From IMG/VR virus record IMGVR_UViG_3300046523_000170: 64,000 nucleotides of DNA. One strand, given 5' to 3'. The notes beneath the pieces were generated by a model. It made no database searches. It worked only from the letters and a program-made list of their open reading frames with translations, and had not been told where the DNA came from. Shown one piece after another: positions 1 to 64,000 of this stretch. A program made the translations under genes and the position numbers. Each line of letters starts with the position of its first letter. Within the stretch, counting starts at the first letter, position 1. The DNA comes from an uncultured virus (IMG/VR IMGVR_UViG_3300046523_000170). Lineage: Duplodnaviria > Heunggongvirae > Uroviricota > Caudoviricetes.

Positions 1-77
1 GCCCGCTCAGCCGCTGCTCAGCGGACGACGCGAAGCCTGCCTGCCGAGCAACGATTTATGTATAATGCGGTTCCCCA

Positions 78-167
78 GGAAGCGTGGCCGAGTGGTTGAA
101 GGCAGCAGTCTTGAAAACTGCCGACGGTGTGAGCCGTTCGTGAGTTCGAATCTCACCGCTTCCGCCA
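78..167 (+). tRNA. tRNA-Ser, anticodon TGA
   Basis: GGAAGCG/CGCTTCC acceptor stem, GCAGT-CTTGAAA-ACTGC anticodon arm, long variable arm, GTTCGAATC T-loop, encoded CCA; TATAAT at 61-66 upstream. Confidence 0.97.
107..167 (+). repeat. attL (tRNA 3' portion)
   Basis: AGTCTTGAAAACTGCCGACGG-N6-CCGTTCGTGAGTTCGAATCTCACCGCTTCCGCCA is repeated at 61116..61176. Confidence 0.95.
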
Positions 168-179
168 GATTTCAATGAT

Positions 180-206
180 AAGCCCTTGTAACCCAAGGGC
201 TTTTTC
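180..206 (+). terminator. Intrinsic terminator after tRNA
   Basis: AAGCCCTTG-taacc-CAAGGGCTT followed by T tract. Confidence 0.85.
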
Positions 207-265
207 ATTTCCAATGCATGCCAGAATGGGTGGCGGCGCTCACGGTTTCTGCCTAATTCGAAGGC

Positions 266-289
266 AGTTGCGGAAACGATTTCCGCAAC
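266..289. promoter_or_regulatory. Putative integrase arm-type sites
   Basis: Inverted repeat GTTGCGGAAA..TTTCCGCAAC; the 17-mer AGTTGCGGAAACGATTT recurs inverted at 60996..61012 near attR. Confidence 0.6.
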
Positions 290-294
290 CCTTG

Positions 295-1353
295 TCACTT
301 TGTTGGCTTGACCGACTCGCCGGCGCGCCGATAAACTCGCTTCGTGAGCGCCTTGTCGGTGTGCCCAAGAAGATCACTCGCGTCCTGTAGGTTTGCCATT
401 TCGCTTGCTGCTTTTGGGCGAATGTCGCGGAACTGGAAGGCCTTGATGCGGGCAACCAGGTCGGCGCTGCGGTCTTTCTCAGCCTTCGCCGCCGCGGCGA
501 TCCGTGCTGCGTCGAACCGATCGCGCAGCATCTTCTGCGTCAGCGGCTTCCCCTGCTCGGTGCAAACAAGCTCACCGCTCATCGATTTCACCGGCCGCGC
601 CATCAGGCGATCAACGCACGCCCCAAGCTGGGTAGGCTCGCCATCAACGTGCAGACGAATCCTTAATGCGTGCTTCGTCTTGTTCTGCAGAACGTGGAGT
701 TCATCATTCCGGATGTCCAGCTTGCTCATCTTCAGGACGTCCGCCGGCCGCTGGCCCGACAGATACGCCAAGTCCATCGCGTCGCGCAGCGCCTGGCTGC
801 CTGCCGCATGTACGGCATCCCACACATCCGCCTCGGCGTAGTAGGCCCGCGGCGCCTCCTTGTTCTTCCGGATGCCGCGGCATGGATTGTCCCGCTTCGT
901 GAAACCCCACTCGCGCGCCATATTGAAGACGTGTGAGAGCAGGGCGATCTCACGGTTGGCCCGGACCGGTGCCGTCCTGGCGTCGCGATAGCGAGCGATG
1001 TCCTGCGGCGTGATTCGCTCGATGGGCGCCTTGTTGAATGCCGGCCGCAACTGAGCCAGGCACAGCCTATTTTCGCGCTGCGTCGACGGCTTCTTCTTCG
1101 GCAGAATGTCTCGCTCGTACTGGTCGAAGGCGTATTTCATGAGGGACGCATCAGGCGGCACCTCGGCGCACTCAAGCTCGGCCCACTTCCGCTTTGCCCC
1201 CACCAGGTCCGTCCCGAGCGGAATCTCCTTACGCTTGCCGGCGTCGTCCCGGCCGTTGTAGTAGTAGCCGACCCAGACCTCTCCGGACTTCAGCTTCCTT
1301 TTCCGCTCGAGCATGCGGGGCGGTAGTTTTCGTCCGCTTGTCTTCGGTCGCAT
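295..1353 (-). CDS. int: Tyrosine recombinase / phage integrase
   Basis: LSGQRPADVL (catalytic R), FRDIRPKAAS, LLGH and C-terminal Y (KRVYRR); adjacent to att. Confidence 0.95.
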   Translation of the reverse strand: MRPKTSGRKLPPRMLERKRKLKSGEVWVGYYYNGRDDAGKRKEIPLGTDLVGAKRKWAELECAEVPPDASLMKYAFDQYERDILPKKKPSTQRENRLCLAQLRPAFNKAPIERITPQDIARYRDARTAPVRANREIALLSHVFNMAREWGFTKRDNPCRGIRKNKEAPRAYYAEADVWDAVHAAGSQALRDAMDLAYLSGQRPADVLKMSKLDIRNDELHVLQNKTKHALRIRLHVDGEPTQLGACVDRLMARPVKSMSGELVCTEQGKPLTQKMLRDRFDAARIAAAAKAEKDRSADLVARIKAFQFRDIRPKAASEMANLQDASDLLGHTDKALTKRVYRRAGESVKPTK

Positions 1354-1363
1354 TGCGTGCCTG

Positions 1364-1621
1364 TTATCGGATGTTGGATACGTCCAGCTGCCAGCCTGCT
1401 GCCTCCGGCGCAGCCAGGGTCGCCGGGTTGATGCCAGCGAGCTTCAGTCTAGCGTACAGGCGGCCGATGATCGGCGCGCCTGCGCGGTTTTTGAAGAAGA
1501 CCCATTCGTTCCGCTTGAGCCACTCGATCTGGTCGCTAGCCCGGCTGCAGCCGGAGATCTTGTTAATCTCGTCGGGCTCAAGCGTCTCCGATGGCAGGGG
1601 TAGTTCGAACATTGCACTCAT
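1364..1621 (-). CDS. Probable excisionase (DUF4224-like)
   Basis: Small ORF starting MSAMFELP directly upstream of int, with the LEPDEINKISG..QIEWLKRN..FFKNRAGAPII pattern. Confidence 0.75.
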   Translation of the reverse strand: MSAMFELPLPSETLEPDEINKISGCSRASDQIEWLKRNEWVFFKNRAGAPIIGRLYARLKLAGINPATLAAPEAAGWQLDVSNIR

Positions 1622-1768
1622 CGTTTTCTTTCCTTCTGCCGGCCTATGCCGACTCCTTATCCACCGCTCGGGCCCGCCGATCCCAGCCGCGGCGCCGCTC
1701 GCGCAAAATCCATTCGGCCAGGCGCCGCCAGAAGCTCGGGCCGCGCCGGCGGTCATCGCGCCTGAGAT

Positions 1769-2137
1769 TCATGCCGGCTTCCCGGCTTTGGTGTGCGAAC
1801 CAATAGCTGCATCGATGGCCTCGTCTACGGTTTCGGGCGCGAACTTCACGCCCTTGAATGCTTGCCCGACCGATAGATAAAACGCGCAGATTCCTGGCTC
1901 GCTCTTGTCGCGCAACCAGCGATACCGATCTGCCTCGGCGCCCAGGCGCTCGACTTCGGCGCGGATTTCGTCGCGCTCGCGCTCCAGTTGGCGAGCGAGC
2001 GGCGCCAAGTGCTGATGCACTTCCACGTAGTACTCCTTGCTGTCGCGCGGGAATCGCGCCATCACTTCTGCAATGCACGCTTCAACGCGGGGCGCCGCCA
2101 ATTCCCGCGCTTTCATCTTTTCAACGTCGAGTGTCAT
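1769..2137 (-). CDS. Phage hypothetical protein (A-x-RYRWLR motif)
   Basis: Overlapping operon structure; ADRYRWLRD and VDEAIDAAI are typical of early-left accessory proteins. Confidence 0.7.
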   Translation of the reverse strand: MTLDVEKMKARELAAPRVEACIAEVMARFPRDSKEYYVEVHQHLAPLARQLERERDEIRAEVERLGAEADRYRWLRDKSEPGICAFYLSVGQAFKGVKFAPETVDEAIDAAIGSHTKAGKPA

Positions 2138-2391
2138 TTCGGCATCGCTCCCCGAATGCTGGTTGTGAACAGAATGTTTTGCGCCTTCGCGTCGCCGCGA
2201 TCAATCTTGGCTTTCAGACTCGCCGCTGCATCGCACAGGCGGTTATATGCCTCGACCGTCCCGAGCTGCGTTTCCAGGTCCCTCATCGAGCCGAGCAGCC
2301 CATAATCGCAGGGTCGCATCAGGTGCTTTGGCGGCTCGCGGTCGGTCGTCATCTGCGCCGGGAATGCGCGAACATCGGATTTGTCGCTCAT
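2134..2391 (-). CDS. Hypothetical protein
   Basis: ATGA overlap with the next gene, co-oriented. Confidence 0.65.
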   Translation of the reverse strand: MSDKSDVRAFPAQMTTDREPPKHLMRPCDYGLLGSMRDLETQLGTVEAYNRLCDAAASLKAKIDRGDAKAQNILFTTSIRGAMPK

Positions 2392-2470
2392 TTCTTCGAT
2401 TCCTCGTGTTTAGCCGCCTCAGGCGGCATCCAGATCATCAGACATGCTAGCCACCAGGCAATAACGGGGT

Positions 2471-2878
2471 TCACGCGATCTCCTTGGCGGCAAGCTGTTC
2501 GAAGTGGAAAACCACAGGCTTCGGCGTTTCCATCAACAGGCCGAAGCGCCGCGCATGCCGGTAGGTAGGCTGATTGTTCGCCAGCACCTCCAGGGCGCGC
2601 GAAAGCTTCACGCGCCAGCCTTCCAGCGACATTGCGTGCTTGTCGATGTTGCAGGGCGGGCAGGACGGCATCAGATTGGCGATCATGTCGTTCTCTGGCC
2701 GGTACAGTTCGCCGGTCGGCACGAAGCCCTTGCCGCGCACGTGCTGTAACTTGCGCTCGACCGGTTCGAAGTGGTCGGCGTGCCAGCGGTCGCCAAGCGG
2801 TTGCCCGCAGTAGGCGCACAGGCCGTCGAACTTCTCGCGCAGCTCCGCGCGCTGCGCTTTCGTCAGTCGAAGGGCCAT
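2471..2878 (-). CDS. HNH endonuclease (copy 1)
   Basis: CAYCG..ADH..NLMPSCPPCNIDK. Confidence 0.88.
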   Translation of the reverse strand: MALRLTKAQRAELREKFDGLCAYCGQPLGDRWHADHFEPVERKLQHVRGKGFVPTGELYRPENDMIANLMPSCPPCNIDKHAMSLEGWRVKLSRALEVLANNQPTYRHARRFGLLMETPKPVVFHFEQLAAKEIA

Positions 2879-2879
2879 G

Positions 2880-3185
2880 TCATGCCTCCTTGGTGGCGAT
2901 AAGTCCGGCTACTTCCTCGGGCCGGTAGCGTTCTAGGCTCAATTGGACCTCGATCCCTTTGCCCGGCGCTTTCTCGCCCGCTTTTTTAACGGCGCGGCAC
3001 ACGTAGTCGACAGCTTTCTGGTGATCCTCCTCCACGAACCAGGCGACGTTCGCCCAGCTGACGTTGACGGTCCAGAGTTTGACCCAGCCGGATTCGCGGA
3101 TCTTGGTGATGCGCTCGTTTGCCATCTCGACCAGGCGCTTAAGCTGGTCTTCGTCGCAGCCTGCGATATAGTCAGCGTGGCTCAT
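2880..3185 (-). CDS. Hypothetical protein
   Basis: Tightly packed in the leftward operon. Confidence 0.7.
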   Translation of the reverse strand: MSHADYIAGCDEDQLKRLVEMANERITKIRESGWVKLWTVNVSWANVAWFVEEDHQKAVDYVCRAVKKAGEKAPGKGIEVQLSLERYRPEEVAGLIATKEA

Positions 3186-4167
3186 TGGCTTCCTCTCTTC
3201 CAGTATTGGTAGGTGTAGGGGCGGCAGCGAGAACCTCGACGCACTTGTGGTTGCTGGAGCCGGACATCACCATCGCCGTGATAAAGTAGAAGTTCCTGCC
3301 CTTGTCGTAAATGACCTCTTCTTTGGCGGTGCCGGGATGCAGGATCAGCTTGGCGCGCTCGTTGTAGGCCTTGTCACCGATCTTGAAGCGCAGCTTGTCG
3401 CCCTTGCGCACTTGACCCGGCTCGGTCACAGGTTGCCACTCGCGTGAGCGCGGTGCTTCTGCAACTAGCTCTGCCTCTGCTGGCGCCGACGCTGTTCTAG
3501 CAGTGCGACCGTCGATGTAGGCGATGAGGGCTCTCATAGCTTTCTGGATGGAAGCTACGGCTCCGCCCCTGGATGCCTCGTCAAAGGCCAGCAGCAGGCG
3601 ATGAAATTCCTTGTCATCGCCGATGCTCTGCACCGGCCCGCGCTCGATCTCCTGCCCGATGTCGACCAACTCCTGAAGCCGCAAGGCTTTTTCTGCATCC
3701 TTGCGCGCGTTCTCGCTGCCGATAAAGGCGGCGCGGGACTGTTCTAGCTCGCGCTCCAGGTGGTGGATGCGGTCGGCCTGCTGGCGGTTCTCCATGCGCA
3801 GCGACAGATTCTCAGCCGCCTCGCGGCCCAGTCTTTCCGAGAGTTCCGCGTGAGCGATGCTCAGACCGGGCGGCAGCAGTTCTTGACCCATAGGGGCAGC
3901 CACCTCATACGTCATGGCAAAGATTTCAGGCTTGCATGGGTAGATCTCGCCCTTTACGCCGCGAATGATCCAGTCGCCGGGTTGCGCGCGCATGCGGCCT
4001 TCCAGTGTCTCGATGAGGATGTCGTCCTCCCAGCGCATCACCATGCCCGGCTGACCTGGAGTGATGTGCATCGCGTCGATGAACCATTGCGGTGGTGTGC
4101 TTTCGAACTTCGTTCCCGGCCACTGGACAGCTTCGATCACGACTGGTTTTTTGCGGTATTGGCTCAC
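3172..4167 (-). CDS. Mosaic phage protein with N-terminal YRKKPVVIEA / PGDWII domain
   Basis: IETLEG..PGDWIIRGVKGEIYPCKP is a common phage domain, followed by coiled coil and an unrelated C-terminus. Confidence 0.78.
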   Translation of the reverse strand: MSQYRKKPVVIEAVQWPGTKFESTPPQWFIDAMHITPGQPGMVMRWEDDILIETLEGRMRAQPGDWIIRGVKGEIYPCKPEIFAMTYEVAAPMGQELLPPGLSIAHAELSERLGREAAENLSLRMENRQQADRIHHLERELEQSRAAFIGSENARKDAEKALRLQELVDIGQEIERGPVQSIGDDKEFHRLLLAFDEASRGGAVASIQKAMRALIAYIDGRTARTASAPAEAELVAEAPRSREWQPVTEPGQVRKGDKLRFKIGDKAYNERAKLILHPGTAKEEVIYDKGRNFYFITAMVMSGSSNHKCVEVLAAAPTPTNTGREEANEPR

Positions 4168-5732
4168 TTCTTCTCCCCCTGTGCAGTTATAGAGGCGATT
4201 GCAGCGCGGGCTTCGTCAACGGCATCGCGTGCGGTCTTGTGTTTCATGGCGAATGTCTGGCCGGTCACGATGTCCCAGACTGCCCATCCGGTCGATGTAA
4301 AGCCTATGTTCATGTTCGTATTTGCAAGCAGCCAATCCAGCCGCTCGGTGTCCGCGCCAGCATGCGCTGCCTGTGCTGCACGGGATTTTTTGAACAGGTA
4401 CTCGATCATCATGGCGGCGTCGAGCAACAGGCTGCCAGTCATCTTGCTTACGCAGTCGGCTTGGTCGCGCATCCGCTCCACCAATTCGGCCGCATCTCCG
4501 GACAGTGGTGCCTGGGTTGCGCCTTGCTGGGCATGGCGGTTGGCGGGCGTGGCGTGATAAAACCCGTTCAGCGCATTTGCGACGAAGACGGCCTCGGCAG
4601 GCAAATAGGTCTGCGCCAAGAGTCCGCCGTGGGCGCGCTCCACCCGATTGCCGTTCGCGACGTACCATACGGCCGGTGCAGCTTCCTGGCTGGGTGCTGT
4701 GGCGCGAACCTTGTTGGCGATGATGTACGCCGAGTGGAACTCGGCTTCCGCTTGGCCAAGCGCGAAATTCTCCTTGAGGTATTCGGTCAGCACCTCCCCG
4801 CTCGCGCTTGCCGTGGTGGCCGCAGGGGTGGCGCGGCGTTTGCAGGCATCGCCGGGACCGTAATCGCGCATGGCGCAGTTCGGGGAGCCGCAATTCTGGT
4901 GCACGTCGGGCGGCATGTCGCAGGCAGGGCGCTCGTCGCCCGCTCCTGCCTGCTGGGTGGCCGGTGCTGCCCGTGTTCTTACCAGCAGCTTACGCAGCAG
5001 ATCGGTTGTGACATAGTTCAAGCCGTTCTTTTCAGCTTCATCTACCGCCAGCGCGATGACATCCCATGCAGGCGCTTCGGGCGCGGCTACTCGCTCACCA
5101 CGATTCCACAGCATCATGGCGAAGTTGCCGATGTCTACCGGATCGCCTTTTGCCAGGTGTTCGATGAGCATGCCTTGCAGGCGCTCGGTCGGGCAGTCTT
5201 CAGGGGCGTGCCATCCGCTGCGCCCCTTGGCCCGGCTCGCCGCCATTTTGGCCTTCATGGCATTAGCGAACAGATCGACGGCAGCGTCGTCGCCATAGGC
5301 CACGTACAGGCCGTGTTCCGGCTCGGTCGGTGCTTCGGGCGCGGCTTGGCGGGTTCTGTATTGCTCAGGGTACGCAACAAAGTGCGCAACAGCTACGTAT
5401 TCATCCGGCATCGAAATGGAGTTCGCGCCGTTTTCAATTGCCACCGCCATAGCATCCGCGAGGGTCTTAGAAATTGCGCCCATCGGGATCGCCTGCTCGG
5501 TGACGCGCGGCAGGGCGCGGCGGGCTTGAGCGATCAGCGTGCGAATTGCGTCCGGGCTGCATGCCTCGATCAACTCTACCGCCTTCTCATCGCTGATGCC
5601 GTCGATGATCTGATATGTCCCGTACCAGATTGCTGGCGCCGCACACGCTACCGCCTCCATTTCGTTCAGCTCAGCGTCGCTGAACGCTTCCAGCTTGTCC
5701 AGGTCGGCTCCTGCGTTTGCTTGGTTATCCAT
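4164..5732 (-). CDS. Mosaic accessory protein (Ead/Ea22-like architecture)
   Basis: 522 aa of short domains joined by Ala/Pro/Gln linkers; contains DDAAVDLFA..KGDPVDIGNFAMML and DTERLDWL modules. Confidence 0.78.
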   Translation of the reverse strand: MDNQANAGADLDKLEAFSDAELNEMEAVACAAPAIWYGTYQIIDGISDEKAVELIEACSPDAIRTLIAQARRALPRVTEQAIPMGAISKTLADAMAVAIENGANSISMPDEYVAVAHFVAYPEQYRTRQAAPEAPTEPEHGLYVAYGDDAAVDLFANAMKAKMAASRAKGRSGWHAPEDCPTERLQGMLIEHLAKGDPVDIGNFAMMLWNRGERVAAPEAPAWDVIALAVDEAEKNGLNYVTTDLLRKLLVRTRAAPATQQAGAGDERPACDMPPDVHQNCGSPNCAMRDYGPGDACKRRATPAATTASASGEVLTEYLKENFALGQAEAEFHSAYIIANKVRATAPSQEAAPAVWYVANGNRVERAHGGLLAQTYLPAEAVFVANALNGFYHATPANRHAQQGATQAPLSGDAAELVERMRDQADCVSKMTGSLLLDAAMMIEYLFKKSRAAQAAHAGADTERLDWLLANTNMNIGFTSTGWAVWDIVTGQTFAMKHKTARDAVDEARAAIASITAQGEKK

Positions 5733-5734
5733 TT

Positions 5735-5947
5735 TTATTCTCCCGGCTCATCTTCAAACGCATCATCAAGCTCTGACAGACCATCTTCCGCATCGAGCGC
5801 TTCCATCACCTCCCGCGCGGTAGGCATTCCATTTATGTGCACAACTTTTACGACTGTTACTTCTCCATCGCGAAGTTCAGCATCGACAGTTAGCGACACA
5901 GCTAAACGAGTTGAGATGGTGATTCTTTTGCTGGCTTGGTTATCCAT
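5735..5947 (-). CDS. Hypothetical protein
   Basis: Starts MDNQAS with AAGGA RBS; acidic tail. Confidence 0.6.
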   Translation of the reverse strand: MDNQASKRITISTRLAVSLTVDAELRDGEVTVVKVVHINGMPTAREVMEALDAEDGLSELDDAFEDEPGE

Positions 5948-6131
5948 TTTGCTGTCCTTTCTTGGTCTTCTTCTCAGGTGGGCGCGTAGGGCTTTCGTCG
6001 CCGCAATACCCGCACACATATCCATTGGCATGTGGCCAGCCGCACTTCTGGCATTCCAGAATCTGTGGCGCGAAGCCGAACGCCACATCTGCCGCCGCCT
6101 TGTCGAACTGCGATTGAGTAGGTTTGCGCAT
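5940..6131 (-). CDS. Small Zn-ribbon protein
   Basis: CQKC..CGYC. Confidence 0.6.
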   Translation of the reverse strand: MRKPTQSQFDKAAADVAFGFAPQILECQKCGWPHANGYVCGYCGDESPTRPPEKKTKKGQQNG

Positions 6132-6134
6132 CGC

Positions 6135-6449
6135 TCACCCCTTCCCTGCATCGGCAGCAGCTTGTGCTGCGGGGCGCACGTTCGTGACTTGCTCAGGCGG
6201 CAGGCGCCGGATTCTGTAGCGGCTGTGCTGCTTCGCGTTGTCGATCTGCACGGCGACAGTACCGCCGTAGACGCCGCCCTCAACGCCCCAAATTGTGGCA
6301 GCCGTCGGGTTCTTCTGGCGTGCGTGCAGCAGCACGTCGCAGCGGGAGCCCTTCGGGAAGTGTTGGCGCAGGTAGTCGGCCAGCGCCTGTTCGGATTGAC
6401 GGATGGCCTGTCCAAGCTTGCGCGCCTTCTCGATGTCGAAGCGCTTCAC
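6135..6449 (-). CDS. Hypothetical protein
   Basis: Overlaps the upstream stop, co-oriented. Confidence 0.65.
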   Translation of the reverse strand: MKRFDIEKARKLGQAIRQSEQALADYLRQHFPKGSRCDVLLHARQKNPTAATIWGVEGGVYGGTVAVQIDNAKQHSRYRIRRLPPEQVTNVRPAAQAAADAGKG

Positions 6450-7744
6450 GCTGCACCTCCATTGGAGCTGGTAGCTGATCCAGTCTGGAGGGCGCGGTCG
6501 AGGCCTTGGCGGGCTGTCGCCAGATGAGCCTTGTAGAGGACGCGCATCTGCCGTGCGTTGACCGTGTCATTGCTTTCTATGCAGTCGAGCAGCGCCTCAA
6601 TGGCGACCAATTCGACATCGGTCAGCGCCTGATTGCGGATTGCCTCGGCGTTCTGTGCGCTGGCCGAGTGGCCTTCGGTGTAAGCGCGGATCATCTTGAC
6701 CGTGTAGGCCCACAGCGCATTCATGCTGCCGAAGGATGGGTAGCCAAGTTCGCCGCCACTCATCCATCCGCCGACTGCCTTGAAAGCTTCGCCAATGGTC
6801 AGGGCGTTCTGTGCGCCGGCCGGCGCGTCGCTCAGGTTGACGAGCCGGGCGAAGTCTTCGCGCAGGACCGCGCCGATGCTCCGATCTTCGCCGATGCCGT
6901 CGCAGTGGCATTCGTCCCACGACTGCGCGATTTGCTCTAACTGCGCCGCAAGGAGCGGCAGGGCGTTCTGTGCGCCGGCAGGAGCTGCCGGAGCGGCGAC
7001 ATTGCTGATCGCGAGCTTGAACGTGTCGCGACAGACTTCCGCAAGACGTTTCGGGACGATGCGTGCGGCGCTGCCATCCGGGCAGCAGTCGCGGTACTGT
7101 GCGCCAACTTCGCCAATGCTGGCGCAGTGCGGGCAGAAGCGTGCCATTTCCTCGGTCGGCTCGGCCTGAGCCTGTCTTGCGAGGTGGACGGCGTCCGGCG
7201 CAATACGTGTGAAATACGTTCTGGCGAAGAACGGCGCTTGGTATGCGCGATCAGGGAACCAGATCTTGACCTGCTCCTCCAGCGCAGCCTGTGTCAGGAC
7301 TGGCTGCTCTGCTTTCGGATGCTGGGCGAGGTGGGCGGCAATCGCAGCGCGCTCGATGGCGCGGGCGAAGTCGAGCAAGCCGGTTGCATCGAAAGTGACC
7401 GGCCCAAATAACCCGTTGCGGTTTGCCTCATGCTCTGCTGCGAGGTCGAAAATTGCCTGCTCATCCGTCAGATCGCCGGTTGGCTGCTCTACTGCGGACA
7501 GAAGACGGCGAATTGCGGCCGCAGCCTCAGCCGATACAAGCACTAGGCCGGTACCATCTTCCTCAATGCGCTCACAAAGCGCGAGAAGCCCCGACCGTTC
7601 ACGGCTCGTAATGCCGCCCTTCGCGGCACCCGCATTGCTCGACATCGGCACGGCCGGCGCACCTGGCTTATTCCAGTCGATCTTTGCGTCCGGGTGATGG
7701 TCTTCGATGCGGCGCTGCGGCTTGTTGTCGTTTTCGGGTGCCAT
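6446..7744 (-). CDS. Mosaic accessory protein
   Basis: 432 aa; repeated AGAQNA linkers and a CPHC..DCCPDG module. Confidence 0.75.
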   Translation of the reverse strand: MAPENDNKPQRRIEDHHPDAKIDWNKPGAPAVPMSSNAGAAKGGITSRERSGLLALCERIEEDGTGLVLVSAEAAAAIRRLLSAVEQPTGDLTDEQAIFDLAAEHEANRNGLFGPVTFDATGLLDFARAIERAAIAAHLAQHPKAEQPVLTQAALEEQVKIWFPDRAYQAPFFARTYFTRIAPDAVHLARQAQAEPTEEMARFCPHCASIGEVGAQYRDCCPDGSAARIVPKRLAEVCRDTFKLAISNVAAPAAPAGAQNALPLLAAQLEQIAQSWDECHCDGIGEDRSIGAVLREDFARLVNLSDAPAGAQNALTIGEAFKAVGGWMSGGELGYPSFGSMNALWAYTVKMIRAYTEGHSASAQNAEAIRNQALTDVELVAIEALLDCIESNDTVNARQMRVLYKAHLATARQGLDRALQTGSATSSNGGAA

Positions 7745-7756
7745 GGTGCTCTCCAG

Positions 7757-7942
7757 TTATTTCGTCTTGTTAGTGTTATGGGTTTCGCGCTTTGCGCCGG
7801 CGTTGATCGCATCGAGGTCGTTGTAGTACTTGCTCGATCGGCGGTTCATTCCGTAGGCTCGGGAAGCAGCGCGGTCTTCGCGCGCCTGGCGCTGCGCGGG
7901 CGTCTCGTCTGCGGGAACGCGCGGCCGCCGGATCCGGATCAT
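7757..7942 (-). CDS. Small hypothetical protein
   Basis: ATGA overlap with the rdgC stop. Confidence 0.5.
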   Translation of the reverse strand: MIRIRRPRVPADETPAQRQAREDRAASRAYGMNRRSSKYYNDLDAINAGAKRETHNTNKTK

Positions 7943-8835
7943 GGTTTGGCCTCGCCGCCAAGGGCTTCAACCAAGTCGGCAAGCAGCTTGGCCAGCTCAC
8001 CAGTCATCAGGGCGAAGTCGCTGTCAAAGCGTTCGGCAGCGTCATAGGTGGGCGCCTGGCTCTCTTTCATGATGTCGAGGGCCTTGATGCTCTTGATCGT
8101 CAGAGAATCGGCCAGGACAAAGGAGATCCGGCTGTTCCAGGTCATCGCCAAGCGCGCGCACTGCTTGCCTGCGGCGATGTGGCGGCGCATCTCTGCGGGA
8201 TCGAGGGTGTGACGCTTGTAGCCGACCTGGGCTTTGCTCTCGCCAGTGGCGCGCAATGTCGCGTCTTGGTCGACGGTGAAGCCGGCCGGCGCCTCATCCG
8301 ATTCCAGCCAAGCAGTCATCACTGCCGCCGGCGAGCGCTCAACGCGCAACGACTCGATCGGCATCTTATCGACGGCCTTGAGCAGCAGCTTGACCACATC
8401 GTCCGCCTTCGTCGGGCTCGACGTGTCGACCCCAAGCCAGCCATTGACTGGGTCGATCCACACGTTGATGTCCGAGCGGACGGAGAGGGCGCGCGGCAGC
8501 AGTTCGTCGGCCACGCGCTCGCGCAGCTCCTTCATCGCCTTTTTCCCGGGTGGGAAGCCTTGCTGCTCTTCGAGCTCCGCGGCGCGGGCGTTCGCAACCT
8601 GGTTGACAGCCTTCGCCGGCAGGATTTTCTTTTCCGTGACGAGCTTCAGTAAATATTGGCCGTTCACCTGGTGGACGAGGGCGCTATCGTCGCCGCGCGG
8701 CTTATCCCAGCCTTGGCGCAGCATTTCATTGCTCGACGCCGGCGAGAACATCTGCGGAAGCAGGGCGCTTGCCAGTTGGTCGGCAGTCATGGCCCATGGT
8801 GCGGGTAGGCGATACAGCTGCAGGTTCTTAAACAT
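7939..8835 (-). CDS. rdgC: Recombination-associated protein RdgC
   Basis: MFKNLQLYRL start, EKKILP, ELLPRAL, FDSDFALMTGEL..ALGGE end. Confidence 0.93.
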   Translation of the reverse strand: MFKNLQLYRLPAPWAMTADQLASALLPQMFSPASSNEMLRQGWDKPRGDDSALVHQVNGQYLLKLVTEKKILPAKAVNQVANARAAELEEQQGFPPGKKAMKELRERVADELLPRALSVRSDINVWIDPVNGWLGVDTSSPTKADDVVKLLLKAVDKMPIESLRVERSPAAVMTAWLESDEAPAGFTVDQDATLRATGESKAQVGYKRHTLDPAEMRRHIAAGKQCARLAMTWNSRISFVLADSLTIKSIKALDIMKESQAPTYDAAERFDSDFALMTGELAKLLADLVEALGGEAKP

Positions 8836-9245
8836 CTCTCGGATTCCTTGTTTTGTTGTCGTTATTGGGCGGAGCGGGCTACGCGCTCCAGCTGCAACTG
8901 CTCGATCTGGTCGTTGGCCAAATCGTCCAGGCGCTGCACTTCGGCCAGCAGGACCAGGTAGGCGCAGAAGCCGACGAAGAAGATGGCGAAGCGGCGGATC
9001 ACGCTGCACCCGCCCGGCTGGCCAGGATCACCGCGGTCAATGCGGCGCCGGCCACACACTCGAGCACGTAGACGAACACCCGGGACGAGATCTGGCGGCG
9101 GTTCATGTAAGCGGTCTTCATTGCGCCTCCAGAACGGTCACGCCCAGGGCGCCCTCGTCGTAGGCCGCATCCATCAGCGCATCGCGGTCGCCGATGGCGG
9201 TGTAGGTGCGGGATCCGGTTTCGTCGGTGACGGTCAAGCGGAATT

Positions 9246-9893
9246 TCATGCGGCGCTCCCAGGGAAGTTGCGGGAAACTTGGATGTGGCGATCGGCTGCG
9301 GTCGGATTGGTCATGACGGTGCGCGGGCCGTCACGGTAGAGGGCGCTTGCCAGACTTTGCGCTGCGCCGTACTGCGCGCCGGAGAGGCCGAGTTTGACGA
9401 CGGTTTGGTTATCAAACATGGCGGCTTCGGTTTCGTCTCGGTCGCGGCGCCAGCTATCAGCATCAACCCAAGCGTTCGCGTCGTACTTCTTACGCAGCAT
9501 GTGGCGGAGAATTTCTGCGCAGGTGATCTGGATGCATTGCTCGTAGCCAGGCCCAAGGCCGCCCATTTCGATCGAAAAGACCGAGAGTCCTTCATCCCAG
9601 CGCTTCAGCCAGTCGGCCGCATCGGCGCCATAGGTGTCGACTTCCTGCTTTTCTTTATCTTCGGCTTCGGTGCGATAGAAGACTTGGGAGCCGTCGAGAA
9701 ACAGTCCGCGAACCGTCGCGCCAATGCCGCGGCCATAAAATCGCGCGACCATGCCCACCTTGGGTTCGACAGGAGACTCCTCCGGCACGAAGAAGCTCCA
9801 TCCATCTGCGCGCTCGATCGCCCAGCCAGTGATTGCGCGCGCTACGCTCTTGACTGCGACTTCTTCAAACTGCTCGTCGTCTTTCGGGAACAT
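9246..9893 (-). CDS. Hypothetical protein
   Basis: MFPKDDEQ start with GGAG RBS. Confidence 0.7.
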   Translation of the reverse strand: MFPKDDEQFEEVAVKSVARAITGWAIERADGWSFFVPEESPVEPKVGMVARFYGRGIGATVRGLFLDGSQVFYRTEAEDKEKQEVDTYGADAADWLKRWDEGLSVFSIEMGGLGPGYEQCIQITCAEILRHMLRKKYDANAWVDADSWRRDRDETEAAMFDNQTVVKLGLSGAQYGAAQSLASALYRDGPRTVMTNPTAADRHIQVSRNFPGSAA

Positions 9894-10220
9894 CGTTATC
9901 TCCGGATGGGTTGTCGTGGGTACTGCCTCAGTGGCAAAGCCCGTCGTGCGGGGCGATTGGTTGCGTAATCTCGCCCGGGCTAGGCGATGCCAGCGCCGGA
10001 CTTGTGGAACAGCTTCACGCTGAGTTTGTGGTTGGCCAGTGCCTGATCTGCGGCCTGCGCGACTTGCGCGTCTACGCTTGGCGGCTTCATCAACGTCCTG
10101 CCACCGGCGGTGCGGCGTTGTGCGCGGGCGGTGCCGCGTGCAACCTTCATCTTTTTCATCTCGACCTCTTGGTTCGTGGTTCTGCACTGGCGCCGTGCCG
10201 GCGGCTCGGTATCGAGCGAA

Positions 10221-10655
10221 TTAGGTGTTGCCTGCTTCGAGCTTCTGAATCGCGGCGCCGACGATCGCCGCCCAGGTCGCAGCGTCTTTACTGGGGTGGT
10301 CTTCGTAGCGCTCGGTGACGTTGCGACGTCGCCCTCCGGCGCTGACCGATACCGAGCCCTCGTCGGTGTCGTGGTAGGTGTTCAGGCCCAGCTTGGTACT
10401 AAGCTCACCCGCGGCGACCCAATCGCGACGCCAGCGCGGCAGCTCGCCGGTCCATTCGGGCGTCATGCGTTGGTTGTTGTTTGCGCCGCGGAGAAAGCCG
10501 CCTCCACGCACCGGGGCGCGGACGAGCAGGGTGTCTTTGTCCATGCCGGCCGGCGCCGCGAAGCGTCCAAGGCGCATCAGCTGGGCCAGCGCGATCTCGT
10601 CTTCAGCGCATTGCTTCAAATAGGCCTCGCCCCATGGTTTCGGTGGTTCGATCAT
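10221..10655 (-). CDS. Hypothetical protein (NinX/DUF2591-like C-terminus)
   Basis: PRWRRDWVAAGEL..ATWAAIVGAA. Confidence 0.55.
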   Translation of the reverse strand: MIEPPKPWGEAYLKQCAEDEIALAQLMRLGRFAAPAGMDKDTLLVRAPVRGGGFLRGANNNQRMTPEWTGELPRWRRDWVAAGELSTKLGLNTYHDTDEGSVSVSAGGRRRNVTERYEDHPSKDAATWAAIVGAAIQKLEAGNT

Positions 10656-10776
10656 GGTCAGAACCCCACTGCCCGCAGCAGGCCGTAAATTCCAGCGAAC
10701 ACGCACACGACCATGACGGCGTCGACAAGCTTGTCTTGGCGGGTGTAGCGGTTGTGCTTTCGGGTTTCGGCGGTCT

Positions 10777-11061
10777 TCATGCGGCACCTGCAGCAGCCAG
10801 GGCAGCGCGCGCATGCTGCAGTTCATCCGCAAAGCCAAATATGCTGCCGCCGGCTGCGTCGACCTTCTCGGCCAGCAGAGTGAGCGCATTCACCAGGGCT
10901 GCATGCGAATTACAGGCCACGACAACAAGCTCTTGAAGCTGGTCGGCAGCCTCGATGCTTGGACCACCCGAAAACACCTCAATGACCAGGTTGCGGTCAG
11001 CATCCATGATCTGGCGATGCGAGCTGTAGGCGAGCGGCAGCTTGATGTCCTTGGTTTCCAT
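10777..11061 (-). CDS. Hypothetical phage protein
   Basis: VVVACNSHAALVNAL..ARAALAAA motif. Confidence 0.65.
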   Translation of the reverse strand: METKDIKLPLAYSSHRQIMDADRNLVIEVFSGGPSIEAADQLQELVVVACNSHAALVNALTLLAEKVDAAGGSIFGFADELQHARAALAAAGAA

Positions 11062-11071
11062 GGATGGCCTC

Positions 11072-11800
11072 TCATTCATTGGATTCAGACTCGACTTCGA
11101 CGAATTCGCCGGCAGCGCCCAGCCGGTACCACACGCCGGCCTTGATGCCGTTCTCACCGACCTTGCTCGCACGGATATGGAGCAGGTTGTAGTCGTCGTC
11201 GCGGTAGGCCAAAACGATGGCGCCGGTTTCCCCAGCCATGGCGCGACCGTCATAGCCGCATGCCATTGCGACAGAATGTTTTCCGGTGGCCGACGCTGCA
11301 CCGCGGGTGCCGGTGGCCGACGCTGCACCGCTGTAGCCGGTGGCCGACGCTGCACCGCGGGTGCCGGTGGCCGACGCTGCACCGCGATCTTTATCGGAGT
11401 AGGCTGGAGATTCTGGATCGATCGGCGCGCAGCGCTTCACGGTGTATTCGATTGCCGCCTTGATCAGGCCCGGCAGGGAGATCTCTGCCTTAACCGTCAG
11501 GGTCTTGCTTGCGACCTTCGTGTCGTCGCTGTGGCGGCTCAGCTGGCCCGACTGCTCAACCACGGCAAAGCGATTACCGGCCGGCGGATAGTAGTTGAAG
11601 ACATCCAGCGGATATTCGCAGGCGTGGAAGCCGGACTCGCAGGCTTGGACATCGCCGTCGTGGGTGAACGTCTCGCCCAGCTTGTACTGGAAGCCGCGGC
11701 ATTTCCAGTTCTCGTCGAAGCCCTTGAACGAGGTGATCGCCTCCTGCTGCGCCGCTTGATCGTTGTCTTCCATCTGCATCCCCTGTTGTGTGGTGTTCAT
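11072..11800 (-). CDS. Phage protein with GAASATG repeats
   Basis: KGFDENWKCRGFQY..CESGFHACEYPLDVFNYY N-terminus, GENGIKAGVWYRL C-terminus. Confidence 0.85.
   Translation of the reverse strand: MNTTQQGMQMEDNDQAAQQEAITSFKGFDENWKCRGFQYKLGETFTHDGDVQACESGFHACEYPLDVFNYYPPAGNRFAVVEQSGQLSRHSDDTKVASKTLTVKAEISLPGLIKAAIEYTVKRCAPIDPESPAYSDKDRGAASATGTRGAASATGYSGAASATGTRGAASATGKHSVAMACGYDGRAMAGETGAIVLAYRDDDYNLLHIRASKVGENGIKAGVWYRLGAAGEFVEVESESNE
11283..11386. repeat. 27-bp coding tandem repeat, about 4 copies
   Basis: CCGGTGGCCGACGCTGCACCGC at 11283, 11310, 11337, 11364. Confidence 0.92.
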
Positions 11801-11958
11801 CGTTTGCCCGTATTCGCTATAGCCCGCTCTGCCTCAACCAATCCCCATCCCAGCATTCGCCGGATCTCTTCCGGAGCTGGTGGAGGTGTTCTGTCCGCCT
11901 GGCGCTGCTGCATCCAACTACGCACTTGCTGATTGCTCGGCTTGCTGGTCTGCGTCAT
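11797..11958 (-). CDS. Small protein, first gene of the PL operon
   Basis: AAGGA RBS; KPSNQQVRSWMQQRQ..PPPAPEEIRRMLGW. Confidence 0.7.
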   Translation of the reverse strand: MTQTSKPSNQQVRSWMQQRQADRTPPPAPEEIRRMLGWGLVEAERAIANTGKR

Positions 11959-11995
11959 GGCGATCCTTGGTTGAGTTCGCTGCGTTGATGTGATT

Positions 11996-12047
11996 ACTTT
12001 ACCCCTAGGTAAAATCAAACGCAAGTAAAAAATATACCCGCAGGTAA
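11996..12047 (-). promoter_or_regulatory. PL promoter with two operator sites (OL)
   Basis: Minus strand TTGCGT-N17-TAAAGT; 14-bp near palindromes TTACCCCTAGGTAA (11999) and ATACCCGCAGGTAA (12034). Confidence 0.75.
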
Positions 12048-12062
12048 AAATATGTGTAGAAT

Positions 12063-12445
12063 CGCTCCATCGGCCGAGTTCGGCTGATTGCAAGCCTGGA
12101 GCAGGGAGGGGAACTCCGACGCGAACGGCCTAGAGATCGATCGAGCTGACGACATCAGCCGCTTCACTCGTCGGGAACCGCCGGCAGGGGTGAGGGGACA
12201 GGCGTACTGTGGGGATGGTCTGAGATACGCACGCGGGCAGCGAAGTTAGCACCTGTGGACCGGAAAGGCTGACGAGTCGTAGATACGGCGTACCGATATC
12301 CACGTAAAGACCCAGCATAGGAAAGCTGAGTCTTCGTCCCAGCCCCCGATTACCTCAAAACCAAAACGGGGTTGAAGTTAGAGGATGAATTCATAACTGC
12401 AGTAAGCAGTACCTCTAGCAGATGGTATTAGTACCTATAGAGGAT
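12063..12445 (+). ncRNA. Candidate large structured ncRNA
   Basis: No credible ORF; at least eight nested or long-range helices; TAGAAT at 12057-12062 just upstream. Confidence 0.55.
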
Positions 12446-12467
12446 GAGAAAATAAAAAGGGCCGAGA

Positions 12468-12863
12468 ATGGCGCAAAAAATGACCCTGACGGCCTACCTC
12501 ACACAACGAGGCGTGAAAGCAAAGGCGCTGACCAAGGGTGAGGCTGAACTGCTGGGCATTCCGTACCCGCTGCGCGCCGGCTGGCCGCGGCGTCATGGCG
12601 CCATGGAGATCGAGGAGCCAATGCTGGCACAGCTGGTGGCGTGCGCGGAGACTGCGCGGCAAGCGTCAGAAGAGAAGGCGAGCCGCAGTCACGCCAAGAT
12701 CGGGCAAGCCAGGCCAGCCGGCACCAGTCTGCAGGTCCGATCGTCGACGCCATACGAGTTGACGGCCTTCCCTGGCTTCGTGGTGCGCCAGGCCCGGCGC
12801 TACCGATCGCGCAGCCCGGCACCATGGGCGCAAAAAAGCCCGTACGCGACGGGCATCTACTGA
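12468..12863 (+). CDS. Basic hypothetical protein downstream of the candidate ncRNA
   Basis: 131 aa, oriented against its neighbours; EAELLGIPYPLRAGW motif. Confidence 0.7.
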   Translation: MAQKMTLTAYLTQRGVKAKALTKGEAELLGIPYPLRAGWPRRHGAMEIEEPMLAQLVACAETARQASEEKASRSHAKIGQARPAGTSLQVRSSTPYELTAFPGFVVRQARRYRSRSPAPWAQKSPYATGIY

Positions 12864-12870
12864 GTCAGTC

Positions 12871-13476
12871 TTACCTCGCGGCCGGCGGGCTTGCCTGCGG
12901 CTGCGCCGCCCGGGCGGACGTCGCGTTACCAGCCTGTGCGGCAGGCGAGGCAGCCGGCGCGCCGCCGTAAGAAGGTAAGGGCGGAGTTACATTCCTAGCC
13001 ATCCAAAATACGGCCCCGCATAGCAGAGCAATGGCGCCTATGATCTTCCACGTAGTGCCATTAAGCTCTTTCTGCAGGTCTTCCTTGGTTGTATAGTTCG
13101 AGCGAATGACCGCGACGTCAGTTTTGATCGCGGCGACATCCTTCTCGAGTGCGGTGATTCGAGCTTCCATGTCGCCATCTTCACCGCGTCCGCTTGCATT
13201 GTCAACCGGGCCACGCGGTGGCTGCCCACTAACTACGTCATATCGCATCGTGACCATGCGTAGACCAAGGTGCACTAGCTGCTCCAAGATGGGCATGTAG
13301 TGGTCCTTAGACTCAGGATGCTCGGACATGACCTCGTTGAGTCGCCTCGTCGAGACCGTAATCGTGTCGGTAATGTCGTCGAGCCAATCGTTTGTCCCTT
13401 CGGCAGATGGCCGAGTGCTTCGGGCTCCTTGGTTGACCCTAGCCTGTGCTTGCCTTACTTCTTCTTCAGTCGCCAT
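12871..13476 (-). CDS. Membrane-anchored coiled-coil protein (XhlA-like C-terminal half)
   Basis: MEARITALEKDVAAIKTDVAVIRSNYTTKEDL followed by one TM helix. Confidence 0.65.
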   Translation of the reverse strand: MATEEEVRQAQARVNQGARSTRPSAEGTNDWLDDITDTITVSTRRLNEVMSEHPESKDHYMPILEQLVHLGLRMVTMRYDVVSGQPPRGPVDNASGRGEDGDMEARITALEKDVAAIKTDVAVIRSNYTTKEDLQKELNGTTWKIIGAIALLCGAVFWMARNVTPPLPSYGGAPAASPAAQAGNATSARAAQPQASPPAAR

Positions 13477-13584
13477 AGGTAAGATGGTTTGTAACTAACA
13501 GGGAAGTACTCCTAACGTTAGTAACGTGGTTGTTTGCATGCTTTCGCGCCGGTATGAGTTCTCATAAATGAGAACAATTGGAGT

Positions 13585-14022
13585 TTAATTTCCTGTTTGC
13601 AACCAGACGCCAACGCCTCCATGATGCGAACACGTACCCCGTCGATGCTGGCTGAACGAGTACGACCCATCCCGGCACTTCGCACTGGCTCCGGCCGGCA
13701 CCTGGCCGTTCTTCGACTTCGCTGGCGAGTGGACTTCGTGCCCGTCCTGGTTGGTGTAATGTCGATGCGACGTCAGCTGTGCTTCATCGGCCTCTGCGGC
13801 CTTTTGCATGCACAGCTTTTCTCGCATGGCCAACTCGAGATCCCATGCGCGAGTTGTCCCTGGCCTGGGCTCGACAGGCTTCTGTATGTCGCGTGCGGCT
13901 TGCTCGCGGCAAGACATCTCGCGCAGCTTTTGTGCCGTTGCTGCATCCGGCGCGCGCTGGGCGTGGGCAATCGGTAGGCTAAAGAGCGAGGCCGCGAAAA
14001 TAAAGCGAAGCATGCGGCTCAT
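13585..14022 (-). CDS. Exported DUF3761-like protein
   Basis: Signal peptide; ASAKCRDGSYSFSQHRRGTCSHHGGV. Confidence 0.85.
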   Translation of the reverse strand: MSRMLRFIFAASLFSLPIAHAQRAPDAATAQKLREMSCREQAARDIQKPVEPRPGTTRAWDLELAMREKLCMQKAAEADEAQLTSHRHYTNQDGHEVHSPAKSKNGQVPAGASAKCRDGSYSFSQHRRGTCSHHGGVGVWLQTGN

Positions 14023-14849
14023 GGCGTGTATTGAATGTCGAGTTTCTTGTAGACCTTGCCTGTCTGCCTATTGAAGAACCACACCTGCACTAGTTGCATG
14101 ACCAAGGCGTCTCCACTCCAGGCCGCCTCTCGGGGACTATCAATGGTTGGCTTGAGATAGTCGCTGAAATCAGTGCGATATGGTGCCGCCAGATTGCCCA
14201 CGAAGATCTTGGCGATGTTGCCTCTTGCAGCGCGCGCCTCGTCAGGCGTCATTTGGATCGTAGTCGACAGCGCATTTGCAGACGGAGACGACATGTGCGG
14301 AACGTTGATGAATGCGATCGCGCAGGTATCCCATGTGGAGCTATCGACAGCAACCTTTTTGCCGTAGGCATTGGACGCTTCGTAAGTTCGATGGAACTTC
14401 CGATTCGTTTCCAGCTTTTGGCTCGCGATGAAGGCCCCGCCTACCATCTGATGCCCGTCGGCTATGTAGTCATCAATACGTAAGGTTTGGTCATCAGCGT
14501 TGTACTGCTCGCTGAGCATCGAGAGTACGGCCAGCGATGGCACGAAGCCGACCACGCCGCCGAGCTTGATGCCCCCCGCAATGGCGCGGCCTCCCATGGC
14601 GTCTATGCGTTCTCGATAGGCAGCAGTGGTTTCGAATTCACCCTTTTGGAGACCCAAGGAGGCGATCGTCTTGGCTAAGCTTCGGCAATCATTGCCCAGG
14701 TAGTTCGGACCTAACTCAGCCGCTGATGGGTCGAGAGCAACTGACGAATACGAAGCTCCTTTTTTTGCAGGTGCTATCGTTTTCGGGCTGGCGTTGGCAG
14801 CGCAAGTGCCAACGAGAGCCAGTGCGCAAAGCACCGTCAAGGTCTTCAT
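14019..14849 (-). CDS. Exported hypothetical protein
   Basis: Signal peptide MKTLTVLCALALVGTCAANA; KGEFETTAAYRERI motif. Confidence 0.75.
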   Translation of the reverse strand: MKTLTVLCALALVGTCAANASPKTIAPAKKGASYSSVALDPSAAELGPNYLGNDCRSLAKTIASLGLQKGEFETTAAYRERIDAMGGRAIAGGIKLGGVVGFVPSLAVLSMLSEQYNADDQTLRIDDYIADGHQMVGGAFIASQKLETNRKFHRTYEASNAYGKKVAVDSSTWDTCAIAFINVPHMSSPSANALSTTIQMTPDEARAARGNIAKIFVGNLAAPYRTDFSDYLKPTIDSPREAAWSGDALVMQLVQVWFFNRQTGKVYKKLDIQYTP

Positions 14850-14936
14850 CTCTTCCTCCGGGGCCGGCATCTAAGCGTGCCGTATCGCTCACGGAGTATA
14901 TCCTGCTGTCAACACGGAAATTCTCACCAATTATTG

Positions 14937-15686
14937 CTACAGCCGACCTGTCACGACGCGACCAGGCTGGTAGACCACGCGGCCGATGATTTTGAGCTCG
15001 CCGCTCTTTGCATTGATCGGGCCGAACTCCGGATTAATCGAATGCAGATACCACTGCCCGCCGCGGTGGAGCATTTGCTTGATGCACGCCTCACCATCGA
15101 ACGCTATCGCATACAGCTCACGATTGACCGCTCTGGTATCGCTGATGTCGGCGACGACGATGTCATCCTCGAAGAACATCGGCTCACCACTCCTGCCTTT
15201 AACTTGGAAGGCGCGGAGGTTCTGTGGATCACGCCGCAGCTGCGTGACTACATCCATGGGAATTTGCAGGTCATCGCCAAAAGTCTCATCGTGATCTGGT
15301 TCCAGTCTCATGACGCCGGCATGCAGCCGGACGTTCACGCGCTTGATTGCGACCGTATTGAGTTCCGACCCAATTCGGATGGGTCGGGCGCCTGGGAAAA
15401 GGGTGGAGATTGACGGTTGGTCAGTACGGCCCTCGGCGGGAGCCCCGCCAGCTGCGATGATCAGCTCGGGCGGGAGGCTGCACTTGGCAATTTTTGAGAT
15501 GCCCATGAGCTGCTTGAGGCTTGGGCTATGCCTGCAGTTCTCCCAGCCCGAAATATTGGCTTTGGTATGGCCGCGCTCCTCGCCAAGCTCGTCAGCTAGA
15601 AGTAGCCCAAGTCCTAGCTGGGAGAGCCCAGCAGCCTTCCGGGCCGAGCGAACCCAGTCAGCTAGTAATCGTTTCAAATCGTCCAT
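14937..15686 (-). CDS. XRE HTH + S24 peptidase (LexA/CI-type) regulator
   Basis: N-terminal HTH (NISGWEN), LHAG candidate cleavage site, VKGRSGEP Ser, CIKQ Lys, IIGRVV end. Confidence 0.88.
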   Translation of the reverse strand: MDDLKRLLADWVRSARKAAGLSQLGLGLLLADELGEERGHTKANISGWENCRHSPSLKQLMGISKIAKCSLPPELIIAAGGAPAEGRTDQPSISTLFPGARPIRIGSELNTVAIKRVNVRLHAGVMRLEPDHDETFGDDLQIPMDVVTQLRRDPQNLRAFQVKGRSGEPMFFEDDIVVADISDTRAVNRELYAIAFDGEACIKQMLHRGGQWYLHSINPEFGPINAKSGELKIIGRVVYQPGRVVTGRL

Positions 15687-15756
15687 GGCGGCAGTATAAG
15701 AAGGTCGCGCCCCAAAGTACAGAATTACTTGACCTTTGATCTTTCGCAAACTTATA

Positions 15757-15772
15757 CTGTGTATTCATACAG
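15757..15772. promoter_or_regulatory. LexA (SOS) box
   Basis: taCTGTGTATTCATACAGta matches CTGT-N8-ACAG. Confidence 0.85.
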
Positions 15773-15797
15773 TACTTCCGGCATGCAATCATCAACA

Positions 15798-16055
15798 CTA
15801 TCGGCGAGGGGTGATGGCGTCAATGATCTCTTGGACCATCTCCTGGGTGCGTCGTGTCTCGGCGATCATTTGAGCGTTTTGCTCGGCAAGGGTTGACAGC
15901 GAGACGCCGCCGGCCGCGGCAGTCAGGCGGTTAATAATTTCGACGTTCATGGAATGCCCGGCGCGGTCTGCTGCTTCCAGGAGGTCTGCATGCAAATCGG
16001 CCGGGATGCGCATTGCGGTTTTTATGGCTGGCTTCTTCGGTGGCTTTTCTTTCAT
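15798..16055 (-). CDS. Arc/ribbon-helix-helix DNA-binding protein
   Basis: TAMRIPADLHADLLEAADRAGHSMNVEIINRL. Confidence 0.85.
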   Translation of the reverse strand: MKEKPPKKPAIKTAMRIPADLHADLLEAADRAGHSMNVEIINRLTAAAGGVSLSTLAEQNAQMIAETRRTQEMVQEIIDAITPRR

Positions 16056-16301
16056 GCGCGCGATTTTTGCGCGATTCCGAGGAAGAGTGTTGTAAGTGCC
16101 ATACAACCTATGGCACTTTATCAGAGCGAAGTCGGAATAGTTACCTTTTGTAACTACAAAAAAGCAGCCAAGCCCTAGCAAAATGTGATATTTGGTTAGT
16201 TTATGCAGGGCAAATAGGGCATCAAGACCGCTCTATTCAACGTATGTTGGAGTGCTACTGCGTCCTATATTGACGTATAGTATTTCCAAAGGGATACAAA
16301 A

Positions 16302-16514
16302 ATGGTAGACGATGCTGTTCCGGAGCGGGGAAATATGTCTGAAATTGACAATGCTGGTTTTCAGTTGACGGGGCAAGAGGTCCGTCTTATTCGCAATTAC
16401 CGCGCAATGGAGGGCATTGCGCAGCAGACGTTTGTGGATATTTCGGAAGAGTTCGCTCTATCTCTTCCGGCGTCAAGGCACGGCGAGATGCCGGGAACTA
16501 CTTCACCGGGCTAG
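16302..16514 (+). CDS. Small protein resembling the repressor C-terminal domain
   Basis: LTGQEVRLIRNYRAM; convergent and overlapping stop with the repressor. Confidence 0.65.
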   Translation: MVDDAVPERGNMSEIDNAGFQLTGQEVRLIRNYRAMEGIAQQTFVDISEEFALSLPASRHGEMPGTTSPG

Positions 16515-16957
16515 TCATCCGCCTTCGGAACGGCCACTGCAGCATTGCGGATCATAGTTTTCCCTTTCTCAGTAGCGCGTCGGTAAAGGTCGAGAATTTC
16601 CTTCTCGGAAGCGTCTAGTCTATCGAGCGAGGTTTCCGGCGACACTTTCGTTCGCGCCTGGCTCTTGGTTGGCGCGCCAATGGCAGGAGCTTCCGCAGCC
16701 GACGTCTCATCCGCTAACACCACATCGCCGGTCGGCTCTTTGTCCAAGCTGCCACGTTTGAGCGAAAGGGCATCTTCGATGATGTCCCTCATGTCCTCGC
16801 CGATCCGCTTCTTTCCGTCCTTCCCCTCTGGGTAAAGCATCCTCGAAACATAAGAGGGTGACCGCTCTATCAAGTCGGCGAGAGTAGCCGCCCTGCCGTC
16901 GCAATGGCTGCGAAGCAGCGCCTGCAAGTTCCGCCTTCGAATCTCATATTTGTCCAT
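16511..16957 (-). CDS. CI-like prophage repressor without peptidase domain
   Basis: YEIRRRNL..ATLADLIERSPSYVSRML..KRIGE HTH; divergent from cro. Confidence 0.85.
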   Translation of the reverse strand: MDKYEIRRRNLQALLRSHCDGRAATLADLIERSPSYVSRMLYPEGKDGKKRIGEDMRDIIEDALSLKRGSLDKEPTGDVVLADETSAAEAPAIGAPTKSQARTKVSPETSLDRLDASEKEILDLYRRATEKGKTMIRNAAVAVPKADD

Positions 16958-16976
16958 GCGGCATTCAAGCAGCAAT

Positions 16977-17033
16977 TTACTTTCGGGTAAATGACCCATA
17001 GGTATTGACTCTCACTTTACCTGCGGGTAAATT
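16977..17033 (+). promoter_or_regulatory. OR operators (three sites) and PR promoter
   Basis: TTACTTTCGGGTAA, TGACCCATAGGTAT, TTACCTGCGGGTAA; TTGACT-N17-TAAATT. Confidence 0.8.
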
Positions 17034-17039
17034 ACGTCT

Positions 17040-17327
17040 ATGGACAAATTGCTTAAGTACCTCAACTCCTTGGAGAAGGAGGCGCGAGCGGCGTACGCGG
17101 CGGCTTGTGGCACGACCGAGGGATACCTCCGAAAGGCGGTCAGCCGGGACCAGAAGTTCAACGCTGAGCTCTGCATCTCGTTGGAGCGTGAGTCAGGCGG
17201 TGCAGTTCGCTGCGAAGACCTGCTGCCAGATGCTGACTGGGCGTACATCCGCTCGCAGGCGGTGGTCGCAAGCATGTCCCGCAGGTCGACCGACCCGAAG
17301 CCATTGTTGGCCGGCCCCAGTAACTGA
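17040..17327 (+). CDS. Cro/YdaS-like regulator
   Basis: YAAACGTTEGYLRK..LERESGGAVRCEDLLPDADW. Confidence 0.88.
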   Translation: MDKLLKYLNSLEKEARAAYAAACGTTEGYLRKAVSRDQKFNAELCISLERESGGAVRCEDLLPDADWAYIRSQAVVASMSRRSTDPKPLLAGPSN

Positions 17328-17493
17328 GTTGCTCGTCGCGCTCCGCAGTAGATCGTAACTGCGGCGCCGCCAACCTGCAGCGGGACGGCGACCAGATCGC
17401 AGTTCATCAGTACGAAGGCAGCGTTAGACATTTGGACCCCGGTTGTTGTTCTCAGTAAGTGTTGCCAGATTAACTTTCCAACTAGAAAAAGTC

Positions 17494-18078
17494 ATGAATA
17501 TCAATCCTCACGCCCAAGGCATCGCGAGCATCCTCCGCACCGAGATCGAGGCTTGGCGCCGCGCGAACAGCATCTCATGTGTCAGCCGCGAGGCGTTTGC
17601 GGCAAGCGTGATGGACGAGCATGCGAAGCAGGGCGGTGAGGCAGCGACTGGCGTCGAGTTCAGCTTCGTCGGCGACACGTACACCCAGGCGAAGAAGGCC
17701 GCACAGAAGCTGTATCGCTGGCTTGACACCGACGGCACGCTGCCCGCCGGGATCGTGCCTAGCATCCTTGGGGCGCTTCCGGTGGACGTGAAGCTCCACT
17801 GCCTGAACCAGTTCCTTCGCCCGATGGGCATCGAGGCCCGCAGTCTGGAAGCGGTCAAACCGGCGCCGTTCGATGGCCTGGCGCACGTGCAGGCAATGAT
17901 CAAAGAGAACGCCGAGGCGCAGTCGGCGGTCGTGATGGCGGCAAGTGCGCAAACGCCTGAGGCGATCAAGGCGGCCATCAAGGAAGTCTCCGAATCCATC
18001 CAGGTCGACGTCGACGCAAAGCGCTCGCTCGAGGCGGCGCTCTTGCAGGTCGGTGGCATCGAGGCGGTTTCGAAGTAA
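17494..18078 (+). CDS. CII/YdaT-like regulatory protein
   Basis: Position after cro; AQKLYRWLD..LPAGIVPSILGALP. Confidence 0.6.
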   Translation: MNINPHAQGIASILRTEIEAWRRANSISCVSREAFAASVMDEHAKQGGEAATGVEFSFVGDTYTQAKKAAQKLYRWLDTDGTLPAGIVPSILGALPVDVKLHCLNQFLRPMGIEARSLEAVKPAPFDGLAHVQAMIKENAEAQSAVVMAASAQTPEAIKAAIKEVSESIQVDVDAKRSLEAALLQVGGIEAVSK

Positions 18079-18134
18079 GCAGCGCCCAGGCGGCGGGGGA
18101 TGCCGTCACCAATAACCAAAACCACGGAGTCACG

Positions 18135-18428
18135 ATGAGCGAAGCAACCCAAGAACTGGACGCCACTGATGCGCTGAACCCCGGTGCGCTGCTCGACGAG
18201 CTGATCAGGCGCCTGAACCTGAAGAACGACGCGGCTTTGGCGAAGGCGCTTGAAGTAGCGCCGCCGGTGATCAGCAAGCTGCGCAACGGCCGTCTGCCGG
18301 TCGGGGCAACGATCCTGATCACGATGCACGAGGTGACCGGCATGACGGTCGCGAAGCTGCGTTCCTTGATGGGCGATCGCCGCGCGAAGTTTCGCGGGTC
18401 GTTCGGCGCCGAAGTGACGGGCGAGTAA
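18135..18428 (+). CDS. Small HTH protein
   Basis: LKNDAALAKALEVAPPVISKLRNGRLPVG. Confidence 0.85.
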   Translation: MSEATQELDATDALNPGALLDELIRRLNLKNDAALAKALEVAPPVISKLRNGRLPVGATILITMHEVTGMTVAKLRSLMGDRRAKFRGSFGAEVTGE

Positions 18429-18434
18429 CGAGCC

Positions 18435-18701
18435 ATGAGCGCATCGACCCTGTTCGACCAGCTGCGTCAGGAGTACCAGATCAAGAGCGATTCGGCTCTA
18501 GCGCGAGAGCTTGACGTCACTTCGTCGGATATCAGTAAGGCGCGCAAGAAGGGCGAGATCAGCGATCGAATGATCTTGCGCGTGCACGAGTACCTGGGCC
18601 TGCCGGTCTGGGAAATTCGCCAGCTGCTCGGCGAGCAATCAACTTCCCAGCAATACCACGATAACCCGGCCCAGGTCAGCGCGACTGAGGCCACTCAATA
18701 A
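18435..18701 (+). CDS. Small HTH protein, paralog of the previous gene
   Basis: IKSDSALARELDVTSSDISKARK..ILRVHE. Confidence 0.8.
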   Translation: MSASTLFDQLRQEYQIKSDSALARELDVTSSDISKARKKGEISDRMILRVHEYLGLPVWEIRQLLGEQSTSQQYHDNPAQVSATEATQ

Positions 18702-18711
18702 AGGAGGGCAG

Positions 18712-18915
18712 ATGGATCAAGAGACGGAAGCGGCGCCTGGCTACGAGATTGGGTCGATGCCAGACGTCGACGCCGGCCTACTGGAGTCGCTGCGCGAAAA
18801 GCAGGTAAGGCAGGTATGTGATGCGTTTGGCGTGCCGCGTCTTTTCTTAACCGAGCCAGGACACGTAATGAGTCGCGAAAAGTACCGAAAGCTGGTGGAA
18901 GAGTTGGAGAAATGA
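18712..18915 (+). CDS. Hypothetical protein
   Basis: AAGGAGG RBS. Confidence 0.6.
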   Translation: MDQETEAAPGYEIGSMPDVDAGLLESLREKQVRQVCDAFGVPRLFLTEPGHVMSREKYRKLVEELEK

Positions 18916-18970
18916 AAAAGCCCGACTGCAATCGGGCTTAGTGAAGCAAGTACAACTAAATGGAGAACGC

Positions 18971-19426
18971 ATGTTAGCAGAAAAACTCATGCCGGCGGCG
19001 CACGCCGGTGAAGACCAAGCTTCACGCTCGCCGGAGGTGTCGGCTGCGATCCAGCTTTGGTCGACCACGAACGAGGATTTCGACGCCGAAACCCTTTCTA
19101 ATCTCGTGATCGCAAATGACTGGCTCCGTGCCGGTGACATCGTCTACGTCGGCGAGAAGAAAACGATCTCGCTCAGCGATCTGATCGACGCAGATGATGT
19201 GATTTTGCTTATGGGCCAGCGCTCTACCGCGCTTGCCGGTGACGCAGCGGATGGCTACCCAGGTGTGTCCGACATGCACAAGCGGATCCTCAATGGCGCG
19301 CTTCGCGGCTGGATGGCCCTGTGCTGCCCGCCGGAGTTCTTCGGCATCGAAAACGTTCGTAAGCACACCCTGACCGATAACGATCTGGATGCAGCTGCGC
19401 GCGCGGTGATCGGAGGCGCCCAATGA
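18971..19426 (+). CDS. Hypothetical protein
   Basis: GGAGA RBS, ATGA overlap with the next gene. Confidence 0.7.
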   Translation: MLAEKLMPAAHAGEDQASRSPEVSAAIQLWSTTNEDFDAETLSNLVIANDWLRAGDIVYVGEKKTISLSDLIDADDVILLMGQRSTALAGDAADGYPGVSDMHKRILNGALRGWMALCCPPEFFGIENVRKHTLTDNDLDAAARAVIGGAQ

Positions 19427-20139
19427 GCGACTGCACTCAAGAGCGATTCCTGCGCGACGTCGCGGGCCATGTGATGACCATCCTGCGCGATGACGGCGTG
19501 CACCGCCATGTCCGTTTCAAGCAGCCCGGCACGAGCTGCTACTACTTCGACCTGATTACCTGGCCCGGCCACCTGTGCTACACGGGCGACATGGGGACTT
19601 TCGTCTTCCGCCGGATCGAAGACATGTTCGAGTTCTTCGGCCGCGATCGCGAGTACCACGCCAGCCTCGGCCGCGCGCTGGCCATCAACCTCGGCTACTG
19701 GGGCGAAAAGCTGGTGGCAGTCGACGCGAACGGCGCGAGCAGCGGCGGAAAGGCGAAGGAATTCGACCTCGAGAAGTTCACGCGCGTGATCAACGAATAC
19801 CGGGTCGGGTGGATGCGCTGCGGTAAGGAGGATGGCACCCTCGACAAAGAGCAGCGCCGCGAGCTGTGGGAACAGGTCCAGGAAGAGGTGTTGGACCGTG
19901 CCGAAGACGGCGAGCACTACGCGCAGGCGGCAGCTTACGAATTCAGCTTCCGCAGAAACCCCTGCGGTCGTTGGGACGATCAGCCGGTCTGGCAGTTTGA
20001 TGACCTGTTCGAACACGACTTCACCGAATACACCCACGGGTTCGTCTGGTGCTGCTACGCGCTCGCTTGGGGCATCCAGAAGTATGACGAAGCTAAGTCC
20101 GCTATTGCGACAGAAGAGGGCGCCGAGGTGCTTTCATAA
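19423..20139 (+). CDS. Conserved-type phage hypothetical protein
   Basis: FDLITWPGHLCYTGDMGTFVFRR..INLGYWGEKL. Confidence 0.8.
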   Translation: MSDCTQERFLRDVAGHVMTILRDDGVHRHVRFKQPGTSCYYFDLITWPGHLCYTGDMGTFVFRRIEDMFEFFGRDREYHASLGRALAINLGYWGEKLVAVDANGASSGGKAKEFDLEKFTRVINEYRVGWMRCGKEDGTLDKEQRRELWEQVQEEVLDRAEDGEHYAQAAAYEFSFRRNPCGRWDDQPVWQFDDLFEHDFTEYTHGFVWCCYALAWGIQKYDEAKSAIATEEGAEVLS

Positions 20140-20180
20140 CCCGCGCCCACCACGTAACCAACAGCCGCACCGCGGCGCGG

Positions 20181-20585
20181 ATGGAGCGCTTACGCGTTCT
20201 GGTCATGGCCTTGCAGATCAAACCGCTCACCCGCGACGAGATGGCCGGCGTGCTGCAGATGGGTCCCTCGGGAGTCCGCAAGTACCTGGTCGACCTCGCA
20301 GGCAAATACGAATGGGTGGCCGGCGAAGAGCAGGACGTTTGCCGCCTGACGATCGGCGAGGATGAAACGGCTGCGCTACTCGCCAACCTGGCGGCAGCCG
20401 CCCCGTCGAAGTCCGCAAGGCGTACGAAGACCGCTCTGAGCATCGCCGCCCAAGATCCGGCGCGCCACTTCCACATCCTGCAAGACGACGAACACTACTC
20501 GATCCGACCGGTGCGCGGCATCCCGGCACCGGCTCCTGAGATGGCCTATTTCTACGGCATGCTGCGTTCGGAGGTGCGGGTATGA
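20181..20585 (+). CDS. Putative winged-HTH protein
   Basis: PLTRDEMAGVLQMGPSGVRKYLVDL; true start may be slightly upstream. Confidence 0.65.
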   Translation: MERLRVLVMALQIKPLTRDEMAGVLQMGPSGVRKYLVDLAGKYEWVAGEEQDVCRLTIGEDETAALLANLAAAAPSKSARRTKTALSIAAQDPARHFHILQDDEHYSIRPVRGIPAPAPEMAYFYGMLRSEVRV

Positions 20586-20836
20586 GCGATCAGAAGCCAG
20601 GCCAGCCGAAGCTGGTGAACATGGTTGATTCCAAGGGCGCTGCGGCAGATGCCGCTCGAGCAAAGCTCGCTCGCGATGTCGCTGAAGCTCTACGCATAAA
20701 GGCCGAAAACAGGCCAATGCATTTAGAACTGATGGCGTCGACTGCTAGGGACTGGTTCGACAAGTTCCAGGCGCTGCAACGGGTCGGCTTTACTGCGGCT
20801 CTGGCTCTGGAACTTTGCTGGAGGCCACTCTCATGA
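20582..20836 (+). CDS. Hypothetical protein
   Basis: ATGA overlap. Confidence 0.65.
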   Translation: MSDQKPGQPKLVNMVDSKGAAADAARAKLARDVAEALRIKAENRPMHLELMASTARDWFDKFQALQRVGFTAALALELCWRPLS

Positions 20837-20936
20837 CCTACGTGCGCCAATCACCCCATGAATGCATCGCTTGCAAGCAGGTAGCCGGCCATGCGCCCGA
20901 CTGCTGGGTAGCCAAAGTCACTATTCGGAGGGGCGC

Positions 20937-21191
20937 ATGACCAGCGATTCGAACATCCATATCCCGGCGTTGGGCGAGGAAATCGCGCAAGTTGAAGAGC
21001 GCGTCGAGCCGATCGGCAAGATCACGCCTACGCTTCCGCAGTACCGTCCGAGCGTGTTCGCCAGCCAGGGCATTAGCAAGAAGAACATCCCGAACCGCCA
21101 CGGCTTACGCCCGGCGTCGGATTCGGCGCCGGCATGGTCGCGCCGCGAGAGCCTGTCGATCAGGACCATCAGCGGGGTGGGGCATGAATAA
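20937..21191 (+). CDS. Hypothetical protein
   Basis: GGAGG RBS, operon packing. Confidence 0.5.
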   Translation: MTSDSNIHIPALGEEIAQVEERVEPIGKITPTLPQYRPSVFASQGISKKNIPNRHGLRPASDSAPAWSRRESLSIRTISGVGHE

Positions 21192-21402
21192 GCCGCAACC
21201 AATGCCGATCGTGGCTCGCGCTCTGCTTCCAATGAAAGACGCCGGCGCAGCGGTCGCCCGCGGACTAGAGGCGTGGAACGTTACGCAACTGGAGGATGCA
21301 ATCCGCTCGGCAGAGTTTTTCATTGGCAAGGCTAAAGGGATCATGGATCAGAGTGGCGATCCTGTGCAGAAGTTCAGTGCGCGGGAAGGCGGTGTTTCAT
21401 GA
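21184..21402 (+). CDS. Hypothetical protein
   Basis: Overlaps both neighbours. Confidence 0.55.
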   Translation: MNKPQPMPIVARALLPMKDAGAAVARGLEAWNVTQLEDAIRSAEFFIGKAKGIMDQSGDPVQKFSAREGGVS

Positions 21403-22124
21403 AAGAGCGCCCAATCCTGTTCAGCGGCCCGATGGTGCGCGCCATCCTGGGCGGCAGCAAGACGCAGACGCGCCGGGTCATGAAGCCGCAACCTGAGCCT
21501 ACGCCATCCGACTACCCCGGCCCGGCCGGGCATTGGTGGCCATGCGACAGCGTCCAGTCGATGGTGCATGTAGAGCAGGAACTGCAGAACAAGCATGGTG
21601 GCTGGGGTGGATTCTGCGCCGACTGCTGTCCGCATGGCCGTATCGGCGACCGCCTGTGGGTGCGCGAGACCTGGGGCGTCGTTAGCAACGACTGGGACGA
21701 CGACGGCAACCTAGTCGACTGGATACCCGACCGGCCAGCGACGGCGATCAACGAGATGCGCTTCGGCCAAGGCTATTACTCGGGCCATGCGATCTACGCG
21801 GCCGACGGTTCGTACGAGTGGGCTGGTGACGACGATGGTGGAGGGGAGCCGCGTTCTGCCTGGCATCCATCCATCCACATGCCGCGTGCGGCCAGCCGCA
21901 TCCTGCTGGAGATCACTGGCGTGCGCGTCGAGCGACTGCAGGACATCGGCGCCGAGGAGATTGAGGCTGAGGGCGTAGTGACGTCAGACGCAGCAATCAT
22001 GGAACACGGCTGTCGCGCCCGGGTGTTGGACTACCAGCGACTGTGGGAGAGCATCAACGGCGCCGGCAGCTGGGATTGCAACCCTTGGGTGTGGGTGGTC
22101 GAGTTCAAGCGGGTGGCGCCATGA
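21399..22124 (+). CDS. ASCH/PUA-like phage protein
   Basis: MKERPILFSGPMVRAIL..KTQTRR..GDRLWVRET..PSIHMPRAASRI..NPWVWVVEF. Confidence 0.85.
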   Translation: MKERPILFSGPMVRAILGGSKTQTRRVMKPQPEPTPSDYPGPAGHWWPCDSVQSMVHVEQELQNKHGGWGGFCADCCPHGRIGDRLWVRETWGVVSNDWDDDGNLVDWIPDRPATAINEMRFGQGYYSGHAIYAADGSYEWAGDDDGGGEPRSAWHPSIHMPRAASRILLEITGVRVERLQDIGAEEIEAEGVVTSDAAIMEHGCRARVLDYQRLWESINGAGSWDCNPWVWVVEFKRVAP

Positions 22125-22543
22125 GGCTGACGAAAGCACAGCGCGCGGAGTTGCGCGAGAAGTTCGGTGGACTGTGCGCATACTGCGGCGAGCAGCTGGG
22201 CGATCGGTGGCACGCGGACCACTTCGAGCCTGTTGAGCGAAAGCTGCAGCATGTACGCGGAAAAGGCTTCGTGGCGACTGGTGAGTTGTACCGTCCAGAA
22301 AACGACTGCATCGAGAACATGATGCCCTCATGCGCTCCATGCAACATCGACAAGCATGCGATGTCGCTCGAAGGGTGGCGCGCCAAGCTATCGCGCTCCC
22401 TTGATGTGCTGAGTAACAACCAGCCGACCTATAGGCATGCGCGGCGCTTTGGGCTGCTGCTCGAAACGCCGAAGCCGATCGTGTTCTATTTCGAACGCCT
22501 CGCGATAGCGAAAGCGCGAGAAGGGCTCGACCATGCTGCGTAA
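22121..22543 (+). CDS. HNH endonuclease (copy 2)
   Basis: Near-identical protein to 2471..2878. Confidence 0.88.
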   Translation: MRLTKAQRAELREKFGGLCAYCGEQLGDRWHADHFEPVERKLQHVRGKGFVATGELYRPENDCIENMMPSCAPCNIDKHAMSLEGWRAKLSRSLDVLSNNQPTYRHARRFGLLLETPKPIVFYFERLAIAKAREGLDHAA

Positions 22544-23069
22544 TTCGACCCTCAAGCCGAGCAAGCCTCTCCAGCGCAAGACGCCCATGTCTCGCGGCAG
22601 CGGGGTCAAGAACCCCGCTGCCGGCGCCGGCCTGCTTCGCGTAGCTGCAGTTCAGGCGAAAGCGGCGTTCCCGCGAAACCGGGAACCAAGACCAGCGAAG
22701 CTGCCGAAGCCGATGAGGTCGCGAGGGATGAAAGGCCGCCCGCCGACCGCGGAGGAGGCGCGCTTCATGGACCATATGGGGAAGCTGCCGTGCGTCGCCT
22801 GCTTGAAAGACGGCTGGACGAACCACGAGATCAGCCTTCACCACATCGACGGACGGACGAAGCCGGGCGCGCACTTCCTGGTGCTTCCGCTTTGCGCGGC
22901 GCACCACCAGCAGGACGACAGCGACCTACGCCAGCGTATCAGTGTGCACGGCCGCAAGGCGACGTTCCAAGCACGGTACGGCACGGAGCTTGAACTGCTG
23001 GTCGAGTGCGTGGCGACGCTCGAAATTGAAATCCGTGATTGTCACGAAAAAGAAATGGAGGCGGCATGA
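22533..23069 (+). CDS. Ref-like / HNH-type nuclease
   Basis: LPCVAC..LHHIDGRTKPGAHFLVLPLCAAHH. Confidence 0.8.
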   Translation: MLRNSTLKPSKPLQRKTPMSRGSGVKNPAAGAGLLRVAAVQAKAAFPRNREPRPAKLPKPMRSRGMKGRPPTAEEARFMDHMGKLPCVACLKDGWTNHEISLHHIDGRTKPGAHFLVLPLCAAHHQQDDSDLRQRISVHGRKATFQARYGTELELLVECVATLEIEIRDCHEKEMEAA

Positions 23070-23845
23070 GCGTGGAAATTTCCCTCACTCTCGGAGATTG
23101 CAGAGCGACGCTCCGGAAGCAGCCATCAGCAAGCATCGACGTTTGCATAACCGATCCGCCGTACGGCGACACTAGCCTAGCGTGGGATAGCCAGGTGGAA
23201 GGCTGGCTGAGGGAGGTCGCACGCGTACTGAAACCAGCGGCATCAATCTGGGTCTTCGGTAGTTTTCGCTTCCTTGTGCCGCTGTTCGAGCAGATGGAAG
23301 AACTCGGCTTCAAGTACAGCCAGGACATCGTATGGGAAAAGCAGAACGGTACGGGCTTCCATAACGATCGCTTCCGCCGCGTGCATGAGCATGCTGTGAT
23401 GTTTTACCGCGGCGCCTGGGCTGACGTCTACCACGACACGCAATACACCAACGACGCCACCGCTAAGACCGTACGCAGGAAGACACGGGCGGCTCACTGG
23501 GGCGACATCGATGTCGGCCACTACGTCAGCGAAGATGGCGGCCCGCGGATGATGCGCAGCGTGATCTACCAGCCAAATGAGCATGGTCAAGCGCTGCATC
23601 CGACTCAGAAGCCGGTCGACCTGTGCCTGCCCCTTGTGCGCTACTCCTGCCCGCCGGGTGGCGTGGTGCTCGATCCGTTCATGGGTTCGGCTAGCATCGG
23701 CATGGCGGCGCGCATCGCCGGATGTGGCTACATCGGTATGGATGACGACGCCATTCACTTCGAGACCGCGAGGCGGCGCATGGCGGGGCCGCTCGAAACG
23801 GTTGCGGATTCGCAGAATCAGCTGTTCATCGGGGAGGCGGCATGA
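23066..23845 (+). CDS. Orphan N4/N6 DNA methyltransferase (beta class)
   Basis: TDPPY, HPTQKP, VLDPFMGS in beta order. Confidence 0.92.
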   Translation: MSVEISLTLGDCRATLRKQPSASIDVCITDPPYGDTSLAWDSQVEGWLREVARVLKPAASIWVFGSFRFLVPLFEQMEELGFKYSQDIVWEKQNGTGFHNDRFRRVHEHAVMFYRGAWADVYHDTQYTNDATAKTVRRKTRAAHWGDIDVGHYVSEDGGPRMMRSVIYQPNEHGQALHPTQKPVDLCLPLVRYSCPPGGVVLDPFMGSASIGMAARIAGCGYIGMDDDAIHFETARRRMAGPLETVADSQNQLFIGEAA

Positions 23846-24396
23846 AGGCCCGCAAACCCGGTTATCAGCGTAACCGCGGCGAGCGCCAGGAGAACCGAAT
23901 CGTCGAGATCCTGGCCGGCGGCGGGCTTACAAGTCGCGAGCTGGCTGATCGCCTACACCTTTCGCACCAGCGCACGCATATCCATCTGAAGCGGATGAGG
24001 AAGCGCCCAAACCGTCGGGTACGCGTCATGGCGTACGAGCTTACCGGCGGCCGGCCCCAGTGTGTCTACGAGCTGGGATCGGGACAGGACGTGAGTATCG
24101 GCGCCTACCAACAACGCCGCATCGTCGACATGCTGATCGAGATTCCGGCGCCCTGGAGCGCTTACCAGATCGCCGAGCGCCTGAGCATGGGATACGGGAG
24201 TGTCAAGGTCTACATGCGCGCGCTGAAGAAGGCCAGGAAGATCTACGTCGCCCGCTGGATCTGGTCGAACAAGACGCCAATGCCGCTGTATGCGGCCGGC
24301 AAAGGCGAAAACGTTCCGAAGCCGACAAAGCGGCCACTTCCGCCCGCGCAAGTAGTGGTCGCGTCACAGGGCATCTTCGCTGCACTTGGAATATAG
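23842..24396 (+). CDS. Tandem winged-HTH protein
   Basis: Two HTH-like segments (TSRELADRL.. and SAYQIAERL..). Confidence 0.7.
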   Translation: MKARKPGYQRNRGERQENRIVEILAGGGLTSRELADRLHLSHQRTHIHLKRMRKRPNRRVRVMAYELTGGRPQCVYELGSGQDVSIGAYQQRRIVDMLIEIPAPWSAYQIAERLSMGYGSVKVYMRALKKARKIYVARWIWSNKTPMPLYAAGKGENVPKPTKRPLPPAQVVVASQGIFAALGI

Positions 24397-24437
24397 GAAA
24401 AGGATGCCGCTTGAAGCGGCGCTTTTAGGAGATTGAT

Positions 24438-25151
24438 ATGGGAAGCATGCTGACACTGCAAACCATCGGCACCGCCGGTGCCACGATGTCCAGCCGCGAG
24501 ATTGCTGATTTGACCGGCAGCTCGCACGACAACGTTATGAAAACGGTACGTCGCCTTATAGCCGAGGGGGTCGTTTCTGGGAACGAGACCCCGTATCAGC
24601 ATCCGCAGAATGGGCAGGCCTATAACGAGTTCCTGCTGACGTTCCGCGACACGATGGTGGTCGTCTCCGGCTACAACGCCGAGCTGCGCGCGCGAATTAT
24701 CGACCGTTGGCAGGAGCTGGAGGGACGCACTCCGGCGCCGGCCGTGTTGTCCCGAATGCAGATACTCGAGATGGCGATGCAATCCGAGCGTGAGCGTGTT
24801 GCGCTTGCCGAGCAGGTAGAAGCGGCAAAGCCGGCGGTGGAGTTCGTCGGCCGCTACGTCGAGTCTACCGGCCTCATGACGTTCCGCCAGGTTGCGAAGC
24901 TCCTGAAGGTCAAAGAGCCGGAGTTTCGCCAGTTCCTGCACTCGCAGAAGATCATGTACCCGCTGAACGGCGAGTGGACGGCGCACGCCAGCCACATCGA
25001 GGCAGGCCGGTTTGAGATGCGAGCCGGCACCGCGCAGAGCAATGGCCATGCCTTCAATACAGCCAAGTTCACAGCCAAGGGCGTGGAGTGGGTCGCCGGC
25101 GAGCTGGCAAGGTGGCAGCTGAAGCAACGCGGGGAGGCCGGCCATGTGTGA
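24438..25151 (+). CDS. Rha-domain / KilAC antirepressor
   Basis: TMSSREIADLTG..HDNV..RARIIDRWQELE; AKPAVEFV..FRQVAKLL..KFTAKGVEW. Confidence 0.9.
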   Translation: MGSMLTLQTIGTAGATMSSREIADLTGSSHDNVMKTVRRLIAEGVVSGNETPYQHPQNGQAYNEFLLTFRDTMVVVSGYNAELRARIIDRWQELEGRTPAPAVLSRMQILEMAMQSERERVALAEQVEAAKPAVEFVGRYVESTGLMTFRQVAKLLKVKEPEFRQFLHSQKIMYPLNGEWTAHASHIEAGRFEMRAGTAQSNGHAFNTAKFTAKGVEWVAGELARWQLKQRGEAGHV

Positions 25152-25665
25152 CCTCTCGACACTCAATGCATTGCGCGAGCAAGCGCAGTCGGCGCCCGAA
25201 GTGACGGTCAAGTCCGAGATCCTGCTAAAACTGCTAGATCCTGTGATGGTCGTCACAATTGATGCGCCACAGAAGCGCGCTAAACGCCAGAAAGCGCCTG
25301 TCGATCCGGCTGACAAGATCTGCGCCGAATGGCTGCTTAAGGTTCGGGACCGCACGGCGCCGAAGATGAAGCGGCCAAACACCGACGCATGGTGCAACGA
25401 CATACGGATCATGCGGGAACAGGACGGGCGCGAGCGAAAGGAAATCTGCGAACTGTTCCTGTGGGCTCACAAGGATCCGTTCTGGTGCACCAACATCCTG
25501 TGCCCGAAAACCCTGCGTGAGCAATGGGACCGACTCACCTTGTTACGCGACCAAGCGCCCAAGGCCGCGAGGCGTGAGAGTGTCGAGGATCGGAATGCAC
25601 GGTTGCAGGCGGAGTTCTTGGGCGATCGGCCGGCTCAGGCATCGACCTACCTGCTGGAGGCATGA
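25144..25665 (+). CDS. Replication initiator-like protein (C-terminal domain only)
   Basis: WCNDIRIMREQDGR..FWCTNILCPKTLREQWDRL resembles the lambda O-type C-terminus. Confidence 0.75.
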   Translation: MCDLSTLNALREQAQSAPEVTVKSEILLKLLDPVMVVTIDAPQKRAKRQKAPVDPADKICAEWLLKVRDRTAPKMKRPNTDAWCNDIRIMREQDGRERKEICELFLWAHKDPFWCTNILCPKTLREQWDRLTLLRDQAPKAARRESVEDRNARLQAEFLGDRPAQASTYLLEA

Positions 25666-26396
25666 TGGAAGACAGTCAAAAGGCCGCTTTCCTAGAGCGC
25701 CTCACTGAAATCATGCTCGCCTACGGGAAGCCACTGCACGACAGGGCAGTGCTTGACGCCTGGTGGCGGCAGCTGCAGGAGTTCCCGCTCCGAATCGTCG
25801 CTTTGGCGTTTAGCACCTACCGAGAGGAAAACGACACCTTCGCCCCGGTCCCGAACAGCATCTACAAGCGCTGCCTACTGATGGACGGCCGGCCTGGCGC
25901 AGAAGAGGCTTGGGCCATCGCGCTGCGCAGCACTGACGAGGTAGATACGGTCGTGTGGACCCAGGAGATTGCCGCTGCCTTCTCGATCTGCAAGCCAGTA
26001 TTGGACTCAAGCGGGGCTATCAGCGCCCGCAAGCCGTTCCTTGAGGCCTATACGCGTCTCGTAACGGAGGCGCGAGCGATCCGACGCCCGGCAGAGTGGA
26101 TTGCTTCCCTCGGATGGGATCCGGCGCAGCAGGCTCGGGCGATTAAGGCGGCTGCCGCGGCCGGCCAACTAACGGGGTCTGCTGCAACAGTGCTTCTTGA
26201 AGGCCCTGCGGGCGACCCGACGCCCGACGACTCCGCGCAAGCCCAGCTCTCCAAAATCAAGCAAATGCTCAAGGCTATGGAAGGCGAGCGCGAACTGCGC
26301 GCCTTGGCGGACCTCGAGCGCCAGGACCAAGCCGATCGGCTCTACAGGATCCGGACTCAGCAGATGGTCAATCAATACCAGCCGAGGGCCGCATGA
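25662..26396 (+). CDS. Putative helicase loader/inhibitor (P-position gene)
   Basis: FAPVP..DGRPGAEEAWA..TVVWTQEIAAA; follows the O-like gene. Confidence 0.6.
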   Translation: MMEDSQKAAFLERLTEIMLAYGKPLHDRAVLDAWWRQLQEFPLRIVALAFSTYREENDTFAPVPNSIYKRCLLMDGRPGAEEAWAIALRSTDEVDTVVWTQEIAAAFSICKPVLDSSGAISARKPFLEAYTRLVTEARAIRRPAEWIASLGWDPAQQARAIKAAAAAGQLTGSAATVLLEGPAGDPTPDDSAQAQLSKIKQMLKAMEGERELRALADLERQDQADRLYRIRTQQMVNQYQPRAA

Positions 26397-26641
26397 CGAT
26401 GATCGGCAACGAGATATGCGCCCTATGCCGCCACTTCAAGATGAAGGAATACCCACAGCACGCGAAGGTAGGGCTCGGCCGGTGCATGGGTTACGACGGC
26501 ACGATGTCGCAGCTTAATCAGCCTTTTGTCCCTTGGATGACGCGGGCCTGTAAGCGATACGCGCGGCCGACGAACAAGGCGGAGCGTGAGGCGTGGGTTG
26601 AGAAACAGCAGGCGAAACAACCAAAGGAGCAAAAGGGATGA
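26393..26641 (+). CDS. Small Cys-rich protein
   Basis: CALCRHF..GRC..C. Confidence 0.65.
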   Translation: MTMIGNEICALCRHFKMKEYPQHAKVGLGRCMGYDGTMSQLNQPFVPWMTRACKRYARPTNKAEREAWVEKQQAKQPKEQKG

Positions 26642-26976
26642 CTGGAATGGATGCAAACCGCCGCCTGGCTGAGCTGCTGGGCTGGACGGAAATCTTCGAC
26701 GTCAGCGGCGCGCTGCTTGGCACGCCACCGGGAGGAAATCCAGCTTCGCGCGATCAGGCGAAGGTGCCGGACTGGGTCAACGACTGGAATGCCTGCGGGC
26801 CGCTGATGATCGAGTTCATCAGCCGCGCAAGGTTCTGGCGCCACCGTGCGGTGGTCGGAACGCCGAAGCTCGGTTGCGACCTCGCGCGCGACCCGCAGGC
26901 CGGCGAAAGTCCGGCCGCCAACGTCCGGCGCTTGATTGTCGATGCTGCGATTGCGGAGCTGGAGGCATGCCGATGA
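26638..26976 (+). CDS. NinX/DUF2591-like protein
   Basis: NRRLAELLGW..PDWVNDWNACGPLM. Confidence 0.65.
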   Translation: MTGMDANRRLAELLGWTEIFDVSGALLGTPPGGNPASRDQAKVPDWVNDWNACGPLMIEFISRARFWRHRAVVGTPKLGCDLARDPQAGESPAANVRRLIVDAAIAELEACR

Positions 26977-27374
26977 TCATAGTGGAGCTACCTTTTCCGA
27001 ACTCGAAGCTGAACCCTAACCGCTCCAAGGGCGTCCACTGGGCTGCGACATCGACCCTGCGTAAGGCCGCACGGACGAATGCATATGCGCTGGCCCGTGT
27101 GGCGGCACTGGGTACGCCCTGGTTCGGTGTCGAGCGCCGCATGGCTGATACGGTGCCGCTAGTTATCACGTTCATCCAGCCCGACCGGCGCCACCGCGAC
27201 CGGGATAACTTGCTGGCGGCCTGCAAACCGGCGCTTGATGGGGTGGCCGACGCCCTGGAAATAAATGACGCGCAATTCGACCCCGTCACCATCCGACGCG
27301 AGTACGGCGTCAAGCCTGGCGGCGTGCGTATCGAGATCGGCGCCACGGTCGGCCCAAGCAAGCAAGCGGCCTAA
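26973..27374 (+). CDS. rusA: RusA-like Holliday junction resolvase
   Basis: PDRRHRDRDNLLAACKPALDGVADAL..ND. Confidence 0.85.
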   Translation: MIIVELPFPNSKLNPNRSKGVHWAATSTLRKAARTNAYALARVAALGTPWFGVERRMADTVPLVITFIQPDRRHRDRDNLLAACKPALDGVADALEINDAQFDPVTIRREYGVKPGGVRIEIGATVGPSKQAA

Positions 27375-27502
27375 ATCAGCAGCGAGCCGCGCATCGATCC
27401 GTGCGGCTAATACGCAACGCCTTTCCATTTGGAAAAGTTCGGACAGGCAAGAAAATAAATCTTGAACTGCTAAGCTCGCTCTACCTTTACTAGGAGCAAG
27501 CC

Positions 27503-28060
27503 ATGCACTTCGAAGAACGCTACCTCAACGCATTGAACTCGTCCAACCTGCAGGATGATGAACTCCACAAGCAGGCAGAAATCCTTGCGGCGGCGGCGCT
27601 CGCGGACCTGTCTGGAGGCTCGGGTAGCATCTTCGGTTCCATGCTTTCGCGCGTGAAGTACGGCGACGGCATCAGCCACAAGACATTCGAGTCGGGAAAC
27701 CACAATCTGGCGGTGCTGCTGAAGGTCTGGACGGATGCGGTGGTCGAAAAGGGAAAGCAGCGCAAGTGGATCAAGGCTCAAACGCCGTGGGACATCGAGG
27801 CTGCGTTCGGAAAATACCGGAAAATCGCGCTGCACTCGCTGGCGCACTGGTTGGGCGGAGAGTGCGAGCAGTGCAACGGCACGAAGATCAGCACGAGCTC
27901 GGGCCGCGCCTGTACGCATTGCGCCGAAACCCCGGGTCGTGAGCCGGTCAAGGGAGGAGCCTTGGAAGTTCGCTACATCAAGGACATGGTGAGCGACCTG
28001 GAGAGCCTGTGCCGGTCCCACGGCGCGCGAGCCGGCGCGAAGATGCGGCAGGCGGCGTAA
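27503..28060 (+). CDS. Probable late antiterminator (Q-like)
   Basis: Position at the end of the nin region; CEQCNG..CTHC zinc finger. Confidence 0.6.
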   Translation: MHFEERYLNALNSSNLQDDELHKQAEILAAAALADLSGGSGSIFGSMLSRVKYGDGISHKTFESGNHNLAVLLKVWTDAVVEKGKQRKWIKAQTPWDIEAAFGKYRKIALHSLAHWLGGECEQCNGTKISTSSGRACTHCAETPGREPVKGGALEVRYIKDMVSDLESLCRSHGARAGAKMRQAA

Positions 28061-28446
28061 TGGGTTGGTCTATTGGATACGACAGCAATTGGAACCGTGA
28101 CGTCGGCTACGGCGTACCGGCGACGTGCGATCATCCAGGTTGCGGCGCTGAGATCAATCGCGGGCTGGGCTACGTGTGCGGCGGCGAACCGTATGGCGGC
28201 GAATATGGCTGCGGCCTATTCATCTGCGGCGCACACCAGCGCGCAAACGATAGGTGCCTCCAGCTTTGCCAGCACTGCGCAGACCGCCGTCGCCGCAAGC
28301 TGCAGCCCTCGGCCGACAGCCCCGAATGGATCGAGTGGAAGTTGACCGACGACAGCTGGCAGCAGTGGCGCGACGAGAGCCCATCTGAGGTCGAGAAGAT
28401 GCGCGCTGCCCTGGCGCAGATGCCCACGTGCGAAAATAGCGAATAG
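28060..28446 (+). CDS. Cys-rich phage hypothetical protein
   Basis: RDVGYGVPATCDHPGC..RGLGYVCGG..GCGLFIC. Confidence 0.75.
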   Translation: MGWSIGYDSNWNRDVGYGVPATCDHPGCGAEINRGLGYVCGGEPYGGEYGCGLFICGAHQRANDRCLQLCQHCADRRRRKLQPSADSPEWIEWKLTDDSWQQWRDESPSEVEKMRAALAQMPTCENSE

Positions 28447-28479
28447 GCGCCCATACCTTAAGCGCAAGAAAGGAAGATC

Positions 28480-28830
28480 GTGAAGGTATCAAAATTGACG
28501 GGTGCGCAGCTGGACTACTGGGTGGCGCGTGCGGCAGGGCACGAAGGACAAATCGTAAAGTCGCATTCGCCCTGCAATGCCGATTACTTTGAATATGCAA
28601 GCGGCACGCCATATCGCCCCTCTACCCATTGGGCGCATGGAGGCCCGCTGATAGAAAAATATAGGCTGGCAGTCAACCCCTTCTACTACAAGCACAACAA
28701 CGGATGGGTTGTCACCGATGCTGACGACGGCATACTCTCCGATGGCGAAACGCCGCTTGAGGCAGTCTGCCGGGAGGTGGTTCGCGCTAAGTTCGGCGAC
28801 GATGTGCCAGATGACGAAGGCGCAACCTAG
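28480..28830 (+). CDS. DUF2591/NinX family protein
   Basis: LTGAQLDYWVARA..YRPSTHWAHGGPLIEK..TPLEAVCR. Confidence 0.85.
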   Translation: MKVSKLTGAQLDYWVARAAGHEGQIVKSHSPCNADYFEYASGTPYRPSTHWAHGGPLIEKYRLAVNPFYYKHNNGWVVTDADDGILSDGETPLEAVCREVVRAKFGDDVPDDEGAT

Positions 28831-28844
28831 CAAACACAACAGTA

Positions 28845-28873
28845 TTGCGCCGTTCAAAAAAGAGGCGTAAACT
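28845..28873 (+). promoter_or_regulatory. Putative late promoter pR'
   Basis: TTGCGC-N17-TAAACT. Confidence 0.6.
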
Positions 28874-29107
28874 TTAGTCCTCAACACAGTTCCCTCGGCA
28901 CCATGTAATGCGCGCCACCCGGCGCCACCATCACCCGAGGCAGTCGAAACACCCCGCCCGCGTTACAGCCGGCGTTCGTCTGTAAGAACTGTCTATGGGT
29001 CGAGAAGCGCGTAATCCCTGGGGCAACTCAGGCGCCGAAAACGTAGCGGGTGAAAGGCCTGCAGACCAGCCCATATAGCTCACTTGGCAGATAGCCTTGG
29101 AGCACAC

Positions 29108-29145
29108 AAGCCCGCCCCGAAAGGTTCGCGGGCTTTTCTATTTTT
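29108..29145 (+). terminator. Putative tR' terminator
   Basis: AAGCCCGC..GCGGGCTT followed by T-rich run. Confidence 0.75.
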
Positions 29146-29445
29146 GGCGTCAGCGATCCGCCTATAGGTCGCCAACTTCGCAAGGAGACGGGTATGAAAG
29201 ACGGCATCGGCGGCGCTTAACCGGCCCTGAACCTGGTCATCACGTGGAAGCGCGACGAAACGCGCACGGGATCACAGTTGCCCGATGAGTGCCGGAGTTC
29301 CCGCCCGGCGACACTCAGAAGACGGCGCCACACGCATACTCGAATTTGACCTGGCATCGGCCAGAACAGGTGAGCGCCTTGACCGGGCGCGCTAATGCCG
29401 CCGGACGCTGTCACCGGCACCCCAAACACCCACGAAGGATCGCAC

Positions 29446-29583
29446 ATGCGCTACCAAGCACGCTGGAGCAATGGCTTCTGGAAGACGTTCGACCGCGAAC
29501 GCTTCGCCGACGTCGAAACACACCCGACTGAGAAGATCGCAGACGAGAGAGCCGCTGAGCTGAACGCCCACCGGCCCAAGTAG
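29446..29583 (+). CDS. Small hypothetical protein
   Basis: GAAGGA RBS; MRYQARWSNGFWKTFD. Confidence 0.55.
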   Translation: MRYQARWSNGFWKTFDRERFADVETHPTEKIADERAAELNAHRPK

Positions 29584-29860
29584 CTATCTGAATTGATCGA
29601 TTAGCCATCCGATGTCGTGCGCCAAGCGCGCGGTGCGGGCGGCGAGGTCGAGTAAGCGTTTGAGTTTCCGTTTGGTGGAGAAGGTCATGTCGGCCTCAAT
29701 AGGGTTGTTGATCCTATTGTGTCCAGTCGACCAAGCCAGTTCCTCTGGTGGTTTTTCCAATCTCGCCTCACCGGCGTAATCCGGTGACCACACTCCCACT
29801 GATTGCTCGCACAAGACCCTCCATGGCAGGAATGCCACCGACGGGAGTAGTCAGTGGCAG

Positions 29861-29958
29861 TGTGGTGAATGCGCAGGCTGATGCGCACTGACAGCCGCTT
29901 AAGGGGTTGCTCCCGCGCGGCACGAGCAACAAGCCGGCGATCAGCACCGGCCACCACA
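29861..29958 (+). ncRNA. Candidate multi-stem RNA with kissing loops
   Basis: TGTGGTG/CACCACA closing stem; loops GGCTGA and CGATCAGCA are complementary. Confidence 0.55.
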
Positions 29959-30054
29959 ACCCGTCTCCAGCTCTCCATTTCCGCGCTAGGTTGGAGAGCC
30001 TTCGCCGCCTGCCGCAGTAATGCGCTCGCGGCTTTTTTATTTGTGAGGTTCGCT

Positions 30055-30216
30055 ATGTTCGGCCTGCTGAAATCTGTCGTGGACCTGACCACTGATGTTG
30101 CCAGGGTCGCTGTTGCACCTGTCGAGGCAGTAGCCGACCTGGCCGGCGCAGTCGTCAAGCCACTGGCCGACGTAGCCGAGGAGCTCGGCAAAGACATCAA
30201 GAGCCTGAAGGACTGA
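30055..30216 (+). CDS. Small amphipathic protein
   Basis: GAGG RBS; MFGLLKSVVDL.. Confidence 0.6.
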   Translation: MFGLLKSVVDLTTDVARVAVAPVEAVADLAGAVVKPLADVAEELGKDIKSLKD

Positions 30217-30308
30217 GTCATGAGCGTCGAAGCAGAACTCGTTTGGCTGAAGTTCGTGATGCAGGTGCTGCGCGAGGACTTGGCCATTAATGTGGCGAGA
30301 GCGCCGGC

Positions 30309-30617
30309 ATGAACACGGTTGCACTCAGATACCGCGCCGAGATCCTTCGCGCCGTCTTCGGCTCCTATGCGAACGAAGGCAAGGTCCGCGACCTGCACCG
30401 ACTGAACCAGCTGTGTGAGCACCTGGCGCAGTGCGAGCAGGAACAAGAGGCGCTGCGGGCGAAAGGCTACGGTCGGCCTGGCATGACCTTCATCGAGATT
30501 GTGCGTGAGGTGCCGGCCAATGCGTTTGGTCGGCTCAAGAATCTGTTTGCATCAAAGCCGCCCGCCCATCTGCGTCCGGGCCTTGGCGAAGCTGATGAGG
30601 AATGGAGACTACGATGA
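30309..30617 (+). CDS. Hypothetical protein
   Basis: Co-oriented, overlaps the next gene. Confidence 0.6.
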   Translation: MNTVALRYRAEILRAVFGSYANEGKVRDLHRLNQLCEHLAQCEQEQEALRAKGYGRPGMTFIEIVREVPANAFGRLKNLFASKPPAHLRPGLGEADEEWRLR

Positions 30618-30967
30618 ACGCAATGCTCGGACATCAGGTTGGGCCGCAGTTGGTCGAAGCGCTCGGATTGCCAAGGAATACAACCGGGTTCACGTTGCGC
30701 TGCTATGCCAATGAGGTCGTGAGCGTGACGTGCGAATACTGGCCGGAGGACTCTGGTCTGGCCGACGCTCTTTCTCAGTGCAATCTCGTCGCTGTTGGCG
30801 GAACTCTCCCGAGGACCGAGGCCTTTGACTTCGATGCCTGGATGCGAGAGCGCACCGAGCGCGCGCACCGCGAGTTCATGGAGCGCACGTCGCGCCTGTT
30901 GCCCTGCGACCTGAAACTCGTTCCCGCTGCCGCAATCCGTGGTTACCTCGGCGATAGCCGCTACTGA
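30614..30967 (+). CDS. Hypothetical protein
   Basis: GGAGA RBS, ATGA overlap. Confidence 0.6.
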   Translation: MNAMLGHQVGPQLVEALGLPRNTTGFTLRCYANEVVSVTCEYWPEDSGLADALSQCNLVAVGGTLPRTEAFDFDAWMRERTERAHREFMERTSRLLPCDLKLVPAAAIRGYLGDSRY

Positions 30968-30968
30968 T

Positions 30969-31292
30969 ATGCCGAAGCTTCAAACTCTCAAGCCGCGGCT
31001 GCAGGCCGCTGGCGGTCGCCTCGCGGTTCTCTCGCCCGTCAGACCTGATGTGGTCGAGCGCAAGCGCGGCTACGCCGGGGTGAAGGATCGGCAGCGCATC
31101 CGTGCTCGCGACTTCGGCCTGTGCCAAGAGTGCAGGCGCCGAGGGCGCACTACTGTGGGCCATCCAGTCGACCACATTGTGCCGCTGTGGGCCGGTGGCA
31201 GTGACGAAGATAGCAATAAGGAAACACTTTGCATGGACTGCCACGATGCCAAAACGGCACGCGAAGCAGCGACACGTGCTCGTGGTGGCTGA
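30969..31292 (+). CDS. Terminase-associated HNH endonuclease
   Basis: RDFGLCQEC..VDHIVPL..N..LCMDCHDAKT just before terS. Confidence 0.88.
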   Translation: MPKLQTLKPRLQAAGGRLAVLSPVRPDVVERKRGYAGVKDRQRIRARDFGLCQECRRRGRTTVGHPVDHIVPLWAGGSDEDSNKETLCMDCHDAKTAREAATRARGG

Positions 31293-31430
31293 GCCGCCGA
31301 ATGCGAGCGGGAGTCTCGACGCCACGTCCTACCCAGAGGGGATAACCCCTTTATGCCTCTAGGGTAATTCGAGGCCAGACACCGCATAGTCTCTCATTCG
31401 CGGAAAAAATCCCCCTGGAGGAATTTGTTA
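31293..31430. other. Probable cos/packaging region
   Basis: Intergenic gap between HNH and terS, the usual cos position in HK97-like phages; exact site not determinable. Confidence 0.45.
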
Positions 31431-31907
31431 ATGGCTTTAACAGGCAAAAAGCGAGCCTTCGCCGATGCCGTTTTGGCCGGGTTCTCGAATAAGGAAGCGG
31501 CGATCCGTGCTGGCTTCAGTGAAAAAACAGCATCAGCTGCCGGGTCCCGAAATGTTAAAGACCCAGATGTTAAAGCCTACATCGATAAGCACCGCGCAGC
31601 GGCATCGAAGGGCGCCGCTGCTCCACATAAGTCGGCGGCCCCCACGGCGCCGCCAGGTGATGATTTCATTGAAATCCCTGCAACTGCAGACCCGATCGAA
31701 TTTCTCACTACGATCATGAACGAGCCGGCGGCAGACCTCCGGTTTCGCATCGACGCCGCCAAAGCCATGCTGCCGTTTAAGCATCAGAAGCTGGGCGAGG
31801 GCGGGAAGAAGGATCAAAAGCAGGATGCGGCAAAGAAGGTGGGCGCCGGTAAGTTCGCAGCCGCTGCGCCGCCGAAGCTCGTCGCCGCTGGTGGGAAGAA
31901 GGTCTAA
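31431..31907 (+). CDS. terS: Terminase small subunit
   Basis: LTGKKRAFAD..EAAIRAGFSEKTA; upstream of terL. Confidence 0.88.
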   Translation: MALTGKKRAFADAVLAGFSNKEAAIRAGFSEKTASAAGSRNVKDPDVKAYIDKHRAAASKGAAAPHKSAAPTAPPGDDFIEIPATADPIEFLTTIMNEPAADLRFRIDAAKAMLPFKHQKLGEGGKKDQKQDAAKKVGAGKFAAAAPPKLVAAGGKKV

Positions 31908-33572
31908 ATGCCAGACTGGACAACAGCATGCCCTGACTGGGCAGCGCGCCTGCGCGCGGGTGCGACGATCATCCCACCGCCGATTTTCCCTGAGCAGGCT
32001 GAGCAGGCGCTCGCAATTTTCAAAGAGCTCAAAATCGTTGACGCGCCGGGAAGCCCGACTTTCGGCGAGTCTTGCGCCGAGTGGGTTTTTGACTTGGTGC
32101 GCTGCATCTTCGGCGCGTACGACGCTGAGAGCGGTCGCCGCCTAATCGTTGAATTCTTTGTCCTGCTTCCGAAGAAGAACTCCAAGTCGACTGTCGCGGC
32201 AGGGATCATGCTGACGGCGCTGATTCTGAACTGGCGCCAGTCGGCTGAATTCTCTGTGCTTGCCCCCACAGTTGAAGTGGCCAGTAACGCATACAAACCG
32301 GCGTGGGACATGGTGCAAAGCGACGGCGAGCTAGACGCTCTGCTGCACGTCCAGGCCCATGTGAAGACGATCACGCACCGCGAGAGCCGTGCGACGCTCA
32401 AGGTGCTGGCGGCGGATCAGAACACGGTCGGCGGCAAAAAGTCGGTTGGAACTCTGGTCGACGAGCTTCACCTGTTCGGCAAGATGTCGAGCGCCGAGAA
32501 TATGTTCCGGGAGGCGCTGGGTGGGCGTGCATCACGCCCTGAAGGCTTTGTCATCTGGCTCACGACGCAGTCTGACGAGCCACCGGCCGGCGTGTTCAAG
32601 CAGAAGTTGGAGTACGCGCGCAAGGTGCGCGACGGCGAGATCGTCGACCCGTCATTCGTGCCGATCATCTTCGAGCATCCGCCCGAGATGGTTGCGTCGG
32701 GTGAGTGCCTACTGCTGGAAAACATGGCGATGGTGAACCCGAACATTGGGTTCTCGGTAGATCAGGTCTTCCTCGAGCGCGAATTCAAGATCGCCGAGCA
32801 GGCCGGGCCCGAGTCGTTCCGCGGCTTCATGGCCAAGCATGCGAACGTCGAGATCGGCATGAATCTGCGGTCCGACCGCTGGGCCGGCGCGGACTTTTGG
32901 TCCCAGCAGGGCGTGCTCGAGCGCACGTTCACGCTGGCCGACCTGATCGAGCGCTCCGAAGTAGTCACGATGGGCGGCGACGGCGGCGGACTGGATGACT
33001 TGCTGGGTCAGTACGCGATCGGCCGCTGCAAGACGACTCGTCGCTGGCTCGGTTGGGCTCACGCTTGGGCGCACCCCTCCGTGCTGGAGCGGCGAAAAGA
33101 GATCGCTCCGCGGCTGCTGGACTTCGCTCGCGATGGCCACCTGACGCTCGTTGAGCGCATCGGTGAAGACATCGACCAATTCGCCGCGAACGTCGCCATG
33201 GTCTATGAGGCCGGCGTGCTCGATAAGCTCGGCCTGGATCCCCAAGGCATCGGCGCCATTCTCGATCAGCTCGAAATGAACGGCGTGCCGGCGGACAGGA
33301 TTATCGGTATCACGCAAGGCTGGAAGCTGACCAGTCCAATCAAGACGGCTGAACGAAAGCTCGCCGAGGGTGTGTTGGTCCACAGCGGGCAGCCGCTCAT
33401 GGCCTGGTGCGTCAGCAACGCCAAGATCGTACCGAGCGCAAACGCCGTGCTGATCACGAAACAAGCATCGGGCACAGGGAAGATCGACCCGCTCATGGCG
33501 ATGTTGAACGCGGTCTATCTGATGTCTCTGAATCCCGAGCCGCAGAACACTAAATCATTCTGGGAATCCTGA
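31908..33572 (+). CDS. terL: Terminase large subunit
   Basis: Walker A PKKNSKST, Walker B LVDELH, KIDPLMA nuclease motif. Confidence 0.96.
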   Translation: MPDWTTACPDWAARLRAGATIIPPPIFPEQAEQALAIFKELKIVDAPGSPTFGESCAEWVFDLVRCIFGAYDAESGRRLIVEFFVLLPKKNSKSTVAAGIMLTALILNWRQSAEFSVLAPTVEVASNAYKPAWDMVQSDGELDALLHVQAHVKTITHRESRATLKVLAADQNTVGGKKSVGTLVDELHLFGKMSSAENMFREALGGRASRPEGFVIWLTTQSDEPPAGVFKQKLEYARKVRDGEIVDPSFVPIIFEHPPEMVASGECLLLENMAMVNPNIGFSVDQVFLEREFKIAEQAGPESFRGFMAKHANVEIGMNLRSDRWAGADFWSQQGVLERTFTLADLIERSEVVTMGGDGGGLDDLLGQYAIGRCKTTRRWLGWAHAWAHPSVLERRKEIAPRLLDFARDGHLTLVERIGEDIDQFAANVAMVYEAGVLDKLGLDPQGIGAILDQLEMNGVPADRIIGITQGWKLTSPIKTAERKLAEGVLVHSGQPLMAWCVSNAKIVPSANAVLITKQASGTGKIDPLMAMLNAVYLMSLNPEPQNTKSFWES

Positions 33573-33736
33573 TGCAAAAACTGACCGCCATTCTGCCGGA
33601 TGCGCTGATCATCGCCGGCGCCGCTGCGCTGTCGTTCGGTGCCTGGCTGCTCCATCCGGCGGCCGGATTCATTACCGCTGGCGTCCTTCTAGTGTCCGGC
33701 GGCGTTGTCGCTGGACGCAAAAAGGAAGCCAAGTAA
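33572..33736 (+). CDS. Small two-TM protein between terL and portal
   Basis: MQKLTAILPDALIIAGAAALSFGAWLLHPAAGFITAGVLL; overlaps both neighbours. Confidence 0.7.
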   Translation: MQKLTAILPDALIIAGAAALSFGAWLLHPAAGFITAGVLLVSGGVVAGRKKEAK

Positions 33737-34944
33737 TGTCACTCTTCGTTCCCGCGCCTCGCCAGCGGAGTAATCAGGCGTTCAAGGAGTCCTTCTGGGG
33801 CGAGTTGATGGCTATGGCTGGCTCCCGCTCCGGAAAGGCTGTCACGTTGCAGTCATCTCTCGAAGTGACGGCTGTTCTCGGGTGCGTTCGCGTCCTGTCG
33901 GAAGATGTGGCCCAGGTGCCTTTCAAGCTCTTCCGCAAGCGCAAGGACGGCGGCAGCGACGAGGAGACGGACCATCCCTTGGCCGACCTGCTGGATGTCG
34001 GCCCCAACGACTGGCAGACAGGCTTCGACTTCGTCGAGAATCTCGTAATTCAGGCGGCGCTCGGCGGTAACTTCTACGGCTTCAAGAACAAGGTTCGCAG
34101 CAACATCAAGGAGATTCTGCCTTTTCCGCCGGGAGTCGTAACCGAAAAGTGGGATAACTTCGTGCCGACGTATGGGTGTATCGGAGCCGATGGAATGTAT
34201 CGCGACCTGCCGGCCGACATGGTGTGGCACTTCCGCGGCCCATCGATCGATACCAAGACCGGCATGGCGGCAATTCGGCTAGCAAGGGAGGCGATTGGAC
34301 TGGCGCTAGCGACAGAGGAGGCCCACGCAAAATTGCACGCCAACGGCGCGCAGGCAAGTGGAATGTACTCAGTCGAAAAGACGCTCGACAGCACTCAATA
34401 TGAGGCGCTGAGCGCATGGGTCGCGAAACAAATCTCTGGCGAAAATCGCTCCAAGCCACTGATCCTTGATAGTGGCGCTAAATTCACCCCGATCTCACTT
34501 AGCGGCGTCGATGCGGAGCACCTCGCAACCCGTCGGCATCAAGTGGAAGAAATCTGTCGGGCGCTTCGCGTAATGCCGATCATGATCGGCCAGGCAGACA
34601 AAGCAGCGACGTATGCATCGGCCGAACAGATGTTCCTGGCGCACGTTAAGTTCACGCTGCAGCCGTGGTTCCGTCGTATCGAGAAGTCGGTCGACAAGTT
34701 CCTTCTCACGAAGGAGGATCGCCAGCGCGGGATCTACTCGAAGTTCCTGCCCAATGCGCTGATGCGCGGCGCAGCAAAGGACCGCGCCGACTACTATTTC
34801 CGCATGTGGCAGATGGGGGCGATGAATCCGAACGAGATCCGAGCCTACGAAGAGCAGAATCCGTATGAAGGCGGAGACGTTTACCGAGTGCCGTTAAATA
34901 TGGGTGACCCGAACTCGAATGCAGACTCGACAGGTAATGGGTAA
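33736..34944 (+). CDS. HK97-family portal protein
   Basis: AVLGCVRVLSEDVAQVP, EEICRALRV, MNPNEIRAYE. Confidence 0.95.
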   Translation: MSLFVPAPRQRSNQAFKESFWGELMAMAGSRSGKAVTLQSSLEVTAVLGCVRVLSEDVAQVPFKLFRKRKDGGSDEETDHPLADLLDVGPNDWQTGFDFVENLVIQAALGGNFYGFKNKVRSNIKEILPFPPGVVTEKWDNFVPTYGCIGADGMYRDLPADMVWHFRGPSIDTKTGMAAIRLAREAIGLALATEEAHAKLHANGAQASGMYSVEKTLDSTQYEALSAWVAKQISGENRSKPLILDSGAKFTPISLSGVDAEHLATRRHQVEEICRALRVMPIMIGQADKAATYASAEQMFLAHVKFTLQPWFRRIEKSVDKFLLTKEDRQRGIYSKFLPNALMRGAAKDRADYYFRMWQMGAMNPNEIRAYEEQNPYEGGDVYRVPLNMGDPNSNADSTGNG

Positions 34945-35019
34945 AATGGACGGGCCAAGCAAGTGCGCTAACACTAGCAAGGCCCTAACCAAATCCATGA
35001 CTATCGCGGAGTCAAAGCT

Positions 35020-35922
35020 ATGGCTGACGCCATTCTATCAGGCGCCGAGGAGCGCCCTGCCGTTCTCAATCGGAAGGATGCCGCTGCCCTCGGCCTAAAG
35101 CACTTCTATACCGGCGCCCCCTGCAAGTACGGGCATCATGAGCTCAGGTTTGTAAGTAGCTCAGAATGCGTGGTCTGTTGCCGTGATAGGCAATCCGATA
35201 AGCGTCACGGCATCCCGAGGCCACCGCGCGTCCTGCTTACGGAAGAAGAGAAGAAGCGCAGGAAGGCTGAGTCCGATAAGCGGTATCGGGAAGAGCATAA
35301 GCCAACCCCGGAGCAACTAGCTAAGCGCGCGGAAAAGAACCGGCGATGGCGCGAGCGTAATCCTGAGCGAGCTCGAGAGCTATCACGCAAGTACTACATG
35401 CAGGACCCCGGGAAGTATCGAGCGTTGGCCAAAGCTGATCGCCTTAGAAACCCGGAGAAATTTCACGAGCGCTTCAAGAATTGGGCGTCGAAGAATAAGG
35501 CGCACCTCAAGGAGTATCGCGCTGCCAGGTATCAAGCGAACAAGGCAGAGGATCTAGCCAACAGCAAGATTTGGAAGGCGGCAAATGTAGAGCGCATCAA
35601 AGAATGGATGCGCCGGTATCGCGCAGAAAATCCTCAGTTCGCCGTTATCCATCAGCAGAACAGGCGCGCGAGAAAATTGCGGAACGGGGGCAAACTGTCA
35701 AAAGGCCTGGCTCAAAAGCTTTTAGTGCTGCAGCGGCATAAATGCGCATGCTGCCGCGCGAACCTTCGATTGGTTGGGTATCAACTCGATCACATAGAGC
35801 CTCTTGCCCTCGGCGGCAGGAACGATGATCAAAATATGCAGTTGCTGTGTCCGCCCTGTAACCGATCGAAGCACGCAAAGCCACCCCACGAATTCATGCA
35901 GTCGCGCGGCTATTTACTGTAG
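35020..35922 (+). CDS. Free-standing HNH homing-type endonuclease
   Basis: FYTGAPCKYGH N-terminus, basic helical repeats, C-terminal CACC..LDHIEPL..NMQLLCPPCNRSK. Confidence 0.88.
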   Translation: MADAILSGAEERPAVLNRKDAAALGLKHFYTGAPCKYGHHELRFVSSSECVVCCRDRQSDKRHGIPRPPRVLLTEEEKKRRKAESDKRYREEHKPTPEQLAKRAEKNRRWRERNPERARELSRKYYMQDPGKYRALAKADRLRNPEKFHERFKNWASKNKAHLKEYRAARYQANKAEDLANSKIWKAANVERIKEWMRRYRAENPQFAVIHQQNRRARKLRNGGKLSKGLAQKLLVLQRHKCACCRANLRLVGYQLDHIEPLALGGRNDDQNMQLLCPPCNRSKHAKPPHEFMQSRGYLL

Positions 35923-35987
35923 AGCCGCCATCCGACATCAAGCCAGCCTAGCCGCTGGCTTTTTTTACGCCCTCAAAAGGGAAGCCC

Positions 35988-37004
35988 ATGCCCCAACCGA
36001 ATATGCAGCCCAAGGCTGCAGGACGAGTGCTGTCCGCTGAAAACGAACGCCTGCTTCGCGAAGCGCGCGACAACCTCGATGCTGTGCTTTCGCAGCTCGC
36101 CCAGGAGGATCCGCAGGACGCCAGCTCGTTCCGGCACCGCAACCGGATGGCGCTGAAGCCCGGGCATGTGCGTATCAACGCCGATGCCGGCGACAGCGAG
36201 GCCGAGATCCTGATCTACGGCGACATCGGCGGCGGCTGGTGGGATGAAGGTATTACCGGCGAATCGATCACGAGCCAGATCGCAGGCCTGGACGTCGACA
36301 CCATCAATGTGCGCATCAACAGTGGTGGTGGGCTCGTTTTTGAAGGCTTGGCGATCTACCAGGCGCTGGCTCGTCACACGTCTCACATCGTTGTCCACAT
36401 CGACAGCATCGCCGCCTCGATCGCCAGCGTGATCGCAATGGCCGGCGATGAGATCCGGATCAGCGAAGGCGCCAACCTGATGATCCACAAGCCATGGTCA
36501 GGAATGTGGGGCGACGCCGATGCCTTTCGCAAGGAGGCCGATGTCCTCGACCAGCTGCAGGCAGGCCTGATCAACATCTACGAAGCCCGGACCGGCGCCA
36601 AGCGCGCCGACCTCGAATCTTGGGTGAACGCCGAGACCTGGTTCCTCGGGCAAGCGGCGGTCGACGCCGGCTTCGCTGACACGATGGTCCCGGCCAAGAA
36701 GAAGAAAGCCGCCGCCTCGGCGATGCTGAACCACTTCAAAAACACCCCAAGCAATCTGCTGGCCTCGGCCGGCGGTCCTGAAATTCGCGAGTTCGAAGCC
36801 TTCCTCCGCGATGGAGAAGGGCTCTCGAACGCGCAAGCAAAGCGCATCGCAGCCGCTGCGATGTCGCGGGTGAATCGCGACGATTCGCCCGAACCGCCAG
36901 TAAAGCCCCTCCGTGATGGTGGGGACCCTGCGGATGAGCAGAACGCAGCCGCGCGCCGGCTTGCGCAAGGCATCAAACAACTTACCTCCACCATCAAGGA
37001 ATGA
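35988..37004 (+). CDS. ClpP-type prohead protease
   Basis: VRINSGGG, AASIASVIAMAGD, LMIHKPW, ETWF. Confidence 0.93.
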   Translation: MPQPNMQPKAAGRVLSAENERLLREARDNLDAVLSQLAQEDPQDASSFRHRNRMALKPGHVRINADAGDSEAEILIYGDIGGGWWDEGITGESITSQIAGLDVDTINVRINSGGGLVFEGLAIYQALARHTSHIVVHIDSIAASIASVIAMAGDEIRISEGANLMIHKPWSGMWGDADAFRKEADVLDQLQAGLINIYEARTGAKRADLESWVNAETWFLGQAAVDAGFADTMVPAKKKKAAASAMLNHFKNTPSNLLASAGGPEIREFEAFLRDGEGLSNAQAKRIAAAAMSRVNRDDSPEPPVKPLRDGGDPADEQNAAARRLAQGIKQLTSTIKE

Positions 37005-37006
37005 CC

Positions 37007-38233
37007 ATGGCAGACAAAGACGCCGTTCAAGAAGTAATGGAAGCGTTCACCGAGTTCAAACAGACGAACGATGCGAACCTGAAGAAGCAAAGCGCCGAGC
37101 TGAACGAAAAGCTCGACAAGATCAACAAGGTCTTCGACAAACACGAAGAAGGCAACCAGAAGTTGGTGCTGATCGAGCAGCAAAACAAGGCCATGCAGGA
37201 GCAACTGGATTCGATCGAGAAGATCGCCAACCGCGCGGGTCTGGGCGGCGCCTCCGACCCGCAGGCGAAAGCTGCGCAAGAATACATGGACGCGTTCAAC
37301 CGCGTGATGCGCAAATCGGCCGGCGACCGCGATCCGGCGGACATGCAGATGGTCCGCGAGCGCTCTGCGGCACTGGTCAAGGGCGACGATGCAAGTGCCG
37401 GCTACCTGCTGGCGCCGCCGGAGATGCAGAAGGAGATCATCAAGAACATCATCGAGATGACCCCGATCCGCGCGCTGGCAACCGTTCGCACGATCGGCTC
37501 CGACAGCCTGAAGATGCCGCGCAAGATCGGCAATGGCGCCGCTTCGCGCATCGGCGAGACGCAAAAGCGCACCAACACCGGCGACCCGGCCTATGGCGTG
37601 CTGCAGTTCTTCGCACCAGAGATGTTCGCGCGTATCGAGGTCTCGCAGCAGATGCTGGAAGACTCCGACTACGATCTGTTCGCCGAGCTGCGTGAAGATG
37701 CCGCCGACCAGTTCGCGGTGCGCGAAGGCGTCGAGTCGATCAGCGGCACCGGTGGCTCGGCCCAGATGGAAGGTATCTTGGTCAATCCCGATATCGGCTT
37801 CAGCAAGAGCGGCGACGCCAACCTGCTGACCGCTGACGGCATGCTGACCCTCTACAGCGATCTGAAAACCGCCTATGCCCGCAGCGCGATCTTCGGCCTG
37901 AACCGCAACACGCTGGGCCAGGTGCGCAAGCTCAAGGACTCCACCAATCAGTATCTGTGGGCTCCCGGCATCGCCAACGGCATGCCGAACACCATCCTCG
38001 GTGCCGCTTACGCCGAAATGGCTGACCTGCCGAATGTCGCGGCGAACGCGTGCCCGGTCGTCTTCGCCGACTGGAAAAAGCTGTATGTGATCGCTGACCG
38101 AGTGAACGTCTCGCTGCAGGCCGACTACACCACCGGCGCCGATGATGGCCTGGTTGTGTTCCGCGCACGTCGTCGCGTGGGTGGCGGCGTGCGCCAGGCC
38201 GAAGCCGGCCGCAAGCTGAAGATCGCAGCCTAA
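37007..38233 (+). CDS. HK97-fold major capsid protein
   Basis: N-terminal coiled-coil delta domain, VSQQMLEDS, KLKDSTNQYLW, RRVGGGV. Confidence 0.96.
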   Translation: MADKDAVQEVMEAFTEFKQTNDANLKKQSAELNEKLDKINKVFDKHEEGNQKLVLIEQQNKAMQEQLDSIEKIANRAGLGGASDPQAKAAQEYMDAFNRVMRKSAGDRDPADMQMVRERSAALVKGDDASAGYLLAPPEMQKEIIKNIIEMTPIRALATVRTIGSDSLKMPRKIGNGAASRIGETQKRTNTGDPAYGVLQFFAPEMFARIEVSQQMLEDSDYDLFAELREDAADQFAVREGVESISGTGGSAQMEGILVNPDIGFSKSGDANLLTADGMLTLYSDLKTAYARSAIFGLNRNTLGQVRKLKDSTNQYLWAPGIANGMPNTILGAAYAEMADLPNVAANACPVVFADWKKLYVIADRVNVSLQADYTTGADDGLVVFRARRRVGGGVRQAEAGRKLKIAA

Positions 38234-38295
38234 TCGCCAGCCAATCCCCGGCTACGTGCCGGGGAGCCTCGTAACCAATTCTCAAGGAATCGTCC

Positions 38296-38688
38296 ATGCG
38301 CGACCTGAAATCCAATATCAAGCCGGTCCAGTCCCTGATCCCGGCCACCCGCACCGCGGCCGCGAACGGCGCCGGCGTCGACTTGGCTGGCTACAACGCT
38401 GCTTCCGTCGTGTTCTCGAACGGCGCCATCGGCGGTACCGCTTCGCCAACCTTCACCTTCGAAGTGCAGGAAAGCGATGACAACACCACCTTCACCGCTG
38501 CCGCGGACAAAGACCTGCGTGGTGTCGAGCCGGTAATCACCGCGGCGAACCTGGTCTCCCAGGTGAGCTACATCGGCTACAAACGCTACATCCGCGCCAT
38601 CCTGAAAACGGTCGCCGGCACGACCCCGACCCTGGACTGCGCCGCTCACGTCATTCTCGGCAAACCGGCCAGCGCGCCGACCGCTTAA
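38296..38688 (+). CDS. Putative head decoration protein
   Basis: Follows capsid; NGAGVDLAGY..VQESDD..YIGYKRYIR. Confidence 0.7.
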   Translation: MRDLKSNIKPVQSLIPATRTAAANGAGVDLAGYNAASVVFSNGAIGGTASPTFTFEVQESDDNTTFTAAADKDLRGVEPVITAANLVSQVSYIGYKRYIRAILKTVAGTTPTLDCAAHVILGKPASAPTA

Positions 38689-38690
38689 AC

Positions 38691-38945
38691 ATGAAGATCC
38701 GCATGCTGAGCACCACTCCCGGATCTGTCGATGGCATCCGGGTTGCTACCTACGAGGCAGGCGTCGAATACGACCTGACCGGTTCGATCGGCGAGCGTGA
38801 CCTGGCGTCTGCCTTCCTCGGCGCAGATATGGCCGAAGCCGTAGGGGCGGGCGATGCTCCGAGCAACGCCGATGCCGATCCCGCCGGTGACGCAGACGAA
38901 GCTGCTCCGGCTCCAAAGCCTGGCCGCAAGCCCAAAGCGCAGTAA
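38691..38945 (+). CDS. Small head-associated hypothetical protein
   Basis: Position and composition. Confidence 0.65.
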   Translation: MKIRMLSTTPGSVDGIRVATYEAGVEYDLTGSIGERDLASAFLGADMAEAVGAGDAPSNADADPAGDADEAAPAPKPGRKPKAQ

Positions 38946-38949
38946 CTCC

Positions 38950-39129
38950 ATGAGCCCCGAAACCGTCGTCTGGCTCGCCAACGTGCGCGTCGAGGCCGCG
39001 GCTCCGGGCGCTCTTTTCGTCATCGTTCGCAGCAAAACTGCCTCGGTGGCGATTCCCCCTGAAGACATAGTCGGCAAGTCCGACGACGAGCTGCTGGCGT
39101 TTATCGCCGGCCGGCTCGCTGAACAATGA
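38950..39129 (+). CDS. Small hypothetical protein
   Basis: Operon packing. Confidence 0.5.
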   Translation: MSPETVVWLANVRVEAAAPGALFVIVRSKTASVAIPPEDIVGKSDDELLAFIAGRLAEQ

Positions 39130-39138
39130 AAGGCCGCC

Positions 39139-39624
39139 ATGGCAATCCAACCGACCGATATCGTGTTTCGCCTTTCTGGCGGCGCCAGTAATTCCAACCT
39201 GACTGCTTCGCTGGGCGGCGTAAAGTCTTCGACCGTTGTCCCCGTAACGGCGACCGGCCATTTCGACACCGTAACCGGAGCGGAGTCTACGGCAGGCGAC
39301 GTCGAATACCGCTGCGTCTATTTGCATAACAACAGCTCTCAGACCCTGATCGGTGCCTATGTCGCGGTCCAGTCTGACACGCCGGAGGGATCCACCACGA
39401 TTGCTGTGGGTGTCGGTACCAGCGCCGTGAATGGCACCGAGCAGACGGTAGCCGACGAGAACACCGCGCCGGCCGGCGTGACCTTCGGCGCTTCCGCGAC
39501 GTTGGGCGACATTCCGGCCGTCTCAGCTCGCGCCGTCTGGATTCGGCGCATCACGGCGGCCGGCGCCGTCGCGGTCACCGGCACGCAGTACACCTTGCGC
39601 CCTGGCGGCGATACCGCGGCTTAA
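39139..39624 (+). CDS. Putative virion structural protein
   Basis: FRLSGGASN..SLGG..AGDVEYRCVYLHN..AVWIRR; Thr/Gly/Ala-rich. Confidence 0.75.
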   Translation: MAIQPTDIVFRLSGGASNSNLTASLGGVKSSTVVPVTATGHFDTVTGAESTAGDVEYRCVYLHNNSSQTLIGAYVAVQSDTPEGSTTIAVGVGTSAVNGTEQTVADENTAPAGVTFGASATLGDIPAVSARAVWIRRITAAGAVAVTGTQYTLRPGGDTAA

Positions 39625-39636
39625 TCAGGGGAAGAT

Positions 39637-41403
39637 ATGGCCAATAAGGGCGCACTAACCCTCGCGTCGACGTTCGCGCTGCCGGCCAACGCCAAGCCGT
39701 ACGGTTCCGCGACGTACAGCAATAATCTGTACGTCGTCGATAACACCAGCGGGGCATCGCTGGTCTATCAGCTCGCCATCGATCCAAGTACCGGCGCCCC
39801 GTCCCAAATTCCAGGCAAGGCGCTGAGCCTGCCGGCCGGCAGTCTGTCCCGATGGGTGGCGGTTGCGCCGGACGGCAAAAACGTCTACGTGCTATCGACC
39901 GGCGGCTCAGGCGTCTTTATCTTCACGCGCGACCTGACAGATGGCTCGCTGACATTCTTCGGGAATCTGGCGAACACGAACAGCTACATGGCTGTGCCAA
40001 ACGGCATTGCGATTTCGCCGGACAATAATCACGTCTACATTACTTGCCGCGACACTGGGCGCGTTCTTCAGCTGCTTCGCAATACCTCGACCGGTGCGCT
40101 TAGCTTTCTTGGAACGCCTTACGTCATAACGGCAGCAACCAGCCCCCAGAATTGCCAGGGCATCGCCATAACGGTGGACGGAACTGGTGTCTACGTATGC
40201 TCGACCAACGCCCTGTATTGCTTCACGCGCGACCCGGTCACCGGGCTTCTGTCACCCGCGCCTACGCCGTCCATTGCTACGTCGTCTAGCTTCCCTGACG
40301 CCGTGGCCATCACCGATGATGGCCTGTTTGTGTATGTAGCAGCGGACAGCGGTAACCAGTTTACCGATTGCTTCCCGCGCAGCTCCGATAATAGCCTCGG
40401 TACCAAGCTGACTCCCCCGGGCAACACGTCGGACAATAACGGCGGCCCCTGGGGGCTCGCGCTATCGAAAGATGCCGGCAACACCACCGTCTATGTCGCG
40501 ATTAGCGACGTACAGAAGATCGCGCAGTACAACCGCAACACGACATCTGGAGCGCTGACGTTCAAGACGCCTGGCTCCGTCACCACATCGAATCGAGGCC
40601 TGGCATCGCCGCAGGGTGGCGGTGGCGGCGGTCCATACAGCGTTACGGTCAGCGGTGACAACAAATATTTATTTGCCACCGCGATGGGGACCGGCGCCGT
40701 CGACGTCTTCATGATCGACCAGGGCGTTGTCGCGACTACGCCGGTCTACCAGGATTACATCGGCACGTTCGACGTCCTGGCACCGGTCTACCGCGATTTC
40801 ACCGGCACCTTTGATGTACGTGCGAGCGTGTTCCGCGACTACGTCGGGACATTCGACGTGCTGGCCAAGGTCTCGCGCGACTTCGTCGGCACCTTCGACG
40901 TGCGGCAGCAGGTCTTCCGTGACTTTGTCGGGACGTTCGACGTCGCGGGTGTGGCGGGCCCCATCGATGTATCAAAAATATCCCCGGCGCGCATCGTCGT
41001 CTTCGAAGGCAGCGGAAGCCGGGTTGTCGTGTTTGAGGGCAGCGGCCCGAGAGTGAGGTTTGATCAGATGAGTGCAATAGAGCCCACCAAAGTCGGCGAC
41101 AAGTGGATCTGCAACCGCGACCCGGACGAGGAAAGCCACTACGCAGCTGACATCACCCAGGAACTAGCCGATCGGAACACGACCGCGCTCAGCGTGGTGC
41201 TGGTGCTCGTTGGCGTGGCGCAAATCGAGGAGCCGACCATTCAGGTGGCCACAATTGCCGGTGTCCAGAAGACCTATGTGGTCGCGTTCCTCGGTGGCGT
41301 TCAAGGCGATCCGCCAGCAGACTGGAAATGGGTCGCCCGGGTGCGTTGCGCCAACGGCGAGCGGTTCGACAAAACCACCTGGTTCAACAAGGTGGACCCC
41401 TGA
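39637..41403 (+). CDS. Beta-propeller (lactonase/YVTN-like) virion fibre protein with repeat stalk and C-terminal adaptor
   Basis: Repeated (V/I)A(V/I)xPDG-x2-VYV..F-x-RD..G-x-L blades, five 14-aa repeats, RDPDE..Y C-terminal domain. Confidence 0.75.
   Translation: MANKGALTLASTFALPANAKPYGSATYSNNLYVVDNTSGASLVYQLAIDPSTGAPSQIPGKALSLPAGSLSRWVAVAPDGKNVYVLSTGGSGVFIFTRDLTDGSLTFFGNLANTNSYMAVPNGIAISPDNNHVYITCRDTGRVLQLLRNTSTGALSFLGTPYVITAATSPQNCQGIAITVDGTGVYVCSTNALYCFTRDPVTGLLSPAPTPSIATSSSFPDAVAITDDGLFVYVAADSGNQFTDCFPRSSDNSLGTKLTPPGNTSDNNGGPWGLALSKDAGNTTVYVAISDVQKIAQYNRNTTSGALTFKTPGSVTTSNRGLASPQGGGGGGPYSVTVSGDNKYLFATAMGTGAVDVFMIDQGVVATTPVYQDYIGTFDVLAPVYRDFTGTFDVRASVFRDYVGTFDVLAKVSRDFVGTFDVRQQVFRDFVGTFDVAGVAGPIDVSKISPARIVVFEGSGSRVVVFEGSGPRVRFDQMSAIEPTKVGDKWICNRDPDEESHYAADITQELADRNTTALSVVLVLVGVAQIEEPTIQVATIAGVQKTYVVAFLGGVQGDPPADWKWVARVRCANGERFDKTTWFNKVDP
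40744..40944 (+). repeat. 42-bp (14-aa) degenerate coding repeat x5
   Basis: V-x-RD(F/Y)-x-GTFDV repeated. Confidence 0.88.
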
Positions 41404-41666
41404 TGATCAACATCGCCGATCTCCCAGCGGTGCGCGACCAGTTCGAGCGCGCAGCAGCAGCTTCGAAAGAGCAGTGCGCAGCACCAACTGCTGATGTGGC
41501 TGATGCCTGCGCGCCGCCGGGGTACAGCGTAGCCGATCTGCCCGCGGTGAAGGCTCAGCTTTTGCGCGAGCCGGTGCCCGCCGTCGAATACGCTCGAGCG
41601 CCCGATGGGCCAGGTTACCAGGTCGCGAACGGCCGGCCACCGGCAATGCAAAGGAACTCCAGATGA
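41403..41666 (+). CDS. Hypothetical protein
   Basis: Internal ADLPAV duplication, overlaps neighbours. Confidence 0.6.
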   Translation: MINIADLPAVRDQFERAAAASKEQCAAPTADVADACAPPGYSVADLPAVKAQLLREPVPAVEYARAPDGPGYQVANGRPPAMQRNSR

Positions 41667-42223
41667 GCATACGACTGATCACACCTCCAGCAGCACCGGC
41701 GGTGTCGATGGAAGCTGCGCGGCGTTCGGCGCGTGTCGATGTCGATGAGAATGGCGTTTCGGCCCTGGACGACGACATTGCACGCGAGGCACGGACATAT
41801 ACCCGTGACGCGGAGCACAAGACGGCGCGGGCGTTCATTGAGCAGACCTGGGAGGTCGCGCTGGATGCATTCCCGGGCGCGATCCAGTTGCCCAAGTCGC
41901 CGGTTATCGGCGTCGAGCACGTCAAGTTCTACGACCCGAGCGGCGTCCTGCAAACCCTCGACCCGCAAGACTATCTCGTCGATGACAAGAGCGAGCCCGG
42001 GTACATCGTGCCAGCGCCGGGCAAGGCCTGGCCAGCGACCGCAGCGCGCATCAATGCCGTCGAAGTGCAGTTCACCTGCGGTTACGGACCTACCGATGCG
42101 GATGTGCCGGATGAGGCCAAGAGCTACATTCTGGCGCGCTTGAACCAGTACTTCGCGCCGGTGGCGAACGCAAAAGAGGCGAACTTCGAGCGCCTCTTGG
42201 ATGGGTTGATGGTGTACTTGTGA
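41663..42223 (+). CDS. Head-tail connector (gp6-like)
   Basis: LITPPAAPAVS..RAFIEQTWEVALDAFP..NAVEVQFTCGYG. Confidence 0.88.
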   Translation: MSIRLITPPAAPAVSMEAARRSARVDVDENGVSALDDDIAREARTYTRDAEHKTARAFIEQTWEVALDAFPGAIQLPKSPVIGVEHVKFYDPSGVLQTLDPQDYLVDDKSEPGYIVPAPGKAWPATAARINAVEVQFTCGYGPTDADVPDEAKSYILARLNQYFAPVANAKEANFERLLDGLMVYL

Positions 42224-42528
42224 TGAACCACAGAGTCACGTTGCTACGTCGGGAGCCGAGTAAGGACGCCGCGGGCCAGCCCACAGAAAGCTGGTCAGGG
42301 GTTGCCACCGTCTGGGCTAACGTTCTATTCGAAACCGGCGCTCAAGTGCTGCGCGCGAACCTCCTGGTGAACGTAAGGCGGGCCTCGATACGGATCCGTG
42401 CGCGAGCCGACGTCGACAGCACGATGCGCGTGCAATACCTCGGCGAGGAGTACGAGATAAAAGGGCCGCCACTACCGGACTCCAATGATCGTCAGTTCAT
42501 GTTTCTGGTCTGCGAGAGCGTGAAATGA
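42220..42528 (+). CDS. Head closure protein
   Basis: HRVTL..DAAGQP..W..VATVWANV..IRIR. Confidence 0.85.
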   Translation: MMNHRVTLLRREPSKDAAGQPTESWSGVATVWANVLFETGAQVLRANLLVNVRRASIRIRARADVDSTMRVQYLGEEYEIKGPPLPDSNDRQFMFLVCESVK

Positions 42529-43040
42529 TCGAGTTCGACACTTCCCGCTTTGAAACCGAATTCGCGACCGCATTGTCCAGGCTCGATGATGCGGTGGGCG
42601 AGGACGTACTGCGGGTAACCGGTTTTGCCGGCGCCGAGATCTTCCGCGAGGAGGCAAAGCGTAACGCCGCCAGGCACGCGAAGACTTGGACGATCCACGA
42701 CAACATCATTGTCAAGCGCCTGACAGAGGACTCGGACGGGAAGATCCGGCAGGTCTACCTTGTAACGGTCCGGGAGGGTGGATACGGTGGCGATGATGCC
42801 TTCTATTGGAAGTGGGTGGAGAAGGGCCACAAGTTTGTCCCAGAGAACACCAACTACGGCAAGCGAGGCCGAAAGGTCGGGTGGAAATCCCATCGCGCCG
42901 CTGCTCTACTGGAGTATGGCGACGCCACCGTACCGGCTTACCCGTTCATGCGCCCAGCCTATGAGAGCAAAAAACAGGAGGCTGTAGACGTCATGACACA
43001 AAGGCTGATCCAACTCTTACTGGCGAATGCATCCCAATGA
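42525..43040 (+). CDS. HK97 gp10-like tail completion protein
   Basis: AFYWKWVEKGH..PAYPFMRPAYE. Confidence 0.88.
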   Translation: MIEFDTSRFETEFATALSRLDDAVGEDVLRVTGFAGAEIFREEAKRNAARHAKTWTIHDNIIVKRLTEDSDGKIRQVYLVTVREGGYGGDDAFYWKWVEKGHKFVPENTNYGKRGRKVGWKSHRAAALLEYGDATVPAYPFMRPAYESKKQEAVDVMTQRLIQLLLANASQ

Positions 43041-43387
43041 CGATCGAAGCTCAAGTCTATGAAGTGCTGAAAAGCCTCGCCGGCGGGCGCATCTACCCTG
43101 ACGTCGCACCCGAAGGAGAGCCTGTCCCGTACATCACATATCAAGCCGTCGGCGGCGAGCCGATCAACTTCCTGAGCGGCGAGGCGCCAGGTAAGACCAA
43201 CACGCGCATGCAACTCAACGTGTGGGCCGCTACCCGCCTCGTGGCGTCGGAGATCGGTGCCCAAGTCGAAGATGCGGTCCGCGCTGCAGTCGACCTCCAG
43301 CCCGAGGTTCTTACCGGCCGCGTTGCCACTTACGACGAAACAACTCAGTACCGCGGGACCATGCAGGACTTCAGCCTCTGGCTGTAG
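43037..43387 (+). CDS. Tail terminator (DUF3168-like)
   Basis: GRIYPDVAP..PYITYQ..RMQLNVWA. Confidence 0.85.
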   Translation: MTIEAQVYEVLKSLAGGRIYPDVAPEGEPVPYITYQAVGGEPINFLSGEAPGKTNTRMQLNVWAATRLVASEIGAQVEDAVRAAVDLQPEVLTGRVATYDETTQYRGTMQDFSLWL

Positions 43388-43481
43388 CGTTGCGCATCAC
43401 CTAAACCGAGCCGCGCCGAGAAATACGGGCGGCTTTTTTCATGCCCGGGCTCCGGGCTTTTTACTTGAAAGGCCCATATCA

Positions 43482-44129
43482 ATGGCAATTTCTGTCCCTA
43501 ACGGCGCCGCCTTCGCGGTTGCTTCGGCATACGCTGCGGCTATTTCGGTCTCGGCTGCGACCAACGCCTCGGAGTGCGTGCTGACCACTGCTGCCAATAC
43601 CTACGCGGTCGGCGACTTCCTGGAGTTCACCAGCACCTGGTCGCGCGCCAATGGCCGCGTCTTCCGCGTGAAGACCGCCACCGGTACGACTGTGACCCTG
43701 GAGGGCTTCGACACCACGTCCACCAAAATCTTCCCAGCCGGCGCCGGCACGGGCTCGGTGCGCAAGATCTCGACCTGGGTGCCGATCCCGTTCATGAAGG
43801 CGTTCGAAGTCTCCGGCGGGGATCCGAAGTACAACACCGAAGAGTTCCTCGACTACCCGGATGAGATCCAAGTGCCGAACGGCTTCTCGGCGACGTCGGT
43901 CACGATGACCATCGCAGACGACCAGACCTTGCCGCACCACGCTGTGCTGCAGTCGGCCACCGATAACCAGACCCAAACCGCCGTCCGCGCAGTTCTGCCA
44001 ACCGGCGCGACGCTGCTTTACTCGGGCCTGATGGGCTTTAATCCCACCCCATCGATGGGCAAGGGTAACGCCATGGTCGTGAAGTGCGGCATGGCGCTTC
44101 AGGGCCGCCCGGTCCGTTACGCCTCGTAA
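43482..44129 (+). CDS. Major tail tube protein
   Basis: MAISVPNG..LEGFDTT..GSVRKISTW; position. Confidence 0.88.
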   Translation: MAISVPNGAAFAVASAYAAAISVSAATNASECVLTTAANTYAVGDFLEFTSTWSRANGRVFRVKTATGTTVTLEGFDTTSTKIFPAGAGTGSVRKISTWVPIPFMKAFEVSGGDPKYNTEEFLDYPDEIQVPNGFSATSVTMTIADDQTLPHHAVLQSATDNQTQTAVRAVLPTGATLLYSGLMGFNPTPSMGKGNAMVVKCGMALQGRPVRYAS

Positions 44130-44233
44130 GTGTGTTGCCAGGTCGGCGCCTAACAGGCGCGGTGCCGGCCTTTTCCAGCCTGCGGGGTCGCCCCTCGCAG
44201 GTCTTTTTATTCCGATTCCGAAAGAGAATAACC

Positions 44234-44662
44234 ATGGCACAGAAAATCAAGCTGGGCGCCCGCCCGAAATCGTTCGCTCGTACCATCACCTTCGCGATGG
44301 TGGAGGGCGGCGAGGGCAGCATGGAGCTGACGTACAAATACCGCAGCCGCAAGGAGCTCGCCAAGCTGACCGACGAGGTGCAAGCCGCCGCCCAGGCGCA
44401 GCACGAAGCCGATATCGCTTCGATCAAGTCGAAGGCCGACAAAGGCGAGTCGATCGAGCCGCTGAAGCAGGTCGACATGCTGGATCGCGACGTCTCCCTG
44501 CAGGTGGACTACCTGATGCAGGTCGTCGAAGGTTGGAACCTGGACGAGAAGTTCGATCGCGCCGCGGTCGAGCAGCTGGCCGACGAAGTGCCGGCCGCCA
44601 TCTCGGCCGCAATCGAGACCTATCGCAAGGCCATCAACGAAGGCCGCCTGGGAAACTCGTAA
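44234..44662 (+). CDS. Tail assembly chaperone (gpG-like)
   Basis: Ends EGRLGNS with slippery GGGAAAC. Confidence 0.88.
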   Translation: MAQKIKLGARPKSFARTITFAMVEGGEGSMELTYKYRSRKELAKLTDEVQAAAQAQHEADIASIKSKADKGESIEPLKQVDMLDRDVSLQVDYLMQVVEGWNLDEKFDRAAVEQLADEVPAAISAAIETYRKAINEGRLGNS

Positions 44663-44970
44663 GCGCCTCTCGGGCCATGTACACGCCGGCGCCGAGCGAG
44701 CATGAGATCGCGGCGGCCGGCATGTTGCCCGAGGATATGGAGTGCGAAGCGGTCGAGCTATGGCCCGAGAACGAGCGGGCCTACTTCCTCTTCCTCGACT
44801 TACAGACGCAATGGCGAGTAGGGATGGGCGGCGCGACCGGCTTAGACTACCTGGTGCTGTTCGCCAAGCTCGACCGCATGAAGCTGTCGGACGAAGAGGC
44901 GGACGAGCTCGAGCAGGATATTCGGGCTATGGAGCACGAAGCCCTGCGGGTGATGGCTGAGAAGGAGTGA
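44650..44970 (+). CDS. Frameshifted chaperone extension (gpT/DUF1799-like)
   Basis: -1 frame relative to gpG; ELWPEN..TQWRVGMGGATGLDY. Confidence 0.85.
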   Translation, partial: GKLVSASRAMYTPAPSEHEIAAAGMLPEDMECEAVELWPENERAYFLFLDLQTQWRVGMGGATGLDYLVLFAKLDRMKLSDEEADELEQDIRAMEHEALRVMAEKE

Positions 44971-44977
44971 TGGAGAG

Positions 44978-45277
44978 ATGAGTGCAACTTCGTTGTCCGC
45001 TGGGTCGGAAGAAAACCTACGCCGCGCTCGAGTTAAGGCAAAGTGGTCAATGCGGCACTACCGCAGAGAATACGGCAGCTACACCAAGAATGATTTGATC
45101 CACTCAGTCCGGATGGCCGGCTGGCTGTTCGAGCGCATCCGCGTCGAAGGCCCAGCGCTCTCGCTTCAGCACTTGGAATGCATGCAGGACCACTTACTTT
45201 TGAAGCTTGCGGTGGTCGAGCTTGCACTCACAGAGATTGTTAGCTGTCCCGCTCCAACTGATAGATGTAGTACGTAA
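44978..45277 (+). CDS. Hypothetical protein
   Basis: GGAGA RBS; convergent overlap with the moron gene. Confidence 0.45.
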   Translation: MSATSLSAGSEENLRRARVKAKWSMRHYRREYGSYTKNDLIHSVRMAGWLFERIRVEGPALSLQHLECMQDHLLLKLAVVELALTEIVSCPAPTDRCST

Positions 45278-45614
45278 TCTCGCCCAGGACCGTGTGTATC
45301 CCTGAGCGCCACTTCTGGCTTGATGGATTAGTATCGGTGCGCAGCATGAACCTCGCCGAAGCTTCGCGCATCGCAGGGTCGAAAAAAGCCGATTCGTAGA
45401 TCGTTTGCGGGGCTCGATCATCGTTGATCTTTCCGCGCTTCGCCGCAGCCTTGATGTCCGCTTTAAGATCGACCGTCCTCGCGCGGAGATTGTCTTCCAT
45501 CCAGGGCGCCAACTTTGGCCCGTTGCCGGCATCGTGAAGCATCTCATTGATGCGGGTTTCAAAGGCTTGTAAGGCTGTGAGGACGCGCTTAGCCTCTTCG
45601 GAATCGAAGTCCAT
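45240..45614 (-). CDS. Moron hypothetical protein
   Basis: Helical 124-aa ORF directly downstream of the Cas2-like gene. Confidence 0.65.
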   Translation of the reverse strand: MDFDSEEAKRVLTALQAFETRINEMLHDAGNGPKLAPWMEDNLRARTVDLKADIKAAAKRGKINDDRAPQTIYESAFFDPAMREASARFMLRTDTNPSSQKWRSGIHTVLGEITYYIYQLERDS

Positions 45615-45622
45615 AACGGCTT

Positions 45623-45904
45623 TCAGCGGTACCACTGTTCCTGCATATGTTTAACGACGTCTGCAGGAAGGTTGAAGGAGTAAAAGTTGTTTCCGGTGGC
45701 GTCAATAACGATGAGCTTATCGTTAGCGGTCATAGATGACCAAACGTGCTTGGCCGCTTGCTCCGCATTCAAAACGCTCTTGACGTAAAACATCGAGTAC
45801 TCAAGCTTAGCCCAACTCCCGAGTGACTTAACTGCTTCGGTGACTTTCGCGTAGTCCCTGTCCGGAGCAATCAGGTCATACGAAACGAAAAGATTGTTTG
45901 CCAC
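45623..45904 (-). CDS. Small Cas2/VapD-like ferredoxin-fold protein
   Basis: GGAGG RBS + GTG; LFVSYDL..DY..VKSLG.W..SMFYV..DKLIVID. Confidence 0.7.
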   Translation of the reverse strand: MANNLFVSYDLIAPDRDYAKVTEAVKSLGSWAKLEYSMFYVKSVLNAEQAAKHVWSSMTANDKLIVIDATGNNFYSFNLPADVVKHMQEQWYR

Positions 45905-46136
45905 AGCTTGCCTCCGTAAAATTGTCATTTGGAAATGATAATTTAGCATAAAGACATTTCTTTTTGGTAAACATAAAAGGGGTGGTTAAGTCGACCACCC
46001 CTTTTGCGTTCTATGGTTGGGTCGGGCCCGGTCCGGCGCGGCATGGGTAGAAAGCGAGAGCTCTCTTCGGAGGGCTTTTCGTGTTCACTGTTTGCACTGC
46101 GGTAATATATTCGCTCTTTCACCCTAGGAGGGAGCG

Positions 46137-46481
46137 ATGAAACGCCTGTTATGGATCGGTTTGGCCTTCGTGTCGTGCGGAGTTATGGCGCAAGGGAATC
46201 CCTGCAAGGAGCCAGAGTACCTCTTCATCAAGAGTGCTAGTAAAGCAGAGATGCGAGATGAGTATTGCTCGTTGACCCGGCACGCACAAAGCAATGACAA
46301 GTCCCATCAAATTACACAGGACTCGATCGCGAGGAAGCGGGGGAAGCATCTAGATACCTCGAATGAACGCGAGGTAAGCATGAGCGAACTGAAAGCGGCA
46401 ACCTCTTGCAAGGTGGCTGCGGGAGCAATCGCAGACGCGTTATCGCGGCGCTTCAAGAGCAAGCCACCACCGTGTAACTAA
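46137..46481 (+). CDS. Exported Cys-containing moron protein
   Basis: AGGAGG RBS, signal peptide, own upstream AT-rich region and downstream hairpins. Confidence 0.7.
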   Translation: MKRLLWIGLAFVSCGVMAQGNPCKEPEYLFIKSASKAEMRDEYCSLTRHAQSNDKSHQITQDSIARKRGKHLDTSNEREVSMSELKAATSCKVAAGAIADALSRRFKSKPPPCN

Positions 46482-46557
46482 AACAGAATTCGATAAGCCA
46501 GCCTAGAGCTGGCTTTTTGTTGGGCGCCTTCGGGTGCCCTTTTTTTTGGACGGATGA

Positions 46558-49500
46558 ATGAGCGAGATCACCAATACCGCAACGATTCGAGTCGTCGCTG
46601 ACGCCAGCGGAGTTGAGGCTGGCTTGCGGCCGGCTGTCGATGCTGCCCAGCGCGCGGGACAGGCCGTGGCGCAGGTCGGCGCTGGCGCGACGGCGTCGGC
46701 TCGGAATGTCGAAAGCGCACAACGCAGCATCATCGGCTCGATTCAGCGCACTACGGCGGCAATGGAGTCAGGTGGTCGCCAGAGCGCAGCCTATTACGAA
46801 GTGATGGCGCGCCAGCGTGGGGTCGACCCTGCAGCACTCCGCCCGTACTTGGACCAGCTGCGCGCCGTCGAACAGGCTCAGGCTCGCACGGCGGTTTCGG
46901 CTGGAGCGTCGGCAGGGCAGATTGCCGCTGCCATGCGTCAGGTTCCAGCCCAGGTAACGGATATAGTCACCTCGCTGCAAGGCGGTCAAGCCCCACTCAC
47001 GGTGTTCCTGCAGCAGGGGGGGCAGCTGCGCGATAGCTTCGGCAGCGCAGGTACTGCCGCGCGCGCACTTGGCGGGTATGTTCTTGGGCTTATCAATCCC
47101 TATACTGTTGCCGCGGCAGCCGCCGGCGTCCTTGCGCTGGCTTACAAGTCAGGCGCCGACGAGTCGGCACGCTTCGAGCGCTCCATCATCTTGAGTGGCA
47201 ATGCGGCAGGCGTGACATCGGGGCGCCTCACAGACATGGCGCGGACCGTTGCCGCCATTTCCGGCTCCCGCGACGCCGCTGACGCGGTGGCTGCGCTGGT
47301 GGAGACTGCCCAGGTACCGGCCGACAGCCTACAGAAGTTCGCCATCGTGGCGATCGGCGCGCAGCAGATCCTCGGACGCGCCGTCGAGGACACCGTCGGC
47401 GAGTTCGAAAAGCTCGGCAAGTCGCCACTGCAGGCCCTGAACGCGATCGACGAGAAGTACCACTTCATTGACGCTAGCACCCTCCGGGTGGTGAAGGCGC
47501 TGCAGGACCAGGGCGAGATGACGCGTGCTGCAGATGTGGCGCAACAGGCTTACGCGAACGGCGTTCAAGAGCAGAAGGATAAGGTTCTTGCCACGCTCAA
47601 CAGCTGGGAAAAGGCTTGGCTGGGCCTGAAGATGTACGCGTCGGATGCAGCAAATGCCGCGATCAATTTTGCGGGAGGTCGCGAGAAATCGAGTTCCGAC
47701 AAGATCGATGATCTTCTCGACGAGCGAAAAGCGCTTGAAGCAAATCTAGATCGCGCGAAGAAGCGTAACCTCGCCGCCGACGTGGCCTCCTATCAGGCTG
47801 AGCTGGACGCCAACGAGCGTTCGATCAACGCCCTCCGCAATAAGACTGCAGCCCAGAACGACCAGGCCAAGGCAGCAGCCGCAGCGCAGAAGGTCGACGA
47901 CGCGCAGAAGGAGTGGGACAAACAGTCAGACAAGTTCCTAAATCGCGAGGCACAACAGCGCCGCGACATCGCGGCTGCAATTCAGCTTGGCAAAGAAGCA
48001 CACCTTGACTCGGCAGTCGTGGAAAAGCGAGTCGCGGATATCCGCAAATCCTATTCGGACCTGTACAACGCCGGCATCGATTCGAACATCGCTGCTCTCA
48101 AGCGGCGCGACCAAGTTGAAGACGTGCTCGCGCAGCGCCGGATTGCTCGAATTGCGACTCAGCGAAACATTGGCGATATCAGCGAAGAGCAGTCGATCAA
48201 CGACACCGCGAAGGAAGAGCTCGCGAAGATTGATCGCGAAATCCGGTCCAAGCAGGCGGAGCTGGACCAAGTCAAGAAGAAATTTAACTCCGGCAAGGAC
48301 CAGGCTGACAAAGAGGGTGAAATTCAGGCGCTCCGAGGGCAGCGCTCGAACCGCGAAGAGAAGCAAACAAACGACCTTATCGAGCTTCAAGATCGCCGCC
48401 GCCAAAGTTCTGAGGCGCTTTACAAGACTGGTATCGTCGGCGCCACGGCGGAACTAAATAGCATCATTGCTCAAACCGAGGCTCAGTTCGAGGCAAACCA
48501 AGCGATTGGCTTGAGCACGAAGCAGGTCGCTGAGTTGCAGGCGGCCCGGATGTACAACGTAGCCGCGCGGAAGGAAGAGACTGCAGCCGATCTTGAGGCG
48601 GTGGAGCCCGGCAATAAGCTGGCGAAAATCTACCGCGATCAGGCGCAGCAAATGCGTGATCTCGCTGATGCCAAGGTTCGTGGGGCGGCAAAGCAAGAGC
48701 TTTACGACAAACCTCTGCAAGACCTGAACGCGATGGTCGACATTCTTGGCGCCCTCGATGAGGCTGCGCAGTCGGCAGCGCAAGGCATGGCCAGCGCATT
48801 CGGTAGCGTTGGTTCTGCTATCGGTGGCATGACCACGGCGCTAACCGGTTACGAGCGCACTCAAGCAGCAATCGCTGCGCAGCTGGCGGGCTCCATCAAG
48901 GATGCGCATGGCGACCCCGCCAAGATCCAGCGTGCAAACCAGATGGCGGCCGAGGCTTCCGCTCAAGCTCAGATCAAGAGCTACGGCGACATGGCCAGCG
49001 CAGCTAAGGGCTTCTTCGATAAAAACTCGAAGGGCTACCAAGTTCTGCAAGGTGTCGAGAAGGCCTATCGGGCTGCTGAGATGGTGATGGCCATCGAGTC
49101 GATGACGAAGAAGATCTTCTTCAAAGAGACCGAGGTGGCAGCGAATGCTGCGTTGAATGCGGCGAAGCTGTCCGGCGAGGCTACGGCTTCCGCCGCATCA
49201 ACTGGCCTGGCTGCGACTGAGGCGAGCGCTTGGGGTGTGACCGCGGTAGTGAAGGCGATCGCCTCAATGCCATTCCCGCTGAACCTGGCTGCGGGTGCTG
49301 CTACCCTTGCTGCCGTCGTTGGCATCGGCGCCAAGATAATGGGCAGTGTTGGCGGCGCCGGCGTCGGCATGTCAGAGGATCGCCAGAAGAAGCAGGGTAC
49401 CGGGTCGGTGCTGGGCGACGGCGACGCGAAGTCAGAGTCGATCAAGAACGCGCTCGATGCGGTCGAGAAGAATACCTACCAGGGCCTTTCGATCAACTAC

Positions 49501-51870
49501 AACATGCTGGCCTCCCTGCGCAGCATCGATACGAATATCGGCAGCTTCGCGAGCCAGCTGGTACGGTCGACCGACGTCACCGGGAAGTATGCGGCGACAA
49601 CAAACTCGTTCGGCGGCGGCTTCCTCGGCAACGTGATGAGCAGCATCTTCGGCGGGAAGACCTCGGTGGCAGACACCGGCTTCACGCTGAGTCCAACGTC
49701 GTTGGCTGATGCGCTAGCTAAGGGCGTGAGCGGTATGCAGTACGCCGACATGCACAAGTCAGGTGGTTGGTTCAGTAGCGGTAAAGATTGGACGGACTCG
49801 AAGTCGCTTGGCGCTGCGGCAAACACTCAGTTCGCTGCCGTCATTAAGTCCCTGGCGGGTAGCGTCAAGACTGCTGGTGAGCTGCTTGGACTTTCGGGCG
49901 ACGACTTCGCCAACAAGCTGAATAGCTTCGTAATCGACATCGGCAAGGTCAGCCTGAAGGATTTGAAGGGCGACGATCTGCAAAAAGCAGTGGAGTCGAT
50001 CTTCTCGAAGCTCGGCGACGACTTGGCGCAGTTTGCCGTAGGCGGCCTGCAGGATTTGCAGCAGGTCGGCGAGGGTTACCTCGAGACCCTGGCCCGCATT
50101 GGGTCCGAATACCAGACGATCGACATTGTGTTCCAGTCGTTTGGCAAGACATTCGGCGAGGTCGGCGTAGCTTCTGCTGGCGCGCGCGACCGCCTGGTGC
50201 AGCTGGCCGGTGGGCTGGATAAGTTTACCAGTCAGGGCGAGTACTTCCTGACCAATTTCTTCAGCGAACAGGAGCAGGCCGCAGCGCTGAAGTCTCGCAT
50301 CGACCCAACGCTGGCACAGTATGGCCTATCGTCCTCGGGTGAGAACGCGATAAAGGTGTTCCAAGATTTTGTCGTCTGCCTGGACACCACGACTGAGGCA
50401 GGTGCAAAAGCCTACACCGAATTGATGTCGATCGCACCGGCATTTAAAACGGTTGTCGATGCGCAGCGGGGAGCCACCAGGGACCTGCTGGACATCCAAG
50501 CGCAGACCTACAAGCTGCTAAACGACAAGGTGGGCGAAGCGACGGTGCTGGAGAGGCAGCATGCTCTTGCCTTGGCTGACCTGAGCCCTGCAATGAGGGC
50601 CGCAACCCAGAAACTTTGGGATCTGCAAGCCGCGGCAGATGCAATCGATAAGGTCAAGAGCGATGGCTCTGCCCTGCTTAACAACGTCGACAATGCCTAC
50701 TCAGTGCTGCAGGGGATAGTCGGTCGCGAGAAGGATCTGCTGCAGAAGCGCATCGACAAGGAGACTGAGGCGGTCAACCGGCTGAAGGGGCTCACGGATT
50801 CGATCGCCAGCACCCTGGATAGCTTCAAAGTGCCGGGAACTGAGCTATCTCGACGTCAAGCGGCTCAGGCAGAAATTCGCGCCAACCTAGCCATAACGAA
50901 GGCCGGTGGTTCGCTTTCCGATGATCAGGTGGCGTCGCTGAAAAAAGCCCTTAGCGTAGTGACGGAGGACGTGTCGAGCCAGTTCAGGTCATACCAGGAT
51001 TACTTGCGCGACCTGTACCAGACCAAGAACGACATTGCTGCACTCGGGTCCGTCACTGGCGACCAGCTGGATACGCAGCAAGCGCAGCTCGACTTGGACA
51101 AAAAGCAGGTCGAGCAGTACGACCTGATGCTGACCAAGGCCCAAGAGCAGGTCAATGTGCTCAAGGGAATCAGCACGACAGGGCTAAATATCGAGCAAGC
51201 GCTCAAAGGGGTGGGGACTGCGATCCTTGCGGCTAAAGGAAATTCGTCTGTCGCTGGTGTGTCAGCTATTGCGGCGACGTATCAGTCTGCACTTGGTCGT
51301 GCTCCTGACGCTGCCGGGCTGGACTACTGGCAGAACATTGCGGCAGGTGGCACGCCGCTGTCGACCATCACTGACGCGATCTCCAATTCGGCAGAGGCAC
51401 AGGTACAAAAGCTGTACCACGATCTGTTAGGGCGTACGGCAGACGCAGCTGGGCTCGATTACTGGCTGAAGTCTGGCGCTTCAATGGAAACGATCAAGTC
51501 CAGGTTCGTGGACTCGGATGAGTACAAGAAGCTGCACCCATTCGCCGTCGGCACGAACTTTGTGCCGGAGACGATGCCGGCGCTTGTCCACCAGGGTGAG
51601 CGAATCATCCCGGCAGCGGATAACCGGGCGCTGATGTCTGTTCGCGCGCGCGCGGGGTCTGGTGGCAATGAAGCTTTAGTTGCCGAGATTCGGGCGCTGC
51701 GTACTGAGGTTGCCGAGCTGAAAAGTGCGGCGAGCAGAACGGCCGACGCAACGGAAAAGACTGCCGGTAGTACCGGACAGCTTGCCGAGCAAGTCGATAA
51801 CGTTACGGATGGTGGTAACGCAATGCGTGCCGATGTGTTTGGCATCGTGAGGACGAAGGAGGTTGCGTGA
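46558..51870 (+). CDS. Tail tape measure protein with C-terminal DUF4214-like repeats
   Basis: QVPAQVTDIVTSLQGGQAPLTVFLQQGGQLRD, long helical body, FAVGTNFVP..LVHQGERIIP. Confidence 0.95.
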   Translation: MSEITNTATIRVVADASGVEAGLRPAVDAAQRAGQAVAQVGAGATASARNVESAQRSIIGSIQRTTAAMESGGRQSAAYYEVMARQRGVDPAALRPYLDQLRAVEQAQARTAVSAGASAGQIAAAMRQVPAQVTDIVTSLQGGQAPLTVFLQQGGQLRDSFGSAGTAARALGGYVLGLINPYTVAAAAAGVLALAYKSGADESARFERSIILSGNAAGVTSGRLTDMARTVAAISGSRDAADAVAALVETAQVPADSLQKFAIVAIGAQQILGRAVEDTVGEFEKLGKSPLQALNAIDEKYHFIDASTLRVVKALQDQGEMTRAADVAQQAYANGVQEQKDKVLATLNSWEKAWLGLKMYASDAANAAINFAGGREKSSSDKIDDLLDERKALEANLDRAKKRNLAADVASYQAELDANERSINALRNKTAAQNDQAKAAAAAQKVDDAQKEWDKQSDKFLNREAQQRRDIAAAIQLGKEAHLDSAVVEKRVADIRKSYSDLYNAGIDSNIAALKRRDQVEDVLAQRRIARIATQRNIGDISEEQSINDTAKEELAKIDREIRSKQAELDQVKKKFNSGKDQADKEGEIQALRGQRSNREEKQTNDLIELQDRRRQSSEALYKTGIVGATAELNSIIAQTEAQFEANQAIGLSTKQVAELQAARMYNVAARKEETAADLEAVEPGNKLAKIYRDQAQQMRDLADAKVRGAAKQELYDKPLQDLNAMVDILGALDEAAQSAAQGMASAFGSVGSAIGGMTTALTGYERTQAAIAAQLAGSIKDAHGDPAKIQRANQMAAEASAQAQIKSYGDMASAAKGFFDKNSKGYQVLQGVEKAYRAAEMVMAIESMTKKIFFKETEVAANAALNAAKLSGEATASAASTGLAATEASAWGVTAVVKAIASMPFPLNLAAGAATLAAVVGIGAKIMGSVGGAGVGMSEDRQKKQGTGSVLGDGDAKSESIKNALDAVEKNTYQGLSINYNMLASLRSIDTNIGSFASQLVRSTDVTGKYAATTNSFGGGFLGNVMSSIFGGKTSVADTGFTLSPTSLADALAKGVSGMQYADMHKSGGWFSSGKDWTDSKSLGAAANTQFAAVIKSLAGSVKTAGELLGLSGDDFANKLNSFVIDIGKVSLKDLKGDDLQKAVESIFSKLGDDLAQFAVGGLQDLQQVGEGYLETLARIGSEYQTIDIVFQSFGKTFGEVGVASAGARDRLVQLAGGLDKFTSQGEYFLTNFFSEQEQAAALKSRIDPTLAQYGLSSSGENAIKVFQDFVVCLDTTTEAGAKAYTELMSIAPAFKTVVDAQRGATRDLLDIQAQTYKLLNDKVGEATVLERQHALALADLSPAMRAATQKLWDLQAAADAIDKVKSDGSALLNNVDNAYSVLQGIVGREKDLLQKRIDKETEAVNRLKGLTDSIASTLDSFKVPGTELSRRQAAQAEIRANLAITKAGGSLSDDQVASLKKALSVVTEDVSSQFRSYQDYLRDLYQTKNDIAALGSVTGDQLDTQQAQLDLDKKQVEQYDLMLTKAQEQVNVLKGISTTGLNIEQALKGVGTAILAAKGNSSVAGVSAIAATYQSALGRAPDAAGLDYWQNIAAGGTPLSTITDAISNSAEAQVQKLYHDLLGRTADAAGLDYWLKSGASMETIKSRFVDSDEYKKLHPFAVGTNFVPETMPALVHQGERIIPAADNRALMSVRARAGSGGNEALVAEIRALRTEVAELKSAASRTADATEKTAGSTGQLAEQVDNVTDGGNAMRADVFGIVRTKEVA

Positions 51871-52802
51871 CGACTAGTGCAAGGGTGATGGTTCCGGTTG
51901 ATGTCACAGCCAACATGATCATGGCTGGGACATCGATCCCCGAACCTGACGTGGCGAACGGCGAAGTTGCATGGGTTTCCGGTGCCAGCTACTCAATCAA
52001 CGACGAGCGTACATACAACGGCTCCGTGTGGGGATGTACTGCAACCCATTCGGGCCGTTCCACCGCGCCGGATATCGACAGCAACTACTGGTACCGGGTG
52101 GGGCCGACAAACCGCATGGCACCGTTCGACGACTACTCGAATACGAAGGTGGTTGCCACTGGCTCAATGACTTACGTGGTGAAGCCCGGGTTCTTCAACG
52201 GGGTGTCGGTCTACGGCGCTGAGGGCTCAAGCTACAACATCGCGGTTCGTGACGGCTCAAGTGGTCCAGTAATGCGCTCTTGGTCGGGTGACTTGTACAG
52301 CCAGGCGGCCGGGTTCTATGAGCTCCTCTTTTCGCCATTAACCAAGACTGACCAGATCTCGTTCGATGATGTTCCCCTATCCCCGGATGCTGAGGTGACG
52401 ATCACCATCACCGCAGGGCCCGGGGGAAGAGTGGCGATCGGGACGATTAAGTTTGGTGATTGGCGCCAGTTCATCGGAGACGGAGTCTTCGGGGGAACGC
52501 AGTACGGCGCCGAATCCAACCGGAAGAGCCGGACGCTGAGGGAATACAACTTTGACGGCACTTACAAGATAACGCGCCGCGCGACGAGCCGCGATGTCAG
52601 TTGCAGCATCGTTATTAGTGCTGAACAAGCTATGAGCGCTGATGCCATCTTGGGCGAAATCATCGACACTGCGGTGCCATTCGAGGCCAGCGGCTTGCCG
52701 CAGTACGGATACCTGAACACCCTTGGATTTGTTACGGGAAGCATTCGCGCGGATAGCTCCGGTACGACTTCGATCAACTTGAAAGTGGAAGGCAATATCT
52801 GA
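51867..52802 (+). CDS. Tail tip protein with a small carbohydrate-binding-like insert
   Basis: Follows TMP; AWVSGASY..YWYRVGPTNRMAPFD. Confidence 0.7.
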   Translation: MTTSARVMVPVDVTANMIMAGTSIPEPDVANGEVAWVSGASYSINDERTYNGSVWGCTATHSGRSTAPDIDSNYWYRVGPTNRMAPFDDYSNTKVVATGSMTYVVKPGFFNGVSVYGAEGSSYNIAVRDGSSGPVMRSWSGDLYSQAAGFYELLFSPLTKTDQISFDDVPLSPDAEVTITITAGPGGRVAIGTIKFGDWRQFIGDGVFGGTQYGAESNRKSRTLREYNFDGTYKITRRATSRDVSCSIVISAEQAMSADAILGEIIDTAVPFEASGLPQYGYLNTLGFVTGSIRADSSGTTSINLKVEGNI

Positions 52803-53791
52803 TGGAAATTTCACCTGTTCCACCATTCCCGGCTTTGTCGGATCGTGCGACCGGCACATACAACAGCAAGGCCTTCGCTTGGGCCTCGCACATGGCCGAC
52901 ACGTTCGTGCCCGAGGCCAATGCACTTACGGCAAACCTTAACTCCATCGCCGCTGGCGGAGCGTATGCGATTCCGTATCAATTTAGCTCAGCTAACCTCT
53001 CGAACACCACGGGCATGCTGTCCATGGATAACGCGGCGGCTCAAAGCTCTACCGCAAATATCTACATCAACAGGACGCTTGCAGCCGGCACTGCTGTCGG
53101 CACAGTTCTTGACACGTTTGACGATTCAACCAGTGTCGTTAAAGGGGTCATCCGAATTCAGAAGCAAGGCGACACAAGCAAATGGCTGATGTTTGCCATA
53201 ACGGCTATGAGCGCTGCCGCGGCCTACAATCAACTCAACGTTTTATATGTTGGCGGCTCATCGGCGAATCCATTTACGCTCGGCGATGCCCTATTGCTGT
53301 ACTTCCAGCGCAACGGCGACAAGGGCGACACTGGTCCAATGGCGGTTTATCCGTATGCGAAGTTCACCGAGCAACTTGCGTCGGGGACGGCTGGCGCGTC
53401 AACCGGTACGGGGACGGCAACCAGACCGCTCAACACTGTGGCGCAGAACTCAATCTCTGGCGCGTCGTTGGCTTCATCGACGATTACCCTCCCAGCAGGA
53501 ACGTACGACTTCCGCGGGCGCGCTGGTGTAGCTGGCAATGCCAATTCGTACAACAAGTCGTACCTGCAGAACGTCACCGACAGCATCCAATTCATGGGGT
53601 CGGCCCGCTACGCAAACGTGGCGACGCAAGATAACTGCGACTCATTTTTCAGTGGTCGCTTCACGATCGCTGCAACGAAGACCTTTCAAATCCGTACTTT
53701 CGTCGGATCGGTCGCAACTACGTTCGGCGCGCCTGCCTCAGGCGGTGCTGTTGAAATCTACTCCGAAGTCGAATTCTGGAAGGTCGCCTAA
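52802..53791 (+). CDS. Tail fibre / receptor-binding protein
   Basis: Ser/Thr/Ala-rich, GDKGDTG collagen-like hinge, ITLPAGTY beta-sandwich C-terminus. Confidence 0.75.
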   Translation: MEISPVPPFPALSDRATGTYNSKAFAWASHMADTFVPEANALTANLNSIAAGGAYAIPYQFSSANLSNTTGMLSMDNAAAQSSTANIYINRTLAAGTAVGTVLDTFDDSTSVVKGVIRIQKQGDTSKWLMFAITAMSAAAAYNQLNVLYVGGSSANPFTLGDALLLYFQRNGDKGDTGPMAVYPYAKFTEQLASGTAGASTGTGTATRPLNTVAQNSISGASLASSTITLPAGTYDFRGRAGVAGNANSYNKSYLQNVTDSIQFMGSARYANVATQDNCDSFFSGRFTIAATKTFQIRTFVGSVATTFGAPASGGAVEIYSEVEFWKVA

Positions 53792-54282
53792 TGGACAGCC
53801 TCATCGAGCAGCCGGACGCGCCACAGGCCGTACGCTATGTTACCTACACCGAAGACGGCGCTCTCGACGGCTGCTACCTGCAAGCGCCGCCCGAGGAACA
53901 CGCTAGCCGCCTGATCGTCGTAGATGAAGACTTGGCGCCGGCGTGGGTTGACTACTGTGCCAACGAGGCGCGCGACGGCATCGAGCTGATGCCGCCGGTG
54001 GCGCCGGCCGATCCTGCGCCGGTTGTGCCGTCTAAGGTCACGCGGCGACAAGCCCGCCAGGCGCTGTTGCTGGACGGTCGGCTCGACGCCGTTCCAGTGG
54101 CGATCGCCGCGCTCGATGACGGCACCCCGGGCGGCAACCAGAAAATGCGCATGGCTCAGATCGAGTGGGAAGACTCGCTCGAGTTCGAGCGCGCGCGCCC
54201 GCTGGTGATCGAGATCGCGGGCGCTATCGGCCTCGATGCCGCGGCGCTGGACCAATTGTTCATCACCGCTGCGGGGCTGTGA
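53791..54282 (+). CDS. Tail fibre-associated protein
   Basis: VPSKVTRRQARQALL..IEWE..LDQLFITAA. Confidence 0.75.
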   Translation: MDSLIEQPDAPQAVRYVTYTEDGALDGCYLQAPPEEHASRLIVVDEDLAPAWVDYCANEARDGIELMPPVAPADPAPVVPSKVTRRQARQALLLDGRLDAVPVAIAALDDGTPGGNQKMRMAQIEWEDSLEFERARPLVIEIAGAIGLDAAALDQLFITAAGL

Positions 54283-54833
54283 TGCGCGGCGGCTACGTTA
54301 CCGTCCGGCTCACCAGCCGTTGGCCTTACAACCCGCTTAGCCTTGCGATCGGCATCGCGGCAGGGTCCCGCCAGTTCAGCCACGCCATCACCATCATCGG
54401 CGACCGCGCCTACGAGGCCTCGATGGCGCACGGGTGTCGCGGTGGCAGCGTCGAGGAGCTGATGGAAGGCGTCGCGGTCTATCGAGACATGTCGGTTTGG
54501 GCTCCTGACATCGATGCCGCACGGGCGTTCGCGAAGGCCCAGGTAGGGAAGGGCTACGACTGGCCCGGTGCTGTCGGCATCCCGTTCACCTATTCGGAGG
54601 ACTGGAGCGACGACAGCTGCTGGTGGTGTTCGGATCTTTCGTTTGCCATCGTCCTCGCCGGCGGCGTGCGCCTGTTCGACCCGGATGTGATGAAGCGCGC
54701 CCGGCCGATCGACCTTCACATGGCCGATTACCCAAAGGGGCCGCTCGTAGATGCGCGAAGGCCACCGCAGACACCTCCAGACCAGCCCGCCGCAGCGGGT
54801 TTTTTTACGCCCACACCGAAAGGGCCACAGTGA
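54282..54833 (+). CDS. Permuted papain-like (YiiX-type) protein
   Basis: FSHA..QVGKGYDW..WWCSDL (His before Cys). Confidence 0.75.
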   Translation: MRGGYVTVRLTSRWPYNPLSLAIGIAAGSRQFSHAITIIGDRAYEASMAHGCRGGSVEELMEGVAVYRDMSVWAPDIDAARAFAKAQVGKGYDWPGAVGIPFTYSEDWSDDSCWWCSDLSFAIVLAGGVRLFDPDVMKRARPIDLHMADYPKGPLVDARRPPQTPPDQPAAAGFFTPTPKGPQ

Positions 54834-55090
54834 GCGATCAATCCCAAGCAGAAGCGCTGGCAACGGCGCGCATCAATATCGCCGAACTGAAAATCCAGGT
54901 GAGCAACCTCACCCAGGGCATGGTGAGTCTTCAGGAGAGCAACCAGCAACTGGCCGCCAAGGTCGACCAAGTGCTGCTTGCTCTTTCGGAGGCGCGTGGC
55001 GGGTGGCGGACGCTAATGATCGTCGGCGGCGCCGCATCGTCCGTGACCGCGGCGCTCGCCTGGGTCGTCCAGCACCTACCAAAGGCCTGA
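54830..55090 (+). CDS. Coiled-coil + TM lysis-region protein
   Basis: LSEARGGWRTLMIVGG. Confidence 0.7.
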   Translation: MSDQSQAEALATARINIAELKIQVSNLTQGMVSLQESNQQLAAKVDQVLLALSEARGGWRTLMIVGGAASSVTAALAWVVQHLPKA

Positions 55091-55091
55091 C

Positions 55092-55610
55092 ATGGTGACC
55101 ATCAACCAACTCAAGCGCATTTTGCCGCTCGCCGGCATGCGCGCCGATACGTTCTGCCAACCCCTCAATCAAGCTATGGCGGAATTTGGCATCAATACCG
55201 CGGCCCGAGAGGCGGCATTCATCGCGCAGGTCGGGCACGAGTCGGGGCAGCTCCGCTATGTGCGCGAGCTGGCCTCGGGCGTCGCATACGAGGGCCGCGC
55301 TGACCTGGGCAACGTGGTCACCGGCGACGGTACGCGCTACAAGGGTCGCGGGCTCATTCAGATCACTGGCCGCGCCAACTACATGGCCTGTGGCGCAGCG
55401 CTCGGGCTCGACCTCATCAACCATCCAGAACTGCTCGAGCAGCCAGTCAACGCCTGCCGAAGCGCGGCGTGGTTCTGGAGGTCGCACGGATTGAGCGAGC
55501 TCGCGGACGCTGGCGACCAAGTCAAGATCACGCGCCGTATTAATGGTGGAACCAATGGGCTCGCCGAGCGGCTGGCTTTCTTCGAATTGGCAAGAAAGGA
55601 GTTGGCATGA
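55092..55610 (+). CDS. Endolysin, glycoside hydrolase family 19
   Basis: FIAQVGHESG, YKGRGLIQITGRANY, ITRRINGGTNGL. Confidence 0.95.
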   Translation: MVTINQLKRILPLAGMRADTFCQPLNQAMAEFGINTAAREAAFIAQVGHESGQLRYVRELASGVAYEGRADLGNVVTGDGTRYKGRGLIQITGRANYMACGAALGLDLINHPELLEQPVNACRSAAWFWRSHGLSELADAGDQVKITRRINGGTNGLAERLAFFELARKELA

Positions 55611-55804
55611 AACGACGCATCCAAATCGCACTCGAATTCGCCGCGGCGCGGCTCAGCGAGCAGTCCACCTGGCAGGGTATCGGCTTCCTCGTCGGGCTGA
55701 CGGGCGCCAAGCTCGGCGCCGGCATGGATTGGGGTATGGCTGCAGGCCTGGGCGGAATCGTATCGGCTGTGCTGAAGATGGTTTTCCCGGATCCAGTCAA
55801 ATGA
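55607..55804 (+). CDS. Putative holin
   Basis: RLSEQSTWQGI plus two hydrophobic segments. Confidence 0.7.
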   Translation: MKRRIQIALEFAAARLSEQSTWQGIGFLVGLTGAKLGAGMDWGMAAGLGGIVSAVLKMVFPDPVK

Positions 55805-55910
55805 GCGTCACCTGCGCTTTCTTCCTTGGCGCCTGCATGGGCGGACTCGTCGCCGGAGTCGTCATCATCTATGCCATCGCGACCCTGATGCCTGAACACA
55901 GGTGGCTCAA

Positions 55911-56417
55911 ATGATGGGGGCATTGCTGTTGCGCCTGGCGCCGTACAAGCTCGCGGCCGAGATCCTGATCTTTGGCGCGCTTGCCGTCGGCGCCGCGGTC
56001 TGGGCTCACCAGTTCCTCGAGCACGAACGCGACATCGGTCGGCAGGAGGTGCAGACCCGATGGGATCAGCAGAAGGCTGCCGACAAGCTTGCCGCTGAGC
56101 GACAGGAAAAGGACTGGCGCGAGAAGTACGACGTCGCAATCAACCTTGGATCCGAAAATGCCAAAGCACTTCGCACTGATGCTGCTGCCGCTCGCGCTGC
56201 TGCTGACGGCCTGCGTAGCACCACCGACAAGCTCGGCCAGTTCCTGGCCGGCGCCTCCGCCGAAACCGCCCGTAAGTACGCCACAGCCTACCAAGCCGTA
56301 TTTGCAGACTGTGTCGGACGATATCGCTCGATGGGAGAAGCAGCTCAAGGACACGCTAATGACGCCGCAACCCTGAGCGCCGCATGGCCGCAGGGCGCTC
56401 CGAAGCCGCAACCGTAA
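55911..56417 (+). CDS. i-spanin (Rz-like)
   Basis: N-terminal TM, coiled coil, ends AAWP. Confidence 0.75.
   Translation: MMGALLLRLAPYKLAAEILIFGALAVGAAVWAHQFLEHERDIGRQEVQTRWDQQKAADKLAAERQEKDWREKYDVAINLGSENAKALRTDAAAARAAADGLRSTTDKLGQFLAGASAETARKYATAYQAVFADCVGRYRSMGEAAQGHANDAATLSAAWPQGAPKPQP
56158..56376 (+). CDS. Embedded o-spanin lipoprotein (Rz1-like)
   Basis: +1 frame inside Rz; MPKHFALMLLPLALLLTAC lipobox then Pro-rich segment. Confidence 0.8.
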   Translation: MPKHFALMLLPLALLLTACVAPPTSSASSWPAPPPKPPVSTPQPTKPYLQTVSDDIARWEKQLKDTLMTPQP

Positions 56418-56424
56418 GGACAAC

Positions 56425-57621
56425 ATGACCAAGCAACCAATCATCGACCCGAAGCTGATCGAGTTCGCTACAGTGCGCCAGGCTGAATACGTTGAGGCGT
56501 CGAATCGCCTTGGCAGCATGCGTGCCGCAGCACGCGAGTTGGGCGTCGCGAAAAATGCCGTGCAAGAGGCCGTCGCAAGATTGAAGGTATGCGCCGCTCA
56601 GCAGCACGGGTATGCCCCCGGCCACTTCGAAAGCGGTGTCGCGCCTGGATTCAACATGGGTAAGGTTACCGTGCAGCGCGGCCCAAGTGGCGAGGTCGAG
56701 CGCACGTGGGAACGTCAGAGCCCAGACCGTGAACGGCAGCAGGAGTTCATGCGCGCTGCAGCGGCTGCGATGGTGGAAGACCTGCCGCGCGCGAAAGCAA
56801 TGAAGGCGCCGGTGGTGACCGATGCAAAGCTGGCCAGCGTCTATACGTTGACAGACGCCCATGTCGGGGCCATGTGCTGGCACCGCGAGAACCTCGATCC
56901 AAATGGGGACTGGGATCTGGCGATCGCCGAGCGCACGTTGACCGGCTGCTTCGAGCATATGGTGAGGGCCAGCCCGCCGGCACGCGTCGGCATCGTCGCG
57001 CAGCTCGGGGATTTCTTGCACAGCGATGGCATGGGCATGATTGAGGGCAGAACGCCCACTTCTGGGCACGTTTTGGACCAAGATGGGCGCTTCTCTAAAG
57101 TGGTCCAGACGGCGATCAGGATCTTGCGCCGCGTGGTCGGTTTCGCCCTCAATAAGCATGAGCGCGTCGTCGTCCTGATGGCTGAGGGTAATCACGACCT
57201 CGCGTCAAGCGTCTGGCTGCGCGCCATGTTCAAGGCACTGTATGAGAATGAGCCGCGGGTCGAGGTAATCGATTCAGAGCTGCCGTACTACGTCTACCAG
57301 CACGGCCAGACCATGCTGGCGTGGCATCACGGCCACCTGAAGAAGAACGACCAGCTGCCACTGCTGTTCGCCGCGCAGTTCCCGAAGGTCTGGGGCGGCA
57401 CTACGCGCCGGTACGCGCATACGGGTCACCGCCATCACTTCGAAGAGAAGGAGCACTCGGGCATGTCCGTCGTCCAGCATTCCACGCTGGCAGCCCGGGA
57501 TGCCTACGCGGCACGTGGCGGTTGGATGAGCGATCGGCAGTGCACGGCGATCACATACCATGCCGACTTCGGGCAGGTTTGCCGCAACACCGTCACGCCG
57601 GAAATGCTGCTGGCCGCGTAG
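56425..57621 (+). CDS. HTH + metallophosphoesterase-like protein
   Basis: TDAHVG, LGDFLH, EGNHD, HHGH, TGHRHH motifs; N-terminal SMRAAARELG. Confidence 0.85.
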   Translation: MTKQPIIDPKLIEFATVRQAEYVEASNRLGSMRAAARELGVAKNAVQEAVARLKVCAAQQHGYAPGHFESGVAPGFNMGKVTVQRGPSGEVERTWERQSPDRERQQEFMRAAAAAMVEDLPRAKAMKAPVVTDAKLASVYTLTDAHVGAMCWHRENLDPNGDWDLAIAERTLTGCFEHMVRASPPARVGIVAQLGDFLHSDGMGMIEGRTPTSGHVLDQDGRFSKVVQTAIRILRRVVGFALNKHERVVVLMAEGNHDLASSVWLRAMFKALYENEPRVEVIDSELPYYVYQHGQTMLAWHHGHLKKNDQLPLLFAAQFPKVWGGTTRRYAHTGHRHHFEEKEHSGMSVVQHSTLAARDAYAARGGWMSDRQCTAITYHADFGQVCRNTVTPEMLLAA

Positions 57622-57789
57622 GTCTTCGATCGTGCGGTAGGGCCATCACCCGCGCCGCCACGTCGGGCGGCACGCCGCTCATCGCTAACGTAACGGACGT
57701 AGCCTGCCACCCGACCAACGGGAGCAGTATCAGCGCCAGGTCGACCCGACTGGCGGTGATTAGGTCGGTTCGAGGGTCGCAACCCCGCA

Positions 57790-58188
57790 CTACTTGCATG
57801 TCGCCTTAGCCTCCGCTGGATCTCGCCCAGCTTCGCGCGTCTGGAGGGTGCAACTGGTAATCTTCGGCCCCAGCTCCTCCCACCACGTGATATCCCCGGC
57901 GCCGTACGAGCACACCAGCCATTTCTGCCGACCAAGCTCGAAGCCGTGTAGCACCTCCCAGCCTCCCTTGACCTTGCGCCGGTCGCCCTGCAGCTCGCCG
58001 CGGCCGTTCAGCTCCCCCTCATACATGCCGGCGCCGCTTAGCTTAGCCTTCGCGATGAAGCCTACTCCCTTATGCTGGTACGGGACCTCGGAAATTCGCG
58101 TGTCCTGCCAAGGGTAGAACTTCGGGCATTCGATCACCTGGGCAGCCGCAACTGACGGCAGGGCGAGGAGCAGAAGCGCGGCCCTCAT
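57790..58188 (-). CDS. STY0301-like exported protein, putative amidase immunity protein
   Basis: Signal peptide, IECP..KWLVCSYG..CTL..CK; ATGA overlap with the upstream amidase. Confidence 0.75.
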   Translation of the reverse strand: MRAALLLLALPSVAAAQVIECPKFYPWQDTRISEVPYQHKGVGFIAKAKLSGAGMYEGELNGRGELQGDRRKVKGGWEVLHGFELGRQKWLVCSYGAGDITWWEELGPKITSCTLQTREAGRDPAEAKATCK

Positions 58189-58604
58189 GACATCACCACA
58201 TAGAACTGGTCAGCATTGTCACAGTCCGAGTAAGGGTTGCCCTGTTGGCGTGGTTTTTCGCCGCGCGCCCAGATGTCTCGTGCCATCACTAGATTCCTCG
58301 GATGGCGCCCTCTAAACTGATCCATGACGCTGATGCTCATCACTTTGCCGCTCACGCTGCGCGCGAAGTCGATGAACAGCGCAGCGTGATAGCCGTGCCG
58401 GTTCGGGAATTTCCCATTTACGAAATTGGCGATGACGGTTCCCGGATTCAAATAGCTCAGGTCGACCACGCGCGGGCCCGGATACCAGCGCATTGTCGGT
58501 CCAACCGAGGTGAGCGCCTGGACCAGTGCGACGCACTCGCCATCGCGATAGGGCGCATGACCCTCCAGCTCATCCACATTGCCCGCATAAATCGTCGCGC
58601 CCAT
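58185..58604 (-). CDS. BPSL0067/Tae2-like peptidoglycan amidase effector
   Basis: ECVALVQ..PGTVIANF..GYHAALF..VMDQ..DNADQFYV; Cys-His dyad, no signal peptide. Confidence 0.8.
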   Translation of the reverse strand: MGATIYAGNVDELEGHAPYRDGECVALVQALTSVGPTMRWYPGPRVVDLSYLNPGTVIANFVNGKFPNRHGYHAALFIDFARSVSGKVMSISVMDQFRGRHPRNLVMARDIWARGEKPRQQGNPYSDCDNADQFYVVMS

Positions 58605-58705
58605 ATGTCCTCCGTCGTTGAGAGATCATGGTCACCTTGTTGGGTTTACAGCAACTTGGCGGGCGTCAACTGAGCGTGGTAGCCATCTCAAGCGGTGATG
58701 CTATA

Positions 58706-58721
58706 CTGTTCATATATACAG
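58706..58721. promoter_or_regulatory. LexA (SOS) box upstream of imuA remnant
   Basis: taCTGTTCATATATACAGta. Confidence 0.85.
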
Positions 58722-59128
58722 TATTTCCGCGCATCACCATGACTCAAGCTTCCTCCTCCATAGAGCCTGAAGAACTGCACCCTTCGCTCTGGCGAGCATC
58801 CCAGCTCGCCCGCAATCACACGGCATGCGTCGATACCGGGCACCTGAGCCTGTCGCAGCAGTTGCCTGGCAGCGGATGGCCGAAAGGCATGCTGGTCGAT
58901 TTGCTCCTCCAGCAGCCCGGAATAGGGGAAATTCGCCTGCTCGCTCCAGCGCTGGCTAAAGTGGCGGCACGTAAAGTTGGATGCTTCGCCGGCACCGCTG
59001 CGCCTAGGGTTGCGCCCGAAGGCGGGCGGCATCGAGATTGACGTCATCAAGCGCCGCGGGCCGCAGCGTGATGCGCCGCTGTTCCTGCCGATGCAAATTG
59101 GTCCTGCTAGAATATTTGGGTATCCGGA

Positions 59129-60538
59129 TTAGCGTGTTGAAAGAAGTCTTTCACTCGCAAGGCCCAGCGTGTGGAAACGAGACAGACAGAGGTTGCACAT
59201 AACAATGCGCTTCTCCTCCCCGTCACGGGTCACCTTGGCAAGAACAGGGCGATTGAGCGGCGACCTGTTATCGAACTCGGTGCCGCAGCTTTGGCATCGA
59301 TTGTCGGCGAGGGGGAGGTAATACTCGAAGGCCTTCACGCTCACGTCGGTGTGCGAAATCAAAGTCCAGGTCTTGTCCTTGACCCGTTTGCCAAAAAGGA
59401 CGCGAGCTCGCAAGACCTCGAAGCTGTACCCACGGCCGGCGCGGTTAATCTCCTTTGCCACCCGGTTCAGCGCCTCCGTGTAGGCGTTGGTGATGGGGTA
59501 GTCGAAGAAGGCCAGGATGCCCTCTCGCCAGTTCTTCATCGCCGTCAGCAGTACCTTGAAGTCGTGCTTCAGGTCGGCAGGGACCTTAGAGGCGTAGGCG
59601 TCGAATGCCGCGGCGGCCGCAGCCTTGGGCATCTCGTAGATGGCGTAGAAGTCCTCCTTCAGCTTGTACGCGGCAGCCAGCTCGGGCTCATTATCAAGCC
59701 ACATGTCCCGGTTGAAGCGCTGCTTCTCGGTGAGGCCGGCGGACCTAAGGTTGAGGACGTGCTTCGACTGCAGCCAGTCGCGCCGCACGCCAGCCTTCTT
59801 CTCCTTCTGGAGCCGGATGCGGACCCGCTCCATGCAGTAGTTGGCCATCCGGACTACGTGGAACTTGTCGACGACCAGCGGCACGCCGGGAAGCATCAGG
59901 TGCGTCACCTCGCGGTATGGACGCCACATATCGGTTGCCACGCCCTTGACCATACTGCGGTCGCTGTACCTGGCCAGCCAGTTGATGACGGCTACCTTGC
60001 TCCGGTCGCGGAGCATGTCGATGGGCTGGCGGTTGCCGACGTCGGTGATTACGCAGCGCATTTCCCCGTCGATTTGAGTCTCGTCGATGCCGAGCCACTC
60101 GGGCAGCCGGGGGCGGTATTCGGCCTCCAGCTTGGCGATGAAGTCGCCGGCCAGCGTCCTGACGGTTTTGTCGTCGCACCCGACATCCTCCGCAATGCGT
60201 GTGAACGTATGGCTGAGGCAGCGGTAGGCGATAAAGGCAGAGCAGCGCTCGGTGATACGCCGGTCAGCCAGGATGCCGGCCAGAGGCTGGAGGAACGTTT
60301 CGCCGCACTCCCGGCATTTATACCGCTGGACCTTGGCAACCAGGCGGGTTGGCTCACCCCTGAGCGGACTGTCGATGTAGCTGACTGGCTTGGTGCCGTG
60401 GCGGTAGAGATTGCCGACGACACCACACTTCTGGCAAGAGTCAGGCTGAATTGTGTACTCGGCGTCAATCAGGTATTCGCCCGTCTCGCGGCGTGTGCCC
60501 GTCACCTTCCAGCCGGGAAGGTCGAGGATGTCCGTCAT
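59129..60538 (-). CDS. ISL3-family transposase
   Basis: Zn finger CQKCG..CRECG, LGIDE, TDMWRPY, VDKFHVV, TNAYTEALN. Confidence 0.94.
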   Translation of the reverse strand: MTDILDLPGWKVTGTRRETGEYLIDAEYTIQPDSCQKCGVVGNLYRHGTKPVSYIDSPLRGEPTRLVAKVQRYKCRECGETFLQPLAGILADRRITERCSAFIAYRCLSHTFTRIAEDVGCDDKTVRTLAGDFIAKLEAEYRPRLPEWLGIDETQIDGEMRCVITDVGNRQPIDMLRDRSKVAVINWLARYSDRSMVKGVATDMWRPYREVTHLMLPGVPLVVDKFHVVRMANYCMERVRIRLQKEKKAGVRRDWLQSKHVLNLRSAGLTEKQRFNRDMWLDNEPELAAAYKLKEDFYAIYEMPKAAAAAAFDAYASKVPADLKHDFKVLLTAMKNWREGILAFFDYPITNAYTEALNRVAKEINRAGRGYSFEVLRARVLFGKRVKDKTWTLISHTDVSVKAFEYYLPLADNRCQSCGTEFDNRSPLNRPVLAKVTRDGEEKRIVMCNLCLSRFHTLGLASERLLSTR

Positions 60539-60840
60539 TCGTCGTTCCAACACTGGCAGGTGGGGTCGGGGCAGCCGCAGTGCGTACAGTAATTCCCGAA
60601 CAACTCAAGCCGTTGCTCATCCGTCATTGCGGAAACGGCCGCAGCTATCCCCGACTTGTCGACCTCGAGGCGTCGTCGCTCGTCGGCCAGCATGTTGCAG
60701 ACCTCCCAAAAGGCTTTCGCTGCTGGAGTGTAGCGCTCAGCATCAGCCGAAACGCAACCCCATCGGATGAGCGAGTCGACTTCATCCATGAGAACGAGGG
60801 CTTTGTTAGCCCAGTTGTTAGAGGAGTATTCAGTACCCAT
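60535..60840 (-). CDS. IS passenger ORF
   Basis: Inside the IRs, GGAG RBS, ATGA overlap with the transposase; ends YCTHCGCPDPTCQCWNDE. Confidence 0.7.
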   Translation of the reverse strand: MGTEYSSNNWANKALVLMDEVDSLIRWGCVSADAERYTPAAKAFWEVCNMLADERRRLEVDKSGIAAAVSAMTDEQRLELFGNYCTHCGCPDPTCQCWNDE

Positions 60841-61115
60841 GTCCGCTCCTGTTCCACACGAAAATCCTGAGCTTCATTATTGCACAGAACTACCCTTTCC
60901 ACACCTTATTCCGCATACCCGAATATTTCAGCCGCAGCGCGAAACCGTTCCGGCGTGGGCAAAAGCGCATAGGTCAGCAGTACAAACAGGCTCCCAAATC
61001 GTTTCCGCAACTTGATCGAGAGCCGTTGAAAAATAAGGGAAAAATCCCATCAAAATCAGCGACCCTGCGGAAGCGAAAGCTGCGTAAGCTGTTGAGTTGA
61101 AAGGCTTAAGTGCGT

Positions 61116-61176
61116 AGTCTTGAAAACTGCCGACGGGTTAAACCGTTCGTGAGTTCGAATCTCACCGCTTCCGCCA
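61116..61176 (+). repeat. attR (displaced tRNA-Ser 3' fragment)
   Basis: Direct repeat of 107..167 differing only within a 6-nt variable-arm segment. Confidence 0.95.
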
Positions 61177-61188
61177 GTATTATGACGT

Positions 61189-61215
61189 AAGCCCTTGAAT
61201 ATTAAGGGCTTTTTT
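61189..61215 (+). terminator. Intrinsic terminator after attR
   Basis: AAGCCCTT..AAGGGCTT followed by T tract. Confidence 0.8.
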
Positions 61216-61242
61216 CATTATACCGATCAGTTACCCACGTTT

Positions 61243-61443
61243 CTACCCACAAGGACGGGCGAGCTTCATGCCTTCGGCAAAGGAGTTGACTTCATCAAGT
61301 GACCATCGCGTGCAACGGGTGGACAAGCGAATGGGGGCAGGAAAGCCCTTTTTGGTTTCGCACCAAAGCCATGCGGTGCTTATCCCAATCCCCAGAATGC
61401 TTGCTACCTTGCGAACAGGGATGAGATGGTCAGTGTGAGTCAT
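61243..61443 (-). CDS. AlpA-family regulator/excisionase
   Basis: VASILGIGISTAWLW..FPAPIRLSTRCTRWSLDEV; AGGAGG RBS. Confidence 0.88.
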   Translation of the reverse strand: MTHTDHLIPVRKVASILGIGISTAWLWCETKKGFPAPIRLSTRCTRWSLDEVNSFAEGMKLARPCG

Positions 61444-61664
61444 GTAATACCTCCTTCTAAAAACGTTAAAGCCGAAGCCTCCTATGTGTGTGTTTGCAAT
61501 GGGCGTGCAGAATCGCCAGTAGGTCGCTACCATGATCGGATTATCTCACTGGAAATGATTTCCTGCAAGGACTAAAATTCCAATTTGCGCCTGCGTGGCT
61601 TAACACGATTTGCCCGGGAATTGTTGATCATGTTGACGAAAATGAAATATCCAGTAGTGTTGGA

Positions 61665-62408
61665 GTGGTCGTGAAGAAGTCGCAGGTTGCGGCGAGGCTG
61701 GTTAAGCTTGATGCTCATGCTTCGCATCTGTTGGACGCGTTTCTAGTTCTGCGAGAGCGCTATGCGATGCTGCATCCGATGCTGTTTAAGGAGGGGGTAC
61801 CTGAGCGTTGGGGGAGTGGTAAGCGGGCAAGGGGGTACTTCACTTTGCGGCACACGTTGTTTCTCGCCTGCTGTCAGGACATAGCGAAGATTGTGATGGA
61901 CGATCATGATCAGACTCCCAGTGTAAAGAAGCTGGTGGTTGCGTTGGAAAATCCACTTGTTCGGTCGGAGTTGCGCAAGCGTTACACGGTTGTTCAGGCA
62001 ACGATAGTAGATGGGGAGCCGGATCAAGGTTTGATTGAGGTATTGCGTCGAATGGATGAGCAAGAGGCGCTACAGCTTGGTAGAGAGTTCGACCGTCATT
62101 ACACTGACCTTGTGCGAGCGTGGGATGATCTCGCATCATCCCAGGCCATCAGCGGCTTTGTAACCATAAGGGATAAGGCATCGGCCCATGCTGAGTTGAC
62201 GATGCGGGACGGGGTCTATTCGTTCTTTGACGTTTCTACTGCGGGGGTTACATGGGGCGATCTCCGTACGGCCATAGCCTTAGTGCAGCATGCGGTTGAG
62301 TTGCTAGGTGCGGTTATCCGGGGTGCGGGCTTTGCATGGGAGATGCTAGGCAAACAGCTTGAGAAGGCTGCGAATGATTTCTGGATAGTCGACACTCGGT
62401 CGCCTTAA
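61665..62408 (+). CDS. Putative HEPN-domain (AbiU2-like) protein
   Basis: All-helical, RDKASAH (R-x4-6-H) motif, PSVKKL segment. Confidence 0.6.
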   Translation: MVVKKSQVAARLVKLDAHASHLLDAFLVLRERYAMLHPMLFKEGVPERWGSGKRARGYFTLRHTLFLACCQDIAKIVMDDHDQTPSVKKLVVALENPLVRSELRKRYTVVQATIVDGEPDQGLIEVLRRMDEQEALQLGREFDRHYTDLVRAWDDLASSQAISGFVTIRDKASAHAELTMRDGVYSFFDVSTAGVTWGDLRTAIALVQHAVELLGAVIRGAGFAWEMLGKQLEKAANDFWIVDTRSP

Positions 62409-62507
62409 AATTAACAGAGTAATCCTAGGGTTTCGGTGGGGCAGGGAGGGCGCATTGCCAAAGCGGTGGCGGCGCGGTATTGACTGAATAGAGAGAAAAG
62501 GGAATGT

Positions 62508-63470
62508 ATGGTTGAGCCAGTATCAACAGGGTTGGCGATTGTGACGGACGCGGTTGTTGGGCTTCCAGAGCCTGTAAAGGCATCGTTCTTTAAGTCGCTG
62601 GGGAGCTTGATTGGTAGCTTAAGTGCTCTCCCGGCCGCTAAAATCAAGCAGTGGACGCAAGGCGTTGATGACACAACGGCGGCCAAATCCTTGATATCAG
62701 CAGCGGTGGCGAAAGCTGCTGCTGATCAGGTAGTAAAGGATTCACTGTTGGTGCAGGCAGCAGTGGAGACCTTTCTGCCAACAGACATTCGCAAGGCGCG
62801 GAACCGTTTAGTTGTTGCGCAAAGTGCGGCTGAACGGCTGGCAGAAGAAGCGCATGCAGGTGCTAGTGGTGACGGGGCGGCTCCGCCGGATGATGATTGG
62901 ATGAATCGCTTTGCGCGATTTGCAGAGGATGCTTCGTCGGAGAGACTGCAAAGCCTGTTCGGACGTATTTTAGCTGGGGAAATTCTTCGTCCGGGGGCGT
63001 ATGGACTGGCTACGCTTAGAGCCTTAAGCGAGTTGGATCAGTCAATAGCGAACGACTTTACTTTTGCTTGGGCTAGGAGTGTGGGTGAGGCTGTTGACTA
63101 CAGTCCTGAATGGCATCGAGGCGAGTGCTTTGCAAGGTGGAAGCGGTTGAGCGAGGCAGGTCTTATGGCTCCCAGCAGCACTGCTCAGTATCTTCCGCCG
63201 TTCAATCCAACACATAACGGTCAGTCCTTATGGACGCCCATGATGGCAGGAGGTGCATGGCTCCTCGTGTATTTCCAGCAGGGTTCCGGGGCGCAGTGGG
63301 ATCACATCGATTTCACGCGAGTCGGCCGAGAGCTCGGCAGCTTGCTCGAAAGGCCAGACTATGAGACGAACATGCGAAATGCGGCTAATCGTCTTCCGCG
63401 AAGTGGGCTGACCCGGATAGAGCTATATTCGTCGGTTGCGCCTGCAGAGGTGCTTTGGAAGCTAGGGTAG
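62508..63470 (+). CDS. DUF2806-like protein
   Basis: DDDWMNRFARFAEDASSERLQSLFGRILAGEILRPG.Y.L.TLRAL. Confidence 0.8.
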   Translation: MVEPVSTGLAIVTDAVVGLPEPVKASFFKSLGSLIGSLSALPAAKIKQWTQGVDDTTAAKSLISAAVAKAAADQVVKDSLLVQAAVETFLPTDIRKARNRLVVAQSAAERLAEEAHAGASGDGAAPPDDDWMNRFARFAEDASSERLQSLFGRILAGEILRPGAYGLATLRALSELDQSIANDFTFAWARSVGEAVDYSPEWHRGECFARWKRLSEAGLMAPSSTAQYLPPFNPTHNGQSLWTPMMAGGAWLLVYFQQGSGAQWDHIDFTRVGRELGSLLERPDYETNMRNAANRLPRSGLTRIELYSSVAPAEVLWKLG

Positions 63471-63535
63471 TAATTCCGTAGCGACAGATAGGTTGCGCAA
63501 GGAATGGCCATCGTTTGCGATGGCCAGTGCGAATG

Positions 63536-64000
63536 TCATGTGGCTGGATGTATGCTTGCGTGAGAATGTTGGTAGATATGCTGCATCTTCCCGATCATGG
63601 CATCCAGCAGGTTGTCGCCAGTCTTGACCTTGATCGCTGCGTTGCCAGCGTAGATGGGCCGGCTGCTGGTGAGGGCTGCTACCTTTTTGTCCCGCTTCGG
63701 TCTAGATGCCGAAAAGATTTGCCCCTGCTTCTCCCACTCCTTGTCGAGCTTGTCCCGGGCTTTGTGGATGTAGCTCAGCCATTCCAGCGCATCTATTAGG
63801 CGTGTCTTCGCTTGGTCTGTAGCTCGGTTGGTTGGACCAAGGTAGGGGAGTTGGGCGTAATGGTTCCCGCTATGGATTTCGTTCTTCGGCTTCGCAATCC
63901 ACGGATCATTCAGTCCCTGCTTTCGGCACTCTTTCGTCAGCCAGCAGTCATCGAACATGTTCAGGATGGCCTGTGGTGGTGATCCATCCGCGTCAACCAA
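63536..64000 (-). CDS. Partial hypothetical protein (runs off the window)
   Basis: Open frame to the window edge. Confidence 0.5.
   Translation of the reverse strand: MVDADGSPPQAILNMFDDCWLTKECRKQGLNDPWIAKPKNEIHSGNHYAQLPYLGPTNRATDQAKTRLIDALEWLSYIHKARDKLDKEWEKQGQIFSASRPKRDKKVAALTSSRPIYAGNAAIKVKTGDNLLDAMIGKMQHIYQHSHASIHPAT

Follow-up and report, generated by a model that had tools for sequence, protein, structure and literature searches.

The DNA analysed here is a stretch of 64,000 nucleotides from an uncultured virus of the Caudoviricetes (IMG/VR record IMGVR_UViG_3300046523_000170), referred to below as the window. It carries an RNA of a known family, RF02932 (Betaproteobacteria-1), that probably has some part in the initiation of replication. 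The reading that we favour, with somewhat better than even confidence, is a repressor-gated R-loop origin resembling that of ColE1 RNA II, for which no DNA-recognising initiator domain would be needed.

The control region and its operators

The whole window follows the plan of a lambdoid prophage, with an integrase gene (295-1353) adjoining a tRNA, cII at 17443 and, farther along, terminase and tail genes. On the minus strand, a CI-like gene with an S24 peptidase (14937-15749) and the gene of a 162-aa regulator beside cro (16511-16999) flank an Arc-like gene (15798-16181). The stretch flagged in the initial annotation lies immediately to the right of the leftward early promoter. The elements of control are the following:

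11998-12013: left operator copy 1, TTTACCnnnnGGTAAA, of the same family as the cI/cro operators
12033-12048: left operator copy 2, of the TTTACCnnnnGGTAAA family, covering the -35 position of the rightward promoter
12057-12062, plus strand: putative -10 element of the rightward promoter, its place and TA(G/A)AAT sequence kept in 16 related loci with differing operators
16511-16999, minus strand: cI-like repressor, with right operators at 16976 and 17016, and cro at 17040-17327, plus strand

The operator copy that had been noticed at the -35 position thus belongs to one family with the copies at 11998, 16976 and 17016. Because the left operators match the cI/cro pair, the rightward promoter is probably repressed in the lysogen. 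The TAGAAT from which the annotation had started also held its place, being conserved as a TA(G/A)AAT-like element in the 16 related loci; a strict sigma-70 scan listed no plus-strand promoter for it (12057-12062). Judged by its operators and the position of its promoter, the RNA is repressor-linked, and its transcription from this point is predicted. A fifth operator-like copy, with two mismatches, occurs at 16821-16836 inside the 162-aa repressor gene. Elsewhere, a DUF7666 gene (11072-11800, minus strand) contains tandem 36-nt-scale repeats at 11260-11385 that give GAASATG peptide repeats. Among the matches listed, the closest relatives of the RNA are in Massilia and Rugamonas genomes, so the host of the prophage is probably of that group.

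Identity and fold of the RNA

The initial annotation had described a structured RNA unit of about 390 nt that could not be assigned to a named family. The RNA is indeed structured, as confirmed by Rfam and by covariation, and it does have a name. Positions 12160-12277 match RF02932 over the whole model (1-120 of 120) with 84.4 bits (E 4e-14), above the gathering score of 49.4 bits. The only other Rfam match within the window is one tRNA; the scan returned no ribozyme family, no GOLLD, ROOL or OLE, and no RNA II/RNA I. Rfam lists RF02932 under the sRNA gene type, without function. The features of the RNA and its surroundings are:

12069-12088, plus strand: 5' leader hairpin, clade-specific, seven pairs, each with one- or two-sided changes
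12095-12121, plus strand: variable spacer, matching the type B RNA (sister phages L305, L309 etc.) along the 5' strand of its first helix
12145-12159, plus strand: hairpin GCTGA/TCAGC, clade-specific, stem invariant and loop variable, in 16 of 16 loci
12160-12277, plus strand: RNA core, RF02932, with P1 (12164-67/12190-93), pk1 (12184-87/12207-10), P2 (12202-06/12226-30), pk2 (12217-20/12258-62), P3 (12233-38/12251-56) and P4 (pk3; 12245-50/12268-73)
12275-12350, plus strand: 3' extension, with P5 (12278-12304) and P6 (12307-12334), without counterpart in the Rfam model
~12275-12296 and ~12329-12350, plus strand: inner repeat copy X and 3' repeat copy Y
12350-12467: AT-rich tract, candidate unwinding region, 60% A+T against 40% for the window
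12408-12436: a pair of AGTACCT boxes at a distance of 22 nt, possible binding sites for a protein, kept in 15 of the 16 related loci while the spacer varies
12468-12863, plus strand: 131-aa basic protein, with a small helical N-domain, a long helix and a disordered tail

Pattern scans yielded at least 211 loci, namely 36 plus at least 120 viral and 55 genomic ones. Among the 211 listed, 193 had the anchor motif and 175 were distinct, falling into 86 clusters at 82% identity. The alignment comprised 78 of the 86 clusters, the eight omitted having long insertions or poor 3' parts. In this 78-sequence alignment, mutual information gave six helices, three of them pseudoknots. Conserved helices with three pseudoknots are also what we take RF02932 to consist of. 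Over the 33 named pairs, 87.0% of the cells were paired, against 65.9% after shuffling and 30-45% with the partners slid, and 25 of the 33 pairs showed two-sided changes among the 78 homologs. The core further displays an exchange between U.G (60 of the 78 homologs) and C.A (18), and GNRA-like linkers.

The RNA is larger than catalogued. A 3' extension of about 75 nt, reaching to ~12350, is absent from the RF02932 model; its mean folding z is -2.3 over 85 homologs, against -0.2 for the stretch that follows, and P6 forms in 80 of the 85. The conserved unit thereby comes to ~190-205 nt, and the proposed 390-nt unit is not supported. Conservation of the leader (12063-12159), and of what trails beyond 12350, is confined to a 16-member clade. 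The spacer at 12095-12121, ~25 nt of which are deleted in L023 and L028, is probably a relic of a type B RNA, to judge from the match noted above.

Every string named in the initial annotation is present at its place, and the helices built from them fared unequally. Compensatory changes support TCGGCCGA/TCGGCTGA; GCTGA/TCAGC holds with an invariant stem; GCGTA/TACGC, CGCGGG/CCTGTG and AAGAC.CAGC/GCTG.GTCTT are likewise supported, and CGG-CGTA-CCG is so by invariance. The long-range helix 12187-12199/12336-12346 fails, with 39.7% of cells paired over the 78 homologs against 44.9% when slid by three columns. GCTCCA/TGGAGC, CCGACG/CGTCGG, CCCCG/CGGGG, ACTGC/GCAGT and CCTCTA/TAGAGG are missing from the consensus structure of the clade, while the GC-GAAGTTA-GC "loop" and CC-GGAAA-GG turn out to be strands of pseudoknots. 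Comparison with shuffled energies, a check suggested at the outset, gave an unremarkable z of -1.86 for 12057-12470 (core -0.4 to -0.6, extension -2.6). This is what one would expect of a fold whose main helices are pseudoknots, and single-sequence folding was set aside as an uninformative test of this RNA.

The Betaproteobacteria-1 motif is reportedly credited to a survey of 224 motifs. Its name does not occur in the accessible part of the main text of PMC5737381, and nothing relevant was found in PMC3488243. In the openly accessible literature searched, no paper was found that assigns a function to this RNA, and nothing specific was found on phage RNA origins and truncated initiators.

The 131-aa protein

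The basic ORF downstream is real, as had been supposed, and belongs to a family of 64 proteins at E<=0.001, itself included. It has no Pfam or PHROG family and no named Atlas cluster above the bar, and its structural model (pLDDT 65) has no viral fold match at E<=0.001; its start presumably resembles that of MerR/excisionase-like proteins. It follows the RNA in 18 of the 175 distinct loci listed (5 of the 86 clusters). Conversely, among the 29 phage loci of the protein, 11 carry a Betaproteobacteria-1 RNA, 12 a different RNA and 6 neither. Hence, of the RNA-protein unit first proposed, the repressor-linked RNA stands and the general partnership does not: the protein appears to be an optional accessory limited to one clade and does not qualify as the partner that defines the RNA.

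These counts also bear on the idea of a self-cleaving or self-processing ribozyme, or of an RNA antitoxin for this protein. A compact multi-pseudoknot fold with an invariant core would suit it, but no Rfam ribozyme family is matched, and the protein accompanies the RNA at too few loci (18 of 175 listed), with 6 of its 29 own loci lacking either RNA type, for us to consider it anything but very improbable. Self-processing could nevertheless be a step of the origin model. Among the four options originally listed (ribozyme-like RNA, RNP, RNA antitoxin, RNA-primed origin), the RNA-primed origin is the best supported, and no evidence was found for an antitoxin or a ribozyme.

Initiators without a DNA-recognising half

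The origin reading draws mainly on the company that the RNA keeps. Two replication genes are relevant in the window:

25144-25665, plus strand: headless lambda-O-like initiator, 173 aa, matching 176-282 of 298 in phrog_391, i.e. the C-terminal domain only
25662-26396, plus strand: 244-aa gene in the P position, phrog_6028

In the first, a 35-aa helical start replaces the origin-binding domain; full-length DUF1376-type versions of this initiator occur in G097 and G163. The second would by its position be the helicase loader; a gene of the phrog_6028 type follows a full-length initiator in G144. The model of the headless O protein (pLDDT 73) found no PDB match by sequence or with Foldseek, and a link to DnaT-like single-strand binders is suggested by the DnaT-domain gene of one other phage. 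The candidate origin RNA lies 13 kb from the O gene here. The 35-aa start (25144-25250) is a helix-strand-helix element, LR..A....V......L..LLD, common to headless initiators of two C-domain families, and we take it to resemble the coiled-coil starts of Ead/Ea22.

Among 44 RNA-bearing viral records, 21 have an O-type gene with a phrog_270 C-domain and 4 one with a phrog_391 C-domain. All 25 match their profiles over the C-terminal part only (22 read by eye); the N-terminal part was matched by a single weak 85-aa frame. A set of 53 queries for initiator N-domains gave no hit in 296 RNA loci (2.2 Mb, with only 64 loci of at least 12 kb), and the same queries recovered 25 of 43 control loci, a sensitivity of ~58%. 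DUF1376 was found in none of the 44 records, with a positive control of 2/2; the HTH_36 search was a weak test, recovering 1 of 5 control records. Besides, a scan of 104 downstream proteins returned seven replication initiators, each by a C-terminal profile match only.

The best 80 of 587 C-domain loci comprised 35 headless initiators, 43 full-length ones and 2 that were cut off. In these, the RNA stood beside 11 of the 35 headless and none of the 43 full-length initiators (Fisher 5e-5), counts inflated by kinship since proteins next to the RNA had served to build the queries for headless genes and primases; after clustering, it accompanied 4 of 8 headless and 0 of 12 full-length clusters (p 0.014). 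As most full-length cases look gammaproteobacterial, the test was repeated in 151 genomes of one betaproteobacterial family. There, 12 full-length-initiator loci in 11 genomes, three of them judged on the N-terminal match alone, had no RNA in the 7-20 kb upstream, and both headless initiator genes lay 13-16 kb from an RNA. The exclusion is seen in both O families, which are unrelated to each other, with a gene that has nothing but a DnaT domain, and in the control within one host family. The RNA sits where the DNA-recognising half of the initiator is missing, and so probably marks the start of copying.

A second replication module and interchangeable RNAs

A second module lacks O and consists of a ParB-like protein, an SF2 helicase and a stand-alone Toprim primase (265-318 aa). 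Among the best 80 of 565 primase loci, 35 carry the RNA at 18-689 nt downstream of the primase stop, always on the same strand. Other uncatalogued RNAs fill the slot in 30 of the remaining 45, and of the 15 loci without any slot RNA, 3 have a full-length initiator gene instead. This arrangement is illustrated by the cultured phage AP1 (OM049504), which has ParB, helicase, primase and RNA in succession and, over the 18 kb read, no annotated O. Over 133 distinct RNA loci of at least 5 kb, a primase was found in 52, an O C-domain in 37, both in none and neither in 44, the last being a point against an origin role. One complete 40-kb phage (G004, locus L365) has cro, a hairpin, the RNA, small ORFs and a RusA-like gene, and no initiator, loader, helicase or primase was recognised in 20 kb; in this phage, replication from the RNA may rely on the host alone.

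The slot beside headless initiators is shared in the same way, other conserved folded stretches occupying it in 8 of the 24 headless loci without a Betaproteobacteria-1 RNA. The type B RNA, ~225 nt and uncatalogued, occupies the Betaproteobacteria-1 slot before the 131-aa gene or after a primase (L303, L305-L310, L312, L314-L316, L318, L386, L391); in sister phages (12 loci) it is flanked by the leader and the downstream gene that the phage of the window has. Eleven type B records included eight with a headless O, one with a full-length initiator (G055) and two in which none was found. RNAs of types C/E, D and F stand after stand-alone primases or before headless initiators (L398-L459, e.g. 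L403, L411, L426; L229-L231, L237, L239, L240, L242, L294, L400, L432, L433). Rfam scans of 36 slot loci of types B-F gave no match. Types B and C have inner and 3' repeats of their own, seen by eye. In some type C copies there are inserted hairpins or tRNA-like elements (L436-L439, L453), a type-B phage contains an Rfam RT-15 RNA (L303:5487-5681, 170 bits), and in Thauera an ORF 1 kb after the RNA looks by eye like a plasmid replicase (L180:999-1958).

Some copies travel without replication genes, which speaks against the origin reading. In the 151 genomes, 6 of 9 RNA hits (5 of 8 distinct loci) were in islands in which no replication gene was found, and two distinct island copies adjoin tniQ-tniB of Tn7-like elements. 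In L482:4008-6187 and L486:13095-15979 the RNA faces tniQ (613 aa) and tniB, and G150 and G199 have the same sequence; transposon ends around the Tn7-like copies were not found. Such copies, the sRNA gene type given by Rfam and the type-B phage that keeps a full-length initiator would fit a portable RNA without a replicative role (a protein sponge, an anti-defence factor or a recombination aid), its link to headless genes reflecting shared ancestry. We consider this rather improbable, since 35 loci have the RNA at a fixed place and on a fixed strand behind the primase, unrelated RNAs substitute for it in the same slot, and the exclusion extends over the two unrelated O families, the DnaT-domain-only gene and the same-host control.

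Copies on a small Rep-less plasmid replicon were also sought and not found: no plasmid match covered more than 80% of the RNA query, and one partial hit lay on a 1.5-Mb replicon. The primase loci showed no switch of GC/AT skew at the RNA; GC skew flips at cI/cro, a point against an origin at the RNA.

Upstream of the RNA, a U-run occurs within 60 nt in 35 of 85 homologs, and hairpins were seen by eye. In L003, L004, L010, L030, L411 and L426 a promoter, a long hairpin complementary to the leader and a U-run precede the RNA. We assume these units to resemble c4/CI antisense-termination units, and they may control synthesis of the RNA. A U-run in this place, together with the promoter ahead of the RNA and the nin-type genes that it precedes in primase phages, is what a cis-acting antiterminator or leader of the HK022 put type would show, with RNA polymerase reading into the downstream genes. 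Here, however, a single gene (that of the 131-aa protein) separates the RNA from convergent genes, the Tn7-like and several other loci have no same-strand gene after it, and neither the repeat described below nor the headless initiators would be explained. This makes antitermination a distinctly improbable function.

A direct repeat that may pair with the template

Some alignment columns covary by identity and not by complementarity, and these define the inner copy X and the 3' copy Y, at a median spacing of 53 nt. Scored with its own Y, X reached 8.4 over 85 sequences; permuting the pairs 5000 times gave 5.5+-0.16 and never more than 6.1. The sequences of the repeat differ from phage to phage; in the phage of the window and its clade the shared box is 5-6 nt long (GC-nnn-CCGAT here), with X in the P5 stem, and predicted folds leave just 45% of X unpaired.

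Mismatches between the copies are skewed, with G in X and A in Y 74 times against 20 for the reverse (85 sequences). Such a skew is expected from base pairing between X and the template strand beneath Y, in which G.T wobbles are allowed. Without the first position the ratio is 48:19, with foreign (cross-sequence) pairs already at 1.4:1; an identity-only score had given 26:0, and the skew is weaker under later scoring. T/C and C/T mismatches show no skew (12:11). With RNA energies as a proxy, X pairs with the complement of Y better than the reverse in 53 of 67 cases. A+T rises by 15 points in the first 60 nt after Y, with no rise before the RNA (68 homologs), which is taken as a supporting point since intergenic DNA is often AT-rich. 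The repeat is significant and skewed across the family, and short and stem-bound in the phage of the window; its inner copy is a candidate for an upstream stretch of the RNA that pairs with the template.

The same observations have to be weighed against a folded element, either an RNA scaffold or single-stranded DNA opened by transcription, that would, in the manner of ssi/pas, receive primase, helicase or headless O as a landing site, with X and Y as two protein-binding sites. The context of initiators and primase slot fits this equally well, and TACCT-like words are enriched downstream of the RNA in homologs. The lack of a T/C skew would agree with it, as would the invariant CGAAG of the core, presumably a stable DNA mini-hairpin motif. 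Against it, the three pseudoknots, the GNRA-like linkers and the U.G to C.A exchange are RNA-like, the G/A skew has a direction, and the repeats vary among phages that have no DNA-binding domain to read them. We regard a landing site as unlikely.

Proposed mechanism

The R-loop origin that we prefer would operate as follows. Upon induction, the repressor would leave the left operators and the rightward promoter would make the RNA. The transcript would fold into the triple-pseudoknot core and P5/P6, as covariation indicates. X would then pair with the template under Y, ~50 nt further on, and from the hybrid transcript the R-loop would spread into the AT tract. The displaced strand would receive helicase and primase from the headless O and its P-like partner; in other phages, their own SF2 helicase with the stand-alone Toprim primase may do this loading. 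By analogy with ColE1 RNA II, cleavage by RNase H may in addition turn the RNA into a primer. The 131-aa protein would be an optional accessory, perhaps, speculatively, binding the AGTACCT boxes.

We advance a broader proposal tentatively, at a little short of even confidence. In a widespread group of betaproteobacterial phages, the DNA-binding half of the initiator would have been replaced by interchangeable RNAs (Betaproteobacteria-1 and at least three unrelated uncatalogued folds), whose inner guide recognises by base pairing the DNA beneath the 3' end of the same RNA and creates an opening for helicase and primase; this would amount to RNA-guided origin recognition, and the Tn7-like copies would then be the same DNA-opening module in another use. 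If the origin reading is correct, an orphan Rfam motif and several uncatalogued phage RNAs would gain a function at once, and the half initiators or lone primases without visible origin in many lake and soil phages would be explained. The 400-bp cassette and the cultured phage AP1 make the origin role directly testable.

Comparison with known systems

The RNA differs from the large ornate RNAs (GOLLD, ROOL, OLE) in its length of ~190-205 nt and in having no Rfam match to them, and from type III toxin-antitoxin systems or obligate RNPs in its inconstant association with the protein (18 of 175 loci listed; 11 of 29). T4 oriF and oriG are R-loop origins in which a promoter followed by an unwinding element gives a persistent RNA-DNA hybrid (PMC4412123). 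The available part of that source describes no conserved pseudoknotted RNA or internal guide for them, and T4 is a lytic myovirus with its own replisome.

The R-loop of ColE1 is held in place by base pairing between a run of rG in RNA II and a run of dC in the template (PMC4412123, PMC5043065). Compared with ColE1 as the available parts of these sources present it, the system described here likewise has no DNA-recognising initiator, has a folded transcript, an upstream stretch of which may pair with the template further on, and would use the displaced strand for helicase loading. It differs in its size (~190 nt against 550), in a mixed-sequence repeat ~53 nt apart, in phage-repressor control and in its headless O or helicase-primase partners; it has no sequence or Rfam relation to ColE1 and is not a member of that system. 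As for RNA I, no counterpart is shown, what lies upstream being the U-runs counted and the hairpins seen by eye. If the origin reading holds, the RNA-origin principle of ColE1 would extend to temperate phages, whose guide would be compact and reprogrammable.

The lambda origin has O iterons and an AT-rich region inside gene O and is activated by transcription from PR (PMC5043065). Set beside the accessible part of that account, the O protein here lacks the iteron-binding N-domain and the origin-bearing linker, while the lambdoid plan, repressor-gated transcription as predicted, the C-terminal domain of O and the gene in the P position are all kept.
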